From the NCBI GenBank assembly GCA_002189035.1, contig CM007992.1, forward strand, positions 434,001 through 498,000: a DNA stretch of 64,000 nt, read 5' to 3'. Position 1 is the first letter of the stretch; each line of letters opens with the position of its first letter. Positions 1 to 64,000 of the stretch are shown here, one piece after another. Below the pieces are notes generated by a model. That model searched no databases, was not told the DNA's origin, and saw only the letters and a program-made list of their open reading frames with translations. Position numbers and translations under genes: made by a program. The DNA comes from Utricularia gibba (taxonomy: Eukaryota > Plantae > Magnoliophyta).

Positions 1-916
1 AGGGGTTTGTTTGTTAAATGATGATTCTGCAGATCCGAGGCAGGAGGAGCCCAGCTTTGAAGGCGTCGGATCCCACGGCCCCACCTCCGGTAGACACCGC
101 CGCCAGGCCAAATCCGTATATGTCGCCGGAGAGGTGAACCGGGGGGTTATTTAGAAAAAAAAAACAAAATACATTTTAGAAATACAATTTCAAATTTATT
201 ATAAAAGTGCATATCCTTTGTTATTTTTTTTTAAAAAAATTATATCATTTATTAGAGTTTATATTTAAATAAATAATCGTATTTCTTGCATATTTTTTTT
301 ATATTTGTATGAATATATGCACAATATATAAACTTTTTGGGAAGAAAAATAACAATGAATGGAAGGGTTTGAACCAATTTAGCTGCTGTGTGTTCTCCGG
401 AAGCGCAAGTCGCTATTTCTTTTCCGAAGTGCAGTCCCTGAGTCGTCGCCGTAGCTCGATTTTCATGCCGCTACTGCGGCTGAAGATTACAACGCGATGG
501 GATGAACGGCTGGTGAATCGAGGCAAGGGCCTGTTCTCCAGTTTTATGGTAAAAGATAGCTCTTTTATATTTCCGGTTGGAGAAGGGATGGAACTGGGCT
601 TGCGCCTTTCTATTTCTAAAATCATCCCAGTTTTTCAAGATCTTGTTATTCTTTTTTTGATAGTTAATCCGTTCGGATACTTCTTGGTTAAATTTGATGA
701 GGATGCTGTGATTGCTATTCCGAAGTTGTTAGAAATTCCAGTGCCAGCAGAACATAATGCGATGATTCCTTTTTTAGCGTGCCTTTTGCTTGTATGGCGT
801 CTGAAGCTGCTTTAACACTATGGCTTATCTAGGTTCTGATTGGAAAATATGCTTTTGGGGCAAAGGAGTATTGATTAATATGAACATTGAGGAGTTGTGT
901 AGCGCAGTTTGGCGAC

Positions 917-2710
917 ATGAGAGGTGTGAATCCAGAATCGAGCCATCCAGTGCTGAATCTCTTAGAGAAGTGCAAAGGCATTTATATCTTACAACAAGCT
1001 CATGCTCAAATGATCACAACCGGCCTCATCAGTCACACATACCCGGTCAGCCGCATTCTCGTTGTGTCTTCTGCTCTTGCAACTGTGTCCTACACATTGG
1101 AGGTCTTCCGCCAATTTCCAAGTCCATCTATTTTCCTTTACAACATCCTCATTTCATCCTTGGTTCAGAAAGGCCACCACCAAGTTGCTTTATCCCTTTA
1201 TGGTGAAGTTCTTAGTGAACCTGAACTCAGGCCTAATGACCATACATACCCGTCTCTGTTCAAGGCTTTAGGAGCACAACAGATGTTTAGACATGGTGTA
1301 GCCCTGCATGCTCATGTCATAAAGTTTCTCTCATTTCCTTATGACAATTTTGTTCAAGCCTCAATGCTGAATTTTTATTCCAGGTGTGGAAAAGTTGGCA
1401 CTGCAAGATGGATTTTCGATCAAATTAAGTGTCCAGATTTGGCCTCTTGGAACTCAATGTTATCTGCTTATGCTCATGTTTGTGATGAATACTCGGTAGC
1501 ATGCTCAGGTTTAGATGGAAGCATTAACTCATCCATGGAGGTCTTAAGGTTATTCAGCCTAATGCAGAAGGCATCTGTGGATCCTAATGAAATCTCCCTA
1601 GTGGCCTTAATCACTGCATGCGCCAACTTGGGGGTCCTCAGCCAAGGTATGTGGGCTCATGCATATGGCATCAGAAGCAACATCAACCTTAACCATTTCA
1701 TTCAGACAGCGCTGATAACCATGTATTCAAACTCTGGCTGCCTTGGATTTGCTAGGCAGGTGTTTCAGCAGCTGCCCTTCAAGGACACTTTCTGCTTCAA
1801 TGCTATGATCAGGGGACTGGCGATGCATGGTCACTTCCCTGAGGCTCTCGACTTGTTCCAGACAATGAAGGTTGAGGGTTTTGTTCCGGATGATTTAACA
1901 ATACTAGCCGTGTTGTCTGTGTGCTCGCATGCCGGACTGGTGGATCAAGGACGGGAGATCTTTTGTTCTATGACTAGTTCTTATGGGTTAGTACCTAACT
2001 TAGGACACTACTGCTGTCTAGTGGATCTTCTTGGCCGATCCGGGCGCATAGAGGAAGCACAGGGTATCATACTCACCATGTCAATGAAGCCTAATTCAAC
2101 TCTTTGGAGATGCCTACTTGGAGCCGCTAGAGTTCATGGAAATCTTGAGGTAGGAGAGGCTGCTTTGACGAAGTTGCTGGAGCTAGAGCCAGCGTCCAGT
2201 GGGAATTACATCCTTTTGGCAAACATGTACGCACATCTTAACAGATGGGATGATGTAAACAGAGTGAGGAAGCAGATGAAAGACCATGGAATCAACAAGA
2301 TGCCCGGAGTCAGCTTTGTCGAAGTCAATGGGGCAATGCACGAGTTCCTCATTGGTGACAGGAGCCACCCTCGTGAAAGAGATATATACTTGAAGATCAG
2401 TGAGATGAATGCCAAGCTGCAAGAGTATGGGCACCGGTCACGAGCTATGGATGTGCTGTTCGACATCGAAGAAGAGGAGAAGGAAGACTCACTTTTGTAC
2501 CACAGCGAGAGGCTTGCTCTAGCATTTGCACTAATCGCCTCAGAGCCCCACACTACCATTAGAATCATAAAGAATCTTCGTGTTTGCGTCGACTGCCATT
2601 CAAGCACAAAGCTTCTGTCGCTCATATATGGAAGGGAGATCATTGTACGAGACCGAGTAAGGTTCCATTGTTTCAAAAATGGTTCTTGTTCATGCTCTGA
2701 CTACTGGTAG
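917..2710 (+). CDS. PLS-class pentatricopeptide repeat protein with E/E+/DYW domain (organellar C-to-U editing factor; At5g43790-like)
   Basis: Single-exon ORF with first ATG at 917 (the ORF track starts at TTG 887). It has PPR repeats (WNSMLSAY, FNAMIRGLAMHG), a PG box (MPGVSFVEV), HSE and CVDC zinc ligands, and ends in DYW. Confidence 0.93.
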   Translation: MRGVNPESSHPVLNLLEKCKGIYILQQAHAQMITTGLISHTYPVSRILVVSSALATVSYTLEVFRQFPSPSIFLYNILISSLVQKGHHQVALSLYGEVLSEPELRPNDHTYPSLFKALGAQQMFRHGVALHAHVIKFLSFPYDNFVQASMLNFYSRCGKVGTARWIFDQIKCPDLASWNSMLSAYAHVCDEYSVACSGLDGSINSSMEVLRLFSLMQKASVDPNEISLVALITACANLGVLSQGMWAHAYGIRSNINLNHFIQTALITMYSNSGCLGFARQVFQQLPFKDTFCFNAMIRGLAMHGHFPEALDLFQTMKVEGFVPDDLTILAVLSVCSHAGLVDQGREIFCSMTSSYGLVPNLGHYCCLVDLLGRSGRIEEAQGIILTMSMKPNSTLWRCLLGAARVHGNLEVGEAALTKLLELEPASSGNYILLANMYAHLNRWDDVNRVRKQMKDHGINKMPGVSFVEVNGAMHEFLIGDRSHPRERDIYLKISEMNAKLQEYGHRSRAMDVLFDIEEEEKEDSLLYHSERLALAFALIASEPHTTIRIIKNLRVCVDCHSSTKLLSLIYGREIIVRDRVRFHCFKNGSCSCSDYW

Positions 2711-2911
2711 GCAATGAGCCATCGCCCAGTACACTCCTTACATATGTTATCAAATTCTGCTTGACAGCAACTAAGAGTACAGATCAAGTTTATGTCTCAA
2801 AATGAAAGATATTAAGCAGATTGGTTTCAGTTATCTGATCGATCACTTGATCCATCACCAAAGGATAAGCAATTCATTTATCTTGAAACACTAGAAACAA
2901 TGTATCATCAA

Positions 2912-3947
<1,036 letters not shown>

Positions 3948-4715
3948 TCACCGTCGATGATCAGAAACAAACAACTTATCTACATGAACAAACGTCCAAT
4001 ACCAGAAAAAAATCGCGAAATCGCAAGCAAGAAAAACAAAAAATCAGATTCAAAAAAACCCAACCCTAGAGAAGAGATTCCGATCTGATGGCAGAGAGGA
4101 GAATCGCGGTTCTTGGCCCGTTGAATTGTCTTGTGCTTGTGACCAAAAGCAAGGAGCAGCATCAAGTTTTGTAGCCTGGGGGGCGACGACGCGGTCTCCA
4201 CTCCTGAATAATTTAGTTCGTGCTTGCTTTACGCCGGTTCGACCGTACGGTTTAATCCGTGAACCGAACCGGCAAACCGCTTTTGAGTCGGCCCGGAGTC
4301 GAACCACCCAAAACAGTTGTTTTTACGTACACTTCACAACACGGATGGTTTGTGGTTGCATTCTTTGGATTCATTGGATGCAAACTTAAGTACTTGTAAA
4401 TGAATTAAAAATTTGATCATATATCAGATATTGTGTGAAAAAAATAATCATCTTATTTATATTTTTTTATTTAAATATGTAAAATATAATCTGACAGTAA
4501 CTAATTTTCTAAATGACTTTGATATTCTGAGACATTGCCGGAGTAGTGACACCGGCGGCGTCCTGTGCACTTCTAAAGTTCGAGAAAAGGTTGAGGGCTT
4601 TTCCTGATAGTACTCGCCATCCAGCGAGTGTTTCTAAGGAATGTGGCGAAACTCTTAGTCTTATTAGATGAGTTGATACTGTTCTCGCAAATGATGATGG
4701 ATTGGAATGCTTATC

Positions 4716-6712
4716 TCATCTTGGATTGCTTCTTCTCCTATGAACTCTTTGCCCAGCTCCGATAACCAGAGCTTTTCCGAGTAGTCCAGTGTGAAGTCCG
4801 CAGACAACTGCAACGGCTCCACCGAGGACCAGCCATTTCCAGTTGATCCCATCTTGAACTCTGCGAGGGGTCTCAGGGTTGCTGCTTGGTGTTGGATCCG
4901 CATCTTGGGCCACTTCAGGGAATCTCATAGTGTTTCTGGCCATCACGGCACACCGGCTGAATGTCGACGAATCTAGACTCCGGGCGTTTTGGTATGCTCG
5001 GAAGCCTGTGTGTAGCTTCTTCACTGTTCCCCACATGACATGGCGAACTCCTAGTTTGGCAATGTCCCTTGGTATTCCCATGTCTTCGTAGTGGACAAGT
5101 GTGACCTCACAGGCGGAGTGCTGGCCGTCTCCTTCGTGAGATTCCACTGCATAATTTGCGGCATAGCCGGACAAGAAAGAGATATCAAGGGGTGAATTCA
5201 CTTTGCTTGGAGTGGGGAGGATTTGCACTGTACCTGGTTTGATCACCCAGCTGGAAAAGTAGCAATCAACACGCCTTGGTTTGTCACGTTTCTGCAATGT
5301 TGGGTATTCTATTCCCTGCGTTAAAAGGGCTGAGAGGATGAAAAGCAGGGAGAAATGCACCAGAGAACCATGGAACAACAGGCATCAGTGTTTGTTGAGA
5401 TTCAGATACCTTGGTTATGCAATAAGAGACGTTCCCTGCTTCCCATATTCTTTTAGCGATGATGTATTCTCGGTCACTGCAGAAGAAAGGGAACTACACA
5501 AGCAGAAAACACCATCAGTGACTATGAAAATAAAACCAGAAGTTCAGAGATTCTTCTTGATGAACCTTCTTAATCCAATGAGAAATCATCATCCCAGTAT
5601 CATGGCATTCTTCAACGATTTTTACATATGCAAGCATGGGATCCCATTTGGGCCGAAACTCATCATCCCAGAAAAAATCTTTCAGCAGCTCGGGAGTTGC
5701 ATCCTCAAAAACAGTTCGACTTTGGTATATTATTGGACCCGTCTGGGAAAAAAGGAGTGGCAAGTTAATATCAAGGCAATTTGCCTGAGTGAAACATATG
5801 GGAAGCTTTCTGGAATCACGAGGCATTGGATGGAAGGTGATAGTTTAAACAGAGTGATTCCAACCTGCGGTTCGTAACTCCAAGCTTTGTATGTTAAATT
5901 AGACGTGGAGCGCTCCATCATGCTTTGCCATGCTATTACACCATCTTTACTGCTGAGGAGATATAACAGATGTTCCAGATCTCTTTCTGTAACCTTGTTT
6001 GATTCTCTATTCGAAACTCGAATGATATCTCTGCAGAAAGAAGATGATGACATACTCAGTCTCACCAAACTGGAAACAAGAGTAGGAATTCCATCCATGA
6101 AGCCATTAGAGAGCATCATCGACTGTTAAAAGGAGAGTGTATCAATGCATTCGGAATTACTGACATCTAAATTGGGGAAAATGCTACCATATGTCAACAG
6201 TTGCAGATTCGAGTACCACAAAACCTTACCATCTAAAGGTTGCAACCCAATTGGATTGAAAAATCCAACGAAATGATGAAAAACACCCAAGCGAGGACTT
6301 CTTACCCAGCAACATCATGAGAAATATCTTCATCAGCGTCTGATAGGCTGGACGCAACTGAATGCCGATCCACAGATTCTGCTGGAGAATCCAGTTTGCT
6401 ACTTTGACCCCGAAAACGAGACCACAGTCTCCGGCCGACAGAAAAGGCGGAAAGGGCCGTGACCGCCAGCCAGAACCGCCGCGCTCCAAACCCCGGAGGA
6501 GCAGTCCAAAAGAATCGGAACTTTGACCGGAACCCAAGAAAGATCAGGCCGGTCCACCTGGGCCTCCAAGACCATCCGATGAACAAACCTATCATAACCG
6601 CCACCCAGATGGGCACCACGCAGACCAATGCATCAAGCAACGCTTCCGTCAAAGACGGCTTGTTCAAGAACTCCATCGCGTAGTTATTCAATTCGATCCA
6701 CACCCATTCCAT
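4716..6712 (-). CDS. START-domain lipid-transfer / membrane-related protein (At4g14500/At3g23080/CP5-like), multi-exon
   Basis: N-terminal IGWSWRPRWTGL...TAPPGFGARR, then TERDLEHLL, FFWDDEFRPKWD, HYEDMGIPRDIAKLGVRH, and a C-terminal WKWLVLGGAV. The start could be 6712 or 6676. Confidence 0.88.
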
Positions 6713-7768
6713 CCTCCTCAGATTTCAACAACCGCAAGAAGACGATATAGAGGACAATGATCAAGGCATTACTTCCCTCCCCGGTCTCCTCCTCCATGCC
6801 CAAACGCTGATCTCCGCGGCAGATGCGACGGCTAGAGAAAGAGGAAAGTGATACCGGACAAAACACATTTTTTGTAGATCTGGATAATATTACCATTTTC
6901 CAACCACACTATGCACATAAAACAAATTATTCTCATTATTATTGTTATTTTATTTACAGATATTTTCTCATATTATTGTTCTTAAATTTATACAATATTT
7001 TTATGATATAAATTATTTATAAAATATTTTTTTTTATCATTTACTTATAAAAACGTAAAAACAATAAATCTCCACATAGAAGGAAACATCATACATTCCT
7101 ATTGTATTAGTTTATTGATCATATGTTAATCTCATACTTATCATATTTAATCTTTACTAATCTCTTTTAACGATATACTTTATCTCTATTACTTTTACGA
7201 TCTTCGCCCCCGCATTCAAGATACCTTTTCTTGAATGATTCTAATAAGCATAGAACCCGGTTCATGGCAAAAGGGGACGTCCCAAGAATCATTCTCGAAG
7301 ACCCTTTTTCATGTTCTGAACAAAAAGGGAAAACTTTGGTTCCATGGAGGAGCAGCAGCCAGGTGAACTTTTTGCTCAAGTAAAAGAACGAAAAAGGAAG
7401 CATGGTGTGCAGAAGCCTGGTAGAATTTGATGGCCTGAAACAAACAAGCCTGTGGGCTGTGGGCAATGGTGGGGGATTGCATGTATCTGGGAGCAGGAAC
7501 TAGTGCCGGAATGATGGGGGGGAGCCACCGTGCATAAGAGCAAAGCCAGATTGATAATACAAACACTGGAGGCCTCACAAGCAACAGCCTTTTATGGAAA
7601 CCAAGAGACAAATAAAGATGAAGAAGAAACTGGCAAGGATTTGGCCACAAAAGGATTTTTCTAGGCATAAAAGAGTCGCTCAACAGATCTTGTTACATTG
7701 ATGATGATGATGATGAGTTCAGTCTCCATCTCAGATGGCTTGCGCTTGCTTGGGTGTCTGTGGAAGCT

Positions 7769-10700
7769 TCACAGACCATTTGAAGGTCTGTACACTGGGA
7801 AACCAGTGCTGCCCATGCTCATGTTCCGATACTCCATTAGGCGGTACAGATAGGTGTCATCCGAGCTTCTTGTATTCAGGAAAGGCCTCTCAGGGCCGGA
7901 GACCTGCCATTGGCTGGGGACCAAACCAAGTTGCCCATTGCTGTAGGGATGAAGGCTAGAATGGGGGATCATGTCTTGCAGTGCTGTTCCAGGGGAGGCT
8001 CCCACGAGGTAACTGTATTGGAAGCTTCCATCACTAGGACTAGGTATCCTTTCAACTCGGCATAAACCGGTGGATGGTCCAGCGCTGGAAGACAGGGAGG
8101 TGTCATCCGGGATGCCATAAATGTTGCTTGCAAAATGTGGCCTGCTGTGTGCATTTCTGAAGCATAGGTAATCAGAGCCCGGGATGAAGGTGTCAGCTAC
8201 TCCATTTTCATCATCAAGCAGATCATTGATTATGTCAAGGTGTGGGAACTCCTCCGGTGATACATGGGAATTCCGGCCTGGCATTCGGAACACTGGCAGG
8301 TTAACATCCTGTGATCTAGACTGCCGGGAAACTTCGCCGGGCAAGCTCCTTATAGCATCCCCTTGGCATGAATCTAATCGGATAGATCTACCCTGCTGCA
8401 TTGGATCATGATTCAGCATCCCAAATGGCAAAGCAGTTTTCAACTGACTCATGTCCATCCTATCTGAGCCAAACTGTGGAAACAATGAAGTTGATACAAG
8501 TGGCGCCGGTTGTGAATATGGAACTGAAGCATTTACCACCGAGCTGGAAGACTGATTAGGAGAATATGAACGTGAACTTCCAGTAGCAGGGCCACCCATC
8601 ATTGCATTTCTATAAGACAGTGGAGCATAAGCCTGAGATGCAGATGTGGAGGATTCAGGACCCAATCTACCAGCAATGCTTGCCGAGCGTGCTAATGCAG
8701 GAGCTGTAGGAACCATCGGAAGAGTAGAAACATTAACTCTGGAACTGGGAACTACAGGAGCACTGCAGGGTCTAGACACAATAGGCACCGGTGGCACTGA
8801 AAGCTTATCCGCTGTCACTGATGCTGAATCCGTTAGTGCCTTTTCACTTCTCAAGTACACTGCATCCCTGGAGGTCTTTTCAGTAGATTTTGGAGTAGCA
8901 CACTTCTGATTGTTCGCCTTGGATGTAACAACACTCTCCACTGACTTTGCTGAACTTGTGGGTATACTCGATTTTTTCGGGCTATCAGACGAGGATTTCT
9001 TTCTGACAACTGGAATACTTGAAATATCAACCTTCACCAACTTTTGAGTGGGTGGAGATGAAACTTCTTTGGATGAGCGCGCAAGACCTGCCGATGTGAC
9101 CTCAGATGCTTCTGCATTTGCATTTCTTTGCACAAAACTAGCTTCTTCTTCCTAAGGAAAAGACAGAAAGATTAGCTATTCGCTCCTGGTATCAAACAAA
9201 CAAAATGCCGATGTGCAAAGACTGTTATAATAGCAACACAGCAACCCAAATTTAATAGAGTATCAACATAACCGCATACAACAGCACCGAATTTTGTAAA
9301 AAAGAGAGGTACCTTCACAACGGGGTGCTCAGAACCATTTACCACCACGTCGTTAGAAACATCAGCAAATGCTGTAGGAGCAACGTCATCACTCTTTGAA
9401 GTTCCATTTACATGTTTAGGCTGCCCTGAAACATCCCCAGCTTCAGATGGATGGCTATTTTCTTCACCAACTAAGTCTGGCGAATCAATGAACTGCTTGA
9501 CTTGGTGGCTTCTCCCTCTGAAAGTTGTAGTACTAGCTATTATATGTGCATGAGGAATAAAAAAAATAATAATCTGCCAAGAGTGGGGGCAAGAGACTAC
9601 CTCCTTCTTGAAGGCCTTTTGCTTTTGTTGTGCTGTGCTTTATTTTTCTGAGGCATGGATGGAACCAAATCAGAAGACGAAGTGGATGAGCTATCATCAG
9701 CAATAGAGCTTTTTCCTTCAGTTGCATTTTTCACTACTGAAAGCCCACTAACCCTACTACTGCTGGCTTCTGTTGGAGGGTGTGCTTCAGAAGTATCAGT
9801 GTCCCAATTGATTGGGCTCACATCACGGTCTTCAGAATCTGGAGGAATTCTTTCACGAGCACAGTCAACAGAGTCAGACACATCAGAAGCATCTGCAGGA
9901 GGGGCAGACTTTTCAAGTTCCACGGCTTCATTAGAGTCAACAACATCTTCACTCTTAACACTGAACCTATCTTGTTCCATCTCCACTTGTACAATACAGC
10001 TAGGCTTTTCATCCCTGTTCTTATCTTTCCCTTGCGACTACGTTTCTGCTTAGCCTGGAGAATGCACACAGAAGATACAGCCAATTATTGCATGTAAAGA
10101 TCACTCGGATCCAAAAAAGCACCTAAGAACAGTATCAACTAGAAAATAGTTATAGCAAAATCAGCTTGATTCTGAGATGGGAAAGAGCAGCCCTAGTCTT
10201 GAGGTTAAACTAGAGTTAGTACATGCAGACCATAGTCCATCTGCCAAAATAAGTACCAAACTGAACACACAAGATTTTAAGTAGCAGTGTGGTATGGCAC
10301 TTGCAAACCTGCTTCTTTTTAGACTTCTTTTCTTTATCTGCCGCACCACGCCTTGATCTATGCTCAGTTCCAGCAAGCCAAGCTGCCTCCTCTTCACGTA
10401 TTAGCTCTTCTTGCTTCTTTAGAGCAACAGCCTCCTGATATGCAACTTCAATTTTGCTTCAAAGACGGCAGAAGAAAATATGAGAAATTTAGAGCAATGC
10501 AGATGAAAGGATACCTAACTCGAATGACTGCACTAAATTAAGAGCAAGCTAAAAAACCAAAGAAAAGAAAGAGACAGAAACTGCGATGGAATATAATTTT
10601 CAACAACAATTTTTTTATCATCACCTTTGCAATAGAAACTGGATGATAGCCTAAAAAATAAAATACAAGAACCAACTCAAATCCCACATGATGCCATGAC

Positions 10701-13277
10701 AGAATAAACACCTACCTGAACATATGAGCCAAGATGAATATTTCGACAGTCCAGCGGCCCAACTCCGTAAGCCGCCTCTCATCTCGTTCAATACAATCCT
10801 TGTTGAATTCTCCTCCCGCCGTTCCATCCTAAGGAGAGATCAACCAATATAGGCTTAAGTCTAGAGATGATATAGCATCCAGCTAAGAACAATGAGATGA
10901 AACTTGCAATACACCATGAAAGCAGCAGTTTCATGATGATAGCTTACTTTAGAACGGTTTTGGGGGCCTGATTCATCCTTTGGTGGCAATGGTTCAGTTG
11001 CAGCCCTCTCAAGCAGTGGCAGCACATCATCATCAAGCACAAACATATCTTTCTCCATTCTTATAATAGGCGTGGATAAATCATCAGAGTCCAAATATTT
11101 GCTCTTGTCTTTCTTCCCTTTATATGGACCTTCAAGAGCCTTTAACCCACTGTATAATGAATCCATGACAAGTGTAGACGTGACTTCTTTTTCTATAAAA
11201 AAATGCTTCACAACTACTTTCAGTATGGACTCAGTTTTCTCTTGGGACATGTGGGATCTGGAACGAGGGTCCATACTCCGCCAGAATGCACAGAAGCTGA
11301 AAATAACAATTCAGCATCTAGTTTTAGATTTCCTCCAGACATGAAATGCAAGATCCTTTTGGGCATACTCTCACAGCACAAAAAGACGGATAATGACACA
11401 ATGGCTACAAAGAAACATGAGAAACCATTTTTTACCCATTACTAAGAAATGAAAATCAGCTTAAAATGTGCTCCAGTAGAATTACATGTTGACACTAACC
11501 ACTTGTTAATACCTGGACCATCTAACTTTATCTTCTATTAGCTTCCCCAGCTTGTTTCGCCTCTCTTCCACAAATCGCCTGCAAACTTGTTCCACATTCG
11601 TTAAATATACTCGTATTAATTCCCTCCGGTACTGACAGTCAAGGCACCGAAATGGCCGATCAGCTCTTTCCCTGCAAATGAACAGATAATTTCTGAACTA
11701 TGGGGATATACCAGGGCCTGATTGGCACGTCCACGATAATAAGACAAGGACAAGTAAACAAGATCATCATGGAAAATCTACTCCATCCGGATTTATTCAG
11801 CAAGTAAATGCTAAACAATAATAGAAGCTGAATGTTAGAAATACCTGATGACTTGAACTTGAGCCTTAATTATCAAAGTATCAGAATCAATAAATCCATC
11901 AAAAACTTTCGAGAGCTCCATGAATTTCTTCCATCCCCAATCATGCTCCTTTTTCCAAAAACGATGCAATGTATCTGTATGTTTTATAAAACATTCAAAG
12001 CTCTGTTTAAAAACATTAGGTGAAAATCCAAAATTGAAAAACTCGGTAGCACTAAAATTCCACCACCAACCGGAATACTTTGATTTTTTTGGATCTTTGT
12101 TCACCACAGCTATAGTAAATTGGGCAAAATGGCTCCATCCTGTTAAAATGACGATGTTTAGGTATATCATATACTTCATTTCCCTTCCCCTCACAAGCGG
12201 TTTTCTTGGGAAAACAGAAACAACTGTTGTAGTATTACGATAATCATACCTGGCAGAAGCTTATCATGATTGGCAACACAAAGAAACAAAGAAAGGTGGT
12301 TACAAACATCACAGCCTTGTGGGTAAATCAAAATATACCTGTAATTAGAAGCTTGACCTCCATCAGTGATCAATAAGAAAACATAAGGATGAATGAACTC
12401 TAATTTCTGGAATTTTATTCATAAAAAAACCCAGAAAGGCCTATAGGCTGGGCAAGTGGATAAAAAAACTATACATCTTGGCATATCAATAACGTGGAAC
12501 ATTTTAATGGAGAAACTGCTAAACCGCATACGGTTTCAAATAGTATATTTACATCAAGTATCACAGATTCGCAAATGGCTCAAAAACCCTACCAAGAGAT
12601 TATTATTCCTCACAATTCATCAAAAAAAAAAAACTTGTGGTACCACAGAAGCAATTAAATTAGTTAATCAAAACAAATAATCAGCATAAAATGGTGAGTT
12701 TCCTATGAAATGACCAGAATATATTTCCCAATATATAACAAAAGCATAGTTAATCAAATGAACAATAAACAACCAGAATGGAAATGAAGTTGCACAACTG
12801 GTGGTACGAGATCAATTGAAAAACATACCATTTGTAACCTCCAATCTCAAAAGGGTTACTCCGAAGCTCTCTTTTGTTAATTTGGGAAAACTTATCGATT
12901 TTCCAAGTGTACTTTCCATATAACTCAGCAGGTTTTGGCCCTGTGATGCAGCAATCGAAATCTGCATTAATTGCAATGACATTCCACGAACATTTGAAAG
13001 AAACGCAGTAGTGTTGTAATCGCTTTTGAGAGATTAGGAGTAAAATCCGGAAAAGATAAGGCTGCCACAATAATAAGCCACATAATAGCTCACCTCCATC
13101 ATCATCATTATCACTATCCCAATACGGGGGCGAAGTTGATGGAACACCATTCTCAAGTTGCTCTGAAGATCTCCATTCTGCCAATGACTCGCTAGATAGG
13201 CATTGCTGTTGCTGATCACTGATATCCCCTTCGGTGGAGCTGCCAGTACCCACTTCCTCAGTTGGAACTTCAGCCAT
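7769..13277 (-). CDS. TRAF1A: MATH/TRAF-domain protein TRAF1A/1B (MUSE13/14-like), multi-exon
   Basis: EWRSSEQLENGVPSTSPPYWD; MATH domain (YTWKIDKFSQINKRELRS, YILIYPQGCDVCNHLSLFL, HRFWKKEHDWGWKKF); KEVTSTLVMDSLYSGLKALEG; C-terminal EEFPHLDIINDLLDDE. Confidence 0.92.
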
Positions 13278-14819
13278 GTTCCCAGTCGCCACCTCTCACC
13301 ACGCTCCTCTTCTTCAGCTGCTTCATTGAAAAGAAAGAGGGCTTAATCAGTGATTCGCAAGACGACTAGAACCGCAATCAGCAGATCAGCATTTTCACAT
13401 CACTGGTGCACAGTGCAACAAAATCCATATATGTCAAAAACCTAATAATATCTTGATTACGTTTACATTCATCTAAAGATTCCACTAACATCTTTTCTAC
13501 AATCAGCATATTCTAAATTTTAAGAAATCTTGTGATTATAACAACAAGCAGAGCATCTCAAGAAAACCTATCTGTCGAGTAACCATAATCCGCCACCAGA
13601 AACCCCCACAGCACCAAATCCCCGGTTGACCCATTACAACAAAAACACAACACACAATGAATAAGCCCAAGATTTTCAAGCACCCATTAAGAAAGAATCA
13701 AGTCCACGGCTTTAAACCAAAAACCACAATCAAATCAAGAACTCAAATCGATAATCCTCTTATACCACTCCCGTCGCAAACCCCTAATCGTCCCAAAAGC
13801 ACACAAATTAAATATGGAGTTAACGTCAACAGCAATAGTAACCACCGCCAATAGAAAGAACAATACAAACTAATTCAGATCGAAAAAGAGACCTTCTTGA
13901 TTTAAAAACCTAAGCTTTAATTCAATGACCTGCAATCGGGCAGAGGGGTGAGGTTTGCGAAGGGATATACGAAGAAAACCGAGTGCAGCGGAAGTGCAGA
14001 GAGTTACAAGAAAGGAAAGTAACGGATTTTATTAGACTAGTTTCCTCGGATATCCGACCCGTGCGTGGAATGGAGCCCGACCCGTCTCCCTCGGAAAATC
14101 CTTCCTTTTTTTCCATGGAAGGTTTTGGGTGAATCAAGAACCCTACTTTTGATTTATTCCTTAATTGAGCAATTAAAAAAGCCTGGTTTTGGGCAAATTC
14201 AGTTCGGTCGGTGTGGACTCTATGAAGAGGAAGGCGGATTAAATGATGTTCGAGCATTAGCGATCCGAATTACAACAGTAATAAGGGCGGTTCTTGAAGC
14301 GTCAGCGGGCCAAAAGGGTGAGAGCCGAGAAGGTTAAGATTTTCATGCGGATCTCGAAGCGTCAGCATATTTCAACTTCTTTGCATTGGCTCTATTTATA
14401 GATTTTTATTGAAAAAAAAGTGAATGCTGTAGTTGCAAAAACCATTCCCATGTCTTGGTTCTTTTAACTGCTGCAAAATTTGAACTTGAAGGTGTGTGTT
14501 CATCAAGTGTTATGAAAGGCAAAAACTTTGATTAGTTCTTGAGAGATGCGTTCAGGAATACCTTGCATTGTAGATATCTTGCTGGTCGATGCATTTTGTT
14601 CTTGGTTATTTGGGCAGCAAAGGTTTGTAAAAACTCTAGAAATTACGAAGTCCGGGAATTATGCTTATGAGAAGTGTTTTTGCTGAACTGAAAATTGATG
14701 TGCTTTGGATATTCTTGTTCATTTGAAGTTCTGTTGCTTTGAAAGTGTCGGAAATTCCTTTCTTGATTCTTTTAGATTACTTCACACAGGAGTGTATATT
14801 CTACATCATCTGGAATTTT

Positions 14820-16610
14820 ATGGAGGATCAGCCTAACTTGCCATTCAGAGTTGGAGATGAGGCAGAAATCAAGTCCTTTGTGGAAGGATTTCGTGGTGCA
14901 TGGTTTCGATGCAAGGTAGTATATTGTTCACAGCTGATTTTCGTGAGATGTTGTTTGATCTTGATGGAGAAGCATGAAACCCTACAACCTGTTAACTTCT
15001 GTTACTGCGTCTTCCAATCCACTGAGCAGAAAGACATAGGTTCTATTGCAGTTGGTTAAGTTTAAGTTCGTTTCCATGCCATCTTGTCTTTTAACCTGCT
15101 GTTTTAAAACTGGTAGGATTCCATACATCTGAGTGGGATGTCTTTTGTTTTCACAGGTTGCAGGCATACGAGTGAATGAAGGAGCTTATGAGCATTACAC
15201 TGAGTACCTTGACTTCCCTGATGAAAGTAAGCATCTGCATGTCTTTATTTACTGCTCTTAATCTGATCTCTTACTCTTTAAACCATATGATTAGAATTGC
15301 TCATTGTTTCTGAACCACATTTCGAAAAATCCAAAGACCAAATTTTGAAATCTTAGGGAATCAAACTGAAATGAATTAGAGGTATACTGAATACCGAAAT
15401 ACTGAAAAAGAACTTGGTATCAGTTCAGGGAAATCTGTATACTGATTTCTATAACCTGTTATGAAGGAATGAAATGGGAAAAGATGTATGAAGTGGTGCC
15501 CTATCCTGTTCGGGGAGGTCAGGAGATGAGCACAAAGAGCTCATGCTACGGCCAAGCTATCCACCTATTCTCTATAAAGAACAAATGGGCGATGCTGGTT
15601 CGATATCGCAGGTATCAGTGATCGTTAATCGTAAATGGAAGGTTGGTGATTTGGTTGACTGGTGGACGGACAACTCCTACTGGACTGCCCATATAACAGC
15701 GATATTGAGTGACGACAAGGCTCAGGTAGTAACAAGCTCCCTCTTCTTGAAGGTATAGTCAGATATCTGTATAACAGGGGTAGCCATTGTTATCTTCTTT
15801 AGATTGAGCTGCTGCGGCCACCTTTAGGTGAAGGCTCATTCTATGAAGCTTTTCTGAAGGACGTACGTCCCTCATTGCAATGGTCTCCAAAACGGGGGTG
15901 GCAACTACCACCTCAGGTTCGCATGTTTCTCATCGCATTCAATTATAATGTATCAGACACATTCCCTTATACCTGCCGCCATTTCATATGTCCTGGACTC
16001 ACCACTGTCTTGTGCTGCATTTCAGAGAAAAAGCAGACGGAAACCTTGTGCTTCGCTGGTTAAGCCTGCCAGTGAAGGTGAGATAGTTGCTTAGCTTCAC
16101 CAGTTCTGCAACCTTCCAGCAGATCCTTGCTTCAGTGATGTTGTGAACATTGCAGTTTCTGGCCGGCGGCGACCTAAAAGGACGCATCAAGAAGCCGACG
16201 CGGCTGTGGAGGCGATCTCGTCCAATTTGGTATCCAACTCAGATGATGCCGAGGACACACACCCTTCCATGTCGAAAGACTCCCAAGAAGCCACCAAGTT
16301 CGCCCCAGGAGAAAGCACGAACACGACTTCCGCACACGCTAGTGCGTGTGTGGTCGAAACCAGGGTTCAGGCGGAAGGCGCCATGGCCTGCAATAGAGAC
16401 ACACCGGATAAAACACTCGCTCTCCGGCCCTCCCAATGCGACTCCGCCGAGGCGGCTGTCACTGCTTTGCAGCGGTGTTTGAACAGGGTTAAACACCTCC
16501 GGGCACTCATCCTGAACCGCAAGTCGTCTCCGGTCGGCGCACCGCCGCGATGGAAGTTCGTACTCCCCGACGATCCTTATAATGATCCGGATATCCCGAG
16601 GCCGTCCTGA
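14820..16610 (+). CDS. Agenet/plant Tudor-like domain protein (one apparent frameshift at G4, 15512-15515)
   Basis: LPFRVGDEAEIKSFVEGFRGAWFRCK, EYLDFPDE, ELMLRPSYPP, WKVGDLVDWWTDNSYWTA and C-terminal PPRWKF. The exon 3 frame is restored by adding one G. Confidence 0.75.
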
Positions 16611-16743
16611 GCCTTGTTCCTCTGTTCATAATTTTCAAGTCCTTTTTTTTTTCTGATTTACGTTGAATAAATAAATCATGGTAAAAAAAAAAAAATTATA
16701 ATTGAACGAATAATAAAAAAAAATGGAAAATACAAAATGATAT

Positions 16744-16767
16744 AGCCGCCGGCTTCCCCATCACGTG
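16744..16767 (+). promoter_or_regulatory. GCC-box (AGCCGCC) and G-box (CACGTG) 11 bp apart, about 1.1 kb upstream of the Csl gene
   Basis: Exact motif matches at 16744-16750 and 16762-16767 in a small GC-rich patch. Function is inferred. Confidence 0.35.
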
Positions 16768-17878
16768 TTATTTTACGCCCGCCACGCACGACCGGGCCCC
16801 ACCACTCACGTTCGACAATCACATGCTTTTCCCTGTTTGGGACGACAATTTCTTTTCTTTTTCTTTTTTCAAAAGAATTTATTCGAATTAGGGCATTAGA
16901 TGCTCCATTTATTTCCTAATTAGTCTAATTAAATATAATTTGGAATTGAATCCTTTTTACAATACTCGATTTAATAAATTTTAATTATATTTCAAAATGT
17001 TTTAATTATATAAAAATTAATAGTTAAATAAATTGAATTGAATTGAATCTATGATTTTAAATAATAAATAAACTTTAAAATGTCAAAAATATTTTTTTAA
17101 TTATAAATGGGAACCCTTCGACTCTTCAGTCGTGCTTGTACGACTATAGAGACCAGGCTTTGGACTGGATGCTTTAATATGTGCCAAATACTTGGTACCA
17201 TTCTTCATTATAATTTTGGACTTTGTCTCCGTCCTTTTAGTATACCATACTCTACAACTGAGTACTTTGGTACCTAAATCTTAATAAATATTACTCGATA
17301 ATTAATTTTATATAAACTTTTGATATCATATCTTTCAAACTGTGATGATTCATCTAACAAATAAGAACTAATCGTCAATATCTTCAAGACCATCGACGAT
17401 TAAATCAAAAATTGACTTTAGTAAATATAAAGAATATAGTAATTTTATTTACATGTTTGATTATATTTTTACTTTAATCTTAAATTAATTAGATAGATAG
17501 GAAATTACGCATTTCTTGAAGATATAGTAGCTACACAGATGAGATTTATACTCGTATGATTATTTGAATACTACACGAACGTTGGTTATACATAATTGAT
17601 AACTTTGTAGCATTCGGACAAGAGAGTTGTCCTAAATATGATTATTTGGATTATTTGTTGTGTTATGGTATGGGAATTTAATAATTGCATTTACCATTTC
17701 ATCTTAATGATTGGATGTCGTATTTTAATGATTTTTTGTGATAAAAAGTATATAAATAATAATAATATTATTTTTTTTTTTGTTCTATCGGGTGGTGGAG
17801 GGTCTATAAAGGTTGGGAGGGGACTGCGTCTGTAACTGATTTTGCTTTTGGTTTCGGAGGGCAAGGAGAGCGGAAGCC

Positions 17879-20800
17879 ATGGCTGCCCCTTCGCTCCCAC
17901 TCAACGTTCGCCGCGTGCGGACTGGGAACCTGATCATCAACAGGCTCCACATGCTATTCAATGGCGTTGCAATTTTGGCAGTTTTGTACTACAGGGCGAC
18001 GGCTTTCTTGCGCATAATCGAAACCCGGGAAACTCCGTTGGTCCCTTTTCTTGTCGTCGTTTTCGCTGAGATTGTCCTCACTTTTCTCTGGGTTCTTTAC
18101 CAAGCGTATCGGTGGAGACCGGTGAAGCGATATGTTTACCCGGAGAGGTTGCCGGAAGACGAGAGGCTTCCTGCAGTTGATGTGTTCATATGCACTGCGG
18201 ATCCGAGTAAAGAGCCTTCCATAGGGGTGATGAACACTGTTTTGTCGGCTATGTCGCTTGATTATCCGCCTGATAAGCTTGCGGTGTATCTTTCTGATGA
18301 TGGAGGTTCTTATGTGACTTTAGCCGCCATGCGTGAAGCTTGGAAATTTGCGAGGTTTTGGGTTCCTTTTTGTCGAAAGTATGAGGTTAAAATACGGTAC
18401 CCAGACACTTATTTCACTGTAGCCGAAAGCGCGGATCAGAAATTCGTTGGGAACACCGAGTTCCAGGCTGAGAAGAAGATAATTCAGGTTGGCGATCGTG
18501 GCGAAAAATTCGTTATTTGGGAATAGCATTTCCTTGATTCCCAAGTCTTGAACTTTAGGAATTTCTTCACGAAGTGGGGAACTCTGTTTTTGCTGGTTAA
18601 GTAAACTCGGTGTCGTATCTGGAGAACTTTAGGACTTTAAATAAATTGATTCCCCTTGGATGAGAATGCCTTTGGTTTACTGCAGGAAAAATACAAGGAA
18701 TTAGAGGAGGCACTAGAAAGGAATTCAGTCAATGCCAAAGCCTCTGTCAGCCGAGATCATCCACCCACCATCGAGGTCAAGAGTTATTAATTAAGAAATA
18801 TAGTTCATCGACTTCATGGGATTTTCGATTTTATTTAATTTCGCATCTTCGTTGTTTTTAGTAGAATCTCATGAAATTCCAGTAAACTTAGGCAGAGGAT
18901 CTACCGCACAATAAGGCCTGTATCAGTTACCAACCGAACCATATTGGTGTTGAATTGAAACCATGAGTTTATGTACTTCACAAATGTGTTGGCAGTCCCA
19001 TGTTTCTTGCGTCATAAAAAGTCACTGGGGAATGGAGTACAGTGGTTTTTGTTATTCTTTGTGTATTATAGCTTCTTTGCTATTCATGAGAAAAAAAAGG
19101 GGGTCCATAGCTTATATAATGAATCAACAGGTGATGGCTGATGATAATAAGGAACTGAACCTGAAGGAAATGCCACTTCTCGTTTATGTTTCGCGTGAGA
19201 AACGGCCAGGGCATTCACACCATTTCAAAGGTGGAGCACTCAATGTTCTGGTAAAGTTCTTTGTATCTCGATCTAGCATTCCTGGGTTGATTTACGAATT
19301 CATGTGATTTGTTACATACTCTAACTTGCTTCCATGTCTTTGATGCATACCTTGGTAGTAGTTATGTGATTGTGATATATGTTTTCTTGCACTTGCTTCC
19401 TTTGTTTCCATGTCTTTGATGCACACCTTGGTAGCAGCTATGTGATTGTGATATATGTTTGCTTGCACTTGCTTCCTCTCAAGCCCATCCCTCTCTATTC
19501 GTGTCTACTGCCTTAATTTTCATGCTGGTTGCTTCAAAATGTCCTGCAGCTCCGTGTGTCAGCGGTTATCACCAATGCTCCATACTTTTTAGTGCTGGAC
19601 TGTGACATGTACTGCAACGATCCCACATCCGCTCGTCAAGCAATGTGCTTTTATTTGGACCCTGAATTATCTCCTCAGATTGCATGGGTTCAATATCCAC
19701 AGAAGTTCCGTGATGTCAGGGAGCATGATATTTACTCTGGAAAGCTGAATGCCATTTGGGTATTGACTACTATAACATGGGTTTACTCAGCTTCTACGCT
19801 TTAGAAATTCCTGCTGATTTATTCTCTTGTACGTATGCAGAGACTCGGTTTGGGACTAGATGGGCTGAGAGGACCTTCAATCTACGGCTGCAACTTTTTC
19901 ATGACAAGGGAAGCAATCTATGCAACTGACAGAAAACAGAAGGGTACTCGGTTTATATATGAAATTTGTATTCACTTGCTGAAACTATGGCCTTACCATA
20001 TAAGTGATACTTGTTTGTATCCAACATTTTTCAGATATTGATGTCAACTTACTGAAGAAGACCTTTGGTTCTAGCAACGAGTTCATCAGATCAATAAACA
20101 TAAATCACAGACCAGATTTTCCAGATGACCGAAGGGCATCTGATGCATTGCAAAAGGAGCTCCAACTTCTGGCTTCTTGTACATATGATGAGGGCACACT
20201 ATGGGGAGTAGAGGTAACATTGCACCTACATTCATTGACTGAAACTCTTAATCACTCAAAATATGTGTGCAGGCAGGGTATCAATACTTCACCGTTGTCG
20301 AGGATTCCATCACCAGCCTTCTTTTACACTGCAAGGGATGGATATCCGTCTACAATGACCCTGATAAACCATGCTTCCTGGGTTCTTCCCCTGCAAACCT
20401 AAACGATATGTTGGTCCAACAGACAAGATGGTCTTTTGGCTTGATGCAAATCGGCCTGTCTAAATTTTCTCCTCTTATTTATGGACCACCACGAATGTCA
20501 ATCCTTCAAAGCATGTGCTACGGTGTTCTGATACTTGAAGCCTTCTATGTTTTCCCCTTTTACATTTTAGCCATTATCCCTGCTATTGGTCTGGTTGCCG
20601 GAATTCCCCTGTTTCCCAAGGTTAGTAGACGTGAACCATGTCCAGCTTTTCTTCTACTTTCATACCACTTGTATATAGCTGACTTGCTATGATATTGAAC
20701 AGGTTTCCGATCCCGTCTTCATTGCTTATGCCTTCATATTCCTGTCATCGCAACTCAAGCATGTGTACGAAGTGATATCTTATGGAGGAGACACACTCAT

Positions 20801-21248
20801 GACCTCGCTATATGAACTCAGGGTCTGGATGATGAAGTGTGGAACCTGTTACTTCTACGCAACTCTAAATGCAGCTCTGGACAGGCTGGGATTACATGAA
20901 GCAAGCTTCACCCTGACCAACAAAGCAATCGACGAAGAGCAGGCGAGGCGCCAGCAACTCGGAATATACGACTTCCAAGCATCACCAGGCATCCTCATCC
21001 CACTCTGCAGCTTGTACATCATCAACCTGGTTGCTTTCCTTGCCGGCATCATAAGGATCTACCAAAAGGGGGATGATCTTTTCGCTCAAGCGGTTCTTGT
21101 TGCCTTCGGGGTCATCACCAACTACCATTTGCTTGATGGGATGTTTCTCAGGAATGACTCCGGCCGCATATCGCCGTCGGTCACTCTGCGTTCAGCTTTG
21201 ATCACTGCTGTTATCCTGGGCGGCGGATTCATCCTTTTCTGGGTTTAG
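17879..21248 (+). CDS. Cellulose synthase-like protein, CslM/CslG-like (CSyGT-clade GT2), 8 exons
   Basis: [49 protein letters not shown] and QQTRW give an intact D,D,D,QxxRW motif. It has N- and C-terminal TM helices and a short plant-conserved region. Confidence 0.92.
19330..19477. repeat. Tandem duplication (72-bp unit, period 76, 4 mismatches) inside Csl intron 3
   Basis: ttccatgtctttgatgca...cttgcacttgcttcct occurs at 19330-19401 and 19406-19477. Confidence 0.9.
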
Positions 21249-22070
21249 GCTGCTGTCGATCCTTAGCATCCCATGCTGCCTTGCAACACTGATCAACTAT
21301 GATTCAAATAATTTTAGTGCAAGTTCTGTTTTTTCGAATCGCAATCAACACAACATTCAAAGCTTTATTTTGCGAATCGCCGTCTCCATGACGTTCAAAG
21401 TTCTACTTTGCAACACGAATCTTGAAGACTTGGAAAAAAAAAATCTGCAACTTGTATACTGGTAGGCCACCGAACCCCAGTCTTATCACTTTTCTTGGCG
21501 CAACAAGGAAATTAAAATTAAGTGTGAAAGGGGAGTTTTTTTTTCTTTAGCAGCGTTCAAAAATATAAACACAGTGGAGAAGATATTAAAGATTGTATCT
21601 TGAATTTGAGTGTACTTTTTGGGGGGCGACAGGGCGGCTAAGTGCTCTTCCATCGCTAGCCGTGGATATCTACGCCGTCCTTCTGGCTCGGCTCTCGATG
21701 TCCTGTACCTTGCGTATCAACAAACCTACTTCTTTCTTGAATGCCACGGCTTTTATTGTCTAGCCTCCGTTGTGGAGTAATGGTGGGTCTTGGGTGTTGA
21801 TCTTCGTTTCGAAAGCCTGGCTTTTGGGATTTCGTGTTATGGGTTTATTAGTTTATTTTGGAGCTCTGGGGCAGTGTTTCTCAGATGATCGTATTAAGGC
21901 GTTTCTGGGTGCGCCGGAGCTGGACAAAATTATGTCCGCATCAGCGCGGGGATGAGATCTAAATATCGATGAGCCTAGAATTTGTGTCGTCAGGTCTGCC
22001 TTTGAAGTTAATTTCCCTTTTTTTCCATTCGAAACCTCTATCGTATCATCTGAAGAGCATTTTTGAACTG

Positions 22071-22152
22071 ATGGCTTCACTGTAGCCATTGCTGCTCCTG
22101 CGAGGGCCGGCTGTTGGTAGCTAAAACTGATTGGATGAAACGCCTTGGGTGA
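22071..22152 (+). promoter_or_regulatory. Two minimal uORFs in the ethylene-receptor leader (MASL* and MKRLG*)
   Basis: ATG GCT TCA CTG TAG at 22071-22085 and ATG AAA CGC CTT GGG TGA at 22135-22152. The second ends 1 nt before the main ATG at 22154. Confidence 0.55.
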
Positions 22153-22153
22153 A

Positions 22154-24517
22154 ATGGTGAAGGCATTGGCATCTTGGGTATTGTTTTCGTTGCAATTATT
22201 TGCAATCTTGGCTTCTGAAAATGGTGACCTTCACTGTAACTGCGAGGTGGAGGGATTCTGGAGCATCGAAAACATGATGGAGTTTCAAAAAGTTAGTGAT
22301 TTATTGATTGGTGTTGCCTACTTCTCCATTCCCATTGAGCTGCTATGCTTTCTTAGCTCTTCCAACGTTCCATTCAAATGGGTGCTTGTCGAGTTCATTG
22401 CATTCATTGTGCTCTGTGGAATGACTCATTTCCTCAACTTCTGGACATATGGACCTCACTCTTTTCAGCTTGTGCTTGCTCTCACTGTCTTCAAGTTTCT
22501 CACAGCCATGGTTTCCATTGCAACTGCCATAACACTTGTAACTGTTATCCCATTGTTGCTTAAAGTTAAAGTGAGAGAGTTTATGCTGAGGAAGAAGGCT
22601 TGGGATCTTGATCGTAAGATCAGCATCAGAAAGAAGGAGAAAGAAGCTGCTTTACATGTCAGGATGTTAACACATGAGATCAGGAAGTCTCTTGATAGGC
22701 ATACTATACTACACACCACCTTGGTTGAACTCTCTAAGATGCTGGAACTGAAGAACTGTGCTGTTTGGATGGCTAATCCAGCGAAAACTGAGATGTGCCT
22801 GACTCATGAGTTGAATAGAAGTACGTTTTCAAACTTCCGAGGAACAACTATCCCAATCGATGATCCGTATGTTCGAGAGATCGAGGCGAATGATGGAGCC
22901 AGAGTTCTTGATCCGGATTCTTCCCTTGCTGTTGCAAGCAATGGAATTGGTGAAATGGGGTCTGTGGCTGCAATAAGAATGCCACTCTTGAAGGTGTCCA
23001 ACTTCAAAGGTGGGACACCTGAGATGGTTCCAGCTTGCTATGCACTTCTGGTTTTGGTGCTCTCAGATGGAGAAAGACGAAGGTGGAGCAACAAGGAGCT
23101 TGAGATCTTAAAGTCTGTTGCTGATCAAGTTGCTGTGGCTCTTTCCCATGCTTCGATTCTGGAAGAATCTCGAAGCATGAGGGAGAAGCTTGTGCTTCAG
23201 AATCAAGCGCTGCAGCAAGCAAAGAGGGATGCACTAATGGCTACTCAAGCAAGGAATGCGTTTCAGATGGTAATGAGTAGTGGTTTAAGAAAACCAATGC
23301 ACTCAACTCGTGGTCTCTTGTCCTTGCTTCAGGATGAGAAGTTGAGCACTGAGCAACGCTTAGTCGTTGACTCAATGTTTAAAGCCAATGGTGTTCTCTC
23401 AGCTTTATTAACAGATTTGATGGATAGCTCTGAGAAGGATGGCGGATTATCCCCATTGGAGATGAGGCACTTTCAGCTGCATTCCACTATCAAAGAAGTG
23501 GCTTGCATATCCAAATGCATCTCTGCTTACAGGGGCTGTAGTTTCAAACTTGAAGTAGACAAATCATTGGAAGACAATGTCATAGGCGATGAAAAAAGAA
23601 TGTTCCAAGTCATTTTGCATATGGTGAGCACCTTGCTGAATGGGAGCAGAAGAGGTGGATTTCTTGTTCTCCGCATGCATCGAGCTTCTAGGACTCCTGA
23701 AACAAAAGGGAGTCGATGGAGATCGAGTTCATCCGACGGCTTTACATTCATCGAAGTCAATGTCAGCATCTCTCGCTCTGGCTTGCAACCGGAAGATGAT
23801 GCATCTCTAGTTATCCCTTTCAGCAGGCAGCATTCCTTCACACCGGTTGAACAGCACATGAGCTTCAATGCATGCAAGAAGCTTGTTCAGGTTCGCCTTT
23901 TTGCCATTTGATATCATTTAAGAATTCAGAGTCCATTTCACTGAACTTCTACTTTCTCAAATGAGCAGCTGATGCACGGAGACATGTGGGTTGCCTCCAG
24001 TTCAGAGGGGTTCGATGAAAGCATGGGGCTTGTGCTGCGGCTACAACTGCAGCCTACCATTGTTTCAGTCGCCCCAGATTATTATGATTCCTCAGACCAC
24101 ATTCCTTCAGATTCCATTTTGAGGGGTTTGCGAGTTCTTCTGGCTGATGCAGATGATATCAACAGGGCCGTCACAAGGAAACTGCTGGAGAGAATAGGCT
24201 GCATTGTTACTCCGGTTTCAACTGGATACCAGTGCATCAGTAATATTGGTCCAGCCATTTCATCATGCTGCCATGTTGTGCTCCTTGATCTCCAGTTGCC
24301 TGAGATTGATGCCTACGAAGTCACCATGAGAATCCATAAATTCCGGAGCCGGGGCTGGCCAGTGATTGTTGCTTTGAGCGCCAGTGACGATGTGGAAATG
24401 AGGGACAAATGCTCGCAGATGGGAATCAATGGTGTTATTCAGAAGCCAGGTACTTTCCAGGAGTTCGCTGATGAGCTTAAAAGGGTTTTGCTGCACAACA
24501 GTCCATTGGCCTCCTGA
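22154..24517 (+). CDS. ETR2: Ethylene receptor, subfamily II (ETR2-like), 2 exons
   Basis: Exons 22154-23890 and 23969-24517. It has a signal-like extra TM helix, IVLCGMTH copper-binding Cys/His, a GAF domain, a degenerate His-kinase and a receiver domain (LLDLQLP, KP). Confidence 0.94.
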
Positions 24518-26323
24518 AGGTTTTCACCCGAACCCCTTGTTCAAAGCTAACAAATCTTGTTTTTTGGAATTTATTACACAGAAGACCACACCAGGCTGCA
24601 TTTGTATGATGACCTTTTGTCTTCAATCCCAACATCACATACACTTCATTAGCCTTCGTTTTTTTGTCACTTTTCAAACTTTATGGTTGTATCTCATCTG
24701 CTGAATCTGCGTATTTTTGGAATACAAAATGTTAGCCAAACAATCCAAGGAGTTTCATCATGTAAAGAATGAACTGAAGCACCATGTTTTGCATGCTATT
24801 CTATGAGGTTTTGTTCCATTTCAAAGCTGCATGCGTTCTGGTGATGCTCATACCTGCTGATTCGCTCAGCTACTTCTCATTACGATTCATGATAGTTGAG
24901 CAACATCCACTTCGACAATTTTGAATCAACGAGCCAAGATTGCAACTTCAGGTTATTTCTCAATATGGGCTAGTGAACATGGGGCACATGAAGATGCTAC
25001 ACAAACCACTCAAAAAGAAAAGAAACCCGTTCTGCCGCTTGCCCTTCGCCTGAGTGTCGCGCAGAGAGACACACAGCCGTCCCCTTGCCGCCGTTGGGAG
25101 AAAAAAAAAAAAAACTGTCAATATGGTTTTGCAGAAGAGGAATCTCAGCCGCAGGATTAGGAATGGGTAAGTTTCAGGTGGTAGATCCAACAAGATTTAC
25201 CCACCGCATTTTCCAATTTCGAGCAAGGTAACAAAAGAAAAGTAAAAATTCTCCCTTTGGTCACCCCGGAAACTTTTCTCCTCAGGTTAACCGATTTCAT
25301 AGAACAGTTCAGAGGAAAAGAAGAAATGATCATGGAGTCCTCTGCAACCCGTAAAACAAGCAAATTCTAGGGGAAAAAATGAAAACAAATGGGGAGGATA
25401 CGCGAAGAAGACGCAAATGCTGCTAGAGCTTTCTCGCTACGATTTGAACCAGATGAAATATGCATACAGAAACGCCAAACTGAGGGTTCCCCAAACTCGC
25501 GCAACTGGTTCTAACCCACTAAAAAAGAGATGAAACTGAAAGCTTGCATATATATCCTTCCCATGCAGACAGGGCGTAGATCAATTCCGGGAAAGAAAAG
25601 GAAAATTCATTCGGCTACTTCCGGAGAGCTCCCACCACGCCGCCGTGAGGACTCGAGTTCCGGTTGGCGGACGAGGATTTTCAGCCGCCGCATTGGAACG
25701 GCGGAGTGCCGACTCGTGGTTATTTTCCCATTTAGATCCAAGGTAAAAAAAAAAATTAGAATCATAATAAAACCATTCTCTGTGGAATTTTTTGTGGGGG
25801 AGTTTAGATGAGTAGAAGCACCTGACTGAGAATCCAACAAGTGTTGGTAGTGAGGAAGGGAATGGAATGACTGTGAGATCTTCTTACAAGCATCAGATGC
25901 ATCAATCTTGTGCCAAGGAATATGGGAAAAGGAGCTCAGTATCTGCACAACTGCTCATCAGATTCTGCGCAACTTCACAACTACAGAAGTTGTAAGTCCA
26001 TTGAACAAGACTGTTAAGCTCATGGCTACTAGCATAAATCATGCATAAAGCTAGGAAACTCGACTGAAAAACCAGAGATCATGATGCAAGAATGATAATG
26101 TTGTCACATACTCAGAGCTTCACAGTACATATTCCTAGTACCTGGTACCCCTGGTGCAGTAGGCATATTCCCTTCAGTTATCTTATTCTGCACATAGTGC
26201 GTGTTCTCGATCTAAGAAGAGCATGAATCCGATGCTGTGATTCTCATTCCTTGATATATACTAACTGGAAATGGCTTAGCATGCAGTGATTTGTGAGTGG
26301 GGCAAGAATCAGCAACACAAACC

Positions 26324-28145
26324 ATGAAGGTAGCAGAAAGTTCAAAAGCTTACCGGCGTTTCATGCCTCATTTTCTGATGGTTGTAGCTCAGATAGGCTA
26401 CACCTTCTTGTATCTCATCACAGAGGCTTCCTTTAACCATGGGATGAATCCTGCTGTTTATGTAACTTACCGACATATTGTTGCCGGCCTGGTGATGCTG
26501 CCCTTTGCATATATATTTGAAAGGTCATATCAGCAGAGAGTTCAATATAGGAAAACAGCTGCTGTGTGATCTAATACTTCATGATAAAATGCAGGAAAGT
26601 TCATCCTAAAATGACACCACTGCTGTTCCTTGAGATAAGCATCCTCTCCCTTCTGGGGTAAAAGAATGGCCCGCCTCATGAATACATGATTTCCGTTATT
26701 CAAATGTGAAATCACAAAACGGCTAATGAGGTTGGGCTTTTGCAGGGTGAGCTTAACACTGAACATGTTCTTTGCAAGCTTGAGGTGCACCTCTCCAACA
26801 TTCCTGGCGTGCATGGTCAACACCATAGCTGCCTTGACATTTATATTTGCAGTAGTACTCAGGTAATACCATGTTTCGACCATAAGCACATGTATGAACT
26901 AAAATTGGAGAATTCTTGAAGCCATCTGCCAACAACTCTTGACTAAGTATACTCAACTTCTGAGTGCAGAATGGAGACTCTAAATGTTAGCAGCAAGCGT
27001 GGGATGGGAAAAATCCTAGGAACAGTCATCTCTTTGGCTGGTGTAATGACAATGACCTTGTACAAGGGACCTGCTTTACTAAACCAAGGACATGCACATA
27101 TTCACATGAAAGGGAACACAGCAGCTGACCAAAAAAATTGGTTGAAGGGCTCTATACTAACAGTAGCAAGCTGCATCAGTTGGTCTCTATGGTACATTAT
27201 GCAGGTTAACAAATCTTTCCGCTTACATGTTGCATATTTTATATGAAATGGAATTCAACAGGTTTTGAAAAGTGGGGCATGTATCAGAGACGACGAATGG
27301 CTCCTGAATGTTAGATCAGAGCTAATGATCCATGAGAAACTTGAAAAGAATAAAGAGCTTGTTATGAAAGAGTTGGCATTAGACTGTTGTTTCGGAGTTT
27401 ATTTTCCATGAAATGCGACTATATTTGCTTATTTTAAGCATCGATAACTATATAAAAAAGTGTTTTAGTAACTTACGATTCTGCTAATCTTTCAGGCATC
27501 TACACTAAAACGATTCCCAGCCCAGCTTTCATTGGCAACATGGATGAATTTTGTTGGAGCTGCACAATCCGCTGCATTCACAGTTATGATCCAACATAAA
27601 CCTGCTGCTTGGACTATTGGCTTCAACATTGATCTCTTCTCTACATTATACGGGGTATATTAATGAGCTGCACATAAAATATGCAGCATCAGCTGAAGAT
27701 GAAGCTGATATCCATTCTGTGATGACAGGGGATAGTAATTTCAGGCATGGCTACATTCATCCAACTGTGGTGCACAGAACAAAAGGGACCAGTATTTGTG
27801 ACAATGTTTAATCCGGTGTCTACATTGTTGGTGGCAGTCTTAGACTATTTCCTTCTCGGCTCTAACCTACATGTGGGGAGGTAAAGAAGACTAAACAATT
27901 TTGAATTTTTCACCAGCATTTTGAGCATTTACATCATAAGCAATCCGTCTTTGACTTCAGTGTATAGAATGAAACGTGAGGACTTACTATATGGTTTTTG
28001 CAGCATGGTAGGCGGCTTTCTAGCAATAGCTGGTCTGTACTTGCTGTTGTGGGGAAAAGAGCATGACAATAAGCAAGGAAAGAGTGATGTTGCTGGAAAT
28101 CCAGAATCTGTGGTATCTCATTCAGATAATTCCCTTGGAGTTTAG
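26324..28145 (+). CDS. WAT1-related / UMAMIT (EamA) transporter, 7 exons
   Basis: GMNPAVYVTYRH, SPTFLACMVNTIAALTF, KILGTVISLAG, WLKGSIL, KGPVFVTMFNP and GLYLLLWGK, all joined by in-phase GT-AG introns. Confidence 0.9.
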
Positions 28146-28340
28146 ATCCTTCTTTGTATTCCAGGAAGTCAAAGGAAACCTGCAACAAGAAAAAATGCCC
28201 ATACACAAATAATTAATGAACATCTAAGATTTGATCAACTTCAGTTGAGTCGCTGTTCAACATTCGATCAATTTTACAAAGAGAGGATCAAGAGAACTAA
28301 ATCAATTTTTCGACATCATGAAAGGGTTTTCATGAAAATA

Positions 28341-29503
28341 TCAAGCAGCAGGAGGCCTTAGTTCATGATCTTGAGAAGTGTCTCGAGTGGCTTGTGGTAA
28401 ATACTGCCACATAGGGACAAGCCCATAGCTTGGAATCACAGGGACCTTGTTGAAGTTCGCCTGGTATACGGATGGAAGAGTTGGAATGAGCCCAGGAGTG
28501 CTCATAGCTTTCAACTGCTGCTCAATCGTTTCTTTCTCTGCCTTAAGGACCTGCTTCTCTTGACGAAGTTCATTCTTCTCAGCCTGTGATTTTCAGAGGA
28601 GCAAATGTGACTCTCAGGTAGTTGGATAGCTCATAACAAATAAAGCATCAGTGAATGAAATCCACGATGATGGTACAGCATAAAAGCTTGAAATGCTGAA
28701 ATTCATCATGTATAACCTTCAAACATTTAATCTCTTCCAAAAGCTTTTCATTACTCTCTTTATAGTCCAGGGACTCCGCCTTCAACTGGTTTAACAATCT
28801 AATGGCATCACCAAGTAAGGCCAATTTGTCTGCTTTGACAGGCCTTCCAGGTTCTAATATGGCTGACAATTCCAAGAACCTGTTCACAGGACAGCATTAG
28901 CACTGTAAACTTCTACTAAATACACTACACTAATGAGTCTCACCTTTCGTTCAATTTCTCTCTCCTCAATCTTTCACGGATTGCCTTCGATACAGTGCCA
29001 CCACATGAATCACTGCGTGCCCTGCATATGAGATCGTTCAACCTTTCTGGTAAAGTAAGTAACTACATGCACGTTAGCGGGCAGTCTCAGTTAATTCTAT
29101 AAGCCATGGTTAAGCAAAATATGTTACCCAAGTTACCTCTTTCTCGTACACCCACTTTCTGTGCACTCACTTTCATGCGATGGTGTTCCACCCGTTGCGG
29201 CCTCCAAGGCTACACTATCGCTGAAATAAAGCATCGGAAAAAAGGTCTGCCAATAATCAAGGACGGGTTGCGACAAAAAGAAAGGGGTTTCTTCCTTTTG
29301 TTTTTCGAACCCAAAATCACCCAGAAATTCAGATCGCCATTTCATCAACTTGCTCACCTTAGTGGGTTCCCAACCTCCAAAAAAAAAAGAAAAAAAAGAA
29401 AACAACATGCTCACCTTAGCGGGTTCCATTCAAAATCCGGCGCCTCTCCCATGCCGTTCAGCAGGCTTCCCAACCACTCCGAGTCGTCGTCGATCGAATC
29501 CAT
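28341..29503 (-). CDS. bHLH104: bHLH subgroup IVc iron-homeostasis factor (bHLH104/bHLH34-like)
   Basis: RERLRREKLNERFLELSAILEPGRPVKADK, zipper AEKNELRQEKQVLKAEKE, PMWQYLP, and C-terminal DHELRPPAA*. Confidence 0.88.
29351..29427 (-). repeat. Duplicated 20-bp exon-1 splice-donor context, 57 nt apart
   Basis: tgctcaccttagtgggttcc (29351-29370) versus tgctcaccttagcgggttcc (29408-29427). Both read AAG|GTGAGCA on the minus strand. Confidence 0.85.
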
Positions 29504-30360
29504 GTCACGGATGCTCAATCTTCACACCCCACGTACCTGAAAAACGCTCACAACTCCATTAGGGAAATCCAGAGATCGAGCTTTCTGGTAGAGGTCAGAA
29601 GGAATTGGGGGCGAGATAACGCTGACGTTCTCCGCTGAAAAGCACCAATCAGAAACCGACACCTGTGCACCCCCAAAAGGCATACCGCATATGCCAAAAT
29701 AACGGCCCGCACAGCGTCACATTTTAAATCTTTTTTATAATTTGTTAATTTTTTTATTTTCTACAATAAATAAATAAAACATCATCAATTATCTTATCAA
29801 AAATAAAAGATTTATATTCTAAAAAAGAAAAAATCTAAAAATACATATTACTTTTTAAAGAAATTGATTAGACTCATCTTTTATTTTATTATTAAAACTT
29901 CTTAATTTCAAGAAGTAGAATCAAAACTTAATTAGTGGCTTAGTTAATTAACAAGTTTAACTTCCATGTGTCACATGTAATTACTGAATTAATAACCTAA
30001 TTAATTTCAATACTAATTTTAGTAAAACACCAGGCCGTGGGCCCCATCGATTTACCATTTTAATTGCCTTTATTAATCAGTAGACAGTTGTTGTTATTAC
30101 AAGTTGTAGATGCCCCCTAATGTCATTGCATTAGGTTCATGTTTCAACCTATCAAGCCTAAAGTCACGTGCCACAAAACTCATTATTTTTCAGTAAGTTG
30201 AAAAATCAGTAACAAAATTAATTCAATTCAAAAAAAAAGTTTCAAACATTACCAAATCAAATGACAAAGTTGTGTAAATTAAAATCAAGTTATGGACACG
30301 TAATCAAGTTACAAATTTGATCATGGAATCTTTTTGACTGCTAAAACGACGCCGTATGAA

Positions 30361-31228
30361 TCAGCGGTTTCCGGTAGCTGTGGAGCTGGTCGGCTCCTGA
30401 TCATTAAACGGTTCTTCAGCTGTCATCTTCTCAACGGCGGATGAGAGCACAGTGACATTTGCGGAGCGCATCGAGAGAGTTTTTCTTAGCTGCCGCGCCT
30501 CAAGCACTTTGTCTTTCTTCCTGCTGGTCTCGATCCATTCATCTCCGTTGCTGGAAAAGGGACGAGCTTGTCCTGGTTTTGAGCTGCGATTGATCGAGGA
30601 AGGGAACATGGAGAGACACCCCCCTGGTTTCACTAAATCAGGGGATGGGTTCTGAACGGAACCCAGCTCGATAACTACGTAATCTTCCTCTCTACCGGCG
30701 AAGAAGTCGTCGGTGGGCGTCTCCGGGGACGCACCGAGGCCGAGAAATGGGGTTTGGGGCGTGATTGTTGTTCTGCAAACAGGGAAATTCGAATCGGCCT
30801 GATGTTGTAAATCGGAAAACAACCCATTCCCACGACACTCCATCGGAAAACCCATGCTCAAACTGCTCTACTCTTCTGAACCTCGTACCAGGGAACATGC
30901 TCCGTATTCAGAAGCATCCCAAACGCTGCAACCAATCAACGAAGCAAAGACACAAGAATAAACTCAGCATGGTTAACGATCTAATGCCTTCTGCGGTGAG
31001 CCCCTCCTTCTCAGCCACCAAGGAACTATCAGAAGCCGCCGGAAAGCGGAGAAGAAAGCCGCGGCAGCGTTTGGTAGCGGAGACATAGAAGCTTATCAGC
31101 AACAAGGCGATGAACAAAACTCCGACAACAGTGATTAACGCTACCGACAAATTGGGGTGGTCAGGGTGAGGATCTGATCTCAAACGAGCCTCATCAAGAA
31201 CCAACTGGATATCCGGAATCGGATCCAT
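30361..31228 (-). pseudogene. ATL-family (ATL1/ATL16-like) membrane RING-H2 gene with a disrupted RING
   Basis: The N-terminal TM helix and a GLD-like motif (GLTAEGIRSL) are intact. A stop follows at 30908, and RING remnants (HGFSDG, NFPVCRTTI) lie in different frames without the full Cys/His set. Confidence 0.55.
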
Positions 31229-31265
31229 TGACAAAGTGATGATCCATCAAAGACAGCCTTAGAGC

Positions 31266-31288
31266 AGAGAGAGAGAGAGAGAGAGAGA
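31266..31288. repeat. (GA)n microsatellite just upstream of the ATL-like gene
   Basis: Run of about 11 AG units. Confidence 0.9.
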
Positions 31289-31524
31289 TGACCTGGTCAC
31301 TACAAATAGACAAGTGAAGAAAGGCCAATGTCCCAATTAAGACCAACATAAGATTCTTCATAAACAACGACCACAGTCAAGGTTGTCCTACCCGAACCCA
31401 AAAATGTTTGAGCCAAATCCTTTTCTTTTTTTTTTTAATTTCTTATTTCGACTATCATATGTAATAATCTATACTTATCTTACACTGCCTTCGATCACTA
31501 TTTCAAAGATATTCTATCATAATA

Positions 31525-31826
31525 GGACATGTTTGGTACAAGAGATTATATAATGAGAGTTATGCATTATTTGTGATTGATGTATATTAAGTATAATATA
31601 TTATACATTTTTATATTTGGTATGTATGATTGAATTTATTCGTGATTAGATAAATTTACATTGGTTTGAACAATCTGACCCACTCCTCAAGTTTCATTAT
31701 TACTACATATGTGAGATTATGGTGAGTTTGTTGAATCACTAGTGATTGTTCAATCATTCATACCAAATACACTAAAAATATAATCATTAGTAAAAATATC
31801 ACTTATCTCGCATACCAAACATGCCC
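31525..31826. mobile_element. Tourist/PIF-Harbinger-like MITE (302 bp)
   Basis: TIRs GGACATGTTTGGTA and TACCAAACATGCCC, with ATA/TTA 3-bp flanks. An internal inverted repeat pairs 31613-31634 with 31749-31770. The element is AT-rich and non-coding. Confidence 0.75.
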
Positions 31827-32990
31827 TTAGAAAAAAAGACCGGTGAAAGATTTGTATGTAATTCTATTCAATTTCATCATTACCTCATCATTAATCAATG
31901 TGAAATTCATGTAAGTGTTTTTAGCCCTTTCCTGATCAGACATGACAATCATATGGGGAATGCGGTATTATGCCAAAATGTTCGCACGTGCGTCTAATCC
32001 CATGTGTATTCCCGTGCACATAATTTATAAATGTTTTTTAAATTTTGATATCAAAGTTCAATGTATCTTGTCATCTACAAAAAAAAAAACCTGCAAACTA
32101 TACTATATTTTCTTTTATCAATATTCTTTAAATTTATATTTTGACTTAATTTTTTAGAGAAACTAAATATTTTTTTGGATTTGTTTTAAGTTGATAACAT
32201 ATAGTCTTATACCTTATTTTTGTTATATATATTCTATTAATTAATTTTCAATTTATAAATAAAAATTGAAATTATTTTATCCTGTATGTTTGGGGAATAT
32301 TAGTTTCTCAAAATAGTTTTGTTATGAAATACGAATAAGTAATATTTTAAAAAGATTAGAGATATAAAGATGTTTATTAATTTGTTCATTTTATTGAAAA
32401 CAATATATTGAGAAACATAACGTAATAAGTTTGGTGGTTTGCTCCTCAACGTTACTATGTTTTGACCAGATGTTGTCCAACTTTTGACCATCGAGATTCC
32501 CACGTGCGGTTCGTCTCATCCAGAAGATTCTCCGGCGTCATATTCTGTGGGTAATATAATTAAAAAAATATATAATAAAACCTGTACATGGTTTTTGAAT
32601 AAAATACATAATTTAAATTATTAAATTATTACTTTTTTATTTGAAAATTTACCAATGGGTGAGGTGGATAGGATAATCAAGGTGACGCCTCTTTGGATTA
32701 ATTAAATTAATTAAATATTTATTTATTCTATTTTCTATTATTTAAATTTAAGGTTAAAATTATTTTATTCGTCGTTCAAAAAAGCGAAAGTCATCATCAT
32801 ATTGACCATTCCATTCTCGGGAGGAATTTGGCCACGTGTCTCGATCTCAATCGTTCCTTCAAAAAAATAATCTACGCCGTTGGATCCTCCATTCCGTTCA
32901 ACTGCTTTTTCAACCCTCGCAACGTATATATATGAACTGCCGCCGCGACGGAGTTGCCAACCAGGAAAGACGAACAGTTTCAGTTGTCAG

Positions 32991-33345
32991 ATGGAGAAGG
33001 GCAAGGGCGAAACCAAATACCGGGGTGTCCGTCCCCGCTCCTGGGGGAAGTACGCGGCGGAGATACGCGACACGGATCGCGGGGGAGCTCGAGTCTGGCT
33101 GGGGACGTACGACACCGCCGAGGATGCGGCGCGAGCTTACGACAGAGCTGCATTAGCGATGAGGGGGCAGTACGCGGTGCTGAACTTTCCCCATGAGCAT
33201 GGCTTGCCGGGGGGGTTCGACTTCCGGCGGTGGGCGGCGTTCCATTTGCCAGCAGGAGGTGATCGAGTTCGAATGCGTGGATGACAGCATCCTGGAGCAG
33301 CTGCTGGACGATGAAGTGAAGAGGAGAGCGAAGAAGAAAGGGTGA
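32991..33345 (+). CDS. Small group IXc ERF (ERF096/098-like) with an EDLL-type activation motif; apparent frameshift at G7, 33209-33215
   Basis: AP2 domain [18 protein letters not shown]...[19 protein letters not shown]...LNFP. The C-terminal [18 protein letters not shown] lies in the +1 frame. Confidence 0.85.
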
Positions 33346-34029
33346 CTGCATGGTGGAAGACTTAGGTTTTGGAGGCTACCCGCCTAAATAATGCAAGAAT
33401 TTACCAGAAACAGCTATAGGGATGATGCAATGAATGTAATAATCTATGGTAAATAAGTGGTTCAAACACCACGAATGTTAGGAATGAATTCCGTACAAGT
33501 TCGTTTGACTTAGAAATGAGCAAACAACTGGTGAAATTAAGGAGATGAGTAAAACGATCACATATCCAATTATACAATAAACATGAATTATAATATAAAA
33601 GATTAACTTCAATTTATTAATTGTGATATGTAATTTTTTATATATTTAATTATATTAATTTTATTTTATAATATGAGATTGTGTATTATAACATGTGTAC
33701 TCAAATCGAATTGATCTGTTAAGATTTGTTTTTTTTGTCTAATTATAGTTAATTTCATTTAATTTTTATCGTTCAAATCCAATATATTTCATTTTTTTTA
33801 ACTGAAACTAAGATCAAAACGAAATCTATCTTGGTCATCCAAATCGTGACGTAAGTCAAATGATCTGATATCATGTTGAAATTAAAAATCCGATAAGTTA
33901 TACAAGCATATATGAAGTCTAAATATTAAAAAAATATGGATTATAATAAAAAAAAATAGATATTAATTGTAATATGTAATTTATTATGTGTAATTGTTTA
34001 TTATAACAACGTCAATTTAGGTAACGATA

Positions 34030-34520
34030 AGACAACCGGTCTCGGTTGGGGTGGCCCGGCGGCGGGCCTGACAACAATAACGCCGCGGGCCAGGGGGTTT
34101 TCTTGGCTTATGCGGCGGCGCCGGCGGGCGTCTCCATCGATGCATATTCTTTTCAATACGATAGAGGATATGGGAACTAGAAAAGTTATGCGAGTTTATT
34201 GGGTCGCCGAAGCCTGTTGCTTCTGCTGACGCTTAACCACCCACCCGGCATTGGCATGCTCCATCAGAATCCCGGGAATTCAAATGCCGACGAGCACGTA
34301 GACTCTCTCCTTCTGGGCCTCCTCATCCAACTCCTCTGTGCGCAGTATCATCATCTCACGCCCTGAGAGAAATGAAATGGGGATCTGCTCTGACTCTCTC
34401 TGCAAAGATGATAACTGCTGGGATCAAATTTGGAGAGCGTGAAACGGCATTATTGGGCAGAGGAGACCGATTCTAGACGATGATGGACGCCTACAGCTCG
34501 CACCTTGATTAACTGGGGCC
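34030..34520 (-). pseudogene. GC-rich decayed coding-like fragment of unknown family between the two ERFs
   Basis: About 150 codons in one minus frame (..SGREMMILRTEELDEEAQKERVYVLVGI*IPGILMEHANAGWVVKRQ..DGDARRRRRISQENP..) interrupted by 3 stops, flanked by very AT-rich DNA. Confidence 0.35.
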
Positions 34521-34629
34521 CCTTTTGTTATTTTTTTTTAGGATTAAATATTTTATAAATATCGAATGGAGGTACAAGTAGTTTCTCCATCATCTCCTTC
34601 TTCGTCGTCGGTTACGCTTCCCGGGAAAA

Positions 34630-35105
34630 ATGGATCGGGAGTCTGCTTCATATGGATACCTTCCGTTCAACCAGTGCGACTCGCAGGAAATGCTTCTTTA
34701 CCACGTTCTGGAGGAGGCGGAGCTGGCCAAGCCGCCGGGCCCCCGGTGGGTAAGCCGTGGCGCGGCGTGAGGAGACGGCCCTGGGGGAAATTCGCGGCGG
34801 AGATTCGGGATTCCACCCGGAACGGCGCCAGGGTTTGGTTGGGGACGTTCGACACGATCGAGGAGGCGGCGATGGCGTACGATCAGGCGGCCTTCGCGAT
34901 GCGGGGAACCGCCGCGATCCTGAATTTTCCGGTTGAGATGGTGAGGCAGTCTTTGATCGGGATGGACGACTTCTTCAACGAGGGGTGCTCTCCGGTCATA
35001 GCGCTGAAGAAAAAGCACTGTTTACGGCAGCGGAACAGCGACACCGCCGCCAGCAATGGCGCCTCCGGGAGTAGACGTGGGCACGGGTCGGGACTAGCAG
35101 AGTAA
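34630..35105 (+). CDS. ERF1: ERF1-like (group IXc) transcription factor, C-terminally interrupted by a hAT element, with an apparent frameshift at C5, 34740-34744
   Basis: [24 protein letters not shown] (the ERF1 N-terminal motif) is in one frame. The AP2 domain [33 protein letters not shown] and [12 protein letters not shown] are in the next. The original tail lies at 35678-35737. Confidence 0.8.
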
Positions 35106-35677
35106 CGAGTATCAGAGTAACGAGTATCAGTCATTGAGTCATGACCATATTATGAGTTCACGAGTTGGGTTGATGGGTTTTCACTCACAACTCTTATCAT
35201 ACCCGAATTGATTCATTATCTGTAGACTGGTCAAGTTGACTCGAATATGAACTCGTCAATCTGTATTTTATCTTATTTTTTTATATAATTATTTTATTTT
35301 TCAATTAATTTTTTCATTATGTAATAATGTTTTTATTTATATATAATTTATTTAATTATTGTATATTTGATTTCAAAAAATGTAATAAAATTTATTTCGT
35401 ATTTTATGATATTTGGGACTTGTGATATATAATATAGTTGAAGTTAATTAGTATTAAATTATAAATATTAAATAAAAAATATAAAAATTAAATTAAAAAA
35501 TGAATAATTTAAAATATAAATCATATATTCTTTCAAGAGTTACTCGAATAACTCATCGAATCGAAAATCGCCAACTCAACTCATACTTGTTTTTCACGAG
35601 TACAAGTAACTCGTATTCATTCCATACGAGTTGACTCACAGGTAACTCGGGTTGACCCATACCCATGCCCAGGTATA
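35072..35677. mobile_element. Non-autonomous hAT-type element (606 bp) with an 8-bp TSD
   Basis: Perfect TSD TCCGGGAG at 35064-35071 and 35678-35685. The 16-bp imperfect TIRs are TAGACGTGGGCACGGG and (reverse complement) TATACCTGGGCATGGG. Clustered subterminal CGAGT/ACTCG motifs surround an AT-rich core. Confidence 0.9.
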
Positions 35678-36047
35678 TCCGGGAGGACCCGCGAACAAGA
35701 GGATATAGTAGAGCTGGGAGGCGCAGCTTACAAATGAAATCAATAGTAATTATTCTTAAATGCAATTAAAATCAATAAATTCCTATATACTTGCAAGAAA
35801 TCACATATTTTATTATATAATTTAAATTCATTTTATTTTAATAATAAAATAAAATGATAATCGAAAATCACGGAATTTATTACCAAAGAGTAGCCGTACC
35901 GTACGTCTTTACGGCCCGACCAATGTAGATTCCAGTGCAACTGGAAACACTACGCCGTCTCAGAGTTCATGAAGGAAGTAGAGATGGGTATCCGTGCAAT
36001 GGAACAACAAGGGGGAATCTTGCATCAAGGAAGCAAAAAACCTTGAA

Positions 36048-37886
36048 TCAGGTGAGGCATGAGTAGGCAAGCTCCTTCTCCTCGGAGAGCTCTTGAGCAG
36101 TCAAGTCCAGCTTGTTTCTTGAAAACTCATCGATGGGGAGTCCTGTAGTGTGCGGTCATCATGGAGTTGGTTAATTCGAGAAGGGAGAAGGGGAGGAGTT
36201 TTTATGAATCCTTTCTCACCTTGGACGATGGTCCATTCTCCATTTTTGCAGGTGACGGGGAAGGAATAGATGAGTCCAGGTGGGACGTTGTATGATCCAT
36301 CGGAGTAGACGCCCATGGAAACCCAAGTGCCCTGATCGGAGAACAAAATGGGATCAGAAATAGTGAATTCGTTGCATGATAGATATGGTGTTAGGACAGA
36401 CCTCGGGGGTTCCAAGGACCCAGTCACGGATATGATCGCAGGCGGAGCTAGCAGCGGAGAGGGCACTTGAAAGCTTTCGTGCTTTGATAATTGCTGCGCC
36501 ACGCTGCTGAACAACGGTGATGAACTCATGATTCAGCCATTCGTCATCAGAGACGAGGGCACGAACTGGCTTCTCTCCGGCTGGGGTTGTCACCGTCGCA
36601 TGGTTGACATCTGGGTACTGTGTTGAGGAGTGGTTCCCCCAAATAATCACATTCTTGACGTCAGAGACTTGGACGTTCAACCTCTCTGAAATCTGTCCAA
36701 GAGCCCTGTTGTGGTCCAGCCTAGTCAAACAAGTAATGTTCTTCTGTGGTATTGATGGTGCAAACTCCTTCAAGATCAATGCATTTGTATTCGCTGGGTT
36801 GGCAACAACCAAAACCTGAGACAGAAGGTGGTTTACATGTAAAAAAGATGCACGGTTTGATTGATACTCCCAATCTGGGAATTCCTGCAACTATATGATG
36901 CTCATCATCAACAATTACCTTGCAGTTAGCAGCAGCATGCTTTTCGAGAGCAGAAGCCTGAGACTTGTAGATGGATACGTTCTTGGACATTACATCTTTT
37001 CTTTCCATGCCCTCTTTTCGCGGGAACCCACCAACCAATACAGCCACGCTAACACCAGTGCAGGCTTCGACAACGTCAGTCGTAGCAACAACACCTAGCC
37101 GAAACATAAAGAAAGACAGTGATTGGCAAACATTTCCAACTGGTCCTGGCATGATATGACATATGCAGCATTGGGAATCTAAAATTTGAACCTTTGAGAA
37201 GAGGAAATGCAGCATCCACCAATTCCATTTTGACACCGTTGAGTGCTTCAGCAGCCGGAGGAATATCCAGCATATGCAGGATTACAGGCTGATCAGCTCC
37301 CAGCATAACACCCCTGGCGATCATGGGTACCAGCGCATATCCAATTTGCCCTAAACAATAACGTCAACGATGATATCCAACTCAAGAAGTTGCGATGGTC
37401 AGAGGCACATAAAACCAACTTAAATCACAAAGTCTTCACATCCTGTACTTTCAGAAACCACTGTTTACCAAAGACGTTTTCTTGTAACAAAATTTTCTTT
37501 TTTCATGATAATCCTCTAAGACCCTTTGTCCAAATTCGGACAGAAAGTACCCACCAAAAAATTTAAAAAAACGAATTGCTCGGAAAAACCCAAAATCGAT
37601 ACGGAAACAGCAACCGAAACAACAAAATTGAAATCCCACCACCACATCAAACAACGGCAAAATCTGCAAGACTGCTAGTACTTCCTCCAACACAAATAAA
37701 AAATCCATGAACCGTAAAAGGAACCCAAGAACATGAAGATCCGTCCGCTCGATCCAAATCGAAGATCGACACAGGACGTAAAATCAACAGAGACTGCAAA
37801 CCAAACGGGGTAAAACAGATCTAGATCAAATTTCACTACATACCTGCAGCTCCAGTGACGAGAACGCGAACTGGTTCTTTAGCCAT
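36048..37886 (-). CDS. MDH1: Cytosolic NAD-malate dehydrogenase, multi-exon
   Basis: [67 protein letters not shown] and C-terminal [11 protein letters not shown]. Confidence 0.96.
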
Positions 37887-38337
37887 ATCTTGATACAGGA
37901 TCCAACCTCCGATACTCAACGACAACGAGACTGAGGGCTCCAAATGAGAAGCCTTCACCCACAGCGAACTCTGTGGTGAAGGGCACAGTGGACGGTATTT
38001 ATCCGGAACCGGAAAGGGCAACCCGACCCGAATTCCTAAAACGTCATCATCCCTAGAGAACCACGCCGTTCATTGAGTCAACCCGTGCGGATAATTTTAA
38101 CCCATTTTTCGAAAAATATTATTATTTAATAATAAAATTAATTCCAAAATAATAAAAATTGGAGCACTTAAAAATTTATATTTTATAAAATTGAAATACT
38201 GAATAATTATTATTGGTAAAAAAAATCTATTTGTTTAAAAAACAGAATTATTATTATTTTTTTAACCAGAAAACAAGCGTCTCTTTTATTGCATGGGTAA
38301 TAAGGAGAACTCTGTTACAGTGAAGCTTCCATCTCGC

Positions 38338-40272
38338 TTAGGCCTGTCCACCGCGCCTCTGTTCTGTGCCGGGGCTGAGGAGGGTGGCTTCGTCTCTGTT
38401 GAACTTCAGCCTGCTCGCCTGCTCGCGTGAAACATCGTAGGCATTCGCCAGAACCTCCACCGGAATGGATCGGATCGCGGAGAGGCGGCCGGCGAGAGAA
38501 GTGCTGATCGCGTTGTCGTTCGTCTTGAATGCGATCCATTCGAATCCTTGTTCGTTAGCCCTTTTCGCGACGGCGTAGTTCTGGGGGATCACCAGGAGCT
38601 GCCCTTCACGAACCTCGCCGTCGAATACAGACTCTCCGGTGGGTCCGACCACTTGGATTCTTGCGCTTCCGCGTGTGACGTACTTCGCGACGTGGGCGTT
38701 GACGCTGTACTTCGGTGCTTCTAATGCGTTCTGCGATGGGAAAAAACTCAGGTTATACTGAATTTGGATTGAAGTGTTCAGTTTTGTTTACCTTGTAGAG
38801 AATTCCTCTTTCTGCGCTGAGGCGGAGGTGGGAGAGGACTGGTAGAGTTTGGCTGTTGATGGTGGAGATTCTTCCGCTTCTGGGGTTGTAGAGATCGGCC
38901 CTCGACGGGTTATCGATGTTTTGGTTGAGTTTCAGGGTGCAGAACGTTTCTTCCAGGCCATTTCCCCTGCCTCTGCGTTCTTCTCCTTCTGATCTGCCAT
39001 GGCGGCGTTGCCGTTCACGCTCCTCCTGTTGCTCCTCCCCCCGTGGCGGCGCTCCCATTCACGCTCCTCCCGTTGCTCTTCCCCTCGCGGCGGCGCTCCC
39101 ATTCACGCTCTTCCCTGCCGTGGCGGCGCTCCCGTTCACGCTCCTCCTGTTCCTCTTCCCTGCCGTGGCGGCCCTCCCATTCACGCTCCTCCCGTTGCTC
39201 TTCTCTGCTCTGCTCGGGCAAGACCAGGCGAAGGCGCTTTGCGTTTACGATGAAACCTCTGTTATCGTCCTGGCTTTGAAGCTTCTTAATCAGTTCGCTG
39301 TCTACGTTGAAGGCTTCTGCCAGAAACTCCTCGTCAAATCCCCTGAAGACGTTGCTCCAGTTTTCTTCGCCTCTTCGCGGCTCTTGGCTGCCTCTACCGT
39401 GCCGGCGCTGAGACTCTTCACGTTCACGCTCCTCCCGGCTTTCGCTTTCGCCCCTTCCCCTACTTCCATGTTGCCACTCTTCACGGCGTTCGCTGCCGGA
39501 TCTCGGGTTCCCGGCGAGGAAGAATTTCTTTTTCAAAAACGAGAAAAATTAACATAACACAAAAAGCTTGGAAAATTTCTAAGCAGGGTTTCAGATCTTA
39601 CCCTGAAGTTCAAATCAAGCTGGTTCTTGTCATTGGCTACATCGATGATGGAAACGCTGATAATCGGCGTCTCCCCGTCGTTGTAAGTCCACCGTGCTAT
39701 TCCCTCCGGGAAGGCCAGTACATCACCCTGCCGGAACCTCCGCAGTTTCTGGTGGCGGTCGCTGCCACTCTCTTCACCCCTTTGGCCCTCCGGGCACCTT
39801 CACGGCTCTCCGACTCGTAAGTCTCAGCACATCCCGGAATCACCAGCCCTTGCACTCCTCTACCTGTCAACAAAACGAATCTCACCTTTCATTCACATAC
39901 ACGATTCTAAAGCTGCACTGCACAGAGCACGGTACGGCACTTGCCCTGGATAATGTAGGAGAGCTGGGGAGCATTGGCGTAGTGGGGAAGAAGGAGTCCG
40001 CCAGGCTGAATCACATGCCTAACAAACTGAATCCCAGCGCACTCCAGATCCCTAGAATTCGAATCCCAGAACTCAATATAACCCGCCTCGTACTCGTACC
40101 GGCGATCAGGCTCCCGCGCGTCGAGCTGCTGAATCCGGCAACTCGATTTCCCGCGGAGGCGGTGCTGCTGCTGGTGTCGGAGCTCCCAGAACCATCCCCT
40201 CTGCGGGAGCTCGAGCTGCGCGAAGGAGGAGTGGACGAGGAGGACGAGGAAGAGAAGAGACACGTACCCCAT
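38338..40272 (-). CDS. 11S globulin (legumin/cruciferin-type) seed storage protein, 4 exons; three apparent 1-bp frameshifts
   Basis: Signal peptide, [43 protein letters not shown], the NG|LEETFC cleavage site, and [12 protein letters not shown]. Frames are restored by adding one C at about 39787, 39081-84 and 39037-42. Confidence 0.93.
38990..39220 (-). repeat. Imperfect coding tandem repeat (ERE(W/R)(E/Q)RRHG-REEQ-type units) in the 11S hypervariable region
   Basis: About 5 units, each containing gagcgtgaa(t/c)gg..cgccgcca(c/t)gg on the minus strand. Confidence 0.85.
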
Positions 40273-40315
40273 GAGTCGCTCGCTACTTCTTGGTGATGCG
40301 GTTACAGTCGGAGTG

Positions 40316-40468
40316 TGCATGGGTATTTATAGAACCAGGAAGCCGGAGACGTGGCATGAAAGCGACACACTTGGCTGCTCGAATCCGTGCATGGGGCGGA
40401 GGCTCTGAGTCCCAGACGTTATGTGGCGACCGGAGCTCGTGAGGTGGTAGACGAAGCTGATATGCATG
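40316..40468 (-). promoter_or_regulatory. Seed-specific promoter of the 11S gene (TATA, RY/Sph motifs, ABRE)
   Basis: TATAAATA on the minus strand at about 40324-40331, TGCATG at 40316, 40388 and 40463, and ACGTGGC at 40349-40355. Confidence 0.7.
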
Positions 40469-41406
40469 AACTTGTACCACATTCTCAGCCAAGTTCATGA
40501 CTTTCAGAGAATATCTTATTTCAAGATAAATAAAAAATCTAAAAACTTGTAGTTTGTTTGTGCAGTTCCAATTTGAATAAAACTAATTATATAAGTGATT
40601 TTCTGATAAAACATGAGTTGATTTTGTTTCACATAGAGTTGAGGCAGTAAATTACTTTAAATTTTTTGTGAAATTGAGATTGTTCTGTTAAAAATTGAAT
40701 TAATTTTTAAATATATTAAATTTTTGACTTCATTTTATTTTAAATTTATTAATAATGTAATTAATGAGAGTAAATTAGTAATATTGTAAAAAATAAAAAA
40801 TTCATATGAAAAAAAATTACACCAAACAAGTTTTACTTCTATTTGTTTGGAATTAGTGGACCAAACAAAAATTGGTCCAAAAAACATTTATATAGAAGAG
40901 CTGTTCCAAATAGATTTTTAGTGAAATTAAAACATCAACATAAATTTTTAACCCCGGATACACAAAATTATGAGAATTTAATATACATTAAAAAGTATTT
41001 AATATAAAACCAACAATAAACTAGATAATTAGTTGAACCCATTTTTAAAATACTAATTGTAGATCAAGATGATTTGTGAAATGTAACATTCACATCGAAA
41101 TGATACTATGTATGCATCATTTGTTTATACAACATACCTTGGATGTGATCATATCAACACTAATACACCGAATATCGTCACAAATAGGAAATGGTATTGC
41201 ATACGTATGATTTCATGAGGCACTTGCAGTTTCACCAAGGAGGTGACATACAACAAACACACTAGGTATATTATTGAGCAAGTCAATGCACACACACACA
41301 CACACAAAACACACTAAAGTTTCAAATGCGACTATGGGATTTCGGTACAGTGCAATCAGCTAGTTGAACAACTCTAAAGATGGGATCTTTGAAGGGAGGA
41401 GCCAGT

Positions 41407-42998
41407 TCAGACTCTCACTTCCTGAGGGGTCGTCTCCGTTTCCGGATTCTCCTGCGACACCTCCTCCAGAGACTTGCCTTTGGACTCCGGCACCAGCAGC
41501 GTGCAGATCATCCCCAGAGCATTGATGCATCCGAGAACAATGAGTGAGTACTTCACCCCGATCCCTGGAGGATACCCTGCATCTGTCTTTGTTGGATCCC
41601 TGGATTGCGCGGCGTACAGGAAACCGAATGCGCCGATTATTGCTCCGGCTTTGCCTGCCGCGGCGGATATGCCGTGGCAAGTGGAGCGCAGCCGGGCGGG
41701 GAAGATTTCCGCGGGGATGACGAATGTGGTGGCGTTGGGGCCGAAGTTGGCGAAGAAGAATGTGAGGGAGTACATGACCACGAACCCGATTCTGTTCTCC
41801 TTGTGAGTCCAGTGAGTGTATGGAATGGCTATGGCGAACATGAAGACGGTCATGAAGAAGAAACCCATTAGCTGGATGAGGAATCTGCCCATTTTGTCGA
41901 TGAGGGCGACGGTGAACCAATAGCCGGGAACTGTGCTGCAGAGCGCGATCAGAGTTTGTGCTCTGGCGATTCTGTAGACTTCGTCGAGAGCGTTCATTGT
42001 TTTTGCAGGTGGGATCCATCCGATTGCGGAGAAGATGTCTTTTTGGAAGAGGTTTTGGCTGTAGAAAGCGATGTCCAGCAAGAACCAGGTGGAGGTGGTG
42101 CCGAGAAGATGAAGGCCGTGGCGGCGGAGGAATTGCCGTGAAAAGAGCCCGAAGTCGTTCCCACTTCGTTCGGCGATTTTCACCACTTTCTCTGGTTCTG
42201 CTTCGATTTCAACTTGCAGCACCTTTGACATGTCCGACGCTGCTTGTTCGGCGTTTTTAGCAACCAACGCCGTGTACCTGGCGGTTTCCGGCATCTTCAT
42301 CCGCCAGTAATATGTCAACGCCGCCGGGAGAGCACCGAACATGAGTACCAATCTCCAGACGTAATCGGCTTGAGGGACTGTGGAGGCGTTGGCGTTATCC
42401 TGGTAAGCGGGAGATGGATACGCCGCCTTGAAAGCGGCGGAGAGTATAATCGCCACCATTCCACCGCCCAAAATCCCGAACCCCTGCATCGCAAATACGG
42501 CGGCGATAAACGATCCCCGAGTCTTCTTATTAGCGTACTCCGACATGATTGTAGCGGAAAGAGGGTAGTCGCCCCCAATTCCAAACCCAAGCCAAAATCG
42601 GAAAAAACAAAGCGTCGCCATAACCGCCGTCGGGTTGCTCCCAAACGAAAGCCCTGACGCAACGGAGCAAACCACCATCAATATCAACGTTATGCCGTAC
42701 ACCCTTTTCCGGCCGAGCTTATCCCCAGCCATCCGAAGAAAAGCTGCCCCGCCAGAGTTCCACATAATGCGACGCCATTCACAGCGGCCGCAACATTCGG
42801 CGGCAAAGTCCCAGGCTTCGCAGCACCGGCTTGGTGGTAGTAGATTCTCCCAAGGAGTTTCGTAACTAAAGAAATACAGAAAAGATCGTACGCGTCGGTA
42901 AAGAAACCCATTCCGGCGATCACGATCGCCGTGAAATGGTACCACTGCGTCTTCGCACCATCGAGGGCGCTCAAAACTTGCAACTGCTCCCCCGCCAT
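41407..42998 (-). CDS. PHT1: High-affinity phosphate transporter, PHT1 family, intronless; apparent frameshift at C4, 42723-42726
   Basis: [34 protein letters not shown] and the PHT1 signature [13 protein letters not shown]. One missing G turns WLGDKLGRK into WLGISS. Confidence 0.95.
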
Positions 42999-44078
42999 TG
43001 ACCCGTCGCTCCACTGTAACTACGAGACGAGGAGAGGGAAAGGCATCGCCTCCTTATTCATAACCAGAGGATTCAAATCCTGGCCGTCGGATCAGATACC
43101 AAGTTTGACCGTTGAAGATCAAATTCCAGTCTCATTACAGCTGGCCCATTGCCCTTTCTGTCTTATTCTCAATTAATTAATTATTTTAAAAATAATATAT
43201 TCTCAATGGAAAAATGTCAACTTTGACTTTCCATATTAGAAGCTATCACAAGCTTCTCCCCACTAACGCCAACAATCAATCAAATTATGTTCCTTTTTGC
43301 TTCTCTTAGGTAAATGGTGACATTCTTTTTCATTGGTTTTAAATATAATTTTATTATTTCCAAATAAAGTAATACATATCTTCATTTCCATTATCATTAT
43401 CTTTAAAATTTGATAGTATAAATATGAATTAATTTTTTTAAAATATTTTGGTGATGATATTACCTATTTTTTAAGATGTAAAAAGAATCATAAACCGTTT
43501 ACGTGAGCCGATCACGATTTAAACGGTTCAATCACGATTAAATCATAATTATTTTTTAAACAATTTTAAAACAGTTTCAATTTGATTAGAATGTCATTAT
43601 AGACTATTTACGATTTAAAATGATTCAAATACAGGTTTTAAAACACATGATAATACCTAACCCAAAGAGCTTGTACGGATACATGATTAAAGTAAATGGG
43701 CAATTAGGGATTGAATTATTAGTCGTTAATCACAATTATTTGACCGAGAGCCGTACACTTAATTCACAAGGGCATGAGTACGTGGCGAATGGAAAACGTG
43801 AAAGATTATCCACATAATATTTTAGTATTGTTTCCGTAGTGGGATGTGATTATTAAATAAATATTTGATAATAAGTTTTATTTTAAAATAATTTTAAATA
43901 ATATTCTAAATAATTCCATACAACTAACATTAAATCTGCAAACAATGGTTTATTTTAAATTATATAATTTAAATTTAAAATATTTGTTCCAAGCATGTGT
44001 TAAAAAAATAATTAGAATGTTATTAAATGATCACGATATCATATGTTTTGACTTTGGAATTTCGACGTACAAAGAAGA

Positions 44079-44145
44079 GAATATTCGAATTTGGATGGAT
44101 TATTCTTGTCTATGTAGTAATCTTTGTGGCATCTAAAGAATATTC
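44079..44145. promoter_or_regulatory. Two P1BS (GNATATNC) PHR1-binding elements upstream of PHT1
   Basis: GAATATTC at 44079-44086 and 44138-44145, about 1.1 kb upstream of the PHT1 ATG. W-box cores also occur near 43087 and 43215-43230. Confidence 0.55.
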
Positions 44146-45485
44146 TTCTCCAAAGTCAACGATATGACGAAATATGGTTTAAAATACGATTTCATTATGA
44201 GATTAGAAAAAAAAAATATTTAATACAATAAGTTAGATATCTTGAAAATTTTATTATTTAATATATAAAATATAAACTTACATTTTTATGTCGAAAAAAA
44301 ATTCTTTTCATTTTTATGTATATAATAAAATTTCTCTCTCTAGATTTGGAATGAATTTTCAGCACATATTATTTTTATTAAAAATGAAATATCATATTTT
44401 AATATAGATATTTTTGATAATTAATCTTTTTTATCAAATAATAACTTCTATCAACAACAAATAGACAAGTTTTATCAAATCCCTAATTTCTAGGCAAACT
44501 CCTCTCTTGACAATTTTATGAAGTTTTAATCTTTATTTATTTATTTTATCAAAAATATCATTTAATATAATTTTTTATCTGTATCTTGATAATAGCAGTC
44601 CATGATATTTGAATTTGAATGAATTATTCTCATTGTGGTATTTGAATTGTATGTTTCTCCAAAGTTAACAACATAAAGATGTTTTAAAATCAATTGGGGA
44701 CGCATAATTGGCTCTGTTCTGAGCTTGGCTCTAGAGTTGGTCTCAATTTTGGAGCAATTCATTCAAATTGTGGAATAAAATAAAGTAAATAAAAATAGGA
44801 CTTCCATTGATGTGGGTTGCTGTGATCATGGGCCCATAATGAAATTGGGCCCCCAGGAATGAGAAGATTGGATGTACTTTTGGTGTTTAGTTAAAAAAAT
44901 ATATTGGCCCAATAAGTTAAAGCATTATTACCAATAAAAATGTTTGCTCAGACTCTTAAAATTATGAAAGTAAAATATCCGAAGATTGGGATTTTAAAAG
45001 ATAATGATTTTTCTGAGGGTTTGAACTTAGTTAAAATTTTTATATTATTATTTAATTATTAGTATATTTAAATTAGTTATTTTAATGTGATTTTGTGTTT
45101 AGAATTTATGAGAAAAAATTGAAATTCAGAATTTAATTATTTAAAAAATTTTGGAAAACATATTTCAGTGAAAAAGTACGTAATCTACCATGTTATTTTT
45201 TTTTTTCAACCAGCTGGAGGCGTTACCTGGCGGATCCGATTACACGGTAGAATGAAATAACGACGAAAACGGGATTGTGTGATGTGAAATGGCGAAGGAT
45301 TTTGGCCCATGTTCCTGAATTTCTTCTTCCTTAAGCTATGATTATCAAATTGTAATCTTTCTCTGGGGGACCATCTCATAGAGTTGAATTTCTCTAAGGC
45401 CCACGATTGGGGTGGGTACCCTGTCTGTTGGTCTTCCCAGAATTAGCGATTATCAGAAGATTTCCAGGGTGGTTTTTTTGGGGGG

Positions 45486-48400
45486 ATGGGGCAGCAACAG
45501 TCGAAGGATGAATTATTATTCCAGCAAGTGAATTATGGAAACGTTGGAGGAATCAAAGCTCTCCGGAGCCAAGGGGCTGGCCTTGAGGTATGTGGAGCTT
45601 CAGAGCTTTCATCTTGTTTTTGGTCTTTATAACGTTCGCTTCTGCGCGTTGCCAATGTTTATACATGCAGGCTATCGCTTGTTCACTGGATGAAGGTTCT
45701 TTTTTTCATTTGGTTTGTTCTTAATCAGCCTGTGTGCATGTATCTATTTGCGTTTTCAGTAGCTGAAGAAACTGTATGAATATGCATACTTTTTGCTTCC
45801 TGGTCCTGTTACATGTTTTTTAATGGGAAGTTTCTGGTTGCAGTGGATTGACCGTGAAGGGAAGACTCCTTTGATTGCTTCTTGCATGAATCCTGAGCTA
45901 TATAATGTCGCAAAAACACTGATAGAATTAGGTGCCAATGTTAATGCCTATCGTCCAGGTATACATTTGTGCTGGGAGAGACATATGATGGTTCAAGTTT
46001 TCTAGTTTTGGGCTAACTTTATGACATTGGTTTTCATATGTTTTGAAATTTTAACTGCAATGAAATGCGGTAACTTACAACTCTGGGGGTTTATATCTGA
46101 GTCCACATATGCTATTTCAAATTTAATCTTTTGATGAAGTGGTGTAGCTGACCGTTTTTATGATTCCTCGTATGTTGCTCATTATGTTTTTTCTTGAGTT
46201 ATAAATTTTATTTTGGGTTTATTGTAATGTGGCGTTGGCTTCCTCCACCTCTTTGTTTTAGGACGGCATGCTGGCACTCCTCTGCATCATGCTGCAAAAA
46301 GAGGCCTTGATCAGACTGTTAGGTTGCTTCTGTCACATGGAGGTAACCTTGAAACGATGTTGATTTCTAAAAGATGACTATGATGGATGATTTCCTCTCT
46401 TTTTGTCTGATGTTCTGTAAAAAATTTCAGCAAATCCACTTGTGATGAATGATGATTGCCAAACTCCCCTTGATGTTGCAAGAGCCAAGGGATATAGCAA
46501 TGTTGTCCGAGCAATTGAGGTTTCTAGACACTCACTGTGTCCTTGATGCTTAATTTCCGTTGCTGAGAAAAGTAGTTGACCCTTTCCTTGCATTGTTCTA
46601 GGACCATGTGTGCTTATTCTCTGGTTGGCTGCTAGAACTTTATGGGCCAGGGTTTCTAACTCTTCTGGCTCCTCAACTGCTCTCACGGAAAGTGTGAGTG
46701 CAATTTGCGTCTTTTCATTCCATTGGTCTGTTTTTGTAATGTTTCTGGTTTTTAAATATAATTATCTGTTTGTTGGGTATAAGTGAATGATGTAAAGGAA
46801 CTTGGAAATTAGTGATAATTTTAGCTCTTTTCAACTTTGATTTCACCTTTTTTTTTTCTGCATTTCCTTGTCTTGTACATGTTGGATAAGATGAAGCTTC
46901 CTTTAATATACTGCAGGTGGGTTGTTGTTTTGCCTTGTGGTTCACGAAATCTTCGAAAACCTTTGAAGCTAGAACTTGCAGTATATGCTGGTGCACAGGT
47001 TCCGTGAAGTTTGTTTCTGTTGGTTCATTGAGTGTTTCCATAAGCTGGTGCAATTCTCTTTTACGAAAGAAGTCTGCATGAGACTATGAGCTTTTTACTT
47101 GTTTCTGGATTAAGTGACTCCTTTTTCATATGGTGGTAACTTTTTACGGATTATTGTTCAAATCAAATTTGTTGAGGCCTATCCAACAACTCTGCTTTCG
47201 CCTGTTGGATGCATGCTGTCCTGAAGAGCTAAAAGTTTATTTTTTTTTAATCAGCTTACATTTACATGCAGAAATATGATACGTGTGTTTTTTTAAATTT
47301 AATCAGGATGCGCAACCGCGGACAGTTATCCCACTTTGGAAGTCCAATCTAGAGGAACCAAATTTTAACCTGCCAGATCCAGCAGCTGTCATAGCAGACG
47401 TTAATAAAAGTAATATCCTAACCTGTGTTCTATAGATTGGTAAAAAGTGTACTGCTTGTTGCCATTTTCCATTTACTTTACTTTCTCGCTGCCGAGTGTT
47501 AGACACACTATTAAGTGCTCACTGGGGGGTAAGTTGTAAGCTCCTGACTGATTGATTTGCAGCAAAAAAAAAAAAAATGTGGCCTCATGATATAGGAGCA
47601 TCTGATGTATCAAATGGATACTCCAGCGTTCCTTTCTTTGTAGTTGGCGTTCATAGGATTGATCATAGTCCTTGTATCTCTTTGGCTGCACAGTCTGAAG
47701 GAAATTATTGCCGTTTTTTTTATTATATGTTTATCGATGTGCAGTTGCAGAGTAACATCATTCTATAGATGCTGATTGTTTTTCTGATATCTTATATGGG
47801 TGTAGACACTCGGATTAAGCTCACACCTTTAAGTGATGCTGAAAAGGAGCAGTTGAGGAGGTTCTGCAATGCTTGCAAGGGAATTCCCCAGGTTTGAGCT
47901 TGCTGCTCATATCCATTCGAACTTTTTCTGCCCACTACAGGGGTTGTCTCTGTTAACAATGCAGGCTATCCATCCTTCCTTGCCTCCACACAATGCTGTG
48001 CCTGCCGCCGTAGCGGATGCTCCGGAAATCAGCGAGGAAGAAGATCTTGCTGCAGCGATAAGTGCTTCCCTCCAGTCTGAGCGACCTCCTAACACAGATT
48101 CATCTGGAAACGCCTCTGTTCACACTTACAGCCACAACAGCAAGTTGGGGATTGAAGAAGCCGGCCCATCAACTGTTCTGGCTCCGGACGCTTCGCCGGT
48201 GAACGCCTTGGAGAATCTCTCGCTCCCAGCTCCTTCAGCTCCTCCCGCTGATGATGATATCCATATTCACTATCCCCCGATCGATCTCAGCCCCCTCAAC
48301 TTGTCCTCCGACAAGAAGGACGACAGCGCCTCCTCCTCGTGCACCATATGCCTGGATGCTCCCCTGGAGGGCGCCTGCATCCCGTGCGGTCACCTGGCTG

Positions 48401-48498
48401 GATGCATGTCTTGCCTGAACGAAATCAAGGAGAAGAAATGGGGGTGCCCTGTTTGCCGCTCCAAGATCGATCAGGTGGTTCGGATCTACGCCGTTTAG
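45486..48498 (+). CDS. XBAT35: Ankyrin-repeat RING E3 ligase XBAT35/34-like, multi-exon
   Basis: MGQQQSKDELLFQQVNYGN, WIDREGKTPLIASC, HAGTPLHHAAKRGL and C-terminal CTICLDAPLEGACIPCGHLAGCMSCL...CPVCR..VRIYAV*. Confidence 0.93.
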
Positions 48499-49601
48499 CC
48501 CCCATGGAGTTGCAGAAGAAGAAAGAAGGCTTCTTCCTTGCAGCAACTCAGATCAGATCATCTTCTCCGGCAGCATCCAGGTGCTTCACCGCTCCACTTG
48601 TGAATAGACGGAATTCTGTCGTCATAGTTTCAATTTGTTTGGAAATATTGTATTTTCCATATATTTTTTTTGTTCATGTAAACTGAGGTTAAAGTAAATT
48701 AATATTTTAAATCATAAAAAAAAACATAAATCACCTGCGTAAATGATTCATGATTTGAGAGAGTGATTAAATTATTTATTTATTTTATATGTTTATTATA
48801 AAACAATATTAAATTATAATTAAGTCGAAATTACATTATGTTTGAACCATCATTAAATTATCATTGAATCTCGATTAATTTTTCTATTTTAAAATTATTC
48901 AAATTTAATTCAAACATTTGGTTTACAACATTTTTTAAGCCGACGGACTAATGGATGAATCGAACTAGTTTATCAGTTTTTAACAAGTTACTGGTTAACG
49001 GAAAAACCGATTTCCGGTTTTGTTTAAAGAATATATGGAAGATTTAAATATTATGCTTTTATTAGTATAAATGTGAAAGAGATGTATTAATACAGAATTT
49101 TGAACCGAACCCGTCCCGTACCGGTTCAGTTTTTATTTCCGATTGAAAAAACATGGGTTTACAGTTAAAAAGGATTTAACCCTGATTTAAAAACATAAGT
49201 TTAAAGAATGATTAGTGAGATGATTAGTCGGTTAAGCATGTCTCATGCCACGTCCGGTGCTTTCTAAATAAATGCTTTGTCCCTGGAGCATGTCGAGATT
49301 CTCAACTTTGACCATCCAATGGCTATCCAACAAAATCCCTGCCCGGACCTTGACAAAAAAAAAAAAAAAAAAAAAAAAAGATTTTATCCATTAGAATTTA
49401 CGTCGAATTAATTTTAAATATATAATTTTAATGATTTAAAGATAAATATTTTAAATTCATTATTATTATTAAATATTTTGAATTAGGTAATGGGGTGGGG
49501 GTGGCAGGAGGGGTAATTTAGTCATTTACTCGACCTGTCAATCAATCGTAAAGCTAGAATTGTTCGCTTTAAAAAAATCAAATTAAAGAATTAATAAACC
49601 T

Positions 49602-49604
<3 letters not shown>

Positions 49605-49639
<35 letters not shown>
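49605..49639. repeat. (CT)n microsatellite / GAGA-type element upstream of the LSH gene
   Basis: About 17 CT units, roughly 215 bp before the LSH ATG. Confidence 0.9.
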
Positions 49640-49641
<2 letters not shown>

Positions 49642-49852
49642 GGTTCCCCATTATGCCCTACTGTTCAACAATCTTCAACCCTAATACCAGCTTCAAGTTC
49701 CCGGAATACGAATCTCCGCTCCACCCCAGCTGCTTAAAGCCATGGAGTTCCTTGCTCCGCTTTCTCTGAGCCGACTGATCGTTTGATGGTGCAGAGGAGA
49801 CTGCTTTAGGGGTGGAGGTGAGTAGAATTTCTTGAAGGAAGATCTCGTCATC

Positions 49853-50426
49853 ATGGAGCATGATCTGAGCTCCCCGGAGCAGGATACCGGGAACCTGAGC
49901 ATGAACGTGGGTCCCCCTAGCCAGATCGTGGGATCGCCGCAGGGGCTTCCGGGGGCGTCGCCTCCTCAAACGGGTCCTCCCCGAGAACCCTGAGCCGGTA
50001 CGAGAATCAGAAGCGGCGGGACTGGATCAGCTTCGGGCAGTACCTGCGGAACCACCGCCCGCCGCTGTCGCTCCCCCGGTGCAGCGCATCCCACGTCTTG
50101 GAGTTTCTGCGGCATCTGGATCAGTTCGGGAAAACCAAAGTGCATAATCAGGTTTGTCCGTTCTTCGGCCATTCCCACCCCCGGCCCCCTGCTCGTGCCC
50201 TCTCCGGCAAGCCTGGGGGAGCCTCGACGCCCTCGTGGGGCGGCTCCGCGCGGCGTACGAGGAGAACGGGGGCTCACCAGAGAGTAACCCCTTCGCCAAT
50301 CGGGCGGTGAGGATTTACCTGAGGGAGGTTCGCGATTCCCAAGCGAAAGCCAGAGGCATCACCTACGAGAAGAAGAAGCGCAAGAAGCCGGAGTCGCTGA
50401 ACTCCGTCACACCGCCGCAGGGATGA
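49853..50426 (+). CDS. LSH: ALOG-domain protein (LIGHT-DEPENDENT SHORT HYPOCOTYLS-like); two apparent 1-bp frameshifts
   Basis: [55 protein letters not shown] and [13 protein letters not shown]. Frames join by adding one C at 49979-82 and 50178-82. Confidence 0.9.
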
Positions 50427-52831
50427 TGTTTTCCGGCGGTGAGTCCCTTCAGCCCCCACAATCCGGGCCTCCTGTACTCCCTCACCATGTATGGAAAAAA
50501 GAAAAAGAAAAACTTGGTGTTGCTTATGGAAGTTGCAGCTTTGCCTGTACATTTTCCACTTGTGGACTGGCACGCCAGGTTCAGGAAGCGATTGCTTCTT
50601 CTTCGCCCATTCCTTCTGGTTCCGGGTCAAGTTTCAAACCAAAATTCAACATTAAATAAAAAAAACCTAATTTAGGTAATATTCTAGCATGTGAATTCTT
50701 ACTAATATTGATGGTATATTTATGGAAATACCCTTTTTTTGGTCACACTGAGGTCATTTATAAAAAATTAATATTAAATTGATTATTTTTTAATACACAT
50801 ATATTAATAAAATATTCAATTTTCTACATATTTACAAAAGTAAAATCCATTTTTACAAGGTATAATCATTATGAGATTATTATTTAAATAATCATTATGT
50901 TTTATCATTTTCATCCTTAACATTTCAAAACTATTTATAACTGAAATTGGTCTGAAACCCTAATTTTTCTACAATTCAATTTTACAAATGGAGTGGGGCC
51001 TAGATGTTATTGGTCAGTGTGTTTAGATCAATTTTTTCTAAATTATAAAACAATAAATGATCAAATATATTCAGATTTTAATAATAAAGATTAATTATAA
51101 CTGATATTAAAAGAATATATATATAAAATATCTAAATAATGCAGAATTAAATAAATATATATATATATATATATAATATTAAAAATTATAAATTAAATAT
51201 GTTCCATACATCAAACTAATAAGACTATTCATGTCAATGAATATTAAATACACCATTTTTTGACTGGTGTGTGGCTAAAAGAGGAGCTCAATTATGTAAA
51301 ATTTAATTTATTCACATGTGAAAAATGTGTGATATTGACATTAATATAGAGTTGCATAGTAGCACTTCATATGAGTGATGTCAATCATACATTTACATTT
51401 TTTTATTTTTAAATATGCTATAAAAAATAATAATAATTCAAATTTTAATTTTACTAATAGGTACATAATAATTTTTTAAAATAATGTCAGCAGGAGTGGC
51501 TCCCACTCAATTCATATTAATTTAATTGAAGATGTATGGTCTCAATCCCTTCCCCATGTCATGTCACATTGGCATGTCCCCCATGGCACATATTCATTAC
51601 ATGTATGGGCTTTTTCTTTAAAGAAAGATATAGGTGACGTCATCACTGGGATACATGACCTCAGCTGCTTCTATTTTCAATTCATTTTCTAATTTACTCA
51701 TGTATTTTGATAGGATCCTTTTCTATAGTAGATTGAAATGAGTCTTATAATTTTTAATATTTTTTAAAAAATAAAAAATATTATTTAAACGGTTAAATCA
51801 TGATTTTAGATTGAATTGGATGTAATCTCATGTTTATTTTTGTTCTATATAAAAAATAGAAAAAAAAAGAAACTCAAATTGGAAATTAAATTGATATTTA
51901 AATATTTTATGTATACATTTTTGTATTTCGTTATCATTCTCTTACAGAATGAGAATGTAATAAACAAACAAAACATAAATATTTTTATTTTTTATTCTAA
52001 CACAATTTTAATTATTATTTTTCAATAATATAATATTTTATCAATAAGTGGAAATGATCTTATTTTTAATAAAATGACAATGTAAAATGAAAAAACGCGT
52101 AGAACATGATTTATTTTCTTGAATAAATTAAAATTTTAGAATAATTTCTTTTATGTGAAATATTTATATGCAAATAATGACTGTTTTTAAGTTGTGTTGG
52201 CGCCAACTCTTTCCCAATTTATATTCTGAATTTTTCTGATGCTATAAATTCAATTTGTTGCATTTATTTAGAAAAATACAGTTTGTTGCAGTTGAATTTA
52301 GCGGAAGGTTCTTTGTCCACGGTCTGTTCGGAAGACAAAGAAACCGTCCATGAATGGGAGTGCAAGACCGTTTCCGATTCGGAGAGGAAGGCGTGGAGGG
52401 GTTACATTAGATTTCATTTGATCTCTTGTTCAAAAGTTTCTGAAAGCCCCAATTTCGGCGGTAGGTACACGTATTTCGTTCTGGATGGGGTGATTTTTCC
52501 GAATTTCGGGGCATGCGTGTGAGAGCTGCTATTCATTTGTGGTGTGCGAATTCTGGGATGTGTTTAATCTGGTGGAGGTTTAATTTTGATTGTGAAGTTG
52601 CTTGTTTTGTGATGGGTTGTGTGAAAAGAGTTCATTTTTTCGGTTCATCCAGTTTTTTCTTGTGAAGGGTGTTGTTTTCTTTCTTTTTATGGCATTCTCC
52701 ATTCGAAGTTTAGTTTTTTTATCAGTGTTGTGACAAAAAAAAAAAAAAACTTTCTCTGTTCATCCAGACTTTGGTGTGTTTGGTGTTTTTTTTCTTAACA
52801 AATGTTTTTGTTTAATGAACTGTGACCAGTG

Positions 52832-55023
52832 ATGTTGTTGATGGAGGAAAAGAATGTGCTTCTTCTTGGCGCCCCAGGTTGTAGCTTGCAAGATGCCAAT
52901 TCTCATTCAGAGGGTTTGAATCAACATGTGGATGACATCCGCGGAAAAGTTGATCAGGTTGAACGAAGTTCGGTTCACAAATTCAATTTTGTCTCCTTTT
53001 TTTTTTCAATTGTGTGAATTTCAATTTGTTTTGTGTTGTATGTATTTGGATTTGGATATTAAGAGTGTCCTATCTATCTTGCAGCTCGAACAGAAAATTA
53101 ATGAGGTAGAACAATTTTACTCGTATTCAAGCACCAAGAATGGCAATAATGCCAAGGGCATTTCTGCTTTCAGAGGCCTAGATAAGGAGAAGATTCTAAG
53201 TAATTTAAGGAAGAGGCAGCATGATGCCTTTAATAGGAAAGCAGCTGCAGCAAAGAGAATGCAAGAACTTATGCGTCAGTTTGGAGTGATAGTGGAAAAG
53301 GTAATATCTTTTTAGCGAATGGTTTTATTAGTTGGATTTCCACCGTCACTTTCTTGTCTTGTACGTTGGAAACATGTGAGAAATTGGTTTATCAGCCTTT
53401 AGTTTTGCATCCACTACTGAGTTGTTGCATCTTTAATGGCATCAATTATGTGCTGGTTTAATCATTGGGTCCTGTCCTGTATTTGTTTTTCTGCAGTTGA
53501 TTTGTTTGGAAGCCTTTTTATATGTCGGGTGTTCATTCGTAAATCTTTTCAGATAATGGAACACAAGTGGGCTACACCATTTTTGCAACCTGTAGATGTG
53601 GTAGGCCTTGGTTTGCATGACTATTATGAGGTAAAAATATCATGCCTCTTAGGCTTGTTCTCCTACCCGCTTGTTTCATTTAAATGCAGGAAGAGAAGCT
53701 CACTACTTGCAAACTGTTTTCAGATTATTGAGAAGCCAATGGACTTCAGTACGATAAAAAGTAAGATGGAGGCCAAGGATGGAAGTGGTTATAAAAGTGT
53801 TCGAGAGATATGTGCAGACGTGAGGCTGATATTCAAGAACGCCATGAAGTACAATGATGAGAAACATGATGTCCATGTCATGGCTAAATCTTTGCTTGAC
53901 AGATTTGAGACACGGTGGCTGCACCTTTTGCCGAAGGTGGATGAAGAGGTACTTTATTGTTTCCCTCCCCTGTTTATTTATGTGTTCATGCTATTCTCTT
54001 TCTCCGTTTTTTATTGGTTTCCAAATGCACGAATTATGAGTGAAGGAAAGGAGGCTTAAAGATGAGGACGCTGAAATGGAAAAGGACCTGCAGCTTGCCC
54101 AAGAAGTTGAGAAATCCAGGAATGCCAGAGACTTATATGCTGAGGTGAGCAGTGCTGAATAGAGGGGGTGCTGGTTAGTTCTAACTTTCTTGGAAAAATA
54201 TGGAGTTTGAAAGTATCCTATCCATTTTAGAGCATGAATTTTTCTGAACTTGCTTTTGCATTGTCGAAATTTTTTTCACGCATTCATGATCAGTCCTCCA
54301 ATCCAAACAAATGGGTAATAATCTTGTGCTTTGGTTGCTGGAAATCGTTCTGAAGCTGGAGATTCTTGATGGTCAACTCGAGATGCTCAAGGAAACTGCA
54401 CTACAGAAATGCAGGTAGGCTTAGGTGTAAGGTCAAGAGATTGATTCTTTTTCTCACCAGGTTCTCCTTGGCATTTCCTTTTCTCATTGTGAAAATGCCT
54501 CATTGATGTTTGTTTCTGCCATTGCGGTTAAATTGTTTCCTTGATTTCAGAAAGATGACAACTGAAGAGAAGAAGCAGCTGGGAAGTTCTATCACCAAGT
54601 TGAATTCAGAGTCTATCAATAAGGCTCTAGAGATCATAGCCCAGAGCAACCCCAACTTCGAAGCATCTGGCAAAATTGTGGAAGTCAACATTGATGCTCA
54701 GGTGTCTCTTTTCCGCCCATTTTTTTTTTTTAAATCTGCCTTCCAGGCATTGCTGCAGGACATGGCTAGGCATAGTAACAGAGCTGCATTTCTACTCTAT
54801 GTAGAGCGAATCCACCTTGTGGAAGCTGAAGTTCTTCGTCAAGGAAACATTGCAAGCCCAGCTGAAGACCACTCAGCCAAGTACTACAACCAATGGCAAC
54901 GTTACTGCTCCTCCTCCTACTACTACTAATACTGAGAACAACCAAAATAACAGAAGAAAGCGCGAGGGATGCGATGCCATTGGTAGGAATCCACAGAAGA
55001 AGTGCAGAAGGCTTCCTGGATGA
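52832..55023 (+). CDS. GTE6: BET-family bromodomain + ET protein (GTE1/IMB1/GTE6-like), multi-exon
   Basis: [60 protein letters not shown], the ET domain KMTTEEKKQLG and STLWKLKFFV. The start could be 52832 or 52841. Confidence 0.88.
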
Positions 55024-55647
55024 ATCCATCCCAATGTAAATGCGTGTGTAGCAGGTATGGCTCAAATATAGTGATGTACAGTTAGCTGACCTTGCAAGGC
55101 CTACACCAATTAGTGCTAGCGCCCATTTTCTAAGGAGGTTTGAATGTGTTGTTGTGATTCAACTGCACCCCTAATCGTCCCTTCCGAGTTTGTGTTTGTG
55201 AGTCACTTGGGATCGGATGGGCATAGCATGCTACCTTGGGATCAAACTTGAGATGCTTTCAAGGGCGGTTGGATGGTTCGAACCAAAAGTGAATATTAGA
55301 ACCGGTTTTCGTCTCAAACATCTTCAGCTTGTTAATTACAACATACCCCTGGAATGTTTGTAAATACAGAAAGGGTTAGATTTGGGTGGAAATCAAGCTA
55401 CAGAGGCCTGCAAATGGCCCCTGGTTTCTCAAAACAGCATGAAGCAGGTTACTTTGGCTCAGTTTCCATGAAGCTATTGTGTTGAAGAAGAAGCAGTTCA
55501 CATTTCATGGTTTTGTAACAAGACTTCCCACGAAACCATGGAGTAGATAAGAAGCTATCATTCAGAATCAATTTTACAAAATGTCGCCAGTCAGGAAGTG
55601 TTCATTCCACCTCTCCATTAAAGTGGGATATTACTGTTGGAAGGCAC

Positions 55648-56583
55648 TCACTTCTTGCTGAGATCAATCCCAGCTTTCTTAGCCACTGCACTAAGTCCAT
55701 TCTTCTCGATGGTCTTTATAGCTTTTGTGGACAACCGTAGCTTGACGTAGCGCTTCCCTTCTTCCCACCATATTCTCTTGTACTGCAAGTTCACAAACTG
55801 CCGCCTGATTGTCTTGTGGTTCGAGTGGGAAACGTGGTTTGCTTTATTAGGTTTCTTGCCAGTGAAAGGGCACACTCTACCTGAATTCACCACAAAAAAC
55901 AATGCAGTTTAACTAGTATAAAACAGAGTCATGGAGGGCATGCTATGATCTGCATCACAGAAGCATATCAGCATGAATATTCATACCATATAGGATGCAT
56001 GGACATGAAAATAGCAATCCAGGTTATCTGAATTCAACACTACTTGTTTCTTCTTGAAACACAGACGCTCCTTGGTGTACAATTAAGAATATTGAGCCTC
56101 TTCTTTTACAAATTCTGGCATGATATTTATCCATACTTTCACACTCATAAAGACAAACCCAACCATACAGAAAAGGATATGTAAACTGTTAGCAACAGCC
56201 AACAAGTTGAAGAAGCGTCTTCAATTTCACAAGTTCTTACACTAATTCCAGAGAAAAGAGAACATAATTTCATGATTACCGATACGAATTTCGAAACAAT
56301 CATCCGTTCTAAACAAAAAAAAAATGTAGAATCACAATCGGGCAGAGAAACCCAACTAAAGAAGAAGATACTCACGAGCAACGGGCTGAAGAGAAGGCCG
56401 AAGCGGGACCGAATCATTCAAATGCGGAACCTTCTGAAGCTGAATTGGGGATATCTTCATTCCACTCATCTGAGATCCCAAAGACCCGATATCAGAAATC
56501 ACTCTTGAGCTCCTCAAACCCCCAACCCTTGGCGCTGCACAGCTAAGCATCATCGAGCACTGTGCTACAGAAATTACATTCAT
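55648..56583 (-). CDS. PRPL28: Plastid 50S ribosomal protein L28 with transit peptide, 2 exons
   Basis: Exons about 56583-56376 and 55880-55648. [58 protein letters not shown]. Confidence 0.93.
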
Positions 56584-57134
56584 CTTGTTGGAGTCTTCTG
56601 GCCACAAAGAGTGAAGTGAAGGGGATAAGCAGGCAAACTCCTCCAGAGCCCTGTTTCTGTTTGGGCCCTGAAACTTCATTTTATCCCACAATTCGCTCCC
56701 CAAAGTACAGATATTACATTTCACCCCCCAAAGTTCTCACTTCTCACGCTTGACCCCCAGAAGCACCCATTCATTACTACTCAGTCCTTGAATATTTACT
56801 TATCCTATCTTTTTTTAATTAAAACATTTACAAAGACATCCCCAACAAAATATGAATTTGGGTTTTCGGTACTCTCTTTTATCTCTAATATTCAGAAAGT
56901 ACATGTAGTCAAAAGTAAGCTCATTGTATTAAGCAAATGTTTAGATTATATGGCATGATGAGAGCATCCACCCAAGGCATTTTGCTCACAGGCTGCAACC
57001 AGAGCTTCAGAAATGCCACTCTGATTCACAGCAACACTGGCCATGAACCAATTCTCGGATACCAAGTATCTCCACCAATGTAGCAGAACAGCTTCAGATT
57101 TCTTGCTGTTTCGAAGATCCAGATCCCCTCCTCC

Positions 57135-60100
57135 CTACCTTCGAAACCTTCTCCGGTAGAGAGCTTCGTCGATGTATCCTGCACTGACAACCCGGCCGTC
57201 GAACGTCCGGCCATGCAAACCGTGCGCAGCCACACAAGCTGCCTCACTTCTTCTGTATTCGATGAACACAGTCCCTGTCTCAAAGATGCTACTCAAGTCT
57301 GTTTCACTGTCATCGTCTGCGTTTCTTGTGAATTTACTGGAGGCAGATTCATAACCAGCAGACACTGCATTTTCCATGTTGCTCTTGTTGTCTGCATTCA
57401 TCTCTTCATCATGCAAATGCTTGATTCCCGTCTCTAGCTCAGGACCAAGAGTGTTGGGTTGAGTGGCCATTTCTTTTTCATGGCACGAGAGATGTTCAGC
57501 GGGTATAGTTCCATTTTCAGAGAGCACTTGAACTGTGGCATCTGGGATGAGCATATCACATCTCTCGTTGGAAGAATATCCAATGTCAAGGTGTCTGTCA
57601 ATGTCAATGGGCTCAGATGCATCAGAATTCGGTACGCTACCATGACTAACAGAATGGATTTCTTCCACCCGTTGAACGAAATTCTTCGATTCAGAGGTAT
57701 TGGATTCCCCAGACTCGCTGACACTTGCAGCCACCTGTTGAGTTCTACTGGCCCAAATATCATACTCAGTACTGCAACCATTAACAGAAGCCTTGCCGTG
57801 CTTCGCATCAATTGCTTCTGTTGTGCTAGAAGCATGCATTGGTTTGACTATGTTCACAGATTTCACAACACCAAACCTGTTAAAAAAAATTAAAATGAAA
57901 AAAAAAAGCCAAGGCACGAATAAATTTAAAAAAAATGCCAGAAATTTCTTATGTTAACCTAGAACACTCCAGCTTTATATCTGTTAACAAGCCTTCAAGT
58001 TCTGACTCAGCCAAGGACAAGAGATGCTCCGGATCCAACTGAAATACAAGCAATTTAGTAACCACGTAGAGAACGATGGGAAAATTCAAAAGCAATACAT
58101 CATGTGTGCAGACTCTACCACATTTTTTAGCTTTAAAATGGGAGTTGGCTTCTCCAGAAGTGGCTTCGCGTGTTCAGGGATACCATAAAAGGGTGGTTTC
58201 CCAACATTTCCCTACAATTATCACACTGTGTTACCGTTTTGTATAAATGATTTTTAGAGAAAAATAAGCATATGAGACAGGCAACGAACCAAAACAGCTT
58301 CAGGCGTGGCAAATACTGCAATTACAACTTTTCCACCTAGTCTTAAACCACTAAGACCAGCACATGCCTTGGAAGATACTGAATGGTCAACATACTGAAG
58401 CATCAACGGATTAGTTTATAGCATGAAGGGGCATGAGATATTTATGGTGCAGAGATATCAAACAAGAAATAAATGAGATGGTTCACATCTATCGTTCAAA
58501 CTATGCATACATACTAGTAAAATAGCGTACACGTATTACCTCCAGAAACGCGCATGCTTCATTAATTTCATCATTCACTTCAAAGTGGAATGCCTTCACA
58601 TTTCCAAAGGCTTTGGCAACGTCCAGAAGCTGATGAGTGAACACAAAAATTTATTAATAACAGCATACTTTTTGGAGGACAGAAAACTTGTGCATAAACA
58701 CTCTGCATCAACTAACCATTTTAGATGAGATATGGCGTGAAATGCCTCCAATGAAGATCTGCAAACTTGAAAAAACCCTCATTGGACAGAATAGAGTAAT
58801 CGCATTATACACACGAGTAAAGATCTAGATAATTCTGCTTGATCAGCATCATATGGTCAATGGCAAATAATGAGATTGCCTACTTTCATCAATCATGTTC
58901 AACAAAAAAACCTGATATCCCGGTAACAACTTTTGGTTTGTTCAAGCTTTAAAGACTCAGATGCATACCTTATGGGGTGAATCTTCAACAACATCACTGA
59001 CTGAATCCACATTAATCATTGACTTTTCGTGAAAAGCAGTCTGCATGAAAATAGCAACTGTCTGAAAACCTGCTAATGACAATAAATCTCAGAAGTTGAA
59101 TTTTGAAAGAAAAACTGTTTCAATGAATATACTTGATGGAGCCAAGCAAGCCCATGCATTAAATATGCGGAACAGAAAAAACGTCATCAAATGACAAACA
59201 CTCATTTTTCTTAATGAACCTCATGGCTACCCAGGATGCGAAAGCTCAATAAGACTCAGTAACTGTGCAGCCGTCCTAATTGTATTGGAGGAGATACAAT
59301 CACTGTGACAATTAGAACAACACGACAACTCTTTCTTGTGCATGTGTTCTTGTGTTTTTATTCCATAACAACTAAATAAACAAAAATCCACGAAATTGAA
59401 TACTGAATGTTATGCTACTCATGTGGACATACATGAACGAAAAAAATAATCCTCAGAAGTTGAATAAACATACAAAAATATATTTTTTAAAATTACATAT
59501 TCAGGACTTGCAGAACAGCAACAGTTTATGAACATTGACACCATGAAAAAGATACGTTGAAAAACATTTCTTACTGTTATGGCAGCATAGTCTTTAGGCC
59601 GTCTGAGGATAATATTGGAGCCCAAAAACGATAGAGCCTTTAAAGTTAGGGCTGCAGAAGCATCTTCTTGAGTCAAAAATTCCAGCAGAGCTTGGCCCTT
59701 GTCCTTGTGTATCTGAAGTTGAACATAGAAAGAAACTTGTGAATCTTTCTTGAGACACATACTAGCAGAATCATGGAAGCAGAGAAAGGGTAGGACATAC
59801 TATACAGCTAATGCAGGGTTGGGTTCCTTGAATGTGATTAATACCAGAGGAAAGTAAAAATTGATTAACACAATCTATTAAATCCTTCTCGGATGCTGAA
59901 GCAGGTAAGTTGTCAACATATAGTCTCCGCATAGGACGCGTTGCTTCAGTAAGTTGAACAGATTCAATGGCCTGCATATGCAAGGAAAAGGCATGATGAA
60001 TTGCCTTTAGAGGAACAGATGCGACAGAAGTTACACCCGGAAACTCAAGGCTGTTTAAAGATGAGCTTTGGGTCACTTTCTCCATGTTGGATAGAGTCAC

Positions 60101-61324
60101 ATCACTAGAATTTCCCTGCTGCTCAGCCGTTGGTAGATCCCATCTTGCAGTTCTTTTTTCCTGGGAATGATGAATAGGAGAAGGAGTTTTTCCTCCAGCA
60201 TCTGTTTTCCTCTTTCTGGGTGAATAACCGCCAAGACCACTAGACGCACCAAAGTTCTGCCATTGGTTACTACCAGACCCAGTAGTGGTCACTCGCTTCT
60301 TTTCAGCCGAAGAATGCTCTCTTCGCGATCTTCCTTTGCTAGAAAGTGACAAATCCTGAAGCTCTGTTTTATCCACGGTCGTGTGCTGAGATATATTTTG
60401 TGAATGCAATACTGAATTTCTATTTCTCTCGTCCGCATGCTCTCTGATTAATGACCTCCGACTTGGCCTTGATTCTTCACCACTGCCATGAGGCAACTCT
60501 ACATGCTTCTTTTCTGTATCATATTTTTTACCAGAAATTCTGCGTCTAATACTGCCTACCCCATTATCGTGTTTGTGCCTCCTTTCCTTTACAGTAATAT
60601 CTCTAACTTGGTCTGCTAATTTCTCAGCACTCATCACATCTCTAATACTTCGATTTCTATAATTCTCAGGATAAAAAACCCTATGCTCAATAATTTTCCT
60701 CTTTCTTGAGAGCTTTTTGTCCCCATTATGGTGCTCTCGACTATACACCCTAGATTTCTCTTCAATTTTTTCAGAAAATCTCGTGTTACTCATTGCTGAA
60801 CTGGAATTCTTTCTATGATATTCATGAACATGATCATCATTGAAAAGAACACCCTTATCGGGAATGCTGGTATCAAGCCTCCCGATTTTTATATCATGCT
60901 CTGTATTGGAGCCGAAATTCCTTTCAACAATGCTCCTAAGTTTGACGTCTGGACCCCGTGATCCTACATGCTTATCCAAAACACGGTCTTCATTCTTTCG
61001 AAGAGTATTAGAATCCAGAATATTCCAAGAAGTTTCATCCTTCATGCTGCGAGTAATATGTTTTAGATCCACCAACACAGAGGACTGAGTAACAGGACTA
61101 TTGTTCTCTAGTGAACGAAAAACCATCTCCCCAGCAAATGGAGTATCAGTTGCTTCAGCATTGCTGTCCATTTTCTTGCTTATAGATCCTTTTATTTTCC
61201 TAGCACGCATTATTTCATCGTAAGAGAATGGCCTCGTTCGAGCTGATGTACCCTCCAAACACTCCTCTTCATATGGTTCAGACCTAGTCTCGCATCTCCT
61301 CTTTTCTTCATCAAGTCTATCCAT
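57135..61324 (-). CDS. U2AF65-like (splicing factor U2af large subunit-like) RRM protein with a long N-terminal extension
   Basis: EGTSARTRPFSYDEIM, QLTEATRPMRRLYVDNLP, ALLEFLTQEDAS, LRRPKDY, GLRLGGKVVIAV, DIKLECSRFG and VFIEY..LHGRTFDGRVV. Confidence 0.88.
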
Positions 61325-62275
61325 GTGTCCCTTTTATTCTATATTCCTCAGACTTCAAAACTTGGTCGTGCTGCAGCAAATTCACGATAAAAAAGCAAAA
61401 CCTGCAAAATGAAAAAGCTCCAAAATCAGTTCAAAGCACCTAGGAGACAATGATTACGACAACAAAGCGCTAAGTTTTCATTCCAACCAACGTGTACCCC
61501 ACTACCTTACACCAAAACCGAACACGAAATCAGTTCTGGGGAAAAAAGACCCATAGCAAAAAACCCTTGAAGAATAGAAATGAAAAAAAAAACCCTAGCT
61601 AGTTGCTTGGAGGGCCGGAGCTCCAAGTACATTTGTTAAACAAGAAAAGAAATTTAAAAAAAAAAACCACAATTTTGAAAAACCTTGCTGCTTCAAGTAC
61701 ATTATCCCCACACCAATTCTTATTCCATCCCAAAACGAGCAGAAAAAACACAAGAATTAAGTAAACCCCCAATATAACCTAATCTCAGAACAAAATCATT
61801 CCATCATCCGACTTAGCCCGGCGATTGCGAGTTCCGATAAGCGAAACCGCACTTCGACATGAGAAGTCATCCAATACTTACGCATGAAGAGAGGCCGTCG
61901 CCGGAGATGCTACCGAAAAGAGAAATTGTCGACGGAGAAAGTAGTCAAGAGGTGTCTTCAGTGGAGTGTGCGTGCTGCGGCCAACGCAGATAAACTAGGC
62001 CCTAGAACCCCCGTCCGAGCGGGACAAATGCTTCCCCGCGAAATGACCCGCCGGTTCACGCCGCCGCCTAAACCCGGTTTTTGAATTTTAATTTTTAATT
62101 TCTTTTATGAATTAAAAAACCCGGTTTTTTTTAAGTGTAATTAAAAAAAAATCCTAAGCAATCTCCTCAGTCAGCCACCAATATTTTCTGTGGCCTCCCT
62201 TTTTTCTCCGTTTCTCATCATCTCAACACACGGCCACCCTTTCTTCGCCCCTCCCACACTCGCCACTCCTCTGCA

Positions 62276-62753
62276 ATGGCGACTTCAGTTTCCCCTTCTC
62301 CGTTTCTGGGTACCTGGGTGGGAGAAGACCAAGCCCTTTTCAATGCCAAGGCGGCCGCGGCCCAGCGGGTACCGTCGACGCGCCCTGTTCGAGGACGCCC
62401 GATGATGAAGAATGTCAATGAAGGCAAAGGTATATTCGCTCCGGTAGTTGTTGCCACTCGCAATATCGTCGGGAAGAAGAGGTTCAATCAGCTCAGGGGA
62501 AAAGCCATTGCTCTGCACTCCCAGGTAACAAAGTTTGGATTTTGATCGCGGTTGTTTCTGTTCAGTGAAGATTCTCTGTGAAATCATAAAGCAGCAAGTG
62601 TATCATTCTGTTTTGAAAGATGTGGTCTGTGGTTGGTTTGGACTGTAGGTGATCACAGAGTTCTGTAAATCCATAGGAGCCGACTCCAAACAGAGACAAG
62701 GGCTCATACGTTTGGCTAAGAAAAATGGAGAATGGTTGGGATTTCTTGCGTGA
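62276..62753 (+). CDS. PGR5: PROTON GRADIENT REGULATION 5, 117 aa, 2 exons
   Basis: Exons 62276-62524 and 62649-62753. MMKNVNEGKGIFAP..KKRFNQLRGKAIALHSQVITEFCKSIGAD..GLIRLAKKNGEWLGFLA*. Confidence 0.96.
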
Positions 62754-62900
62754 ATCATTTCATATGTTGGTTCAATACTTGTACTTGGAACCATTGTTGC
62801 TGTATGTGAGATCCTCGTTAAGTATATTCATCTCTCTTCGCTTGATAGTATAGAGCTTGATACCCCCACCACGCCTTTGATTTTGTTCATGGGAACTGCA

Positions 62901-63598
62901 TCAGCACACCATCCCGTGGCTCTTTTGTAACCTGCAAGACACCAAAAGGGAAAAAACTGATCGATATAGACAAGTAGAAACATATGTTAAAGAATGATGT
63001 GAGGTCCTAATGGAGCAGATGTGGTCTGGAGACATATGCCCGCATCTGTAACGAAAGACATCTCTGTCTCTTTATCAGACATGTAACTCTGCTGATACCA
63101 AATGTATAAAAGTAAGATGAGCACATGACTTATGTCTGAATCCAAATTCAAACAGAAATTCCAATAAAATCAAAAGCCCAGACTAAAGTTTCCAGCTTTA
63201 CGCTGCTTAATTTGGAAAAAAAAAAGATGAAACCTGACTCGATTGGTGTGGCTTTATTGTAATCCCAAACCTTAACTGGAATGTATGAACACCAGGAAGT
63301 TCACCATCCGAAGCAGAGGATGAAAGTTTAGGATTATGGATGTAGCTGATCATGGGAGGTGCAGAGAAGCAGGCATATAGATGCATCTGCACTACATTAC
63401 CAGCGGCGGGGAAGGACACCGTTCAGGAAAAAAGATGCATAAAAGAAAATCACGAGGATATCAGGGAATCAGATTCAGAATTTTCACCGAAGTCAGATAG
63501 TGTACACACAATTCATAAGCTGCCCAAGAAATCAGACACTCGACAGTCGGCACCGATAACTGCCGCCATGGGATGTCATACAAGGGGGAATCGGAAAC
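62901..63598 (-). CDS. 3' part of an unidentified spliced gene; its 5' end is unresolved and may run off the window
   Basis: Three phase-compatible exons (63598-63488, 63386-63271, 62931-62901) with GT-AG introns give ..VSDSPLYDIPWRQLSVPTVECLISWAAYELCVHYLTSMHLYACFSAPPMISYIHNPKLSSSASDGELPGVHTFQLRLQKSHGMVC*. Confidence 0.5.
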
Positions 63599-64000
63599 CT
63601 GGCTTCTGTATGTCTATAATCTACATACAAGGGAAAGAGTACAATTACTAGGGTTTGAATTGGGGAAGAATTTCAGATTTGAGCCTGGTACAAGCATCCT
63701 AAGCCCGTATAAATGGAGAAAGAACATGAGTTCGCTGCTCCATGCCCATTCAAGGCCCGCATTTCCTGGCTTTAGATTTATGTTCTGAGCCGACCGACCG
63801 GCGCCCCACCTCTAAATCGGTCACCACCCACCGGCACCGGAGCGAATTTCGTCGAATCGGCTCCGGAGTCTGGGGGCTTAGCACCGCCGTATACGGCCGA
63901 AGACTTTGGCAAATGGTTGGCTGCCGGCTACCCCAACTACCAGAAGGTCGACGAAGAAGAAACTAATGAAGGCACCTTGAATTGCGAACATCGGATCATT

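Follow-up and report, generated by a model that had tools for sequence, protein, structure and literature searches.

We consider it probable that a non-autonomous transposable element of the hAT type has inserted into the 3' end of a group-IX ERF gene, truncating the tail of the encoded protein, that the group-IX motif and the AP2 domain have been kept, that a frameshift upstream of the AP2 domain is artefactual, and that the insertion is a further step in the erosion of the gene. The event itself is an ordinary insertion of a transposon into an exon, of the textbook type, and raises no new question. The features of the gene and of the element are collected in Table 1; all positions are those of the window, by which we mean the whole 64-kb stretch of DNA that was analysed.

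Table 1. Features of the predicted ERF gene and of the element inserted in it (positions in the window)
Feature	Position	Strand	Basis
N-terminal coding piece of the ERF gene, with the group-IX N-terminal motif	34630..34744	+	family HMM
C5 run, break of the frame	34740..34744	+	two frames read directly
AP2 frame up to the insertion site (AP2 domain at 34761-34907 and conserved block)	34746..35071	+	Pfam, HMM, structure
Left copy of the target site duplication, TCCGGGAG	35064..35071	.	read directly
Non-autonomous hAT-like element, 606 bp	35072..35677	.	ends, fold, repeats, no coding
Left terminal inverted repeat, TAGACGTGGGCACGGG	35072..35087	+	pattern match
Element-supplied C-terminus, 11 residues and TAA stop (35103-05)	35070..35105	+	frame reading
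Right terminal inverted repeat, TATACCTGGGCATGGG as read on the minus strand	35662..35677	-	13/16 to left repeat
Right copy of the target site duplication, TCCGGGAG	35678..35685	.	read directly
Displaced original 3' coding end (..TREQEDIVELGGAAYK), original stop at 35735-37	35686..35737	+	in frame after virtual excision

The boundaries of the element are marked by two exact copies of TCCGGGAG, which flank it directly; this 8-mer occurs nowhere else in the 64-kb window, whichever strand is read. Immediately inside, the left end agrees with the reverse complement of the right end at 13 of 16 positions, and the inverted ends can be aligned over about 22 nt if one indel is allowed. When the window was searched with the end pattern at up to 3 mismatches, just two matches were returned, the two ends of the element, where 0.18 would be expected. 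The structure was also measured against 200 composition-preserving simulations, in which we counted exact 8-bp direct repeats directly flanking a 16-nt inverted repeat with at least 13 of 16 positions in agreement. Under these conditions, 0.045 such structures are expected per window, and 0.01 if the end is G+C-rich, as it is here. The real window contains three, of which the element in the ERF gene is the sole G+C-rich one. Because the combination of duplication and inverted ends is rare in the simulations, and because so few pattern matches are expected, the element stands well above chance. The sequence-only reading had described a 606-bp element with 16-bp imperfect inverted ends and a perfect 8-bp duplication, and both its coordinates and its sequences were confirmed.

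The composition of the element is uneven. Its ends have a GC content of 43% (35072-35260) and 42% (35530-35677), and the core between them (35261-35529) has one of 10%. The motif ACTCG/CGAGT is present in 10 copies in the two ends (337 bp together), often inside GAGTAAC or AACTCG, against 0.39 copies expected from its density in the window, and is missing from the core. This enrichment of about 25-fold, restricted to the ends, bears out the subterminal repeats that had been claimed for the element; no contiguous stretch of 337 bp at any place in the window holds more than 5 copies. When folded as a single strand, the element pairs end to end (z -6.4 relative to shuffled sequences). Its longest ORF is of 44 aa and has no match in Pfam, and an Rfam scan of positions 34400-36100 returned one sub-threshold chance match only.

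The 606-bp insert is a non-autonomous element of hAT anatomy. It is placed in the superfamily, putatively, by its anatomy, since neither the window nor the collections searched yielded a further copy. Within the window, neither the inverted-end pattern (3 mismatches) nor blastn-short, run with the two ends and with the element as a whole, detected anything other than the element itself and AT-rich noise; the search by BLASTN for family members that the earlier reading had proposed thus yielded no further copy there. In public metagenome and prokaryote-genome collections, which are without plant genomes, the end pattern TAKACSTGGGCAYGGGTNGGG gave 5 and 7 matches, respectively, a chance level. 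These were single, pattern-only matches on bacterial contigs at 58-72% GC (one at 44%), without a second end.

Elements of the Ac/Ds type duplicate 8 bp of target, have short inverted ends and carry, in their terminal 200 bp, short repeats to which the transposase binds; the Ds1-like members, a few hundred bp long, otherwise share little with the autonomous element (PMC3260210). With Ds1-type elements and other non-autonomous members of hAT (Ac/Ds of maize; hAT MITEs), the insert in the ERF gene shares the 8-bp duplication next to short imperfect inverted ends that start with TA, the restriction of short repeats to about the terminal 200 bp (binding to which is putative here), a size of a few hundred bp, the lack of coding capacity and an AT-rich filler. 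In contrast, its ends (TAGACGTGGGCACGGG) and its subterminal motif, which is ACTCG/CGAGT and not AAACGG, are unrelated to those of Ac/Ds.

The terminal consensus of hAT elements is YARNG. The termini found here read TAGAC and TATAC, with Y and A in both, R in one, and the G of position 5 in neither. Likewise, hAT elements have a weak target preference for nTnnnnAn, and TCCGGGAG fits it with the A at position 7 but not with the C at position 2. The agreement of both the ends and the target with only half of what is usual for hAT would be compatible with membership in a different superfamily, such as that of the Mutator-like elements, for which an 8-bp duplication would be atypical, or with filler DNA captured at a repaired break. 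We regard this as very unlikely. Mutator-like elements usually have duplications of 9-11 bp and long inverted ends, and in filler DNA one would not expect inverted ends that abut an exact duplication. Moreover, an 8-bp duplication, short inverted ends starting with TA and subterminal repeats make up the pattern of plant hAT elements (PMC3260210). The 8-bp duplication is the hallmark of hAT elements in plants, but to call it diagnostic, as the sequence-only reading did, was too strong, YARNG being matched only in part.

The gene that received the element is a predicted intronless AP2/ERF gene of group IX, ERF1/ERF-C3-like, on the plus strand (34630-35737). It codes for a single AP2 domain of the ERF type (Pfam AP2, E 3.5e-16), in which the AAEIRD signature can be read directly. 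The domain lies upstream of the insertion and is untouched by it, in agreement with what had been claimed. In a comparison with known structures, the AP2 frame matched that of AtERF1 (2GCC) at 6.8e-29 and, likewise, the DNA-binding domain of ERF096 at about 1e-28. A search with the AP2 frame matched about 7,300 plant ERFs. The best of these were ERF1B and ERF-C3-like proteins at 65-78% identity. Among 106 homologues no clear nearest relative stood out: the matches listed lie at about 68-79% identity, two fragments from Genlisea (76-77%) included.

From the 106 homologues, all with a single domain, we built a family HMM. It aligned with the AP2 frame over model positions 89-192, from the region preceding the domain through the GCSPV.ALK.KH block, with a score of 208 bits. 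It also aligned with the N-terminal frame, over positions 33-62, with 20 bits (E 7e-5 in a search of all six-frame pieces of the window). The N-terminal conserved motif, of the LPFNENDSEEMLL type, is present in this piece, in a frame that is one base off the AP2 frame. The gene thus has in common with the group-IX ERFs of the Arabidopsis ERF1, ERF-C3 and ORA59 type a single ERF-type AP2 domain with AAEIRD, the absence of an intron, the N-terminal LPFN..DS.EMLL motif and the post-domain block GCSPV.ALK.KH. It differs from them in length, with about 158-164 residues as compared to 190-260 in the homologues, and at the C-terminus, where the VVVFEDLGA.YLEELL sequence (EDLL) is cut to EDIVELGGAAY in the pre-insertion form and is absent from the post-insertion form. 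Two further features set the gene apart from its family. The segment from the AP2 domain to the ALKKKH block scored 169 bits, where held-out members of the family scored 180.5 +/- 5.2, and the first residue of the AP2 domain is a W, at a position where the family has a near-invariant Y. Both would fit a fast-evolving lineage or relaxed constraint alike.

The N-terminal and AP2 frames are joined if one base is added to the C5 run at 34740-44 or to the adjoining G3 run. Similar breaks are found nearby. The frame of the neighbouring ERF gene is broken in a G7 run (33209-33215) that is one G short, and that of a phosphate transporter gene in a G4 run (42723-42726, minus strand) that is one base short. 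All three intronless genes of the window (3/3) carry exactly one lesion each, a single missing base in a run of G or C, and are otherwise intact. These recurrent losses point to systematic indels in the assembly. Because the two neighbouring intronless genes carry a lesion of the same type, we read the C5 frameshift, with good confidence, as a probable assembly error. The sequence-only reading had named a real frameshift, and with it a dead gene, as a possible refutation; the presence of the same lesion in two other genes of the window makes an artefact the probable explanation. The main argument for a dead gene is thereby removed, which is not to say that the gene is shown to be alive. It follows that the frameshift should not be taken as pseudogenisation, and that gene calls in this assembly must allow for one-base losses in G/C runs.

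The consequences of the insertion for the reading frame can be followed directly. The frame, whose codon phase was verified both by hand and by script, enters the element after ..NGASG, continues for 11 element codons, and stops at a TAA inside the first of the subterminal GAGTAAC repeats. In this way, 11 element-encoded codons and a stop take the place of the final 17 codons of the host, so that the claim that the element supplies a new C-terminus was upheld. When the element and one copy of the duplication were excised virtually, the frame ran on through ..SGRTREQEDIVELGGAAYK to the stop at 35735-37, as had also been claimed. The excision product ends in ..NGASG-RTREQEDIVELGGAAYK-stop, and RTREQEDIVELGGAAYK is lost from the present protein. 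The predicted length of the protein falls, by arithmetic, from about 164 residues to about 158. GC content is 56% in the orphaned coding segment of 49 nt taken together with the duplication (35678-35734), as compared to 62% for the coding sequence and 15% for the 143 bp that follow the old stop. That the fall in GC coincides with the old stop supports a coding past for the displaced segment. Frame, position and composition together support the view that the displaced tail was formerly coding.

A different outcome would result if the element, or part of it, were removed from the transcript as an intron, in which case the protein would retain its native C-terminus and gain a few residues. Several GT..AG pairs would keep the native tail in frame (among them 35071/35671, 35087/35684 and 35102/35684), the frame of the tail stays open from 35552 on, and a core with 10% GC between GC-rich exons has the composition of a plant intron. 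In addition, Ds elements are reportedly spliced out of maize transcripts (Wessler et al. 1987). The Ds insertions in the maize wx and adh1 alleles likewise involve a hAT-type element in an exon, with GT and AG at its ends or close to them, through which the frame could be restored. In the ERF gene, however, all of the candidate donors are weak (4/4, with 3-5 of the 9 positions of CAG|GTAAGT), and splicing is hypothetical; group-IX ERF genes are, moreover, normally intronless. We therefore hold removal of the element by splicing to be improbable. Equally doubtful is the related idea that the element is an incipient intron, spliced partially and in frame by way of the weak GT/AG pairs and the AT-rich core. 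Were this so, the gene would produce two ERF isoforms, one with the element-encoded end and one with the native tail and a few extra residues, and the gain of an intron from a hAT MITE would have been caught in the act.

For the search of the products of virtual excision and of splicing, the pieces were run separately. In the 106 homologues, the ALK.KH block is followed by 20-40 basic or serine-rich residues and then by ..NVVV[FL]EDLGA[DE]YLE[EQ]LL.., which is the EDLL motif. The best alignment of the displaced tail (..EDIVELGGAAYK, then the stop) to this motif is EDIVE-LGGAAY, and the tail ends with a K and the stop where the homologues run on with LEELL. The displaced tail aligned with neither the family HMM nor an HMM of the motif only. 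A Smith-Waterman comparison with the tails of the 106 homologues, evaluated with two nulls, found no significant similarity (p 0.08-0.18); the scores were equalled or beaten by 8-16% of other six-frame C-terminal peptides and by 8-18% of shuffled sequences. The resemblance of the lost tail to VFEDLGxxY, to which the sequence-only reading had drawn attention, was accordingly weakened, with p values of this size, no HMM alignment and the LEELL half missing. We also considered a hidden indel in a G/C run that would mask a full EDLL motif in the tail, and rejected it, as the alternative frames show no such sequence; no EDLL-like peptide was found in the other forward frames downstream.

Position and frame nonetheless suggest that the displaced tail descends from the EDLL region. 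Because it is without the LEELL half, the acidic tail would have been eroded before the element arrived, and what the insertion took of the activation motif would have been a remnant at most. The earlier proposal that the insertion cost the protein its acidic tail is, as regards an intact tail, not borne out. In the present protein, an EDLL-type acidic/leucine activation motif is absent. In ERF96, the EDLL C-terminus is needed for activation, and a construct that lacks it fails to activate a reporter (PMC4659910). As in that construct, the DNA-binding part is kept here (a prediction in our case) and the C-terminal EDLL region is absent (PMC4659910). The two differ in that the deletion in ERF96, a small ERF of group IXc, was engineered, whereas the loss proposed here would be natural and stepwise.

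An early loss of the motif is also what one would see if the ERF copy had already been a pseudogene when the element arrived, with a real frameshift, and had tolerated a neutral insertion. In favour of this, LEELL is missing from the pre-insertion tail, which ends early, the score of the conserved block is about 2 SD under that of family members, the AP2 domain begins with W in place of a near-invariant Y, the gene as assembled is frameshifted, and it has no close orthologue (about 65-79% identity among the matches listed). Against this, the sole other frame-breaking lesion has the artefact-like form that is found in two neighbouring genes, both clearly conserved, and there are no internal stops over about 470 nt of the two frames. 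Moreover, the AP2 residues common to the AtERF1 and ERF096 structures are retained, and so is the N-terminal motif. We consider a gene that was dead at the time of insertion to be unlikely, although clearly less so than removal of the element by splicing.

In the account that we favour, insertion of a hAT-type element into a gene that is truncated but otherwise kept, the element would have entered the last 17 codons of a group-IX ERF and duplicated 8 bp of target, and the predicted reading frame would now end at the TAA in its first subterminal repeat. Poly(A)-like AATAAA/ATTAAA motifs are found within the element at 35384 and 35453-35492. Transcripts probably end at these motifs, in the AT-rich core, or at the old signals at 35765-35848. 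The product would still be expected to bind GCC-box DNA, and, devoid of the EDLL-type remnant, may be a weak activator at best or a passive competitor. Since the tail had already lost its LEELL half before the insertion, we hold it more likely that the latter is a further erosion step in a fast-evolving gene than that it gave rise to a new regulator. Should the gene be expressed, it would represent a natural allele of a factor of the defence/ethylene pathway, in which DNA binding is predicted to be kept and the activation tail was lost in two steps. It would also be a small case of the remodelling of regulators by a transposon and a deletion in a very compact plant genome.

Several other features of the window were recorded. 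The second ERF gene (32991-33344, plus strand) lies 1.3 kb upstream and codes for a small, ERF096-like protein that has an AP2 domain and whose EDLL-type tail is intact. An ethylene receptor gene (22145-24517, plus strand), with ETR1_N, GAF, HisKA and receiver domains, is located about 10 kb upstream of both ERF genes, so that three ethylene-pathway genes lie within 13 kb. The ERF gene with the element is arranged tail to tail with a gene for a cytosolic malate dehydrogenase. The phosphate transporter gene (41407-43110, minus strand) is of the PHT1 type and has 535 intact codons, with the first 100 or so in another frame; the frame changes at 42723-42726, between FFGWLG and DKLGRKR. Gene density in the window is about one gene per 4 kb, and a PPR protein encoded in it is closest (70%) to proteins from Lamiales.

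The scan for repeats with inverted ends also returned an AT-rich, MITE-like structure at 44398-44568, with an exact 8-bp repeat, TTTAATAT, around 155 bp and inverted ends that agree at 14 of 16 positions. A third structure, at 57881-62149, has an exact 8-bp repeat, TAAAAAAA, with inverted inner flanks (13/16) that are 4.3 kb apart and of low-complexity A/T sequence, and is probably due to chance. Lastly, a short, very G+C-rich island (GGCCCGGCGGCGGGCC..GCGGCGGCGCCGGCGGGCG) is found at 34040-34140, in the AT-rich spacer between the two ERF genes, and may be a coding relic.
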